Below are positions 1 through 32,000 of a DNA stretch of 32,000 bases, piece after piece. Source of the stretch: Candidatus Jordarchaeales archaeon (GTDB taxonomy: Archaea > Asgardarchaeota > Jordiarchaeia > Jordiarchaeales > Freyrarchaeaceae); NCBI GenBank assembly GCA_038889235.1, contig JAWAHN010000001.1, positions 210,001 through 242,000 of the forward strand, given 5' to 3'. The notes beneath the pieces are model-generated. The model did no database searches. It saw only the letters and a program-made list of their open reading frames with translations, and was not told the origin of the DNA. Each line of letters opens with the position of its first letter. Positions within the stretch are counted from its first letter, which is position 1. The position numbers and the translations under genes are program-made.

Positions 1-219
1 TTGAAGTTCCTGGACGACTGAGGAGAAGCTGCCTTTGAGCTCTTTCCCTAATGTTGCAGTGTCCTTCGAGGCTTTCTTAAGCTGGTTGACCATTGAAGAG
101 AAGGCTTCAACAACGCTGGAAAACGATGCTTCAACCTCTTTTTGAAGAGAGGCAAGACTGCTCCTAGCCTCACCTATCTCGCCTAGGCGGGCGTCAATCT
201 TCTGCCTTAATTTTTCCAC
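1..219 (-). CDS. Partial coiled-coil/amphipathic-helix repeat protein (N-terminal 73 aa; runs off the window edge)
   Basis: Not in the ORF track. Hand translation from GTG at 219 gives MEKLRQKIDARLGEIGEARSSLASLQKEVEASFSSVVEAFSSMVNQLKKASKDTATLGKELKGSFSSVVQELQ, open to base 1. GGAGG RBS at 233-229 overlaps the stop region of the upstream ATPase gene. Confidence 0.75.
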   Translation of the reverse strand, partial: MEKLRQKIDARLGEIGEARSSLASLQKEVEASFSSVVEAFSSMVNQLKKASKDTATLGKELKGSFSSVVQELQ

Positions 220-224
220 TTCAA

Positions 225-1943
225 TCAGCCTCCAATCTTTTCTTTAATAAGTCTGAAGTCCCTCTCTAGCGCTTTATTCCCTCTAAAAGATTTCAGGGCT
301 TTCTCGCACAGAGAGAGGGCATGGGCGGAGTCTCCAGCTTTGATGAGGTACTCGGCCGCCCTCCTGTAAAATACCCTTGAAAGCATCAAGGAACCCGCCT
401 TGAAGTACTCGTCTCCGGCATCCTCAAACATCCTAGCTGCAGACCTAGCAGACGACTTTGCCCGCCACTCGACGCCAGACTTTTCGTAGAGCTCTGAGGC
501 TTGAGCCAACATCACCCTTGCGTAGTGCAACTTTCCAGCGTCAAAGAAGAGCCTCGAAGCCGCGTCTAGAACCATTCCCGCTCTTTCGTAGTCACCCAGC
601 CTTCTGTGGAGGTCTGCCGCAATGTTAAAGAGGACGCATGCGTCGTAGAATAGTCTTTTTTCAAGTGCCTCCTTAGCGGCGTCTTCAACACTGCTAGCGA
701 GCTCGACGACTAGGGATTGAAGTTTTCTCGCCGCGAGTATTGTGGCGGAATCTTTAAACCAGTTGACGATCGTCTCGTTTACGGGCATCCCACTCTCGAC
801 TGTTTTAAGGATCAATTTTAGAAGAATGCTCGCCTTGCCATAAATCTGGTCGACATTGACAGATAGCCGCAGGTCGTGGAAGAGGGCGTCGGAGACCAGA
901 AGTATAAACGAGTCCTCGACCTCCACCAACCCCTTTTCCTTCAGTGACGCTATGGTGCTCTCGAAAATGTCGCCAAGCGACTGTTTGATGGCGTCGAGGG
1001 GGGCGAAATTGTATTCTCCCGAGATTATACGGTCTATTACGAAGGTCTCATCCCCCGAAATTTGAAAGATGCCGCCCAGCGGGTTTTCCTTTAAAAGCTC
1101 GCTTGCCTTTCTGAGTGACTCATATGTGACCCCGCGTTCACCCGAAACTGCGAGTGAGGAGTAGAGGAGTAAGCAGAGCTTGTATGGAATCCCGCCAGAG
1201 TCCTTTATCATTTCATCTACAACTTTCTCTTCTACCTTGAAACCGAGCTTCCCTGATAATTTTTGGATCAGAACACGCATGTCAGATATCGGCATGGGTC
1301 CAAGCTCGACCACGTGGAAAAGGTTACTAGCACCCCCCACTATTTCCCCCACGAAATCTCTCTCGGCGGCTACAACAAAAAACGCGGGAAAACCGCTTTC
1401 CGCGAAAACTGAAAGAACTCTCCGGAATAAAGGGTAAGCCGAGTTGTATCCAAGCCAGGCGAAGCGCTCAAAAGAGTCACAGAAAAAGAAGACAGGCCTC
1501 GTGATGGCTTCTTTCACCTTGTCCATGTCCTCCATGAAGCGCCCAATGAACAACTCCTCAAATGCGGAGTCAACTTCCTTGGGTAGGGGGGGAGGAGCGG
1601 CAAATGGCTTCTCCCCTATGAGCTTCTTGCGAGCTCCAGGAGCTAGGGAATCTAAGCGCTTCTTAACTTCTTCAAAGAAGGTTCGTGCCCTAGAGAAGGA
1701 GACTGTAAGAGGTATCGTTGTGACGCCTTCAACACTTGCAATATCCCTAAACTTGTTGAGGAGAGATGACTTGCCTATCCCGGGGATGCCCGAAACTAAA
1801 ACGGCTCTCCTAGTCTCAGAGCCAGACTTAACATCCAGTATGAATCGCTGGAAGAAGCGCACTTCATCTGACCTTCCAGTAAAAGTATCGCTCGCTGCAG
1901 GTGACAGTAAGGGCCTAAGCAACAATCCACCCCCAACCCACAT
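225..1943 (-). CDS. STAND-class P-loop ATPase with winged-helix region and C-terminal SNAP/TPR-like helical repeats
   Basis: Walker A GIPGIGKS, Walker B-like FFFCDSFE, STAND-type GxP motif (GGIPYKL), wHTH-like SLKEKGLV. C-terminal ~20-aa periodic A-x-x-L-x-x-x-x-G repeats. The true start is probably TTG at 1925/1922, after the GGGGGTGGA RBS. Confidence 0.75.
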   Translation of the reverse strand: MWVGGGLLLRPLLSPAASDTFTGRSDEVRFFQRFILDVKSGSETRRAVLVSGIPGIGKSSLLNKFRDIASVEGVTTIPLTVSFSRARTFFEEVKKRLDSLAPGARKKLIGEKPFAAPPPLPKEVDSAFEELFIGRFMEDMDKVKEAITRPVFFFCDSFERFAWLGYNSAYPLFRRVLSVFAESGFPAFFVVAAERDFVGEIVGGASNLFHVVELGPMPISDMRVLIQKLSGKLGFKVEEKVVDEMIKDSGGIPYKLCLLLYSSLAVSGERGVTYESLRKASELLKENPLGGIFQISGDETFVIDRIISGEYNFAPLDAIKQSLGDIFESTIASLKEKGLVEVEDSFILLVSDALFHDLRLSVNVDQIYGKASILLKLILKTVESGMPVNETIVNWFKDSATILAARKLQSLVVELASSVEDAAKEALEKRLFYDACVLFNIAADLHRRLGDYERAGMVLDAASRLFFDAGKLHYARVMLAQASELYEKSGVEWRAKSSARSAARMFEDAGDEYFKAGSLMLSRVFYRRAAEYLIKAGDSAHALSLCEKALKSFRGNKALERDFRLIKEKIGG

Positions 1944-2051
1944 ACACTACTAATTAGTGGACGAAACAAAAATAACTTTTTCAGAGCCTGAGGAAGACGC
2001 TATTAAATGAAGAAATAGTTTTCTTTGACGTGGGACTCATTTGCTGTTAAG

Positions 2052-2059
2052 AAAAAAAA
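2052..2059 (-). terminator. Oligo-T archaeal terminator candidate after aor
   Basis: A8 run on + strand = T8 on the coding strand, ~35 nt downstream of the aor stop, within a pyrimidine-rich tract. Confidence 0.45.
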
Positions 2060-2094
2060 CTGGAAATGGGAGAATGTTTAGAAAATGACCGCCC

Positions 2095-3933
2095 TCATAT
2101 TTTTGCTGCTATGTCTCCGAGTCCAAGCTCTTCGAGCTTTTCTTTTGTTGGTTTTCCAGTCTCCCAATCCCATTTTCTGAACTTGTAGTATTCTTTCAGG
2201 AGCACTTCCATGTTGGGTGTTTTTCCGGCTGTTGATCCTTCCTCAAGCGGGGTTATGGCTATCTTAGGAAGTTTATCATGCTGTCTTGTTACGCCAAACT
2301 TGTTGTTCAACGCTCGTTTTATGTTAAAGATCCTTTCCCCTGTCTTGCGAATAGACTCCGGCGTGTAGTCCCACCCTGTTATAGCGTTTAGGAAGTCGCA
2401 AACCATGGTTAAGGTGGCAGAGGAGAACTTGCAGAGAATCAAGGAGTCGTAGACTTCACGTACATCCTGGTATTTGACCACGGCGTCCACTCTACCTTCA
2501 AGAGTGAAGCGATCCATCTGGAGTATGTTAAGCTCCGGTATTGCTCCAACTCCCAGGTCTACTTCGTAGAAGTCGCCTCTGAGGTGGCATGCCCCCCTGT
2601 TGCCGGTAGCGTAGGATAAGGCTTGCCCAAAGAACGCCCTTGGATCATGCATTGGAATCTCGAGGCCCTTCACGTTTGCCGCTTCCTCTGGGTTCACTTT
2701 GAAGTGCTCCGCCATTCCCTTGGTTCCCTCTGCCAGTATGTTGCCTATGCCCTCCCGTTTCGCGATCATTCCTATCAACTTTATTATTGTCTCACTGTTC
2801 CCCCATTCGAGCTTCATGCCAGCGTCTTTCTTCTTTATAACTCCCTTCTCGTAAAGGTAGAAGGCGAAGGCGATGCTCACGCCGGCCGAAATTGTGTCGA
2901 TTCCGTAAACGTTGCAAAGGTGGTTCGCGTAGAGTATTGCGTCTAGATCGTAGTGTTCTAAGAGGGGGCCGAAAGCAACCATGGTCTCGTATTCGGGTGT
3001 ATCTATTTCTTTTACTCCTCTTTTGTTGTATTCCACAATTTTGCCGCACGCTACGGGGCACCCATAGCATGCATAGTTTCTCACCATGTACTTATCCTTG
3101 AACAATGCTGAACTGATCTTTTCTATCGGGAAGAGAGCGCGAGTGAAATACCTTGTAGGTGCATCACCTATCTCGAATGCCATGTCGAGGTAGCCGTAAG
3201 TTCCAAACTCCTTTAGCAGGTGGTAGAAGGGAGATGCTTCCATCAGAAGCCTGTGAAAGTCTACGAGACTCTTTAACATATCCTCATTAGCAATTTCTGC
3301 CCTTGCACTGCCAACCGCAGCCACGGCCTTAAGTTTCTTGGCGCCCATTACTGCTCCAAGCCCGCATCGCCCGGCTGCTCGACCCTCGTCGTTCATTATG
3401 GAAGCATATTTAACTTTGTTTTCCCCTCCGATACCTATGCAGGCGACTCTAACCCTCCGCTCTCCCAAGTCTTTCTTGATTATCTCTTGGGTTTCATACG
3501 TGTCCTTACCCCAGAGGTGGCTCGCATCCTTTATCTCCGCCGTCGAGTCGTGAATGAAAACATAAACAGGTTTCTCCGCGGCACCAGTAATTATGACTCC
3601 ATCTACCCCTGCCCCCTTGAGTGCTGGACCGAAAGCTCCACCAGAGCAAGCCTCCCCCCAGAAGCCATGCGCAGATTTTCCTGCAACAATATACCTGCTC
3701 CCTTGAGGAACTGCTGTTGCCGTGAAGGGCCCTGTCATGAAAGCGAGGTAGTTGTCGGGGCCTAAGGGGTTGGTTTTTGCGTCTAGAACGTCGAACAGTA
3801 GTCGAGCGGCGAGCCCGCTCCCCCCAATGAATGCCTTGGCGTCCTCCTCTTTCAGCTTTATCGTTTCAACAGAGCCCTTAGAAAGATCTATCTTCAAGAT
3901 TTTGCCGTGGTATCCATACATTGCCATCACCAA
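2095..3933 (-). CDS. aor: Aldehyde:ferredoxin oxidoreductase (tungsten AOR family)
   Basis: N-terminal YGYHGKILKIDLS, GRAAGRCGLGAVMGAKKLKAV, [4Fe-4S] ligands CYGCPVAC plus a distal Cys (SLILCKF), EYET, DTIS, NRGACH. Likely start ATG 3927, overlapping the adh TGA (TGATG). Confidence 0.93.
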   Translation of the reverse strand: MVMAMYGYHGKILKIDLSKGSVETIKLKEEDAKAFIGGSGLAARLLFDVLDAKTNPLGPDNYLAFMTGPFTATAVPQGSRYIVAGKSAHGFWGEACSGGAFGPALKGAGVDGVIITGAAEKPVYVFIHDSTAEIKDASHLWGKDTYETQEIIKKDLGERRVRVACIGIGGENKVKYASIMNDEGRAAGRCGLGAVMGAKKLKAVAAVGSARAEIANEDMLKSLVDFHRLLMEASPFYHLLKEFGTYGYLDMAFEIGDAPTRYFTRALFPIEKISSALFKDKYMVRNYACYGCPVACGKIVEYNKRGVKEIDTPEYETMVAFGPLLEHYDLDAILYANHLCNVYGIDTISAGVSIAFAFYLYEKGVIKKKDAGMKLEWGNSETIIKLIGMIAKREGIGNILAEGTKGMAEHFKVNPEEAANVKGLEIPMHDPRAFFGQALSYATGNRGACHLRGDFYEVDLGVGAIPELNILQMDRFTLEGRVDAVVKYQDVREVYDSLILCKFSSATLTMVCDFLNAITGWDYTPESIRKTGERIFNIKRALNNKFGVTRQHDKLPKIAITPLEEGSTAGKTPNMEVLLKEYYKFRKWDWETGKPTKEKLEELGLGDIAAKI

Positions 3934-5243
3934 TCCACATCTTTTCCTTCATACGCGTAATCAAACAGCTTCCTAAAGTCGTCTATACTAGCTGGCCGCG
4001 TGCTAAAGATCGCCGTCGGGTCTTCGTACGCGTACTTTACAAGAACCTCCTTCTTCTCCTCGAACTCGCTTCTACTTATCCCGAGATCCTTGATCGCTAT
4101 TGGAACACCGAGACCTGTTATGAACTCCTTGAAGAACTGAGTGAGCTTTTCAAGTGTTTTCTCCTTAGTCTTTCCTACCACGTCCAAGTCTAGGCTGAAG
4201 TTCAGCCACTTCGCAAGACCAACGTATCCATCGGTCACTTTCGCCTCAAACCTTAGGGAGTAAGGTATGAACATTCCGACCGCTCTGCCGTGATGAATGT
4301 TAAAGACTTTCCCGAAGGAGTGGCCCAGCGCGTGGGTTATAGCTGTTCCCGCGTTTCCGAAAGCCAGCCCAGCCATAGTCGCGGCTATTAACATTTTTTC
4401 TCTGGCATTCATGTTTCTGGGCTGCTTGTATACTATTGGGAGATACCTTATGATGAGCTCTATGGCTTTGAGAGCCATCGGGTCTGTTAGATCGCTTCCC
4501 CAGTTCCTGTTTATGTAGGCGTCTACCGCGTGAGCTAAGGCGTCTAAGCCTGTTCCTACAGTGAGTTCGGGAGGCATTCCAACGGTTAGCTCCGGTAGAA
4601 GTATTGCGAATTCAGGTACACACTCAGGGTGCTGCGCGGCTAGTTTTCTCGGTGGAGTCTGGCTAACGTCCGTCAATACGAAAGCCTGCGTGGCTTCGGA
4701 CCCTGTTCCAGCGGTGGTTGGTACAGCCGCCAGGTAGGCCTTCTTTCTTAGCCCCAAAGGTGTCAGAGCTTCGACCATGGAGAAGTCTATGTCAGGCCGC
4801 TCGTAGAGGATCCATGCCGCCTTAGCTGTGTCTATGGCTGAACCGCCTCCTACAGCTACTATGAGGTCTGGTTCAAACTCGCGCATTTCCTCGACTATTT
4901 CGCGCACTACTGGTATGGGTGGCTCCGGGACAGCCTTGTCACATATTTTAACAGTAAATTGCACCATTTCGAAGTAGGGTATTAGGGACTCTGCAAGGTT
5001 CCTTATGGCTTTGTCTGTAATAATGAAGGCTCGCTTCTTTTCAAGCATAGCTGCCCCGATGGACAACCCTATTACAAGGCCAAATTTTCCTATTAGGATC
5101 CTTGGACAGAGGAAATATCCTACAAGGCTGCGCATCGGCTTGGCTCCAAGCAAAGTGTAAAGCATGCGTGTCCCGTATTCATAAGGCTTCCAAGTCACTC
5201 TCCATCCCCCTTTTGAAAAAACCTCCTCAAACCCCCGAAACAC
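3927..5243 (-). CDS. Iron-containing alcohol dehydrogenase
   Basis: GGGSAIDTAK, PTTAGTGSEAT, GLDALAHAVDAY, HALGH and HHG metal ligands. Likely start GTG 5198 after GGGGGA. Confidence 0.92.
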   Translation of the reverse strand: MFRGFEEVFSKGGWRVTWKPYEYGTRMLYTLLGAKPMRSLVGYFLCPRILIGKFGLVIGLSIGAAMLEKKRAFIITDKAIRNLAESLIPYFEMVQFTVKICDKAVPEPPIPVVREIVEEMREFEPDLIVAVGGGSAIDTAKAAWILYERPDIDFSMVEALTPLGLRKKAYLAAVPTTAGTGSEATQAFVLTDVSQTPPRKLAAQHPECVPEFAILLPELTVGMPPELTVGTGLDALAHAVDAYINRNWGSDLTDPMALKAIELIIRYLPIVYKQPRNMNAREKMLIAATMAGLAFGNAGTAITHALGHSFGKVFNIHHGRAVGMFIPYSLRFEAKVTDGYVGLAKWLNFSLDLDVVGKTKEKTLEKLTQFFKEFITGLGVPIAIKDLGISRSEFEEKKEVLVKYAYEDPTAIFSTRPASIDDFRKLFDYAYEGKDVDW

Positions 5244-5350
5244 TGGGGGAAATTATGAAAGAAGCAAGTATAAAATCTTTTCTTTTTACTCTCGATTACG
5301 TTTTCTCCTCTTATACGAGGAGACCTTTGTTTGTGTAGGATTAAAGGGTA

Positions 5351-5362
5351 AAGCTTAAGCTT
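5351..5362. promoter_or_regulatory. Perfect 12-bp palindrome AAGCTTAAGCTT in the adh/permease divergent intergenic region
   Basis: Palindrome read directly from the sequence. It lies between divergent genes, so it could be an operator or back-to-back TATA elements. Confidence 0.3.
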
Positions 5363-5435
5363 ACAGCGATGTACTCCTTTTTTGTCAATTAATCTTTGAA
5401 CAAGTGGATCAGTTTAGTTTGAGCAACCATGCCGG

Positions 5436-7040
5436 GTGGTATGCTTGGCCATTCAGGGGGCTGAGCATTATCTTATCGAGTTCATAAGAGAGTGGATCTA
5501 TACTCCTCCCGTCCACGTCGTTGGCGTTTTCGCCGCCATAATGATCACGACTTATGTTTTGATTATGACTGAAAGGTTTCATGAGACATTAGCTGCTATG
5601 GGTGGGGCTGTTGCTACGGTTGTTGCCGGCAAATACTTCGAGATTGCCTATAGTTGGGTGCCTTTTGTGGACGCGTTCCTGGCGTGGATTTCTGGTGAAG
5701 TTCCCAGGTTTAAGCCTCTGCTTTTCACCAGCGGGCAGGTGCTTACGGAGATGGTGGATTGGCAAACAATAGTGATAGTAGTGTCGCTAGTTATAATTGC
5801 GGCAGCGGCTTCCAAGTCCGGTTTGTTCGAGTTTATATGTGTTAAAGTGGTGAAGCGCAGTGGGGGGGACCTTGGCAAGCTCTTCATTTACCTATGCCTG
5901 CTTAGCTTCGCTTTAACGGCATTGATAGGTAATGATCCAGCTTTCATCGTAATCAGCGCTCTTACGCTCACGCTTACACGCGCCCTTGGAGTTGACCCGC
6001 GACCCTACATTTTGGGGGAGGTTTTCGTTATGAACGCTGCTGGTGCTTCGACTCTAGTTGGAAGCTTCGTTAACGTCTTGGTATCAGCACGCTTCAACTT
6101 AGACCCTAAGTACTTCCTCTCCTACGTTCACTTCATAGCGCTGGGAGCTCCCTTCGCCGTAGTTTGTTCGCTCATCGCTGTGTTCGTTGTCAGGAGAGCT
6201 TTTAGGGACGCGTTCATCGTTTCCGAGGAAAGAGATGTGAAGAGGAGGAAAAGGGCAATTCTCGCCCTCGACGAGTACAACCTTATAGAGGATGTCTCCC
6301 TTTTCAGGAGGATCTGCGTGCTTTTCGTTCTAACAATCGCTGGATTCGTTATAGCTGGAACACTCAACATACCACTTTACATAATTGCCGTAGCTTCGGC
6401 TTTCGCATTCCTCCTCTTCAGTGGCGCGAGACCAGAGAGGATGCTTCGAGAAGTTGACTGGGAGCTCGTCATCTTCCTGGCAAGTATACTAATAGTAGTA
6501 GAGGGCGTACATAGCACGGGACTCTTAGAAAATATAGGAAAAACTCTTGGCTCCCTGACTAGTGGAAACATACCTGCAACCATATTCCTGGTAATACTCA
6601 CGACTGGGAGTCTTTCAGGGATAATGGACAACGTGTCAGTTACCTCAGCGCTACTCTACGTGGTGCCGCCCTTATCACTCAACGCTCTAGTTCTGGATAA
6701 GACAGTCATCTGGGCCCTGATCTACGGCGCGAACTCGGGAGCCAACTTGACTCCTATAGGGGGAATACCTAACCTCATCGCTTGCTCTCTGCTTGAAAGA
6801 GACGGAAAGCCGGTAACGTGGAGGGAGTTTGTGAAGCTCGGCGCCCCCCTCTGTATAGCATCGTTCCTGATTGGGACAGGAATTATCTACGCTTTCGCCA
6901 CCCTGCTAGGCTGGACAAGCATGAACCTAGAGCTCATACTGACGCTCATATCAGAGTACCTAGCAGTAACCGGGTTTAAGGCCGAGGAGCTAGGGCTTCC
7001 ATCATGGCTCACATTACTATACAGTTTCTACAGCCACTAG
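5436..7040 (+). CDS. ArsB/NhaD (ion-transporter superfamily, CitMHS/P-protein-like) permease
   Basis: Many hydrophobic helices, VDWQTI and VDWELVIF, SGIMDNV, GANSGANLTPIGGIPNLIA, two-fold internal repeat. Confidence 0.85.
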   Translation: MVCLAIQGAEHYLIEFIREWIYTPPVHVVGVFAAIMITTYVLIMTERFHETLAAMGGAVATVVAGKYFEIAYSWVPFVDAFLAWISGEVPRFKPLLFTSGQVLTEMVDWQTIVIVVSLVIIAAAASKSGLFEFICVKVVKRSGGDLGKLFIYLCLLSFALTALIGNDPAFIVISALTLTLTRALGVDPRPYILGEVFVMNAAGASTLVGSFVNVLVSARFNLDPKYFLSYVHFIALGAPFAVVCSLIAVFVVRRAFRDAFIVSEERDVKRRKRAILALDEYNLIEDVSLFRRICVLFVLTIAGFVIAGTLNIPLYIIAVASAFAFLLFSGARPERMLREVDWELVIFLASILIVVEGVHSTGLLENIGKTLGSLTSGNIPATIFLVILTTGSLSGIMDNVSVTSALLYVVPPLSLNALVLDKTVIWALIYGANSGANLTPIGGIPNLIACSLLERDGKPVTWREFVKLGAPLCIASFLIGTGIIYAFATLLGWTSMNLELILTLISEYLAVTGFKAEELGLPSWLTLLYSFYSH

Positions 7041-7198
7041 GTTAAAACGTGGAAGACGAAAGACTTCGGATGCTCCACTGCGACTCACACCAACATCAAC
7101 AAGACTCTTCCAGCACCAGTTCACTAAAAACAAAATCTTCTTTAACCAAGAAGTTATTATTGTTCTTGTTCTAATATGGAAACGGTGGGGGTTTACAT

Positions 7199-8929
7199 TT
7201 GACTAAGAGGATTTCTGGTGGAGAGCTTCTCGTCAGGTGCCTACTTGAGGAAGGTGTTAAATACGTCTTCGGCGTCCCCGGAGCACAACTCTTGACTATT
7301 CTCGACGCTATAAAGAGGATTGGCGAGCCGCGCGGCATGAAGTTCGTCACCTGCAGGCATGAGCAAGCCGCAGCTAACATGGCGGACGCTTGGGCGAGGG
7401 TAACGGGAGAGCCGGGTGTGTGTATAGGAACTGTAGGTCCGGGAGGGGCGAACCTAGTACCCGGAGTCTACCCTGCTTGGGCTGACGGGGTTCCAATGAT
7501 AGTCTTAACCGCTCAGAACCAAACCTGGAGAAGCTACCCCGACCACGGCTGCATGCAGGCGTTAGACCAATATCACCTGTTTAAGCCTATCACCAAGTGG
7601 AATGCTGTGGTCTCCCATTGGGAGAGGATTCCCGAGCTGGTGCAACACGCTTTTAGGGTTGCTACTTCGGGGAGACCTGGACCCGTGCACCTAGACTTGC
7701 CGTCAGACGTTCTCTACGATAGGAAAGAGGAGGGGGGTGTTAGAGTTTACCCGCCTCACAGGTACAGGGCGACCAAGCCTCCTGTCGGCGACCCGGAACT
7801 TGTGGAGAAAGCTGCTGACATGCTTGCTGGAGCGCAAATGCCTCTAATACATCCTGGAGGAGGTGTTCTGAGGGCGGGTGCGTGGAGGGAGGTCGTTGAG
7901 ATAGCCGAGCACCTAGGGGCACCTGTGATCACCACGCTCGGTGCTAGAGGGATAATCTCCGAGGATCACCCGTTGTGCCTTCTACCCGCAACTCCCGGTG
8001 CCATAATGGCTCAGAACGAGGCTGACGTCGTGCTCGTGGTTGGAAGCAGAATGGGTGACGTGGACTTTTGGGGGAGAGCGCCTGTTTGGGGGGACCCGGA
8101 CAAACAGAAAACTATTCAGATAGATGTTGATCCGGCGATGATTGGTTACAACAGGCCTGTCGACTTAGCTATAGTTGGCGATGCTAAAGCGACGCTAAGG
8201 GCTTTGCTTGAAGCGCTTAAGAAGAGGACGGATAAGAGGAAGCCGCACGCCAAGATCGCGGATTACAGGAGGGCTCAGGACGAGTGGATGACGAACTTCC
8301 TTAAGCAGGCTGAGAGCAGCGAGAAGCCCATCCACCCCCTTAGGCTCATGAAGGAGGTTAGAGCTTTCTATCCGAGGGACGCCATAGCGTGCCTTGACGG
8401 GGGGAACACTCCTGTCTGGGCTTACTACGTGCACCGCATATATGAGCCGGGGACCTTCCTTTGGGCTGCCGACTCGGGACATCTTGGAGTTGGGTTACCA
8501 TATGCCATAGGAGCGAAGCTCGCGGCGCCCGACAAGCAGGTCTACCTCATAACGGGGGACGGGGCTTTCGGGACGAACATGCAAGAGCTTGAGACCGCAA
8601 GCAGGCTCGGAGTAAAGATAACGGTGATAGTGGTGAACGACCGCGCTTGGGGCATGATTAAGGGAGCACAGAAGATCTCTTTCAAGGGTAGGTACATAGG
8701 GGTCGACTTCAGCGATGTAAGGTATGACAAGATAGCTCAGGGAATGAACTGGTATGGTGAAAGAGTAGAGGACCCGGAGGATATAGCTCCAGCTTTGGAG
8801 AGGGCTGAAGCTGCTGAGGAGCCTGCTCTTCTAGATGTCGTCGTGTCGCAGGAGGCACACTTGACACCGCCAGACCTTGTAACGCTAGCCATGATATGGC
8901 TTGAGGGGTGCACGCCGCCAGAGGAGTGA
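7199..8929 (+). CDS. Thiamine diphosphate-dependent enzyme, acetolactate synthase large-subunit-like family; substrate uncertain
   Basis: SGGELLVRCL..GVKYVFGVPG, RHEQAAANMADAWAR (catalytic Glu), GPGGAN, GPVHLDLP, ThDP motif GDGAFG...NDRAWGMIK. TTG start after GGTGGGGG. Confidence 0.9.
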   Translation: MTKRISGGELLVRCLLEEGVKYVFGVPGAQLLTILDAIKRIGEPRGMKFVTCRHEQAAANMADAWARVTGEPGVCIGTVGPGGANLVPGVYPAWADGVPMIVLTAQNQTWRSYPDHGCMQALDQYHLFKPITKWNAVVSHWERIPELVQHAFRVATSGRPGPVHLDLPSDVLYDRKEEGGVRVYPPHRYRATKPPVGDPELVEKAADMLAGAQMPLIHPGGGVLRAGAWREVVEIAEHLGAPVITTLGARGIISEDHPLCLLPATPGAIMAQNEADVVLVVGSRMGDVDFWGRAPVWGDPDKQKTIQIDVDPAMIGYNRPVDLAIVGDAKATLRALLEALKKRTDKRKPHAKIADYRRAQDEWMTNFLKQAESSEKPIHPLRLMKEVRAFYPRDAIACLDGGNTPVWAYYVHRIYEPGTFLWAADSGHLGVGLPYAIGAKLAAPDKQVYLITGDGAFGTNMQELETASRLGVKITVIVVNDRAWGMIKGAQKISFKGRYIGVDFSDVRYDKIAQGMNWYGERVEDPEDIAPALERAEAAEEPALLDVVVSQEAHLTPPDLVTLAMIWLEGCTPPEE

Positions 8930-9064
8930 GCGAGTGTCCGGTGGCGCTACGCGCTGAATACTTGGTAAGCTGCGCGGTTTTTGTGTGAAAACATTTCGCT
9001 TTTATTTTTCTTGTGTGCGCTAACTTCATATACTGTCAATTTTTTGGGTTTCGTGGTGGTTTAA

Positions 9065-10135
9065 GTGTTGGGGGAGGTTTACGAGTTTACAATTGAGAGG
9101 CTCCCGGTCTTAAGAGAGAAAGCGGCCGCGGTGCGCTTTAACAGCAAGGTTGTCGAGAAGTTTTGGATTAGCAAGGAGTTTAGGGGGAGAGGGGTGGGGT
9201 GTGTAGTTGGGGTTGATGGTGGGAGAAATTGGATTGAGTGCAAGAATTTTGTTCTCTACATTGTTGACGCTGAAGCTGTAATATTTGAGGACGAAGTGGA
9301 GAAGGGTTCCCTAAAAGTGCTTGATGTGGACTTGCTGTACCCTCACAGGCATGTGGAGGACAGGGTGGCGTCGTACAGTGAAATACTCGAGGGGAAGGCT
9401 GCTTACAAGGCGCTTCAAGAGAGAAGTGATGGCACGGTTTTCATGGATGGCTCGATAATAGGCGTGCTGATAAGGCCGCCCTTCAGAGGTTATGCCCTCG
9501 GTTGGGATTTCGAGCGAGAACTCAAAGAATACGTCGACATCATGGCTTCTTCTTGGAGTGAAGTGCTCGAGGATGCCATTTTCTCGAAGAGGATGCTTGA
9601 GGATGTTGTGAAAGAGTATGGGGAGGCGGGGGGAGCTGCCGCCAGCTTCCTTGAAAATGCCGAGAAGCTTTTGGTTTACAGGAGGCTGCTTGAAGAACAT
9701 GGAAGACGCCTAGTGTTCGTCTCAAAAATGTCTAGGGGTTGCGATTACTTCAAGTTCTCTAAATCTGACATGTCCATTTTTGGCGAGTGTACGAAGGGTG
9801 CGGGATACTCGCTTCCGCTGCACTTGGAAATAAGTAATAAGGTTAAGTGGAGGTTTCCGGTTTTTAACGAGTACTTCAGGGACTTTAAGGTGACGATGTT
9901 CTATGCTAGACTAGAAGAGCGTGGGCCTGTCTTGAGGTTCGAGGTTCCCGGGTTTGCTGATGAAGGGAAAGTGGAGGATGTGTTAGCTCAAGCTGTGGCG
10001 TACTCGGTTTCCGGCTACCCCTACCCGCTTAGGAAGGCACACGAGGAGGTTAAGGTCTCCGACGAGGAGGCTAGAAGGGTTTTCAGGCTTGTAGGATTTT
10101 ATGAGGCTGAAAGGGGGAGAGAGATACTTGAGTGA
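9065..10135 (+). CDS. nurA: NurA 5'-3' nuclease
   Basis: GVDGG and FMDGS acidic motifs, C-terminal GYPYPLRKAHEEVKV. First gene of the herA-mre11-rad50 operon. Confidence 0.9.
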   Translation: MLGEVYEFTIERLPVLREKAAAVRFNSKVVEKFWISKEFRGRGVGCVVGVDGGRNWIECKNFVLYIVDAEAVIFEDEVEKGSLKVLDVDLLYPHRHVEDRVASYSEILEGKAAYKALQERSDGTVFMDGSIIGVLIRPPFRGYALGWDFERELKEYVDIMASSWSEVLEDAIFSKRMLEDVVKEYGEAGGAAASFLENAEKLLVYRRLLEEHGRRLVFVSKMSRGCDYFKFSKSDMSIFGECTKGAGYSLPLHLEISNKVKWRFPVFNEYFRDFKVTMFYARLEERGPVLRFEVPGFADEGKVEDVLAQAVAYSVSGYPYPLRKAHEEVKVSDEEARRVFRLVGFYEAERGREILE

Positions 10136-11609
10136 CAGGATTATTGGTTACGTTATAGGTGAGGCAACCCCGACGGAGGCTTCCTTCATTTCCGTGGAGC
10201 CGCCGAGGCTGGGGGAGTATGTTGTTCTGGAGTACAATGGAAAAAGCGTACTCGGAATGGTTCAAGCGTTGATAAGTGGAAGTGTTTCCCTCAGCAGCGA
10301 TATACACGACCCCCAAGTTGTTGAGAGGATAAGGAGGTTGGAGAGGGGACGAGACATCTACGTGAAGGGGATTGTCGGCATTCTCGGCGACGTAGAGGAG
10401 TTGAAGATTCCGCGTACTCCGCCCCCGCCAGGAGTGGAGATTAGGAGAGCTGACAGCGAGACGCTAAAGAGAGTTTTCGGGGGGCGTAGTGAGACATCGC
10501 TCAGAATTGGAACACTCGTATCACATGAAGATGTACCCGTGTGCGTAGACGTGAATAGAATGGTTTCACGCCACCTTGCAATACTGGCTGTGACTGGGGC
10601 TGGGAAATCTAACACTGTAGCCGTTATAGCTGACGGGATAGTTAAGATGGGTGGGACGGTCGTGATATTTGACATGCACTCCGAGTATGTTGACTCGGAT
10701 ATTGGCGGGGGCCGCGTTAACCCCATCTCGCCTGTTCTCGATCCTTACTCGTTGAGTGTCGGGGAGCTCATGACTTTGATGAACATACGGCCAGAGTACC
10801 ACGCGCAGGAGAGGGCTTTCAGAGAGGTCTACGGGAGGGTTGTGGAGAGGATAAAGAAGGGGGAGGACCCGGTGCTCTTCCTGGAACTTCTCAGAGAGGA
10901 GCTGGAAAACAGCGACAAGAAGGAAAAGGACATCATCCTAAATAAGGTCGACGGGTTCGAGGAGAAGTACTCGAAGGTTATAAAGCCGGGGATGGGTGAC
11001 ATCATAGGCAAGCTCAGGTTGGGTTATGCTAACGTTGTGGACCTAGGACAGGTCGATGAGGACTGTGCCGACGTGGTAGTAAGCCACACGCTTAGGAGGC
11101 TTCTCGAGGAGAGGAAGAAGTTTGTGATCGAGAAAGGGGCTTCGGGCTTCAGACACCCGGTCCTAACCGTAGTGGAGGAGGCTCACATATTGGCGCCTAA
11201 CAGTGAGGACACGTTGTCAAGTTACTGGATTAGCAGGGTGGCGCGCGAGGGGAGAAAGTTCGGAGTTGGACTGTGCCTCGTAAGCCAAAGACCGAAGGCG
11301 TTGAGCATCAACGCACTCTCCCAAGTCAACAACATGATAATATTGAAGCTCGTTGAGCCCTCCGATCAGAGGCACGTCCAAGCGGCGAGCGAGGCGCTAA
11401 GCAACGAGCTACTCGATCAGCTGTCTTCACTTAACACTGGAGAAGCTGTGGTGCTGGGGATGATGGTGAAAGTGCCAGCCATTGTAAAGATAGACAAGTA
11501 TAGAGGTAAACTAGTTGGAGCGGACATAGACGTGGTGGCCCACTGGAAGGGGGGTGAAGCCGTGGAGGAGAAGAGGAAGGAGATAGACGGGCTGCTGGAT
11601 ATGGGGTGA
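10101..11609 (+). CDS. herA: HerA bipolar DNA helicase/translocase
   Basis: N-terminal HAS barrel, Walker A ILAVTGAGKS, FDMHSEY, Walker B VVEEAH, REGRKFG arginine finger, SQRP. Likely start TTG 10128, overlapping the nurA end. Confidence 0.93.
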   Translation: MRLKGGERYLSDRIIGYVIGEATPTEASFISVEPPRLGEYVVLEYNGKSVLGMVQALISGSVSLSSDIHDPQVVERIRRLERGRDIYVKGIVGILGDVEELKIPRTPPPPGVEIRRADSETLKRVFGGRSETSLRIGTLVSHEDVPVCVDVNRMVSRHLAILAVTGAGKSNTVAVIADGIVKMGGTVVIFDMHSEYVDSDIGGGRVNPISPVLDPYSLSVGELMTLMNIRPEYHAQERAFREVYGRVVERIKKGEDPVLFLELLREELENSDKKEKDIILNKVDGFEEKYSKVIKPGMGDIIGKLRLGYANVVDLGQVDEDCADVVVSHTLRRLLEERKKFVIEKGASGFRHPVLTVVEEAHILAPNSEDTLSSYWISRVAREGRKFGVGLCLVSQRPKALSINALSQVNNMIILKLVEPSDQRHVQAASEALSNELLDQLSSLNTGEAVVLGMMVKVPAIVKIDKYRGKLVGADIDVVAHWKGGEAVEEKRKEIDGLLDMG

Positions 11610-11618
11610 AAGAGGTGG

Positions 11619-12776
11619 TTGGAGGTGCTCTTAGCCCACGTTTCAGACACGCACCTAGGTTATAAGCAGTACAACCTTGATGAGAGAGAAGACGACTTTA
11701 ACAAGGTTTTCGAGGAGTTTGTTGACAAGGTCCTAGAAGACCACGTTAAGGTAGTGGTGCACTCTGGAGACATGTTCGACTCCTTTAGACCAACGATTAA
11801 AGCACTGTACACTGCTAAGGAGCAGCTGAAAAGACTGAAAGACAAGAATGTTAAAGTTTTCACGGTTCTCGGCGACCATGACTTTCCGAAGAGAAGAGGA
11901 ATGCCTCCTCACAAGCTTTTCGACGACTCGCTAACTCTCCTAGGCGTCGAAGAGAGGGGCAGGGGTGTTAGGAGGGGGTGTATCGTCGAGAGCGACGGGA
12001 AGGAAGTCTACGTAGGCGGTGTAGTGAACATGACGAGAAGGTACAGGGATGTCTTGTTGAGCGAGTTAAACAGGGTTGTTGAGGAGGCTAGAAAGTACTG
12101 GAGGAGTGTAGTGGTTATGCACCAAGCGGTGAACGTGTACATGGACTACGATTTCCAGCTCTCTGTGAACGAAATACCGACTGGGATCAGTTATTACGCC
12201 ATGGGGCATTTCCACAACAGAAGGAAGATGACGATCGGTGACGGAGTTTTAGCTTATGCTGGGTCCACGGAGATAACGAGGAGAGATGAGATAGATGAGT
12301 GGAAGAGAAACGGAAAGGGGTTCTACCTCATCGACGTCAGCAGTGACATCCCGGAGGTCCAGCCTGTTGAGCTTAGCGTCAGACCGCAGGCAGAAGTCAC
12401 TATAAAGTACGAGCGGCTAAGGGAGGAAGCGGAGGAAGCTGTTAGGGCTTTTAAAGGAGGGGTGAAGCCCATACTACACGTTAAAGTGACTGGGGCAAAC
12501 ATTGACAGGCGAGCAGCTCTAGACATCCTCGAAAAAGTTTTCTCCCACGACAAGGTGCTCCACTGGAGACCTGAGTTTGAGGACGAGACCGTAAGGGAAC
12601 TGGTGGGGTCGAGCTGGAGGACGTTATCGCACAAGGAGCTCTTAGGAGAGCTTTTGGGAGGTGACCTTGCAGAGTTTGCCTGGGAACTCTTCAACATCCT
12701 TAAGGGTGGTGGAAAGGAGGACTTAGAGGAAGCTAAAAAGCTTGTTGAGAGGTTCTTCGAGGAGGGCTCATGGTGA
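11619..12776 (+). CDS. mre11: Mre11 double-strand break repair nuclease
   Basis: Phosphoesterase motifs SDTHLG, HSGDMFD, GDHD, MHQ, MGHFH. Located between herA and rad50. Confidence 0.95.
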   Translation: MEVLLAHVSDTHLGYKQYNLDEREDDFNKVFEEFVDKVLEDHVKVVVHSGDMFDSFRPTIKALYTAKEQLKRLKDKNVKVFTVLGDHDFPKRRGMPPHKLFDDSLTLLGVEERGRGVRRGCIVESDGKEVYVGGVVNMTRRYRDVLLSELNRVVEEARKYWRSVVVMHQAVNVYMDYDFQLSVNEIPTGISYYAMGHFHNRRKMTIGDGVLAYAGSTEITRRDEIDEWKRNGKGFYLIDVSSDIPEVQPVELSVRPQAEVTIKYERLREEAEEAVRAFKGGVKPILHVKVTGANIDRRAALDILEKVFSHDKVLHWRPEFEDETVRELVGSSWRTLSHKELLGELLGGDLAEFAWELFNILKGGGKEDLEEAKKLVERFFEEGSW

Positions 12777-15193
12777 TAATTGAAGAGCTTGAGCTCGAGA
12801 ACTTCGTATCTCACAAGAAGACCAAGGTGAAGTTTGACTTAGGAGTTACATTGATAGTTGGGCCGAACGGTGCAGGGAAAACGAGCATACTTGATGGTAT
12901 AAGTTTCGCCCTTTTTAAGCTCCACTCTAGGGGGAAAGATGAGAACATTGTCAACAAGAGAGCGAGACACGCAAAGGTCAGCCTTAAGTTTTCTGTGCCG
13001 GGGAGAGGAAGGTACATCGCTGAGTGGGACATAGAGAGAAAGAAGGAAGGGTGCAACGTGAAGGGGGTTGTTTACGAGGTAACTGACGGGGGGCGAAAGC
13101 CTATTACTAGGGAGGCTGGGTCGAAAACACTACTTCCGGAAATAGCGAGGATAGTGGGGATAGAGAAGGAGACCTTCGAAAGCTCGATATACGTTCGTCA
13201 AGGTGAAATAGAGAAACTTGTCACCGAAAAACCCGCTGAAAGGAAGAAGCTCATATCCAAGCTTCTTGGAATAGAAGACTTCGAGCAAGCATGGAGGGTA
13301 ATGGAAGAGATAGTGAGAGAATACAGGGAGAAACTTGCGAAACTTAGAGGAATGTTGGAGGAGAAGGAAAGAGTCTCCCGAGAACTTGAGGAGGTAAGGG
13401 AAAAGGTTGCTAGGGTGAGGGAGAGAATAGGAGAGGTGAGGGAGATTGTCAGAAAGCTCAAGGAGGAGAAGGAGAAAGCTGAGGAGAAGCTGAGGAAGAT
13501 TGAGGACGTTAAGAGGAGGTTCGATGGGCTGAGGATAAGGCTTGCTGAGGCTAAGGCGGATCTAAAAGACAAGGAGAGCAAGGTTGATTCCATAAAGGAG
13601 AAACTTGAGAAACTCGAGACGCTGAAGAGCAAGATTGAGAGAAGTAAGGCCGGTTACGAGAGGTACTCTGAACTCGAGAAGGAAATTGAGAGGATCGAAG
13701 AAGAAAAGAGGGATTATGAGGGGGCGAGGGATGCGGTTAAAATATGCGAAAAAGAGCTTGAAAATCGCAGGAAAAAGGAGAAGAGGCTCGAGGATAGTGT
13801 TAAGGATCTCATGGCAAGATGCGCTGGAATATTTGGCGCGGAGTTAAGCATGGAGGAGATTCCAGTTGCTAGCAAGAGAGAGAAAGAGAGAGTTGAAAGG
13901 GAGATCAAGGCTTTAAATGAAAGGCACAGTGAGCTCGTTGCATTGGCGGGCGAGCTTGACGGCAGAATGAAAGATGTTGAAGAAAAAATTAGGAAGCTTA
14001 AAGAAGCTGAAGCCAGGTGCCCCCTCTGTGGGAGGGAGCTGACAAAGGAGCACAAGGAAAAACTGCTTAGTGAGCTCACAGAGCTCGTCACGAGACTCGA
14101 AGAGGAGAAAAAGGTGGTTGAAAGAGAGATAGAGAAAGCTAAGAGAGAGCTCGAGGAAAAGTACGAGAAGAGGAGGAGCCTTGAGGGAGTTGATGTCGAG
14201 GCACAAAGTCTCAGATCAAGCTTAGACGAAGTACGAAGGGAGCGAGGTGAAATTGAGGCTAAGCTTGAAGAGGCCAAGGTAAAGCTTGAGAAACTCATTG
14301 AGCTGGAGAGAATGATTGAGGAAAAGGAGGCGGAAGCTGAAAAGTTCAAGGAAGACTATGATGTTTACATGGAAGCTAAAAGCCAGCTTAAATTGATTGG
14401 GGATGAAGAGGAGCTCATGGAAGCTTACAGAGTTGCTGTGAGCGATGTTGAGAAAGCTAGGATAGAGGTTTCGAACATCGAAAAAGAAATCGACGCTCTG
14501 GGCTACTCTGAGGAAGAATATAACAGGGTGAAAGGGGAAGTGGACGAAGTTGGTGCGAAACTAGAGGAGAAAAAAATGGAGCTTGCAAAGCTCGAGGGAG
14601 AGGAGAGACAGTTAAGTGACCGTGTGGAAAAGCTTGAGGAAAGGATTAGAGAGCTCAGGGAGAAGGAGGCTGAAGCTAAGAAGCTTGAGGCCTTCGTCAA
14701 CCTGCTTGAAAAAGTCAGAGGGGCTTATGGAAAGGATGGAATCCAGAAGCTTATAAGGTCCAGGGCTAAGCCGCTCATAGAAAAATATACGAAAGAGTAC
14801 CTCAACAGGTTTAACCTAGAGTACTCTGACGTTAAATTAGATGACGACTACGAGATAACAGTGATAGGTCCTTCTGGAAGTCAGAGCGTCGACGCTGTTA
14901 GTGGAGGCGAAAGGGTGGCGCTCGCCATAGCTCTCAGAATGGCTATAGCAAAAGTTATAGCGGAGGGTAAGGTGAGCACGATGATAATGGATGAACCAAC
15001 AGTTTTCCTAGATGAGGAGAGGAGAAGGGAGCTCATAGAGATTCTCAAGAAAGCTTTCAAAGAGGAAGCGAAAATTATACCCCAACTGATAATAGTGAGC
15101 CATGACAGGGAGCTTGAAGACGCCGCAGACGTGGTCTACATGGTTACAAAGGAGGGGGGATGGTCTAAAGTGGAGCAGGTTGAGTGGACGTGA
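12770..15193 (+). CDS. rad50: Rad50 SMC-family ATPase
   Basis: Walker A GPNGAGKT, Q-loop YVRQGEI, long Glu/Lys coiled coil with central zinc hook CPLCG, signature VSGGE, Walker B MDEPT, VSHD. Confidence 0.96.
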   Translation: MVIIEELELENFVSHKKTKVKFDLGVTLIVGPNGAGKTSILDGISFALFKLHSRGKDENIVNKRARHAKVSLKFSVPGRGRYIAEWDIERKKEGCNVKGVVYEVTDGGRKPITREAGSKTLLPEIARIVGIEKETFESSIYVRQGEIEKLVTEKPAERKKLISKLLGIEDFEQAWRVMEEIVREYREKLAKLRGMLEEKERVSRELEEVREKVARVRERIGEVREIVRKLKEEKEKAEEKLRKIEDVKRRFDGLRIRLAEAKADLKDKESKVDSIKEKLEKLETLKSKIERSKAGYERYSELEKEIERIEEEKRDYEGARDAVKICEKELENRRKKEKRLEDSVKDLMARCAGIFGAELSMEEIPVASKREKERVEREIKALNERHSELVALAGELDGRMKDVEEKIRKLKEAEARCPLCGRELTKEHKEKLLSELTELVTRLEEEKKVVEREIEKAKRELEEKYEKRRSLEGVDVEAQSLRSSLDEVRRERGEIEAKLEEAKVKLEKLIELERMIEEKEAEAEKFKEDYDVYMEAKSQLKLIGDEEELMEAYRVAVSDVEKARIEVSNIEKEIDALGYSEEEYNRVKGEVDEVGAKLEEKKMELAKLEGEERQLSDRVEKLEERIRELREKEAEAKKLEAFVNLLEKVRGAYGKDGIQKLIRSRAKPLIEKYTKEYLNRFNLEYSDVKLDDDYEITVIGPSGSQSVDAVSGGERVALAIALRMAIAKVIAEGKVSTMIMDEPTVFLDEERRRELIEILKKAFKEEAKIIPQLIIVSHDRELEDAADVVYMVTKEGGWSKVEQVEWT

Positions 15194-15364
15194 AAAGAGT
15201 TGGTTCAGGGGGGCGTGGACTACATTTTCCCACGTAGAAAAGCGCACTGCCATCCATATGCTGGTGTTTCTGCGTGATGAAAGAGGTTTATTTTGGGAAG
15301 GTAAAGCGTTTAATTCCTACAACAAAATCTCTACTTTACATAAGAGAAGTGTCTAGGCGGGTTT

Positions 15365-16411
15365 GTGATGATTAAGGCGTCCATGTCCAAGAAAGTGAAA
15401 GAAGCAGTTGAAAAGTATAGGGCTGGGAGGAAGAGGGAGGCGGTGCTCCAACTTATCTATCTTCTCGGCGACAGCGAGGAGAAAGTTAAGCTTGACGCCC
15501 TAGAAGCTTTGGGGGAAGTTGGCGACGCCGACGCTGTAACGGAAATTTCAAAGCTTGCCGGCGACGAGAAGGAGGAGGTTAGAATTAGGGTGGCGCAAGC
15601 TCTCGGTAAGATAGGCGGTCCGGCTTCTATGGAAACGCTCGAAAAGCTATTGGTTGACAAAAGTGGAGAGGTGAGACTTGCAGCCCTCAAATCTATTGTT
15701 AAAGTTTCCGGTGGAAGAAATGTGGAAGCACTGATTAAGGCTTTGAGCGACGATGACGAGAGGGTTAGGGGTGCAGCCATAGAGGCACTGGTGAAAGTTG
15801 CTCCGAAAAACCACGACAAGCTCATGGAACTTCTTAAAAGTGATGATTGGAGGGTCAGAGCTGGTGTTGCACGCGTCTTCGGGGAACTCGGAGAGACTAG
15901 GGTTAAGGATAAGCTGCTCGATCTACTAAATGACTGGAACTGGACGGTTAGAAAAGAAGCAGCAGAAGCTCTTGGAAAAATAGGTGGCGAAGAAGCGATA
16001 CCCTATTTGAGTAGAATGCTGGGGGAAAAGGAGCCGGAAGTCAGAGTGAGCGCCGTCAGGGCGCTGGCTGCAACAAGGTCCCCTAAGGCGAGGGAGGCTT
16101 TAGAGGAAGCCTTGAAAGACGAAGACGACAAAGTGCGTTTGTGGGCAGTTCTCGCTCTGGGTGAGATAGGGGACGAAGAGACTGAGGACGCATTGATTGG
16201 CACTCTAATGGATGAAGACGTGCAAGTTAAGGCTGCTGCGTTAAAGGCTTTGGCAAAAATTGGGGGAGTTAAGTCCGCTAAGGCAATAGAGCCGCTGCGC
16301 TTCCACCCAGATGAAAACGTCAGGACTGAAGCGGAGAGAGCTATCAAAATGATTGCGTTAAGACACAACATGACCGTTGAAGGATTGCTGAAGAAGGCTA
16401 GGGAATCGTAG
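15365..16411 (+). CDS. HEAT-repeat (PBS lyase HEAT-like) protein, about ten 31-aa repeats
   Basis: Recurring L..LL.D.d..VR..Aa.ALG.iG pattern (DEKEEVRIRVAQALGKIGG, DWNWTVRKEAAEALGKIGG, DEDDKVRLWAVLALGEIGD). Confidence 0.9.
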   Translation: MMIKASMSKKVKEAVEKYRAGRKREAVLQLIYLLGDSEEKVKLDALEALGEVGDADAVTEISKLAGDEKEEVRIRVAQALGKIGGPASMETLEKLLVDKSGEVRLAALKSIVKVSGGRNVEALIKALSDDDERVRGAAIEALVKVAPKNHDKLMELLKSDDWRVRAGVARVFGELGETRVKDKLLDLLNDWNWTVRKEAAEALGKIGGEEAIPYLSRMLGEKEPEVRVSAVRALAATRSPKAREALEEALKDEDDKVRLWAVLALGEIGDEETEDALIGTLMDEDVQVKAAALKALAKIGGVKSAKAIEPLRFHPDENVRTEAERAIKMIALRHNMTVEGLLKKARES

Positions 16412-16412
16412 C

Positions 16413-17381
16413 TTACGGCATCCTGCCGGCGTTTAGAAGCCCTAATTCATACATTTTTTCCTCAAGTTTTTTTAGCTGCTCCTTCGAAAGGCTTGGGAGG
16501 GGGTTCCTGACGTCGGGGTTTATCGGGCGCCCGGCGAGCTTCATCGCGTTTTTCAGTATGGATGGGATGAACTGTGCTGGAGCGATCGATAGAAGTTGCA
16601 AGAAGCTAACTACTCTTGGAAGGAGAGAGCGGGCTCTGGCTATATCGCCGGACCGGTACGCGTTGTACAGTTCGATGGCTGGTCTAGGGTCGATGTTCGT
16701 TGAGCCAAGTATCATTCCACTCGCCCCAGCCTCCATCGCAGCTTGAAGCGTGACCTCTGATCCGGGGAAAACCGAGAAATCCTTTGGAGCTAGTTCAAGT
16801 ATTTTCAAGGTATGCTGAGGGTCAACCACGGTGTCCTTAATGCCAACCACGTTGCCGACCTCTGCTAGGCGTACAACAGTTTCTGGACTAATGTTGAAGC
16901 CTGTGACCGTTGGGAAGTTGTAGATTAGCGTTGGAAGCCCAGTGGATTTGGCTAGAGACGCGTAGTACTCGTAAGCCATTGCGTCCGTTACGGGGAAATA
17001 AGGAAGGAGTATCGCTACTAATCCGTCCGCTCCGAGGCGCTCGGCAGCCTTAGCATAGTTAAGGGATACCCTGAAGCTAAAGTGGCCGACGCCCACTAGG
17101 ACGGGGACTCGCCCAGCTACTTCCTCCACGACGATTTCAATAATTTTGAGCTTCTCTTCGTCTGACAGGTAGGCGAACTCGCCGACGCTGCTCAAACAGA
17201 AGACACCGTGGACGCCGCACTCAACCAGGTAGTCGACGTGGGTTCTCAGAAAGGTCTCGTCAATTTCGCCTTCTCTGTTAAACGGGGTGATAAGCGGAGG
17301 AATAACCCCGTGAAGCACACTTACCACCAGTCGGATAGAAAGCGCGCCAGCAACTTTTTTATTTTTGTGCTCAGGACTCAC
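16413..17381 (-). CDS. DHDPS/N-acetylneuraminate lyase family class I aldolase
   Basis: GVIPPLITPF, SSVGEF, LIYNFP (Tyr), GIKDT (Schiff-base Lys). Likely start GTG 17318 after GGTGG. Confidence 0.88.
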   Translation of the reverse strand: MSPEHKNKKVAGALSIRLVVSVLHGVIPPLITPFNREGEIDETFLRTHVDYLVECGVHGVFCLSSVGEFAYLSDEEKLKIIEIVVEEVAGRVPVLVGVGHFSFRVSLNYAKAAERLGADGLVAILLPYFPVTDAMAYEYYASLAKSTGLPTLIYNFPTVTGFNISPETVVRLAEVGNVVGIKDTVVDPQHTLKILELAPKDFSVFPGSEVTLQAAMEAGASGMILGSTNIDPRPAIELYNAYRSGDIARARSLLPRVVSFLQLLSIAPAQFIPSILKNAMKLAGRPINPDVRNPLPSLSKEQLKKLEEKMYELGLLNAGRMP

Positions 17382-17554
17382 GCCTACCGCTTCGAGTTTC
17401 TAAGTCGCCGGCGGGCGTCTAAGGGAGACAGAACCTACTTTTGCAATGGAAACTGTTTGACCTGCACTTTCGCTTGGCTGAGGTTCCGGCTTGTCGAGCT
17501 AGTTGATTTAAACACTTCCGAAACGTTTTACTGTGAAAACATGTTAAAGGTGGA

Positions 17555-18616
17555 TTGTTCCACGTTGAGGAGGAGCTGTGCATGTTTTACAGGGAAAGAT
17601 GTAATCTTTGTGGGGAGTGCCTTGAGAGGTGTCCTTACCTAGCGTACCCTAGGGAGAGAGCGAGGGAAGAGTTCAGGAGGCTTGTCGAGGGAAAGCCTAG
17701 CCCGGTTACATCTGAATGCATTACGTGTGCTGCTTGCAACACCTTTTGCCCTAATGGGGCAAACCCATTCGATCTCATAAACGAGAGACAGGAGGAGACT
17801 GGAAGTTTTCCCGCCACAGAGAGGGCTATAGGAGCAATGGTTATGGCGGCGCAAACGCCGTCACAAGTCGTGGAGGGTAAACGTGGAATGCCCATATTGA
17901 ACCTCTGTAGCGTCGACTTCATCCCTGGCGTGGTGGAGGGAAGGCTCTTCGATGGATTAACCGTCACAAAGGGGGGCGAGTACTTCTGTTACATAGGCTG
18001 GATACACCTCGGAAGGCCCAGCATGGTTAGAGGAAACGCCTGCAGGTTTGTGGAGAACTTGGCGAAAGTTGCGGGTAGCGTTGGAGCCAGAGAAGTGATA
18101 TGCTACCACGATGACTGCTATGTGATGCTAACCGTCAAGGCTGAAGAGTACGGGCTCTACGTACCCTTCAAGCCTGTTCACATCATAGAATACTTGCTGG
18201 ATTACGTGAAGAGACATGAAGACGAAGTTGAGAAGCTCGACATGAGGGTGGCCTATCAGCAGCCATGTGCCTCAAGGTACACCCTCTGGAAAGATAGGCT
18301 ACTTGACGAGCTCTTTGAGCGGATAGGAGTTGAGAGAGTTAAAAGAAAGTATGACAGGGTTAACGCGATCTGCTGTGGCGGACCTATGACTGGGATGTCC
18401 ACTGTGCCCAGGGAGAAAGTGGAGGAGTGGAAGATGAGGAATGTCCTTGACGCCAAGGAGAGCGGGGCGGAAGCCATGGTTTTCTTATGCCCGCTGTGCG
18501 CCTTAAACTTGAGAAGCAGGGCGAAGGCACAGGGAATAGAGCCGTTTATGCTGAGCAACCTAGTCCGCTTAGCTTTAGGCGAAAAGCTTACGCATGGAGG
18601 AGCCGGGAAAACGTGA
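17555..18616 (+). CDS. Fe-S oxidoreductase with two [4Fe-4S] motifs and a CCG domain (HdrD/GlpC-like)
   Basis: CNLCGECLERCP, CITCAACNTFCP, YQQPC, ICCGG, FLCPLC. Likely start ATG 17582. Confidence 0.85.
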   Translation: MFHVEEELCMFYRERCNLCGECLERCPYLAYPRERAREEFRRLVEGKPSPVTSECITCAACNTFCPNGANPFDLINERQEETGSFPATERAIGAMVMAAQTPSQVVEGKRGMPILNLCSVDFIPGVVEGRLFDGLTVTKGGEYFCYIGWIHLGRPSMVRGNACRFVENLAKVAGSVGAREVICYHDDCYVMLTVKAEEYGLYVPFKPVHIIEYLLDYVKRHEDEVEKLDMRVAYQQPCASRYTLWKDRLLDELFERIGVERVKRKYDRVNAICCGGPMTGMSTVPREKVEEWKMRNVLDAKESGAEAMVFLCPLCALNLRSRAKAQGIEPFMLSNLVRLALGEKLTHGGAGKT

Positions 18617-18767
18617 AGGGGATTCCGTGTAGAAGTTAATTCACTTGACTTACCCGGGACCAGAAAAAAAGCTTTAGGAGCTTATGGTGTCTTTGTAGAC
18701 TCCTCGGTTCTCTGTAGGAGGAAATTTAAGAGCAAACAACGTCTCCCTATAATTTGAGGAGAGCTTT

Positions 18768-19928
18768 ATGGACACTCTTGCTAAGTTGAGGATTTTAGGG
18801 GCTGGCGCCAAGTTTGACAAGTGTTCTTCTTCTCCGTCAACAGGTAAGGTTAAGAGGGCGGCTGGCTCTTGCCCACTTGTCGGTCCGTGGATTTATCCTG
18901 CAGCCCTCCCCGATGGGGGTTGCATGAATCTTCTTAAGATACTTTACGGCAATATTTGTGTTCACGATTGTGGCTACTGCGCGTTTTCACGCTCAACCCG
19001 GGTGAGGAGGGTCAAGTTCAGCCCGGAGGAGTTTGCTAGGCTGTTCATGGAGCTGTACCGTGAAGGGTACGTTGAGGGGCTTTTCCTCTCGTCTAGCGTG
19101 TGCGGTGACAGCGACTCCACGATGAGTGAGATGATAGAGGCTGTCAGGATTATCAGGGAGAAGTACGGCTTTTCCGGTTACGTTCACCTGAAGGTTCTTC
19201 CAGGGGCATCATACTCTATGGTTAGGGAAGCGAGCATACTCGCGGATAGAGTCAGCGTTAACCTTGAGGCACCTAGCAGCGTTAGGCTTCAAGAGCTTTC
19301 CTCAACCAAGGACTTTGGAGTCGACTTGCTTAGGAGGCTCGAGTGGATTAGTGGACTGAAAAGGAGGGGGCTGCTTCCCTCGGGTCACTCAACGCAGTTC
19401 GTGGTAGGCGGTGGGGGGGAATCGGATTACGAGATTCTCAAAACAGTGGACTGGCTTTACAAGAAAATGAACCTTAGTAGGGCATACTACTCGGCTTTTA
19501 CCCCGATAAAGGGGACGCGTTTCGAGATAAAAGCGCAGGTTCCTAAAGTTAGGGAGCGCAGACTTTACCAGGCTGACTGGCTCCTCAGGTTTTACGGTTT
19601 TAAGTTGGGAGAATTGGTGTTCAACGACGACGGGAACCTGCCTTTGAACGTTGACCCGAAGCTTGCGTTCGCCGTCAATAACCCTCACCTATACCCTGTT
19701 GACGTTAACGATGCAAGCTACGTGGAGTTGCTGAAGGTTCCCGGAATAGGTCCTAGGCTGGCGAGAAGGATAGTAGACTTGAGAGAGAGGGAGGGGAAGA
19801 TTACGAGTATGGGGGAGCTGGCTAAACTGGGTGTTCCGCTTAGAAGGGCTGCCCCATTCATTGTAGTGGCTGGGAGAAGACAGCTGAAGCTGGATGAAGT
19901 ATATGAAAAGCCGTTCAGAACAGTTTAG
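18768..19928 (+). CDS. Putative DNA modification/repair radical SAM protein with helix-hairpin-helix domain
   Basis: CVHDCGYC radical SAM triad, YVEGLFLSS, GYVHLKVLPGA, STQFVVG, RLYQADWLLRFYGF, DPKLAFA, HhH LLKVPGIG. Confidence 0.88.
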   Translation: MDTLAKLRILGAGAKFDKCSSSPSTGKVKRAAGSCPLVGPWIYPAALPDGGCMNLLKILYGNICVHDCGYCAFSRSTRVRRVKFSPEEFARLFMELYREGYVEGLFLSSSVCGDSDSTMSEMIEAVRIIREKYGFSGYVHLKVLPGASYSMVREASILADRVSVNLEAPSSVRLQELSSTKDFGVDLLRRLEWISGLKRRGLLPSGHSTQFVVGGGGESDYEILKTVDWLYKKMNLSRAYYSAFTPIKGTRFEIKAQVPKVRERRLYQADWLLRFYGFKLGELVFNDDGNLPLNVDPKLAFAVNNPHLYPVDVNDASYVELLKVPGIGPRLARRIVDLREREGKITSMGELAKLGVPLRRAAPFIVVAGRRQLKLDEVYEKPFRTV

Positions 19929-20001
19929 GAAGATGGCTGAAGAGGGCGCACATACCGCTCCGTGAAGGAAGGGTGGCAGACTGCCTCCTGCTTCCAGAGT
20001 T

Positions 20002-20910
20002 TTACAGGGCTTTGAACTTTCCTTCTCGCTCCTCGATCAAACCCTTCTCTAGGAGAAGTTCTAGGTGTTTTTCGAGCATTATTCTTTCGCTGACCCTGAA
20101 GAGGTCTTTTGGTTCCGGGAAGCGCTTGTAGATTATAGCTAAGTCGGCTAGTTCGTCTAAGCTCATCCACCGCTCCTTAAGGATGCTAATTATTTGCCTC
20201 TCCCTTTCCTGCAACTTTGAGGCATATTCGTCGACGAGTTTCAGTATCTCGCTGCGTCCCTTCACGGGGTCCTTCCTGTGGCTTGTCACAGCTATTTCGG
20301 CATCAATCGACCGCAGTTTTTCCAGCGAGCAGATCGTTTCGGTGAGGCTTGAGTCGACCCCCCCGTACCATGGACCGAAAGGTGTTAGGTCGTAGTCTGA
20401 CATAAACAACACTTTCTCCTTAGGAAAGTAGAAGCAGCAGTGGCCGGCAGAGTGGCCGGGTGTGTGAATGACCTTCATTTTTGTGAAATCTAAGTCGAAC
20501 GTGTAACCATCCTCGAACTCTAGGTCGACTTTCGAGTCCTTCAAGTTGAGGAGGAGGCGGAGGAACTGCTCGCCTATCTTGGCCAGCTCGCTGTCCTTTG
20601 GGGTGAAATACCTGTTGTTTAACTCTGTTACGCTTCTGACGGCGGGCGCGTCTAGCCTATGGCAGCATATTTGTACGTCTTGGAAGAGGTGGTTCATCAA
20701 GATGTGGTCTTCGTGGCAGTGCGAGTTAACAACCGCCTCCACTTCAAACTTCTCCCTAAGCTCTTTCACCACTTGAGGAGAGAGCGAGAAACCCGTGTCG
20801 ACCAGTATAAAGCTTTCATCTCCAACTAGGAGTGAGTTCGAAGAAGGATATCTACCCCCTCTCTCTCCTCCGACGAGAATTATGCCCTCGGCGAGCTCTA
20901 CGGTTTCCAT
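20002..20910 (-). CDS. Metallo-beta-lactamase fold hydrolase with C-terminal winged-helix-like tail
   Basis: HCHEDH, HTPGHSAGH, FMSD, TSH. C-terminal EKHLELLLEKGLI. Confidence 0.88.
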   Translation of the reverse strand: METVELAEGIILVGGERGGRYPSSNSLLVGDESFILVDTGFSLSPQVVKELREKFEVEAVVNSHCHEDHILMNHLFQDVQICCHRLDAPAVRSVTELNNRYFTPKDSELAKIGEQFLRLLLNLKDSKVDLEFEDGYTFDLDFTKMKVIHTPGHSAGHCCFYFPKEKVLFMSDYDLTPFGPWYGGVDSSLTETICSLEKLRSIDAEIAVTSHRKDPVKGRSEILKLVDEYASKLQERERQIISILKERWMSLDELADLAIIYKRFPEPKDLFRVSERIMLEKHLELLLEKGLIEEREGKFKAL

Positions 20911-21278
20911 TAGAATCCATCCATAACCACTTTTGCGAAGTATTCTCCGTTTTCCATCAATCTCTTCACGTGTTCCCTATAAGTAAGGTTTGCGTATGAA
21001 AGTTTCCCCTCAGTCCACTTCTTGTAGTGGTTAGGGTTTAGCCTGGCTGAGATGAGGAGTAAGCGAACTTTTTTGAAGTTCTCTTCGAACTGCTTCCAGT
21101 TGCCCTTCTCAGCCCAGTAGGGGTCGTCGCGATAGTGGAAGTAGATGTACTCCATGTGCTCTATCATTTCAAACAGCTGGGTGAGCGTCATGGATTTCAA
21201 AACTTCGTCACTTATCGGCTTCTCGTAATCAATCACTAGGTCGTCCCATTCTATCCCGTAGACCGGCTTATCGCTCAA
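20910..21278 (-). CDS. Hypothetical protein, 122 aa
   Basis: TTG start after GGGGTG. Stop overlaps the MBL start (TAATG). Composition is protein-like but I recognise no motif. Confidence 0.7.
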   Translation of the reverse strand: MSDKPVYGIEWDDLVIDYEKPISDEVLKSMTLTQLFEMIEHMEYIYFHYRDDPYWAEKGNWKQFEENFKKVRLLLISARLNPNHYKKWTEGKLSYANLTYREHVKRLMENGEYFAKVVMDGF

Positions 21279-21302
21279 AGCGACACCCCCAAAAAAGGGG
21301 AC

Positions 21303-21794
21303 TCAGAGTCTTTTCTCGAAGACAACGTATACGGGGTTGAACCCCAACTTCTCGAGTCTCTTAGAAAGCTTGTCGACGAAGCGCAGTCCAACGTTGACGC
21401 GTATAACGTCCACTTTGAGCTTCGAGAGGATTTCTACGGCTGCTTCGGCGAGCATTTTTCCCACACCTTTGTCTCTGTACTCTTTGTCGACAACCCAGTT
21501 TGTGAGGTAGCCGACGAGCTGACCGGTAGGCTCAAGACGGGCTTCAATTATCCCCATGCCAACCACTCTGCCCGTCTCTTCATCTTCAGCCACTAGGGTC
21601 TGCCTTCGCAAACCCGGGCTAAATAAGCGCAGGTAGTCGGACTCACGCCACTTTTCGGGGTTAAACGCGAAACCTACCTCACTTGCGAGAGTCCTCATTA
21701 GTAGCATTGTGTCGTCGCTGTCTGAAGGCTGGTAATTGCGTATCTTGATTTTCATGGAAAAACACCTTCCGCCCTTGTATATGTCGGGGTACAA
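21303..21794 (-). CDS. GNAT family N-acetyltransferase
   Basis: KIRNYQPSD start, acetyl-CoA motif VVDKEYRDKGVGKML, LEKLGF. Likely start ATG 21755. Confidence 0.87.
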   Translation of the reverse strand: MYPDIYKGGRCFSMKIKIRNYQPSDSDDTMLLMRTLASEVGFAFNPEKWRESDYLRLFSPGLRRQTLVAEDEETGRVVGMGIIEARLEPTGQLVGYLTNWVVDKEYRDKGVGKMLAEAAVEILSKLKVDVIRVNVGLRFVDKLSKRLEKLGFNPVYVVFEKRL

Positions 21795-21813
21795 TTTAGT
21801 TCACATTTAAGTT

Positions 21814-21825
21814 AACCTTAAGGTT
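21814..21825. promoter_or_regulatory. Perfect palindrome AACCTTAAGGTT upstream of the GNAT gene
   Basis: Read directly from the sequence; AT-rich intergenic region ~60 nt upstream of the likely GNAT start. Confidence 0.25.
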
Positions 21826-21846
21826 TACGCTCAATGTGGCCGCTCT

Positions 21847-22647
21847 TCACGTCTTCTCTACGAGCTTCCACTTTTCCAGTAAGACGGCAAGCTTACTGGC
21901 TATTTCCTCCAGTGCCCTTTCGGTTTCCAGCTCACTCCAGTGGTTTAATGGGTCCGCCAGCGTTAGGGCACCGTTGTCCGAGATCTCGTCGAACCTCGAG
22001 AGAGCGCTAGCTATTATGTTCGACTTGAGCTGCGGGTTGCCCTCAGCAAGTTTCAGGGATTCGGCAACGTGTCTTTTGAAGCTCACTTTCGGCTTCGACG
22101 GCCTATTCCTCCGCACAAGATCCGGACGCACGAGGTTGACTATGCTGGTCTCCAGTATTCCTGCGTGAAGATCCATGCTCTCCTCCAATTGGTTTTTGAG
22201 CTCCGGTGGGAGGAGGGATGTTAGCTCGTTGGGCCCGATGTATAAAGCGTCAACGCCTAAGCTTAGGTTTACTTCGGAAACTGCTAACCTGAGAGCGGCG
22301 TCGTTCCCCCCATGGGCGTTGATAACCACGATTTTCCTGAACCCGTGGGAGGCTAGACTTTTCACGACGTCGCGTACCACTCTTAGCAGCGTATCGCTCT
22401 CCAATGTCAGCGTTCCTTTAAACGCCATGTGCTCCTTCGAGAAGCCAACCCATAGTGCTGGCGCTATTATGGACCCTGTCTTCTCAGCAACTCGCCTAGA
22501 GATTTCAAGCGCCACGAAGACGTCTGTCCCTAGAGGCAGGTGGACCCCGTGTTGCTCCACGCTCCCCATCGGTATTATTACCGCGGCGCCTTCTTTCACT
22601 TTTTGTTCAACTTCAACGTGCGTCATCTCGTACAGAAAGACGCTCAA
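21847..22647 (-). CDS. Creatininase/creatinine amidohydrolase family protein
   Basis: PMGSVEQHGVHLPLGTD, GFSKEH, NAHGGN, DLHAGILETS. Confidence 0.9.
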   Translation of the reverse strand: MSVFLYEMTHVEVEQKVKEGAAVIIPMGSVEQHGVHLPLGTDVFVALEISRRVAEKTGSIIAPALWVGFSKEHMAFKGTLTLESDTLLRVVRDVVKSLASHGFRKIVVINAHGGNDAALRLAVSEVNLSLGVDALYIGPNELTSLLPPELKNQLEESMDLHAGILETSIVNLVRPDLVRRNRPSKPKVSFKRHVAESLKLAEGNPQLKSNIIASALSRFDEISDNGALTLADPLNHWSELETERALEEIASKLAVLLEKWKLVEKT

Positions 22648-22688
22648 AATCGAACCTCCCGGGAAAGATGCTCATCATTCCCAATTAC

Positions 22689-23534
22689 TCACGCCACCTG
22701 TGAAGCTCTAACCATCTCCCCTATGAGAAGTCTCGCCTCCTCAACCGACTCGACAGCAAACCTGGCCCTAGAGGGAGATAACCCAACCTTCACCGAGTAA
22801 GCTGAGCTCGGGAGGGCGGCGAACATTTCCTCGTCCGTTGTGTCGTCGCCCATGGCCAGCACGAAGTCCCAGTTTTCCTTCGACAACCAGTGAAGGGCTG
22901 CGAGTCCCTTGCTTACCCCAGAGCTTCTCGCCTCAACGTATTTGTTTCCCGCTATCACATCCACTTTGAGGACAGGGGCGAGACGTGAGAGGACGTCTAT
23001 CAGCTCTCTTAACTTTAAAACACTTACCTTCGGGTCAGCCCCCCTATAGTGCCACACGAGGGAGAAGCTTTTCTCTTCTATGAGAGATCCCGGGGTGGCT
23101 TCAACGTACTGTTCCATTATCGGGCGAATATGCATCTTCCACTGGTTGTCCAGCTCTCTTACGAGGCGCCACTCGCCGCCTTTCTCTTTAATCCATGCCC
23201 CGTGTTCAGCGACTATCCCCAGCCACATTCCCCTAAAACATTCATCTAGAAACTCTTTACCGCGTCCACTAACTATGACTACCTCGTTACGGGCGTCCCG
23301 GGTTAGCAGCGTGAGCAAGCTCAGTATTTCCTCGTCGGGCTTAGCGTCCTCAGGCCTCTTCGTGAACGGAACAATAGTTCCATCGTAATCTAGCAGTATC
23401 AGTCTACGCTTCCCCCTCTTGTACTTGTCTAGTAGGGCGTCTTTCAAGTTTGGGGTTAACCTTTTAGGGAGATGGTCTTCCTGAGACTTTCCGGCCTTGA
23501 ACGTTTTACGCGTAAAGGGGTCTAGTTGATTCAA
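22689..23534 (-). CDS. otsB: Trehalose-6-phosphate phosphatase (HAD IIB)
   Basis: LLDYDGTIVPF, VSGR, AEHGAW, IEEKSFSLVWHYR, KGLA, MGDDTTDEEMF. TTG start after GAGGTG. Confidence 0.88.
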   Translation of the reverse strand: MNQLDPFTRKTFKAGKSQEDHLPKRLTPNLKDALLDKYKRGKRRLILLDYDGTIVPFTKRPEDAKPDEEILSLLTLLTRDARNEVVIVSGRGKEFLDECFRGMWLGIVAEHGAWIKEKGGEWRLVRELDNQWKMHIRPIMEQYVEATPGSLIEEKSFSLVWHYRGADPKVSVLKLRELIDVLSRLAPVLKVDVIAGNKYVEARSSGVSKGLAALHWLSKENWDFVLAMGDDTTDEEMFAALPSSAYSVKVGLSPSRARFAVESVEEARLLIGEMVRASQVA

Positions 23535-23777
23535 GACTATTGCACCTCGCGGTTACTAGAGGAGAACGATAACCCTTTCTTTTCCCACCTTTCAGCTTTA
23601 ACTTGCCCGATAAAAGGGGTTAAAGCGATGACAGCTTAAAAGCTTAGACCTTGACCAAGAGCTACTTACGCTGACCGCTTTTATAAAGATGCACGCGCGC
23701 TCGGCGCTTAACTGAGTACTCATCGATCGTTGAAGCTACACTTTATAGGGATGAAGCTACTTTTTCTTTAGTGAAAC

Positions 23778-24311
23778 GTGGGGAGTGTGTGTACATTGGA
23801 TTTGAAAGCGCTCTACAAGATTAGTTACGGGTTGTACATTGTTGCTTCAAGGAGGAACGGGGAAATCAATGGCCAGATCGCAAACACAGTGTTCCAAGTC
23901 ACAGCAAACCCGCCCACTGTGGCTGTGAGTATAAACAAGCAGAACTTAACGCACGAGTTCATTAAAGAGAGTGGTGTCTTCTCGGTTTCTATCTTGGCGA
24001 AGGACACCCCCTTGAAGTTTATCGGGCTGTTTGGCTTTAGGACGGGCAAAGAGACGAAAAAGTTTGAGAGTGTGAAGTACAAGCTTGGTGTGACGGGAGC
24101 GCCCATAGTGCTCGAAAACACTGTAGGCTACATTGAAGCGGAGGTCATCAATAGCGTCGACGTAGGAACGCACACAATATTCATTGGAAGAGTGGTTGAT
24201 GCAGGAATCTTGAGCGATGAGGAGCCCATGACCTATGCATACTACCACGAGGTGAAGCAAGGGAAGACACCGGAGAAAGCAGCCACATACATTAGGGAGC
24301 CGAAAAAATAG
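23778..24311 (+). CDS. Flavin reductase-like protein (DIM6/NTAB family)
   Basis: KALYKISYGLYIV, FQVTANPP, INKQNLTH, FGFRTG, DVGTHTIFIGRV, PMTYAYY. Likely start TTG 23796. Confidence 0.88.
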   Translation: MGSVCTLDLKALYKISYGLYIVASRRNGEINGQIANTVFQVTANPPTVAVSINKQNLTHEFIKESGVFSVSILAKDTPLKFIGLFGFRTGKETKKFESVKYKLGVTGAPIVLENTVGYIEAEVINSVDVGTHTIFIGRVVDAGILSDEEPMTYAYYHEVKQGKTPEKAATYIREPKK

Positions 24312-24446
24312 TGGCAGGACTCTCCCTCACTTCCTCTATTTGTTTCCAAAGGGCGGTGAAAGACCTGCCAGGATATTTTGTTGATGGTACTGCGTTTAAA
24401 TTGCCGCTTTAGGAGCTGTGATGTTTGATAAGGAGGCGAAGCCGGG

Positions 24447-25166
24447 TTGGAGCCGACGAGGGACGGTATTTTGGCTGCTGTGAGGAAAGCGTTTGAAGAA
24501 AAGCTGTCCAGCATTGTAGAGGAAGAGTGGTTTAAAGTCGTTGAAAAACGTGTTAAGACAGGCGAGTTGAGCTTGGAATGTGCTGCTGAGGAGTTGCTGT
24601 TGATGGTGCTTAAAACGGGGTGTATAAGGTCCTCGCCCCGACGCAGGCTTGAAATGGGGCTCGTTCAGGTTTACACTGGTGAAGGGAAAGGTAAGACGAG
24701 TGCAGCCTTCGGGTTGGCTCTAAGGGCCGTGGGAAGAGGGCTACGTGTCTGCGTAATACAGTTTATTAAAGGAGGGTTCGATTACGGAGAGCTACACTCA
24801 TCATTATACCTTCCAAACTTGCGCGTCGAAGCGTATGGGAGGGGGTGTCTCGTTCCAGACCCTCCGTCGAAGGAAGACTACGCTGAAGCGGAAAAGGCGT
24901 TAAGGAGGGCGAGAGAGGCCTTGATGAGTGGGGACTACGACATAGTCATATTAGATGAGGTGAACACTGCCCTAAACTTGAAACTCATTAAGCTTGAGGA
25001 CGTAATGAGGCTGCTCACTGAAAAACCCGGAAACGTTGAACTGGTGCTCACGGGAAGGGGGGCCCCGAAGGAGGTTATTGATGCAGCGGACCTTGTTACC
25101 GAGATGAGGGAAGTTAAACATCCATACAAGAGAGGAGTACAGGCGAGGGTGGGCATAGAGTACTGA
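24447..25166 (+). CDS. cobO: Cob(I)alamin adenosyltransferase CobO/BtuR with a ~69-aa N-terminal extension
   Basis: GLVQVYTGEGKGKTSAAFGLALRA, QFIKG, ILDEVN, ELVLTGR, ADLVTEMREVKHPY. AGGAGG RBS at 24431-24436 supports TTG 24447; the conserved core starts at ATG 24654. Confidence 0.9.
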   Translation: MEPTRDGILAAVRKAFEEKLSSIVEEEWFKVVEKRVKTGELSLECAAEELLLMVLKTGCIRSSPRRRLEMGLVQVYTGEGKGKTSAAFGLALRAVGRGLRVCVIQFIKGGFDYGELHSSLYLPNLRVEAYGRGCLVPDPPSKEDYAEAEKALRRAREALMSGDYDIVILDEVNTALNLKLIKLEDVMRLLTEKPGNVELVLTGRGAPKEVIDAADLVTEMREVKHPYKRGVQARVGIEY

Positions 25167-26065
25167 ACACGTCTCCCGTTGGCCTGCAAGCAACCTTTGC
25201 AAGATGACTGAGGGTTGGGCAATTCTTATCCGAGGCCTAGTTTCAGGAAAGTTGTCGAAGGCACCTGGAGTAACCGAGACAGCACTCGTCCAGGCTCAAG
25301 GAGGCTTGGAAGCTCTCCACTAGTTCAGACTAGCGACATAACGGTTTGAGTGACTGATTTTACGTTTCCCGCGAAAGTTGGACTAAGGTGACAAAAATGT
25401 AAGGTTCCCATTGGGAAGTCCATTAAGAAACCTCACCGGGATACACCTTCACAAAAGGAAAGGCTGCAAGTGTGTAAGGGGAACGGAGAAGTTGTTGAAG
25501 GATTAAAGTAGACTTAAAAGGTAAAATTGTATAAAATTAAAATTGATAAGGGTATAACGAAGTACTGCGGAGGCGCTTTTGACAAAGTGTACTTGGTGTA
25601 GGTGCAGCATTTGTTCCTAAGGTTTACAATAGCTTGGGTTCAGTTGTTACTCTTTCGCAGGCAAGATGGAGATCTTAGGCGACGTGTTTTTGTGTATTGT
25701 TGCCAGCCCAAGGGATGATTCGTTGTTTCACGGCTGCAGCGTGTGGCCGTCGTGAGGAGGCACGTTCGAAGCATGCAGAAAGCGAGCAGAAGCAGAATGG
25801 GGAACTGAATAGAAGCGCAAGTGGAGAACGGTATAGCACTAGCTTAGACTCAGAAAAAACAGGCGTGTAAAAACTATTTCTCCGCTACAAATAAAGGGCT
25901 AGTTTTTACTCTGCTCCTGCCGCGTTGAAGACCTATTTGCTTCTTTATTTTTAGGGGGCTTCAGCGTCTTCAGCTTAACTGCTTCGCATTCCAAGTCGTG
26001 GAGGATAGATAGTTTTAAATTTTATAATTTAGGTTTTTAACCTGTGCTGGGTTCACATGTTTTAG

Positions 26066-26680
26066 GTGGGCTTGATGATTGTTGGTGTTTGTGGTAGCCC
26101 TAGGCGGGGGGCGACTGAGTATTGTTTAAGAGAGGCCCTAAACATGTTAGAGGAGGAGGGGTTTAAGACCGCTTTTTTCACTGTTCGGGGGAAGAACATC
26201 GGTTTCTGTAGACACTGTGACTACTGCTTGAAGAATGGGGAGTGCGCCATTAGAGATGACATGTATGAGCTTTACCCGTTGCTTAGGGAGGCGAGGGGGT
26301 TTGTCTTCGCTACACCAGTTTACAACGGTGGCGTTAGCGCACAAATTAAAGCGGTCATGGACAGGTGTAGGGCTCTCGTAGCCGCGGACAGGAATGTTTT
26401 CAGGAACAAAGTCGGGATGGCCATAGCTGTCGGCGGTGATAGGGTTGGGGGCCAAGAGCTTGCCCTTCAACAGATAATCACATTTTACATACTCAATGGT
26501 GTGATACCCGTGAGCGGAGGATTTTTCGGGGCGAACCTTGGGGCTACCTTTTGGTCTAAGGATAGTGTTGAGGAGGTTATGAGGGACGAGGAGGGGTTTA
26601 GGAGCCTTAGGAAAACTGTCAAGAAGTTTGCTTCATTATTAAGGTTGATTGAGAAGGTTGGTGGTCTTGTTGAGTTATGA
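26066..26680 (+). CDS. isf: Iron-sulfur flavoprotein (Isf/WrbA flavodoxin family)
   Basis: GSPRRGAT FMN-phosphate loop, compact FCRHCDYC...C cluster motif, ATPVYNG, KAVMDR, GGQE. Confidence 0.85.
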   Translation: MGLMIVGVCGSPRRGATEYCLREALNMLEEEGFKTAFFTVRGKNIGFCRHCDYCLKNGECAIRDDMYELYPLLREARGFVFATPVYNGGVSAQIKAVMDRCRALVAADRNVFRNKVGMAIAVGGDRVGGQELALQQIITFYILNGVIPVSGGFFGANLGATFWSKDSVEEVMRDEEGFRSLRKTVKKFASLLRLIEKVGGLVEL

Positions 26681-27281
26681 GAAGGCGATAAAAAGGGTTG
26701 CTTGGGGTATTACCGGCAGCGGAGATAGACTAATTGAGACCGTCGAGACCATGATCAAAGTTAAGGATGAGTATGCTGATGAGGTCGAAATAAAAGTTTA
26801 TCTTTCGAAGGCTGGCGACCAAGTTATTAAGTACTACAAGTTGTCTGACGTCTTGAAGAGGGAGTTTGGCAAGGTTTGGGTTGAAGTGAACGCGAACTCT
26901 CCTTTCCTCGCTGGCCAGCTCCAGTCGGGGAAATTCGAGTTCCTTTTAATTGCACCCGCCACGTCGAACACCGTAGCGAAGATAGCGAACGGTGTAGCGG
27001 ATACATTACTCTCAAATTCGGCATTGATGGCGCTTAAAGCCTTCGTCCCAGTTTACATAATGCCGTCAGACTATAGGGAAGGTGTAGTGGTCACTAAGCT
27101 GCCTGATGGAAGAGACCTCAAATTGAGGATAAGGAAGGAGGACGTGGAACACGTGAGGAAGCTTATGAATATGGATGGGATTTACGTTCTCGAAAAACCA
27201 GAGGACATACCTGCAGTTTTCGAGAGGCACTTTAAAGGGGCGAACGCTCGAGGTTGGGGGACAGGAATAGACATCTACTGA
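26649..27281 (+). CDS. afpA: Archaeoflavoprotein AfpA (HFCD flavoprotein family)
   Basis: RVAWGITGSG, YLSKAG, NSPFLAG, IAPATSNTVAKIANGVADTL, PSDY. Likely start TTG 26667/26670, overlapping the isf stop. Confidence 0.85.
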   Translation: MRRLVVLLSYEKAIKRVAWGITGSGDRLIETVETMIKVKDEYADEVEIKVYLSKAGDQVIKYYKLSDVLKREFGKVWVEVNANSPFLAGQLQSGKFEFLLIAPATSNTVAKIANGVADTLLSNSALMALKAFVPVYIMPSDYREGVVVTKLPDGRDLKLRIRKEDVEHVRKLMNMDGIYVLEKPEDIPAVFERHFKGANARGWGTGIDIY

Positions 27282-28410
27282 GCCCGCCGAGTAGGGAGCG
27301 GAGTTTTGTTACTATTGCACTTGCCTGTCTTGCTGCCTCCCGTGAATATGTTTTTCGCGAGGATCTCTGCTGGTTTAAATATACTGATGTTTCCATCCCA
27401 CGATTCGAGCAGTTCCCCGTAAAGTTCGTTGAACTTTTTCAGGAACTCGTCGATCTTCCGTTGTATGATGGCTAAATTTTCTTTCACTACTAAGACCAGA
27501 AGGGCGCTTTTTGAGTATCCGAAAAGGAATTTCAGTTTCCCTTGGTCAACCATTCTCACTTTTCCGTTTATACCTGTCCCCTCCAACCCCAGTGATAGAG
27601 CGGATATTACCGCCGCCTTTAGCGCTTGGTCGGGACCTACAATATTCAGTCCACTTTTGAAGTTAATATAGAGTAGTGGGATTCCTGCACGCGAAATGAG
27701 GTATAGCTCGTCGATTTTGTCTTGCCAGTCAAGCTCGCCGAATGACGGCATCTTTAACACCGCAAAGTTTACGGACAAAATTCCTACAATCATTAGGAGG
27801 GCGCCAAACACGTAAGATAGCCCTTTCGAGAACTGGACAGGGGCATCTGCTGTTAGAACGAAGCCGCTTAAAAACGAAACAAAGCCAAGCGCGAAGAAGC
27901 TGACCTGCTTTTTCAACGGCTCTTCGGCTTTCTCGTAAAGGCGGTAAAGCAACGACACGAAAAACATTGAGAACGCGGGAAAGAGGAACGTGTAGGAGAC
28001 GTACTTGAGAATTGAGTGGGGGAGAAGCAATGTGAGGATTATTCCCGCCACGCTAATCGAAGTAAACAAAAGTTTTGTCCCCAGGAGCTTTCTTTCAGCT
28101 ACAAAGGCGAGAAATGTAATGCCGAGAAGGGCGGAAATGTAGCCGATTTTGACCCAGAACTCCCGCTCCCAACTTAGAGCATAGAAGTCTGAAACGATGA
28201 ATGAAAAAACAGAACGACAAAGGAGACAACAAGAATCGACCAGACGAAGCGTATGTCGTCCAGTCTGCGGGGGCTCTTAAACCACTGATAGAGGAGCAGA
28301 GCGAGGAACTCAGCTAAGAGAAATATCGTTGCAACTACAAGCGAAAGAGAGACATCCCGTATGACCCCTGAATCTGGAAAAAACGCCACGGAACACTCGC
28401 CCCGCTCCAT
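27275..28410 (-). pseudogene. Frameshifted 7TM membrane protein with C-terminal longin-like domain (ORF-track pieces 28174..28410 and 27275..28069 are one gene)
   Basis: Adding one T to the T6 run (plus-strand A6 at 28204-28209) joins ...VVLFF to SFIVSDFYALSWEREFWVKIGY... and gives a continuous 378-aa protein with seven hydrophobic helices and a soluble C-terminal domain (ELYLISRAGIPL...FNELYGELLESWDGNISIF). It may be a sequencing error rather than a true pseudogene. Confidence 0.75.
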
Positions 28411-28504
28411 TTCTCAATGGTATCATAGAGAGGATATATTCTTAAAATGTTTCCGTCAGCAGTCTCGGTCTGGAAGACCATAAGCACCTCTAGGAAGCAC
28501 CATC

Positions 28505-28527
28505 TAACATTATAAGCTTATATGTTA
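28505..28527. promoter_or_regulatory. Near-perfect 23-bp palindrome TAACATTATAAGCTTATATGTTA
   Basis: Perfect core TATAAGCTTATA with TAACA/TGTTA flanks, ~95 nt upstream of the 7TM-longin start. Confidence 0.35.
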
Positions 28528-28907
28528 CTGAGTGTCTCGGCGCTGGTTGTCTCTGTAATCGCTGGAGGACAACCTCAAACACGTCTCTCAAAGAAATTTA
28601 TTAATCCCATTCTTTCAACCAGTGCTTGAATAACCTTCTTCCTGCCGCTCTGAAGTAAACGTTAAATGGCCCTCTCTTGATATGCCCATTCTGCGGTCTG
28701 CTTTCTTTCTGCAGTAGGTCAAGTTGGTTGACGAGACGCTTTTACTTCAGGTTAGTCATCGTAGAGGACAATTGGAATTAGAGGGAGAGCTGAAGGCTTG
28801 AAAAACTGGGATGAAGCGCGTGACGTGCGGCTTAATTTCTATTTCTCTTGGGATCAGTGGGCGCTCCTGCACTTCTTTCTGCACCTTACTGGACCGCGCG
28901 AAACTGT

Positions 28908-29762
28908 TCATGTCCCTTTAGGTTTTTCTCCTTCGACGGCTTTCACTACACGCTCAACTATTTCTTTGAAGGCTTTAGTGGCAGGCGAGTCGGGGTGGTT
29001 AAGCGTGAAAGGCGTGCCCTGGTCAGTGTCCTCGCTTATGGTTGGGTCTATCGGTATCTTCCCCAAGAAGGGGACTCCCATGTCCATGGATATCTTTTCT
29101 CCCCCTCCTGAGCCAAAGAGGTTGAAGCGTGCTCCGCAGTTGGGGCAGACGAACCCACTCATGTTCTCAATTATCCCTATGACTCTAACACCCACTTTGT
29201 TAGCCATAGCAACAGCTTTCTTTACAACGTACTGGGAGAGATCCGATGGAGCCGTCACTATAATGACGCCGTCTATTCCGGGTATGAGCTGCATCACGCT
29301 TAGCGGCTCATCCCCAGTTCCTGGAGGCAGATCGACGAGCAAGTAGTCGAGCTCGCCCCACTCTACGTCTGAAAGGAACTGCCTTATCGCAGACATTTTC
29401 AGCGGCCCCCTCCAGATCACAGGTGAGTCGCTGGATGGGAGGAAAAAGTCTATTGAGATCACTTTTATGCCGCGTTCAGCTATGACCGGTTGTATCCTTG
29501 TCGGACCAACTTGTGGCTGTATGCCTTGGACCCCGAGTATTTTAGGTATGGACGGACCGTGGAAGTCCGCGTCCATTAGGCCAACCTTTCGACCCATTTC
29601 CGCTAGAACAACGGCGAGGTTTGCTGTAACGGTGCTTTTGCCTACACCTCCCTTACCGCTCATAACAACAACTTTGTGCTTCACGTGAGACATCCGCTTT
29701 TTTATTTCGTCTAATTGGAGGCGTTGCACTTGGCGCTTCCCTTTCTCAGCCATTTTTCTCAC
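28908..29762 (-). CDS. mrp: Mrp/NBP35 (ApbC) Fe-S cluster carrier ATPase
   Basis: SGKGGVGKS, DADFHGPSIP, VIWRGP, DLPPGTGDE, ENMSGFVCPNCG, LFGSGGG. Likely start ATG 29753. Confidence 0.93.
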   Translation of the reverse strand: MRKMAEKGKRQVQRLQLDEIKKRMSHVKHKVVVMSGKGGVGKSTVTANLAVVLAEMGRKVGLMDADFHGPSIPKILGVQGIQPQVGPTRIQPVIAERGIKVISIDFFLPSSDSPVIWRGPLKMSAIRQFLSDVEWGELDYLLVDLPPGTGDEPLSVMQLIPGIDGVIIVTAPSDLSQYVVKKAVAMANKVGVRVIGIIENMSGFVCPNCGARFNLFGSGGGEKISMDMGVPFLGKIPIDPTISEDTDQGTPFTLNHPDSPATKAFKEIVERVVKAVEGEKPKGT

Positions 29763-30150
29763 CTTTCACGCTTATGATTATGGTGACGCCCCCACATATG
29801 TAAGCACTGGAAAGGTACTCTTTAAAGTGCGCGTTAACAACGTCCTTCCAAGGCTAAGGCGTCACAAGACACCACCTTGACACACATTGACCCAAATATG
29901 CTTATAGCTCTTGGCCTTACACCCTTAACCATCAACACGTTAGGGGAGAGGCGGCTGCGAGCTCAGCAGACTTCCAAAGTGCCCGCTGATGCTTTCTCTT
30001 CTTTTATGGAGAGGGGCATTTCCGTTGTCAGAAACATCGGCAACCGCGAATGATGGGGGCTCCCAAAATGGTTGCGGATAACGGATTCCACGCCTCTCTG
30101 CAGCATTTTTAAAATAGATTAAATAGTCATAAATAATTTGTAATATCTTC

Positions 30151-30760
30151 TTGATGGAGAAGCTTTACACTCTCAAAGAGGCTAAGAGACTTCTGGGCGT
30201 TACAACTAGGACTATTCAAAGGTGGGATAAGGAGGGCAAGATTAGGTGTGTTAGGACTGTTGGAGGACGTAGGAGGATTCCTGAAAGTGAAATAAAACGA
30301 ATTCTTGGTTTAAGAGAGAAAAGAATCATTGTAGGGTATGTAAGGGTTTCATCCTCAACCCAAAAAGATGATTTAGAGAGGCAAAGGCAGTTGATACTAA
30401 CTTATGCCAAGGAAAAGGGTTACGGTGAAGTTCAGGTTCTTTCAGATGTGGGCTCTGGGCTTAATGAGAATAGGAAGAATTTTCTAAGACTTTTAGACAT
30501 GGTCTTTGAGAGAAGGATCTCAAAGGTTATAGTTGCTTATGAGGATAGGCTTACAAGATTTGGGATTGAAACTCTGAGGAGAGTGTTCTCAGTTTTGGGA
30601 CGGAGATAGAGGTAATAAACCATGGAGAGAAGACACCCAAGAAGAGCTTATTGAAGACTTAATCACTATAGTTTCTCACTTTGCTGGAAAGCTCTACGGT
30701 ATGAGAAGCCACAAGTACAAGGAGGTTATTGAAGGTGTCAAGCAGCTTATATCAGGTTAG
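30151..30760 (+). pseudogene. tnpA: IS607 TnpA serine recombinase with two single-base frameshifts
   Basis: [35 protein letters not shown] catalytic Ser, [17 protein letters not shown]. Restoring one base at T-run 30593-30596 and one at C-run 30636-30638 yields ...[55 protein letters not shown] (203 aa). Confidence 0.85.
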
Positions 30761-31982
30761 AGCGTATAACATTAAGCATGGCTATGAAGTTTCAGAGTTT
30801 CTGGAAGCGTATAGGCTAATGCTTCAGAGGGCGATAGACGAAATATGGGCTAGGATTAGGTGGGTTGAGAAATTCAATAGATTTGGGAGGCGTAGGATCA
30901 TCCCAATCATACCTAAAGATGGAGCGTTCAAGAACCATTACTTAAGGGATTTGTTGATGAAGGATTGGGCCTACTCAAAGCACTACGTCGATTCAGCTAT
31001 TAAGCAGGCATACAGCATCCTGAAGTCTTGGAGGAGAAATTATGTTAAAGGCGAGAAGAGTAGGCAGAAGCCAACCGTCAAGAAAAGGTTTGTTAGAATC
31101 AAGGAGACGTTGTATAGCTTTAGGGATGGAAAGATAAGAGTGAGTCTTAAACCTTATAGGGAGTACCTAGAGTTCGACATCTCAAAAGCGTGGTTTTTAA
31201 AGAAGGTAAGGGGAGAGTTAGGCGAGCTCATACTTGGAGAGAAGTATCTAACGGTCATGTTTAGGTTCAAAGAAAAGAAGGGAGACGCGAAAGGCAGGAT
31301 CGCATGGGACTGCAATGAGAGAAGCTTGGATGGATTTAATCCGAAGCTAGGCTGGGTTAGGGTTGATTTAACGGAGCTCTTCCACATTCACAGGGTCTAT
31401 GAATTGAAGAGGAGGCGGCTGCAGGAGAAAGCGTCTAAGAAGCCCTCGCTCAGAAGGGTTCTAGACAAATATTCGAGGAGGGAGAGAAACAGGGCTAGAG
31501 ACTTCATCCATAAGCTGACAACTTTCCTCTCCAGAGAATACGAAGGATACATACATGGCTTCGAAGACTTGGAGAAGAAGCGGATGTTTAACAGCTCAAA
31601 GAGACATAACAGGGAGGTTGCGAAGAGCAACTGGAAGACCATACAGTCCTTTATGGCATATAAGTCGAAGACAATGCCCATCAACCCGAAGAATACAAGC
31701 AAAAGATGCTCCAGATGTGGGATGATTAATGCCCCGAAAGGAGCGAGATACGAATGCAAGGGATGCGGGTTGAGGATCGATAGACAGCTAAACGCTGCCA
31801 TAAACCTATACCTTCAGATGAAGGGGCTTTCTCCAAGCAAAAGGCTCTTTAATGAGCTGATGAGGGCTTGGAGCGGGTTCACCCTGACAGGGGGAGAGGC
31901 CAATGAGGGCTCCTATGAACTCGTGAGGAGCCCTAGGCTAGTGAACCCCAAGAGCTACGCAAGTCTATCTAAGACTACGTAG
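30729..31982 (+). CDS. tnpB: TnpB RNA-guided endonuclease family protein with non-canonical RuvC-III (DRQLNA)
   Basis: RuvC-I IAWDCN, RuvC-II GFEDL, zinc finger TSKRCSRCG...CKGCG, then [14 protein letters not shown] 30735 fits the GGAGG RBS spacing better than TTG 30729. Confidence 0.9.
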
Positions 31983-32000
31983 CTCAGAACCCTAAAACTC
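31820..32000 (+). ncRNA. Putative TnpB omegaRNA (right-end RNA) scaffold overlapping the tnpB 3' end
   Basis: Stems: GGGTTCAC 31875-31882 / GTGAACCC 31941-31948; AGGGCTCCT 31906-31914 / AGGAGCCCT 31926-31934; GAGCTACG 31952-31959 / CGTAGCTC 31978-31985. The position matches known omegaRNAs. Boundaries are approximate. Confidence 0.6.

What the first reader, a model, noticed from the sequence alone, without database searches (positions are those of the whole stretch)
1..233. Unannotated coiled-coil gene with a 32-aa repeat, translationally coupled to the STAND ATPase
Seen: an ORF absent from the track starts at GTG 219, with its RBS inside the last codons of the ATPase gene. It repeats a unit at 32-aa spacing (LQKEVEASFSSVVEAF at aa 25-40, LGKELKGSFSSVVQEL at aa 57-72) with amphipathic heptad character. 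Inference: this is the missing in-trans partner or effector of the STAND-SNAP protein, possibly a filament-, membrane- or helical-bundle-forming protein. A SNAP-like solenoid next to a helical-bundle protein loosely recalls SNAP/SNARE, but only 73 aa are visible.
Basis: partly seen in the sequence, partly recalled or inferred. Interest (0 to 1): 0.62.

Follow-up and report, generated by a model that had tools for sequence, protein, structure and literature searches.

The report
Asgard hendecad rod protein beside ATPase
The window's left edge holds the start of a 767-residue, all-helical rod protein that sits between a switch-type ATPase gene and a giant DNA-binding rod gene in a three-gene set conserved across Asgard archaea, and no paper I could find describes it.

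Summary
The ORF is real. It starts at GTG 219 on the minus strand, 5 nt after the ATPase stop, with GGAGG inside the ATPase's last codons. It runs 767 aa beyond the window edge. It is not a 32-aa heptad repeat. It is one unbroken 11-residue (hendecad) register: about 70 repeats, no proline, no membrane segment.

The genome is an Asgard archaeon (true actin, ESCRT-II, Ras GTPases). ATPase, rod and a 1,806-aa protein (TrmB winged helix, ~1,550-aa hendecad rod, TrmBL2-like C-domain) form a tight operon. A hendecad gene directly follows the ATPase in all 18 orthologous loci inspected.

In 26 full-length family members of 411-769 aa, the conserved core lies at 0.50-0.52 of the length. The two arms therefore pair antiparallel, as a ~57-nm fold-back (favoured) or a ~114-nm antiparallel dimer. 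Gene 3 shows paired compensating indels.

Function is unknown. My best guess is an ATP-switched, DNA-anchored long-arm scaffold. SNAP/SNARE, apolipoprotein and ZorA resemblances fail membership tests. Binding to the ATPase remains untested: one complex prediction gave no verdict. Earlier notes of this scan found the same operon in other Asgard genomes.

The parts
1..219 (-). First 73 codons of gene 2, a 767-aa hendecad rod protein. The whole gene is G000:C1:207916-210219 (minus strand), so 2,085 nt lie left of the window.
   Evidence: ORF listing; full ORF read from the genome; 13 orthologues aligned; single hendecad register, R = 0.94; all-helical AF2 model.
217..219 (-). GTG start codon of gene 2.
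   Evidence: Orthologue N-termini align from residue 1.
229..233 (-). GGAGG Shine-Dalgarno-like site inside the last codons of the ATPase gene, 9 nt upstream of the GTG.
   Evidence: Read directly from the sequence. That it functions as a ribosome-binding site is inferred.
225..1943 (-). Gene 1: a 572-aa STAND-type P-loop NTPase with C-terminal TPR-like helical repeats. Its stop is 5 nt before the gene 2 start.
   Evidence: Pfam AAA_16 37.1 bits (cut-off 32.6) and nSTAND1 35.3 bits (cut-off 27.1); SNAP 20.5 bits (below 25). P-loop G55/G57/K58 and D156 are conserved in 13 orthologues. No PADLOC hit.
1944..2094 (-). Intergenic region upstream of the ATPase gene. It has a T-run after the upstream aldehyde-oxidoreductase gene and A/T-rich TATA-like stretches before the ATPase ATG, so it is the likely operon promoter.
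   Evidence: Sequence read. Promoter function is inferred and was not tested.

Best explanation
The finding is the 5' end of the middle gene of a three-gene operon of an Asgard archaeon: (1) a STAND-type ATPase with TPR-like repeats, (2) this 767-aa rod-only protein, and (3) a 1,806-aa protein with a TrmB winged-helix DNA-binding domain, about 1,550 aa of hendecad rod and a TrmBL2-like C-terminal domain.

Shown. Gene 2 is entirely alpha-helical and has no proline or membrane segment. It keeps one hendecad register (core positions a, d, h, partly e) for about 70 repeats. Its conserved central module always sits at the exact middle of the chain, whatever the total length.

Inferred. The two halves pair antiparallel. 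Most likely the chain folds back on itself into a rod of about 57 nm with a conserved ~30-residue cap; an antiparallel dimer of about 114 nm is the alternative. Gene 3 is built the same way, so its DNA-binding head and C-domain come together at the base of an arm of about 114 nm.

Proposed mechanism, inferred and unproven. The rods form a DNA-anchored long-arm scaffold. Its assembly or bridging is switched by nucleotide-dependent oligomerisation of the ATPase, whose TPR-like repeats would hold a conserved part of the rods. Gene 2 would be the rod-only adaptor or spacer, made in step with the ATPase. I put about 0.9 on the identity and architecture and about 0.35 on the scaffold function.
For: ORF and junctions.

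Hendecad register: lag 22/11 autocorrelation and a 3.67-residue peak at 71x mean power. Phase coherence R = 0.94, against a maximum of 0.59 in 500 shuffles and 0.78 in 500 block-rotated controls. Positions a, d, h are 79/67/80% hydrophobic.

Operon conservation: all 12 orthologous loci have ATPase then a hendecad gene; 10 of these also show the wHTH giant, and 2 are cut by contig ends. The 6 fetched of the 16 genomes without a profile hit also have a hendecad gene directly downstream. Spacers or overlaps are 30 nt or less.

Phylum sample: a strong ATPase match in 75 of 301 genomes, complete within families (f5 29/29, f14 11/11, f16 5/5, f2 6/6), and no second strong full-length ATPase match in any genome. 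Identity to G000 falls with rank (77%, 69-73%, 41-43%, 21-29%). That fits vertical inheritance.

Equal arms: 12 of 13 orthologues (425-773 aa) split within 7 aa at one alignment column. 26 of 32 proteins of 800 aa or less with a core hit have the core at 0.497-0.518 of their length.

AF2 model: four helices with breaks at 202-205, 382-384 and 559-563, i.e. at the midpoint and at a mirror pair.

Gene 3: TrmB wHTH 32 bits, above the cut-off of 25.6. C-domain model pLDDT 84.6, best fold matches TrmBL2 5bpd (E 4e-8) and TrmB 2f5t/3qph. Paired indels are centred on the rod midpoint.

Asgard host: actin 464 bits and ESCRT-II 49.8 bits; Ras GTPases and Roadblock. Family members are named only 'hypothetical protein' in Freyarchaeota, Wukongarchaeota and Kariarchaeaceae.
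Against: No experiment or prediction shows that the three proteins bind each other.

The apex of the AF2 model has pLDDT below 50 (residues 368-395). Only one of the five models reaches a mean pLDDT of 71.6 (the others are 53-61), and pTM is 0.43. A monomer prediction will fold a sticky helix back on itself whatever the true oligomer is.

There is no conserved Gly/Pro/Asn at the exact centre, and the hendecad phase runs through it without a dip. That fits a continuous helix as well.

Mirror symmetry of Gly/Pro positions is not above chance: 21 observed vs 22.2 expected, P = 0.64, in 16 proteins.

Two orthologues (G028, G012) have register shifts (R = 0.57 and 0.67).

One 432-aa protein (P0116, weak core hit of 28 bits) has the core at 0.755 of its length.

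DNA binding by gene 3 is inferred from domain identity only.

Transcription evidence is weak. Contigs of a ~97% identical strain occur in one RNA library, where DNA carry-over cannot be excluded, and there were no reads in the 3% sampled of a raw-read RNA run.
Confidence: 0.5

Rival explanations
1. Same operon and same antiparallel pairing, but gene 2 does not fold back. Two continuous 767-residue helices pair antiparallel into a rod of about 114 nm, with the conserved module at the dyad.
For: The hendecad phase and amplitude are unbroken through the midpoint, with no proline anywhere. There is no conserved helix breaker at the centre. The equal-arm rule is predicted by this model as well. AF2 confidence is lowest at the supposed apex.
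Against: AF2 places a break at 382-384, exactly at the comparative midpoint. Breaker-prone positions flank the centre at about -17 and +13 in most members. For gene 3, a fold-back keeps the TrmB head and C-domain of one chain together, as in TrmB and TrmBL2.
Confidence: 0.3
2. A STAND-controlled DNA regulator split over several genes. The ATPase with its TPR sensor would switch a TrmB-type DNA-binding protein in trans, by analogy with MalT/LAL-type regulators that carry the HTH in cis (this analogy is recalled, not tested). The rods would serve oligomerisation or DNA bridging for gene regulation or chromatin compaction, not a structural tether.
For: AAA_16/nSTAND1 plus TPR-like repeats. Gene 3 has a TrmB wHTH and a TrmBL2-like C-domain. 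In two families the ATPase is followed directly by the wHTH-rod protein with no gene 2.
Against: Nothing explains why a regulator would need arms over 100 nm long and a separate rod-only protein. wHTH-rod paralogues occur without the ATPase in most of the phylum (287 of 301 genomes carry the C-domain against 75 with a strong ATPase match).
Confidence: 0.15
3. A conflict or defence module: the STAND NTPase senses an invader, and the rods act like the ZorA tail or another coiled-coil effector or signal conduit.
For: The nSTAND1 family is common in conflict systems (family knowledge, recalled). Gene 2 and gene 3 score 70 and 100 bits against the tail part of the PADLOC ZorA models and 41-59 bits against NCBIfam ZorA.
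Against: The ATPase has no PADLOC hit. The ZorA matches cover only the helical tail and are far below NCBIfam's cut-offs (190-700 bits). There is no MotA/ExbB membrane part, nuclease, protease or TM domain. The module has no second strong full-length ATPase match in any genome, is complete within families, and its identity tracks taxonomy, unlike patchy defence islands.
Confidence: 0.08
4. A lipid- or membrane-coating amphipathic helix protein of the apolipoprotein, perilipin or LEA type.
For: Pfam Apolipoprotein A1/A4/E 78 bits on the first 573 aa. The profile matches ApoA-IV (E 7e-13) and ApoA-I in the PDB. The periodicity is 11/22 residues.
Against: The score is below Pfam's cut-off of 90. 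There are no proline-punctuated 22-mers (0 Pro). The hydrophobic stripe is narrow (3-4 of 11 positions) and made of Leu/Val/Ile/Phe, as in coiled-coil cores. The equal-arm rule has no rationale for a surface-bound helix. The operon partner has DNA-binding ends.
Confidence: 0.07
5. One reading: a SNAP-like solenoid acting on a SNARE-like helical bundle protein.
For: A weak Pfam SNAP match of the ATPase C-terminus (E 3.6e-4), and the Asgard host.
Against: The SNAP score of 20.5 is below the cut-off of 25. Gene 2 has no TM anchor, no heptads and is 767 aa long, not a SNARE motif of about 60 aa.
Confidence: 0.02

Closest known systems
TrmBL2 and TrmB of Thermococcales (PDB 5bpd, 5bpi, 5bqt, 5box; 2f5t, 3qph). 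This applies to gene 3, the operon partner.
   Same: An N-terminal TrmB winged helix (PF01978 above cut-off) and a C-terminal PLD-fold domain whose best fold matches are TrmBL2 and TrmB (E 4e-8 to 3e-7). The helical linker sits between them.
   Different: The short dimerising helix is replaced by about 1,550 aa of hendecads. There is no sugar-binding barrel. The gene is encoded with a STAND ATPase and a rod-only protein. Sequence similarity of the C-domain is marginal (E about 0.01).
Arms of SMC, Rad50, MukB and JetC (fold-back antiparallel coiled coils)
   Same: Long antiparallel arms of equal length with a special module at the apex. Indels are compensated in both arms. These proteins are among the top, though weak, fold matches of the gene 2 model. 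The system is also associated with DNA-binding ends and an ATPase.
   Different: There are no ABC ATPase heads and no hinge domain. The periodicity is pure hendecad. The ATPase is a separate STAND protein. TM-scores are 0.18 or less, so this is a likeness of shape, not shown homology.
ZorA cytoplasmic tail (Zorya defence; PMC11946911, passages read)
   Same: A very long, proline-poor helical tail with a right-handed supercoil, which is what hendecads give. Gene 2 and gene 3 hit the tail part of the ZorA profiles.
   Different: There is no MotA/ExbB membrane domain and no ZorB/C/D partners. Scores are far below family cut-offs. ZorA tails are parallel pentamers, whereas here the arms are antiparallel.
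Apolipoprotein A-I / A-IV / apolipophorin-III
   Same: An 11/22-residue amphipathic periodicity, with profile matches to E 7e-13.
   Different: Below the Pfam cut-off for gene 2. No proline punctuation. A narrow coiled-coil-type core. A cytoplasmic archaeal protein in a DNA-linked operon.
MalT/LAL-type STAND regulators (recalled, not tested)
   Same: An AAA_16-type NTPase followed by TPR-like repeats and linked to an HTH DNA-binding function.
   Different: The HTH is on a separate giant protein. No LuxR domain. No known ligand.

Membership tests
   Power is 1.3 at 3.50 against 88.3 at 3.667.
Hendecad (11/3) coiled coil | 3.67-residue periodicity with a, d, e, h core positions | tested here: met
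   Peak at 3.67 (71x mean). Positions a, d, h are 79/67/80% hydrophobic and e is 40%. The register is coherent over 767 aa (R = 0.94).
Hendecad (11/3) coiled coil | Defined oligomer and strand orientation | tested here: inconclusive
   Antiparallel pairing of equal arms is supported. Hairpin versus antiparallel dimer is not resolved.
Apolipoprotein A1/A4/E (PF01442) | Score above Pfam's gathering cut-off (90 bits) | tested here: not met
   78.2 bits on the first 573 aa of gene 2. Gene 3 reaches 157.5 bits over 7 stretches, which I read as repeat texture.
Apolipoprotein A1/A4/E (PF01442) | Proline-punctuated 22-mers (recalled feature) | tested here: not met
   0 Pro in 767 aa.
ZorA (Zorya) | MotA/ExbB-type membrane domain; score above the NCBIfam cut-off | tested here: not met
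   Hits cover only the tail positions of the profiles. Scores are 22-41 bits against cut-offs of 190-700. No TM segment.
SNARE / SNAP pair | SNAP family score above cut-off for the solenoid; short heptad SNARE motif and TM anchor for the partner | tested here: not met
   SNAP 20.5 bits, below 25. No heptads and no TM segment.
STAND NTPase (gene 1) | AAA_16/nSTAND NTPase module above cut-off, with conserved Walker A and B | tested here: met
   AAA_16 37.1 bits (cut-off 32.6) and nSTAND1 35.3 bits (cut-off 27.1). G55, G57, K58 and D156 are invariant or nearly so.
Known anti-phage STAND systems (PADLOC) | A match to any PADLOC model | tested here: not met
   0 families for the ATPase.
TrmB / TrmBL2 (gene 3) | TrmB winged helix above cut-off | tested here: met
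   32 bits (cut-off 25.6) when the N-terminal 110 aa are scanned alone, but only 22.6 bits in the whole protein.
TrmB / TrmBL2 (gene 3) | PLD-fold C-terminal domain like that of TrmB/TrmBL2 | tested here: met
   AF2 pLDDT 84.6. Foldseek best matches are 5bpd, 2f5t, 5bpi, 5bqt and 3qph at E 4e-8 to 1e-7, TM about 0.5.
TrmB (sugar-sensing regulator) | Sugar-binding barrel subdomain; NCBIfam equivalog score | tested here: not met
   NF040851 scores 33.7 bits against a cut-off of 600. The C-domain is only about 120 residues.
SMC superfamily | ABC-type ATPase head halves at both termini and a hinge at the apex | tested here: not met
   No SMC_N or hinge hits in gene 2 or gene 3, whereas the true SMC next door has both.

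The most novel reading that the evidence does not exclude
Asgard archaea carry a phylum-wide family of DNA-anchored helical arms of about 100 nm. In a large subclade these arms are joined by a rod-only adaptor and a STAND ATPase switch. Together they would form an SMC-independent apparatus that tethers or spaces the chromosome relative to the envelope or the actin cytoskeleton, a nucleoskeleton-like device in the closest prokaryotic relatives of eukaryotes.
Probability: 0.2. Interest if true: 0.9.

Novelty: categorically new. Interest (0 to 1): 0.72.

Why it matters
Asgard archaea are the closest known relatives of eukaryotes, and how they organise their DNA and cytoplasm is an open question. 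I found three related things.

- A protein family present in 287 of 301 sampled genomes of the phylum, built from a TrmB head, a very long rod and a TrmBL2-like domain.
- A conserved operon in a large subclade that adds a switch ATPase and a rod-only protein.
- A simple rule (the core is always at mid-chain, and indels are paired) that fixes the architecture of these rods without any structure.

None of eight literature searches found a description of this set, and all named members are 'hypothetical protein'. The proteins are soluble, have no cysteine or proline problems, and should be easy to express. The architecture (57 nm or 114 nm), ATPase binding and DNA binding are therefore all directly testable. 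Earlier notes of this scan reached the same operon in Heimdall-group genomes, so this window extends it to a Freyarchaeota-like lineage and is not a first sighting.

Tried and rejected
1. Word-based protein searches with gene 2, whole and with residues 335-480, returned nothing at E <= 1e-3. The cause is probably low-complexity words, so this says nothing about rarity.
2. ESM Atlas: no feature score of 0.9 or more and no TM above 0.27, so no family could be named.
3. Complex prediction of the full-length ATPase (556 aa) with the rod (436 aa) of the orthologous pair from G059 gave 'no answer' (score 0.00, mark 0.32). This is neither for nor against binding. The G000 pair itself was too long for the tool.
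4. Mirror symmetry of Gly/Pro positions about the chain centre: 21 observed vs 22.2 expected, P = 0.64. This gives no support, and the G206/G562 match in this protein is not a general feature.
5. Gene 2's central module was sought at the midpoint of gene 3 rods. Only scattered hits of 27 bits or less were found, so there is no shared apex module.
6. The neighbours of the other three rod paralogues in G000 show no recurring partner.
7. The convergent SMC/ScpAB-like genes are next to the operon only in G000 and in none of the other loci inspected, so I rejected them as part of the system.
8. The search for related loci with the ATPase in genome contigs returned a single locus. Its title says 'Thermoproteota archaeon', which I reject as the lineage in view.
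9. RNA evidence: the raw-read run X5 gave 0 reads in the ~3% read, X7 gave none, and X4 contigs are suggestive only.
10. Fold search with the gene 2 model gave TM 0.18 or less. This is a likeness of shape only.
11. Literature searches (listings and abstracts; passages of PMC4870337, PMC11946911, PMC10936438 and 10.64898/2026.07.02.735847 read) found no description of the operon. Supplements were not opened.
Full report
**1. What is at the coordinates.**

On the minus strand an ORF starts with GTG at window 219..217 and runs off the left edge of the window, so only 73 aa are visible. The 572-aa ATPase gene (window 225-1943, minus strand) ends with TGA at 227..225. Five nucleotides separate that stop from the GTG, and GGAGG (233..229) lies within the last ATPase codons.

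The window is G000:C1:210001-242000 of a 2.14-Mb, 8-contig genome that is 95% complete. Read in the genome, the ORF is 767 aa long (C1:207916-210219). Orthologues begin at the aligned position (MEKIQQ...), which supports the GTG start.

**2. The repeat is hendecad, not a 32-aa heptad unit.**

The protein has 17% Ser, 14% Glu, no Pro and no Cys.
- Autocorrelation peaks at lags 22 (z 10.4) and 11 (z 8.7). Lag 32 has z 0.9.
- Hydrophobic power is 88.3 at 3.667 residues and 1.3 at 3.5.
- The local phase of the 11/3 wave stays within a few tens of degrees from residue ~30 to ~740. Coherence is R = 0.94, against a maximum of 0.59 in 500 residue shuffles and 0.78 in 500 controls that keep local periodicity but rotate 44-residue blocks.
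- Folded modulo 11, positions a, d, h are 79, 67 and 80% hydrophobic (Leu, Val, Ile, Phe) and e is 40%. The rest is Ser, Glu and Lys.
- Four of the six orthologues checked are equally coherent (R = 0.88-0.97). Two have one or two register shifts (0.57 and 0.67).
They are the only such pair, and 10% of 200 shuffles produce one.
- No 19-residue window approaches transmembrane hydrophobicity in any of the three proteins.

**3. The neighbourhood.**

Seven nucleotides after gene 2's stop, a 1,806-aa ORF starts on the same strand (C1:202488-207908).
- Its first 110 aa pass Pfam's TrmB winged-helix cut-off when scanned alone (32 vs 25.6 bits; 22.6 bits in the whole protein).
- About 1,550 aa of hendecads follow (period 3.65).
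- The last ~120 aa fold with pLDDT 90-97. Their best matches among solved structures are TrmBL2 (5bpd, E 4e-8) and TrmB (2f5t, 3qph), followed by the wider PLD fold. By sequence alone the match to TrmB is marginal (E about 0.01).

Upstream, the ATPase passes AAA_16 and nSTAND1 cut-offs. Its C-terminal TPR-like part scores below the SNAP cut-off. It has no hit in PADLOC.

A T-run follows the preceding oxidoreductase gene, and A/T-rich elements precede the ATPase start. A hairpin and a T-run follow gene 3. The three genes therefore look like one operon. This is inferred.

**4. The organism.**

One relative's contig is titled 'Thermoproteota archaeon'. However, G000 encodes:
- a true actin (464 bits);
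- ESCRT-II/Vps25 (49.8 bits, above the cut-off and ringing in none of the 14 control genomes);
- Ras-family GTPases (183-197 bits) and a Roadblock protein.

Profilin was not found. The closest relative of gene 2 in public databases is a 'hypothetical protein' of Candidatus Freyarchaeota, and others are from Wukongarchaeota and Kariarchaeaceae. I conclude that this is an Asgard archaeon. Near-identical DNA occurs in hot-spring metagenomes.

**5. Conservation.**

- The ATPase has a match in 21 of 41 relatives' genomes. With a 13-sequence profile it matches 97 of 301 genomes of the phylum sample at E <= 1e-5.
- By my count of the table, strong matches (E <= 1e-40) occur in 75 genomes. They are complete within several families (f5 29/29, f14 11/11, f16 5/5, f2 6/6) and lacking or only weak in others (f7 10/76 weak, f12 0/19). 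No genome has a second strong full-length match.
- Identity to G000 falls with rank: 77% in the same genus, 69-73% in the same family, 41-43% in the same order and 21-29% beyond.
- I paired the tables by hand. Of the 75 genomes, 52 have a gene 2 profile hit directly downstream on the same strand. Seven cannot be assessed because of contig ends. Sixteen have no listed hit.
- I fetched 6 of those 16, and all 6 have a hendecad ORF directly downstream. With the 12 loci fetched first, that makes 18 of 18 orthologous loci inspected.
- Architectures vary. Most loci have ATPase, then a 411-773-aa rod, then a wHTH giant. One family has ATPase then a 718-721-aa rod with no adjacent giant. Two families have ATPase followed directly by a 1,110-1,123-aa wHTH rod.
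- Junctions are overlaps or spacers of 30 nt or less (coordinates; the starts are first-start-codon calls).
- The gene 3 C-domain profile matches 287 of 301 genomes (87 of 90 high-quality ones), with 1-7 copies per genome, mostly in ORFs of 750-1,816 aa. G000 has four such paralogues (1,806, 1,308, 756 and 565 aa), one rod-only protein and one ATPase.
- An exhaustive profile search of 1.84 billion representatives gave 10 proteins at E <= 1e-30, 345 at <= 1e-10 and 3,180 at <= 1e-3. The weaker ones are largely other hendecad proteins.

**6. Architecture from comparison.**

Earlier notes of this scan proposed that such rods fold back. I tested this independently.
- In the 13-sequence alignment, one column (reference residue 383) splits each protein into halves that differ by 1-7 aa in 12 of 13 cases, although lengths range from 425 to 773 aa. 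The exception (225/200) has an internal Met that would give 203/200.
- A profile of the conserved central module was located in the 150 best database hits plus four divergent loci. Of 32 proteins of 800 aa or less with a hit, 26 (411-769 aa, at least seven length classes, including the reference itself) have the module at 0.497-0.518 of their length.
- The other six are three fragments (265-305 aa), one N-terminally truncated entry (0.447) and two weak hits (28 and 16 bits, at 0.755 and 0.342).
- In gene 3, two same-genus pairs differ by paired deletions. In G028 vs G038, 33 aa at 311 pairs with 33 at 1123, and 40 at 536 pairs with 33 at 912. Both pairs are centred on residue ~733-740, which is the rod's midpoint.
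- In G007 vs G006, 334 aa are missing from the N-arm and 315 from the C-arm, centred on ~880.
- The AF2 model of gene 2 (mean pLDDT 71.6, pTM 0.43) is four helices, with breaks at 202-205, 382-384 and 559-563. These are the comparative midpoint and a mirror pair.

All this shows that the two halves pair antiparallel. It does not by itself tell a hairpin (~383 residues x ~0.148 nm ≈ 57 nm) from an antiparallel dimer of continuous helices (~114 nm).
- For the dimer: the centre has no conserved Gly/Pro/Asn, the register runs through it, and the model's apex has pLDDT below 50.
- For the hairpin: breaker-prone positions at about -17 and +13 flank the centre in most members.
- A test for mirror-symmetric Gly/Pro positions was negative (P = 0.64).
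- The gene 2 central module has no counterpart at gene 3's midpoint.

**7. What it probably does.**

Shown:
- a conserved operon of a STAND ATPase, a rod-only protein and a TrmB/TrmBL2-type protein with a giant arm;
- a pattern like vertical inheritance;
- no effector, membrane or enzyme domain.

Inferred:
- gene 3 binds DNA through a TrmBL2-like body and projects an arm of about 114 nm;
- gene 2 is a rod-only partner made in step with the ATPase;
- the ATPase oligomerises on nucleotide binding and holds the rods through its TPR-like part.

This amounts to an ATP-switched, DNA-anchored long-arm scaffold. I give about 0.35 to this function and about 0.9 to the architecture. The fields above weigh each of them.

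**8. Comparison with known families.**

Apolipoprotein, ZorA-tail, LmuB and LeoB matches reflect hendecad texture and fail the defining features of those families. The ZorA tail is a right-handed pentameric coiled coil of about 70 nm (PMC11946911, passages read), which is a useful physical analogue. SMC, MukB, JetC and Rad50 arms are the closest in design, but only weakly similar by fold (TM 0.18 or less).

**9. Expression.**

One metatranscriptome holds contigs of a ~97%-identical strain over 20 of 30 bins spanning all three genes, including 1,113 nt inside gene 2. DNA carry-over cannot be excluded. A raw-read RNA run showed nothing in the ~3% that was read.

**10. Verdict.**

- The object is a member of an undescribed, Asgard-wide gene set. 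Eight literature searches found no description of it, and earlier notes of this scan (unchecked AI leads, which I partly re-tested) had already met the same operon in other Asgard lineages.

Noticed in passing
L002:4113-8479 (G000:C1:198113-202479, + strand), just beyond gene 3 and convergent with it: A true SMC gene (1,117 aa; SMC_N 107 bits and hinge 53 bits) is followed by 190-aa and 152-aa genes. The latter has a TrmB/AbiEi-like wHTH, so it may be ScpA/ScpB-like. This adjacency to the rod operon is seen only in G000 and in none of the other loci inspected.
   Followed up: partly
L041:5910-9836:+ (G000:C1:689910-693836): A 1,308-aa paralogue has a clear TrmB wHTH (50.9 bits), the strongest hendecad power in the genome (85) and the same C-domain. 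Many database relatives have almost the same length (1,297-1,308 aa), which suggests a length-constrained arm. An upstream 294-aa gene with no Pfam hit overlaps its start by 4 nt.
   Followed up: partly
L043:6009-7706:- with neighbours L043:7856-8371:+, L043:9164-9694:- and L043:11326-11688:-: The 565-aa rod paralogue lies beside two Ras-family small GTPase genes (183 and 197 bits), an Ssb-like OB-fold gene and a Roadblock/LC7 gene. This is a typical Asgard 'eukaryote-like' cluster.
   Followed up: partly
L034:4899-7154:-, L035:6245-8500:+, L036:5603-7858:-: One family of the phylum (f9) lacks a strong full-length ATPase match (only 2 of 68 genomes have weak partial hits). It has stand-alone 751-766-aa proteins with a wHTH, a hendecad rod and the same C-domain, highly conserved in length across dozens of genomes.
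   Followed up: partly
L017:5159-9757:+ versus L022:5659-9840:-: Three of the four length differences between these two gene 3 orthologues are exactly 33 aa (three hendecads). The rods therefore grow and shrink in whole-repeat, register-preserving steps.
   Followed up: partly
L002:9380-13807 and L002:14004-16004, + strand: Long Ser-rich ORFs (176-340 aa, 19-25% Ser) lie antisense to the rod genes. They look like shadow frames of the Glu/Ser/Leu-rich coding strand, not real genes.
   Followed up: no
L027 (contig JAPDJY010000070.1): A same-family relative's public contig is titled 'Thermoproteota archaeon', although the lineage carries actin, ESCRT-II and Ras GTPases and its rod protein's nearest named relative is from Freyarchaeota. 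The label is probably wrong.
   Followed up: partly
window 2095-5243, minus strand: Directly upstream of the operon are an aldehyde:ferredoxin oxidoreductase-like gene (612 aa) and an iron-type alcohol dehydrogenase-like gene (438 aa). I identified them from the look of their translations only.
   Followed up: no

Follow-up and report, generated by a model that had tools for sequence, protein, structure and literature searches.

Does a TnpB protein still cut DNA when the third acidic residue of its RuvC catalytic site has been replaced by glutamine, or has it acquired another function? The question is raised by a tnpB gene near the right edge of the window, as we call the whole stretch of 32,000 nucleotides of Candidatus Jordarchaeales DNA that was analysed (contig JAWAHN010000001.1, positions 210,001 to 242,000). 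A sequence-only reading of this DNA had noticed that the canonical DRDxNA motif reads DRQLNA, and had proposed either a nuclease-dead regulator or a rearranged active site. Of these two options the rearranged site still stands, while a regulator of the TldR type does not agree with the data. Coordinates of the relevant features are given in Table 1.

Table 1. Features of the tnpB locus, numbered from the first nucleotide of the window
Feature	Coordinates	Strand	Evidence
Decayed NifB/NifX-like host gene (FeMo-cofactor-binding family), 3' part	29790..30094	-	Synteny with G006; weak PF02579 match
GCC target-derived motif, predicted TAM core, preceded by C at 30091	30092..30094	+	Precedes left ends; present in the G006 empty site
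IS607-type left end	30095..30153	+	Homology starts here, upstream flanks differ
tnpA, IS607 serine recombinase (MerR-type HTH + resolvase)	30154..30760	+	NF033518, 152.9 bits (cut-off 110); three-frame read
tnpB ORF, TnpB/Cas12f-like fold	30729..31982	+	PF07282 above cut-off
RuvC-I D194 (GAC 31308-31310) and N196	31308..31316	+	Both in 120/120 close homologues
D201, candidate replacement acid, RuvC-I Asp +7, strand beta-2	31329..31331	+	Covariation with position 353
RuvC-II E279 (GAA), canonical position	31563..31565	+	120/120 close homologues; aligns with the ISDra2 E278 region
C4 zinc finger (C327, C330, C343, C346)	31707..31766	+	Each in 120/120 close homologues
Q353 (CAG), RuvC-III catalytic position, on helix 352-364	31785..31787	+	Codon, alignment, model
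Predicted omegaRNA scaffold within the tail of tnpB, up to the right end (...CAGAACCC)	31850..31992	+	Folding, covariation
Start of the flank-derived guide, running beyond the window end	31993..32000	+	Right-flank comparison, empty-site alignments

When the individual codons were read, the RuvC-I Asp, the RuvC-II Glu, the CAG codon and an unbroken CxxC...CxxC zinc finger were found where the sequence-only reading had placed them. The frame is open over 417 codons, as also stated there, but the likelier start is GTG 30735, where the start of a 97%-identical homologue (P0002) falls. Profile alignment places DRQLNA on the DRDENA motif of ISDra2 TnpB (8BF8), so that Q353 occupies the position of D361; the catalytic residues of ISDra2 TnpB are D191/E278/D361 (PMC13639567). 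Hence, the canonical D-E-D triad is absent, and D-E-Q is found instead. The RuvC-I motif is DxN rather than the usual DxG. A structure model built from a diverse alignment (pLDDT 90.5) replaced an earlier one from a narrow alignment (pLDDT 57), and its best structural matches are Cas12f, ISDra2 TnpB, ISFba1 TnpB and Fanzor2, with Z between 14 and 18. The WED-REC-RuvC-zinc finger fold and a length of about 400 amino acids identify the protein as TnpB/Cas12f-like. The dN/dS ratio in the RuvC and zinc finger region, estimated from few unsaturated pairs, is about 0.10, the same level as in the remaining protein.

Gln at the RuvC-III position is a clade-wide trait and not a one-off. Among 120 close homologues the residue is Q in 112, H in 8 and D in none, an outcome that bears out the earlier suggestion of similar DRQ motifs in other archaeal elements. 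Both Gln codons, CAG and CAA, are used in homologues; together with the residue counts, this indicates that Q353 is neither a sequencing error nor a product of chance. Q-type proteins reach down to about 26% identity across hot-spring archaea, and 90 rows of a 220-protein tree make up a single supported Q-type branch, with more Q and H lineages among its sisters. The hosts of the homologues include Asgard archaea, Bathy- and Korarchaea, Methanomethylicia, Nitrososphaerota, Thermoprotei and Thermoplasmatales. The closest protein (97% identity) is from Ca. Jordarchaeales, and locus L039 of a same-genus assembly (G076) shares its left flank with a Ca. Jordarchaeia record (L011), so that a Jordarchaeia Asgard archaeon is the most likely host. 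A 50%-identical member (P0285) is found in Staphylothermus marinus, a cultured hyperthermophile. One protein nested in the Q clade (P0134) combines D201 with DRD and so has four acids, possibly through reversion.

The tnpB gene sits in an IS607-type transposon, whose bounds (30095-31992) were drawn from homology among copies. The sequence-only reading had described the tnpB features correctly, but it had missed the IS607 tnpA upstream, the ends of the element and the covariation of D201. Assignment to IS607 is based on an upstream serine recombinase with a MerR-type HTH, a dinucleotide shared by the junctions, lack of target duplication and a clean empty site. The triplet GCC stands just before the left end at all 26 loci retrieved with protein queries and at each of the 32 distinct left ends of G076, an assembly of the same genus, 21 of the latter having been fetched with a pattern that contained CC but not G. 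One base outside GCC, at -4, G is never found. As GCC is also present in the empty site of a relative (G006), it belongs to the target DNA. Both junctions share CC, which also closes the right end and is likely the crossover dinucleotide. Against reading GCC as a TnpB motif, the preference could stem from TnpA alone.

In this copy tnpA has lost one base in each of two homopolymer runs, near 30593 and near 30635; the gene is broken and the copy therefore non-autonomous. Many copies retain tnpB with tnpA deleted. A copy that is 98.7% identical over the element (L068) carries an intact tnpA of 202 amino acids; compared with it, the left end of our copy shows a 5-bp deletion and a 4-bp insertion. 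The tnpA deletions may be real decay, as suggested by the left-end indels and by a broken host gene next to an intact Mrp gene, or else read errors.

The transposon family is mobile. The L068 copy, from other Jordarchaeales assemblies, lies between different flanks; in G006 the syntenic site, which adjoins a Mrp ATPase gene, is empty. An exact empty-site scan of metagenomes had given no match, and the G006 site was found by a looser search. In the empty-site alignment the junction of this copy is ambiguous by 1 nt. At a second locus (L014) the rejoined flanks align without gaps to an intact gene, and at a third (L015) the GCC junction is retained. The element of the window interrupts the NifB/NifX-like gene, leaving the first 11 codons of that gene on the far side of the right end. 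In G076, 45 left ends were counted in a 73%-complete assembly of 1.7 Mb and 200 contigs.

Additional observations concern the surroundings of these elements. Some G076 elements lie head to head and some inside other tnpB genes, and their number is unusually high for TnpB elements. The NifB/NifX-like gene, located upstream of the Mrp/NBP35 ATPase gene, is frameshifted here and also in G006 (L101:1402-1893), where it carries no inserted element. A lone left-end-like sequence follows GCC in the genome of the window, G000, at C1:546753-546779 (minus strand; L073). Lastly, a repeat of about 260 bp with 73-77% identity occurs at four places of genome G000: C1:242278-242533, just past the window, C1:487386-487646, C1:152896-153073 and C3:177677-177927.

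The last 140 nt or so of the element have a folding z-score of -3.97, and 19 of 49 consensus pairs, terminal hairpin included, show double-sided changes among 24 copies, a count that carries no control for relatedness. Conservation drops sharply after 31992. The final ~50 codons of tnpB (31829-31982) combine low dS with low model confidence, as expected if this tail doubles as the RNA scaffold. A structured right-end RNA with a sharp boundary between scaffold and guide, here predicted from sequence, is a further feature by which TnpB/Cas12f-like systems are recognized; the scaffold matched no Rfam family. Downstream of that boundary, 45 distinct right flanks are mutually unrelated, and pairs of guides share about 4/16 bases. 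Outside this locus, the genome contains no GCC-flanked stretch that matches the guide of this copy over more than 9 nt.

If the RuvC-III carboxylate has been lost, another acid might fill its place. The sequence-only reading had suggested the Asp two positions upstream (D351), a proposal that fails because this residue is N in 43/120 homologues and S or Y in 2. E197 was discarded as well, being variable in the Q clade (L, M, K, V, F). On alignment grounds D201 is a better candidate. Asp is found at this position in 91/91 proteins with Q at RuvC-III, in 26/33 with H and in 5/96 with D; in other words, in 117/124 proteins that have lost the RuvC-III Asp and in 5/96 that keep it. Exceptions exist both ways, as D201 is missing in seven H-type proteins and present in five D-type ones. 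Within residues 70-366, the only positions invariant among the 91 Q-type proteins, a set defined by Q353 itself, are D194, N196, D201, E279, P115 and the zinc cysteines. Of the MI-APC partners of position 353, 201 ranks first at two of three weightings; 199 and 203, which alternate with it along strand beta-2, are also among the highest-ranked. In the model, strands 189-195 and 199-204 form a hairpin that bears D194 and D201. By the RuvC/Cas9 fold, the +7 position would be the cross-strand neighbour of the catalytic Asp and face the RuvC-III helix, in agreement with the modelled hairpin. In canonical DxG TnpBs, this position is mostly Ala.

The strength of the covariation depends on how kinship is treated. 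On the tree, D201 and the RuvC-III residue undergo five changes on shared branches, a number equalled by only 3/233 control traits, two of which are the neighbouring positions 199 and 202. An independent-pairs test of the same association gave about three pairs with it, one against and two without difference (p 0.4-0.6, not significant). A Fisher p of 3e-30 was set aside as inflated by kinship.

Natural comparisons are available in the same genome. A sister non-autonomous element (L071, G000:C1:432170-433560, minus strand) has the same left end and the same CGCC flank, and its TnpB combines a canonical D-E-D triad with Thr at +7, thus providing a natural control. Another IS607-type element (G000:C2:425500-428990, minus strand) has a frameshifted tnpB with D-E-H, Asp at +7 and a left flank of the TGGG type. 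The presence of GCC in one case and a TGGG-type flank in the other indicates that the target motif differs between sister clades.

From these data we infer both an activity and a geometry: the protein is probably still a nuclease that is guided by RNA, has a rearranged RuvC site and cuts donor DNA at sites the element has left. By analogy with characterized IS607 elements, TnpA would excise the element, so that GCC becomes joined to the right flank; the complex of TnpB and omegaRNA would recognize and cut the vacated site; and homologous recombination would then restore the element at the cut. In the active site, D194, E279 and D201 would bind two metals, with D201 reaching from beta-2 to where the RuvC-III carboxylate used to be, and the side chain of Q353 (or His) would either serve as a neutral ligand or position D201. 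A dead site is unlikely as D194 and E279 remain invariant among the 91 Q-type proteins, and the intact TAM-guide logic and mobility also count in favour of an active nuclease. If the protein cuts, there is a good chance that D201 is essential. The alternative is that an amide alone suffices, as might be argued by analogy with the Fanzor GtFz1, which cuts with D-E-N. We are more hesitant about the fuller proposal that the third carboxylate has moved from the RuvC-III helix to beta-2 (D194/D201/E279, with Gln or His as helper), that the switch has occurred several times in both directions, and that the product is a thermostable, compact nuclease or natural nickase with a GCC motif: this is a tentative idea with somewhat less than even prospects.

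Experiments on related enzymes bear on an active D-E-Q site in different ways. Besides GtFz1, the D606N mutant of SpuFz1 is more active than its parent, whereas D-to-N changes gave no improvement in TnpB or Cas12 (PMC11423790). FnCas12a D1255A retains some trans activity (PMC5939048). In canonical TnpB, a change of any DED residue abolishes activity (PMC10705468). The rearranged TnpB RII-r5 is active, and it is the sole active rearranged ortholog named in the accessible part of the report by Nety et al. (PMC10278001), its rearrangement being of the RuvC-II type.

Among other explanations, the one that fares best is a catalytic site that is attenuated or redirected, so that the protein nicks a single strand or does no more than process omegaRNA out of its own mRNA. 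Nicking or R-loop binding would be enough to favour retention of the element; the scaffold lies within the ORF and needs to be cut out; and the invariant acids would be explained equally well. Furthermore, self-processing linked to RuvC, and orthologs in which RNA processing is seen but dsDNA activity is not, are described in the portion of PMC10278001 available. We nevertheless regard this explanation as unlikely: a single RuvC site cuts both strands in TnpB, strict nicking would need extra changes that are not seen, and copy number and mobility equal those of full-nuclease elements.

Less likely still is a nuclease-dead RNA-guided binder that serves the transposon, for example by labelling the emptied donor site so that TnpA re-integrates there, or by damping transposition, with the acids kept for the fold or for metal-mediated binding of nucleic acid. 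The canonical catalytic Asp is indeed fixed as Gln clade-wide, and both linkage to tnpA and guide logic are retained. However, known dead derivatives lose two or three triad residues, while here D194 and E279 do not vary and a further acid has been gained; in addition, many copies delete tnpA yet keep tnpB. The extreme version, in which a dead TnpB guides the serine recombinase back to vacated sites, seems improbable.

The proposal that the protein has been domesticated as a TldR-like, RNA-guided repressor acting on host genes is largely refuted, and we give it very little credence. Like TldRs, the protein has a TnpB fold with an altered triad, and this copy's tnpA is broken. Nevertheless, TldRs have at least two triad changes, lack tnpA and element ends, have fixed host-gene neighbours and carry conserved guides that target promoters (PMC10705468). 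None of these features holds here: a single triad residue is changed, tnpA and both ends are present, the element is mobile with no fixed gene neighbour, and the guides are unrelated between copies and, for this copy, lack a GCC-flanked match of more than 9 nt elsewhere in the genome.

One-off decay or a sequencing error in a dying element, which the decay of this copy's tnpA, left end and host gene and four private changes at conserved sites might suggest, can be dismissed since Q is clade-wide with two codons and the private changes are close to the homologue median of three; Q353 aside, this single copy may be drifting.

The activity of RuvC-III-altered TnpBs is a prediction of a 2023 census, and the clade described here makes that prediction directly testable. 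A GCC motif, an RNA boundary, D201 as candidate acid, the four-acid protein P0134, sister elements of the same genome with D-E-D and D-E-H, and the S. marinus homologue P0285 are all in hand. If the protein is active, RuvC chemistry would be extended, an editor that withstands heat and uses a C-rich TAM would become available, and it would follow that loss of the third Asp is no ground for annotating a TnpB as nuclease-dead.

That census, by Altae-Tran et al., reports six large RuvC-III-altered TnpB branches for which activity is predicted, of which Ser-6, RIIIr-6 and MazE are nearly exclusive to archaea, according to the part of the article available (PMC10691335). Our clade shares with them a conserved replacement of the RuvC-III Asp, an archaeal distribution and predicted activity, and is probably one of those branches; within the same portion of text, the archaeal range, serine recombinase and RuvC-III change agree with what is said of Ser-6 and RIIIr-6. 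RIIIr-4, described there as having His and no C4 zinc finger, was ruled out by the Gln and the intact finger of our protein, which is in addition accompanied by a serine recombinase. The RHH/MazE-TnpBs, which are immobile and lie downstream of an RHH/AbrB gene, were ruled out as well, since it is tnpA that lies upstream here and the transposon moves. The main text of the census, as far as available, names neither Gln nor a compensating beta-2 Asp.

Comparison with GtFz1 (PMC11423790) reveals an amide at the third catalytic position of a TnpB-superfamily RuvC site in both proteins, a condition compatible with cleavage in GtFz1. In contrast, GtFz1 is eukaryotic and larger, has Asn instead of Gln, and has no known extra Asp.

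There is close resemblance to IS607 TnpA(S)-TnpB elements such as CboIStron (PMC10690162) and those encoding the ISFba1/RAGATH-18 TnpBs. In the IS607 element of C. botulinum, insertion by TnpA takes place at TGGG with GG as its core, and the donor site, once rejoined, is cut by TnpB with that same motif serving as TAM (PMC10690162). As in these elements, a serine recombinase gene is followed by an overlapping tnpB, the ends are asymmetric, the junctions share a dinucleotide, a short target motif lies upstream and the guide is taken from the right flank. Differences are also evident: the motif is GCC here, and TGGG or AGGAG in CboIStron/ISFba1-type elements; the scaffold is not in Rfam; the RuvC-I motif is DxN and the triad D-E-Q with D201; and the protein scores 47 bits against the IS607_TnpB model, whose cut-off is 350. 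The literature search retrieved no experimental study of this clade or of any D-E-Q TnpB, nor mention of a beta-2 Asp. Archaeal RuvC-III-altered branches have already been catalogued computationally, and the proposed D201 geometry would be new relative to the literature found.
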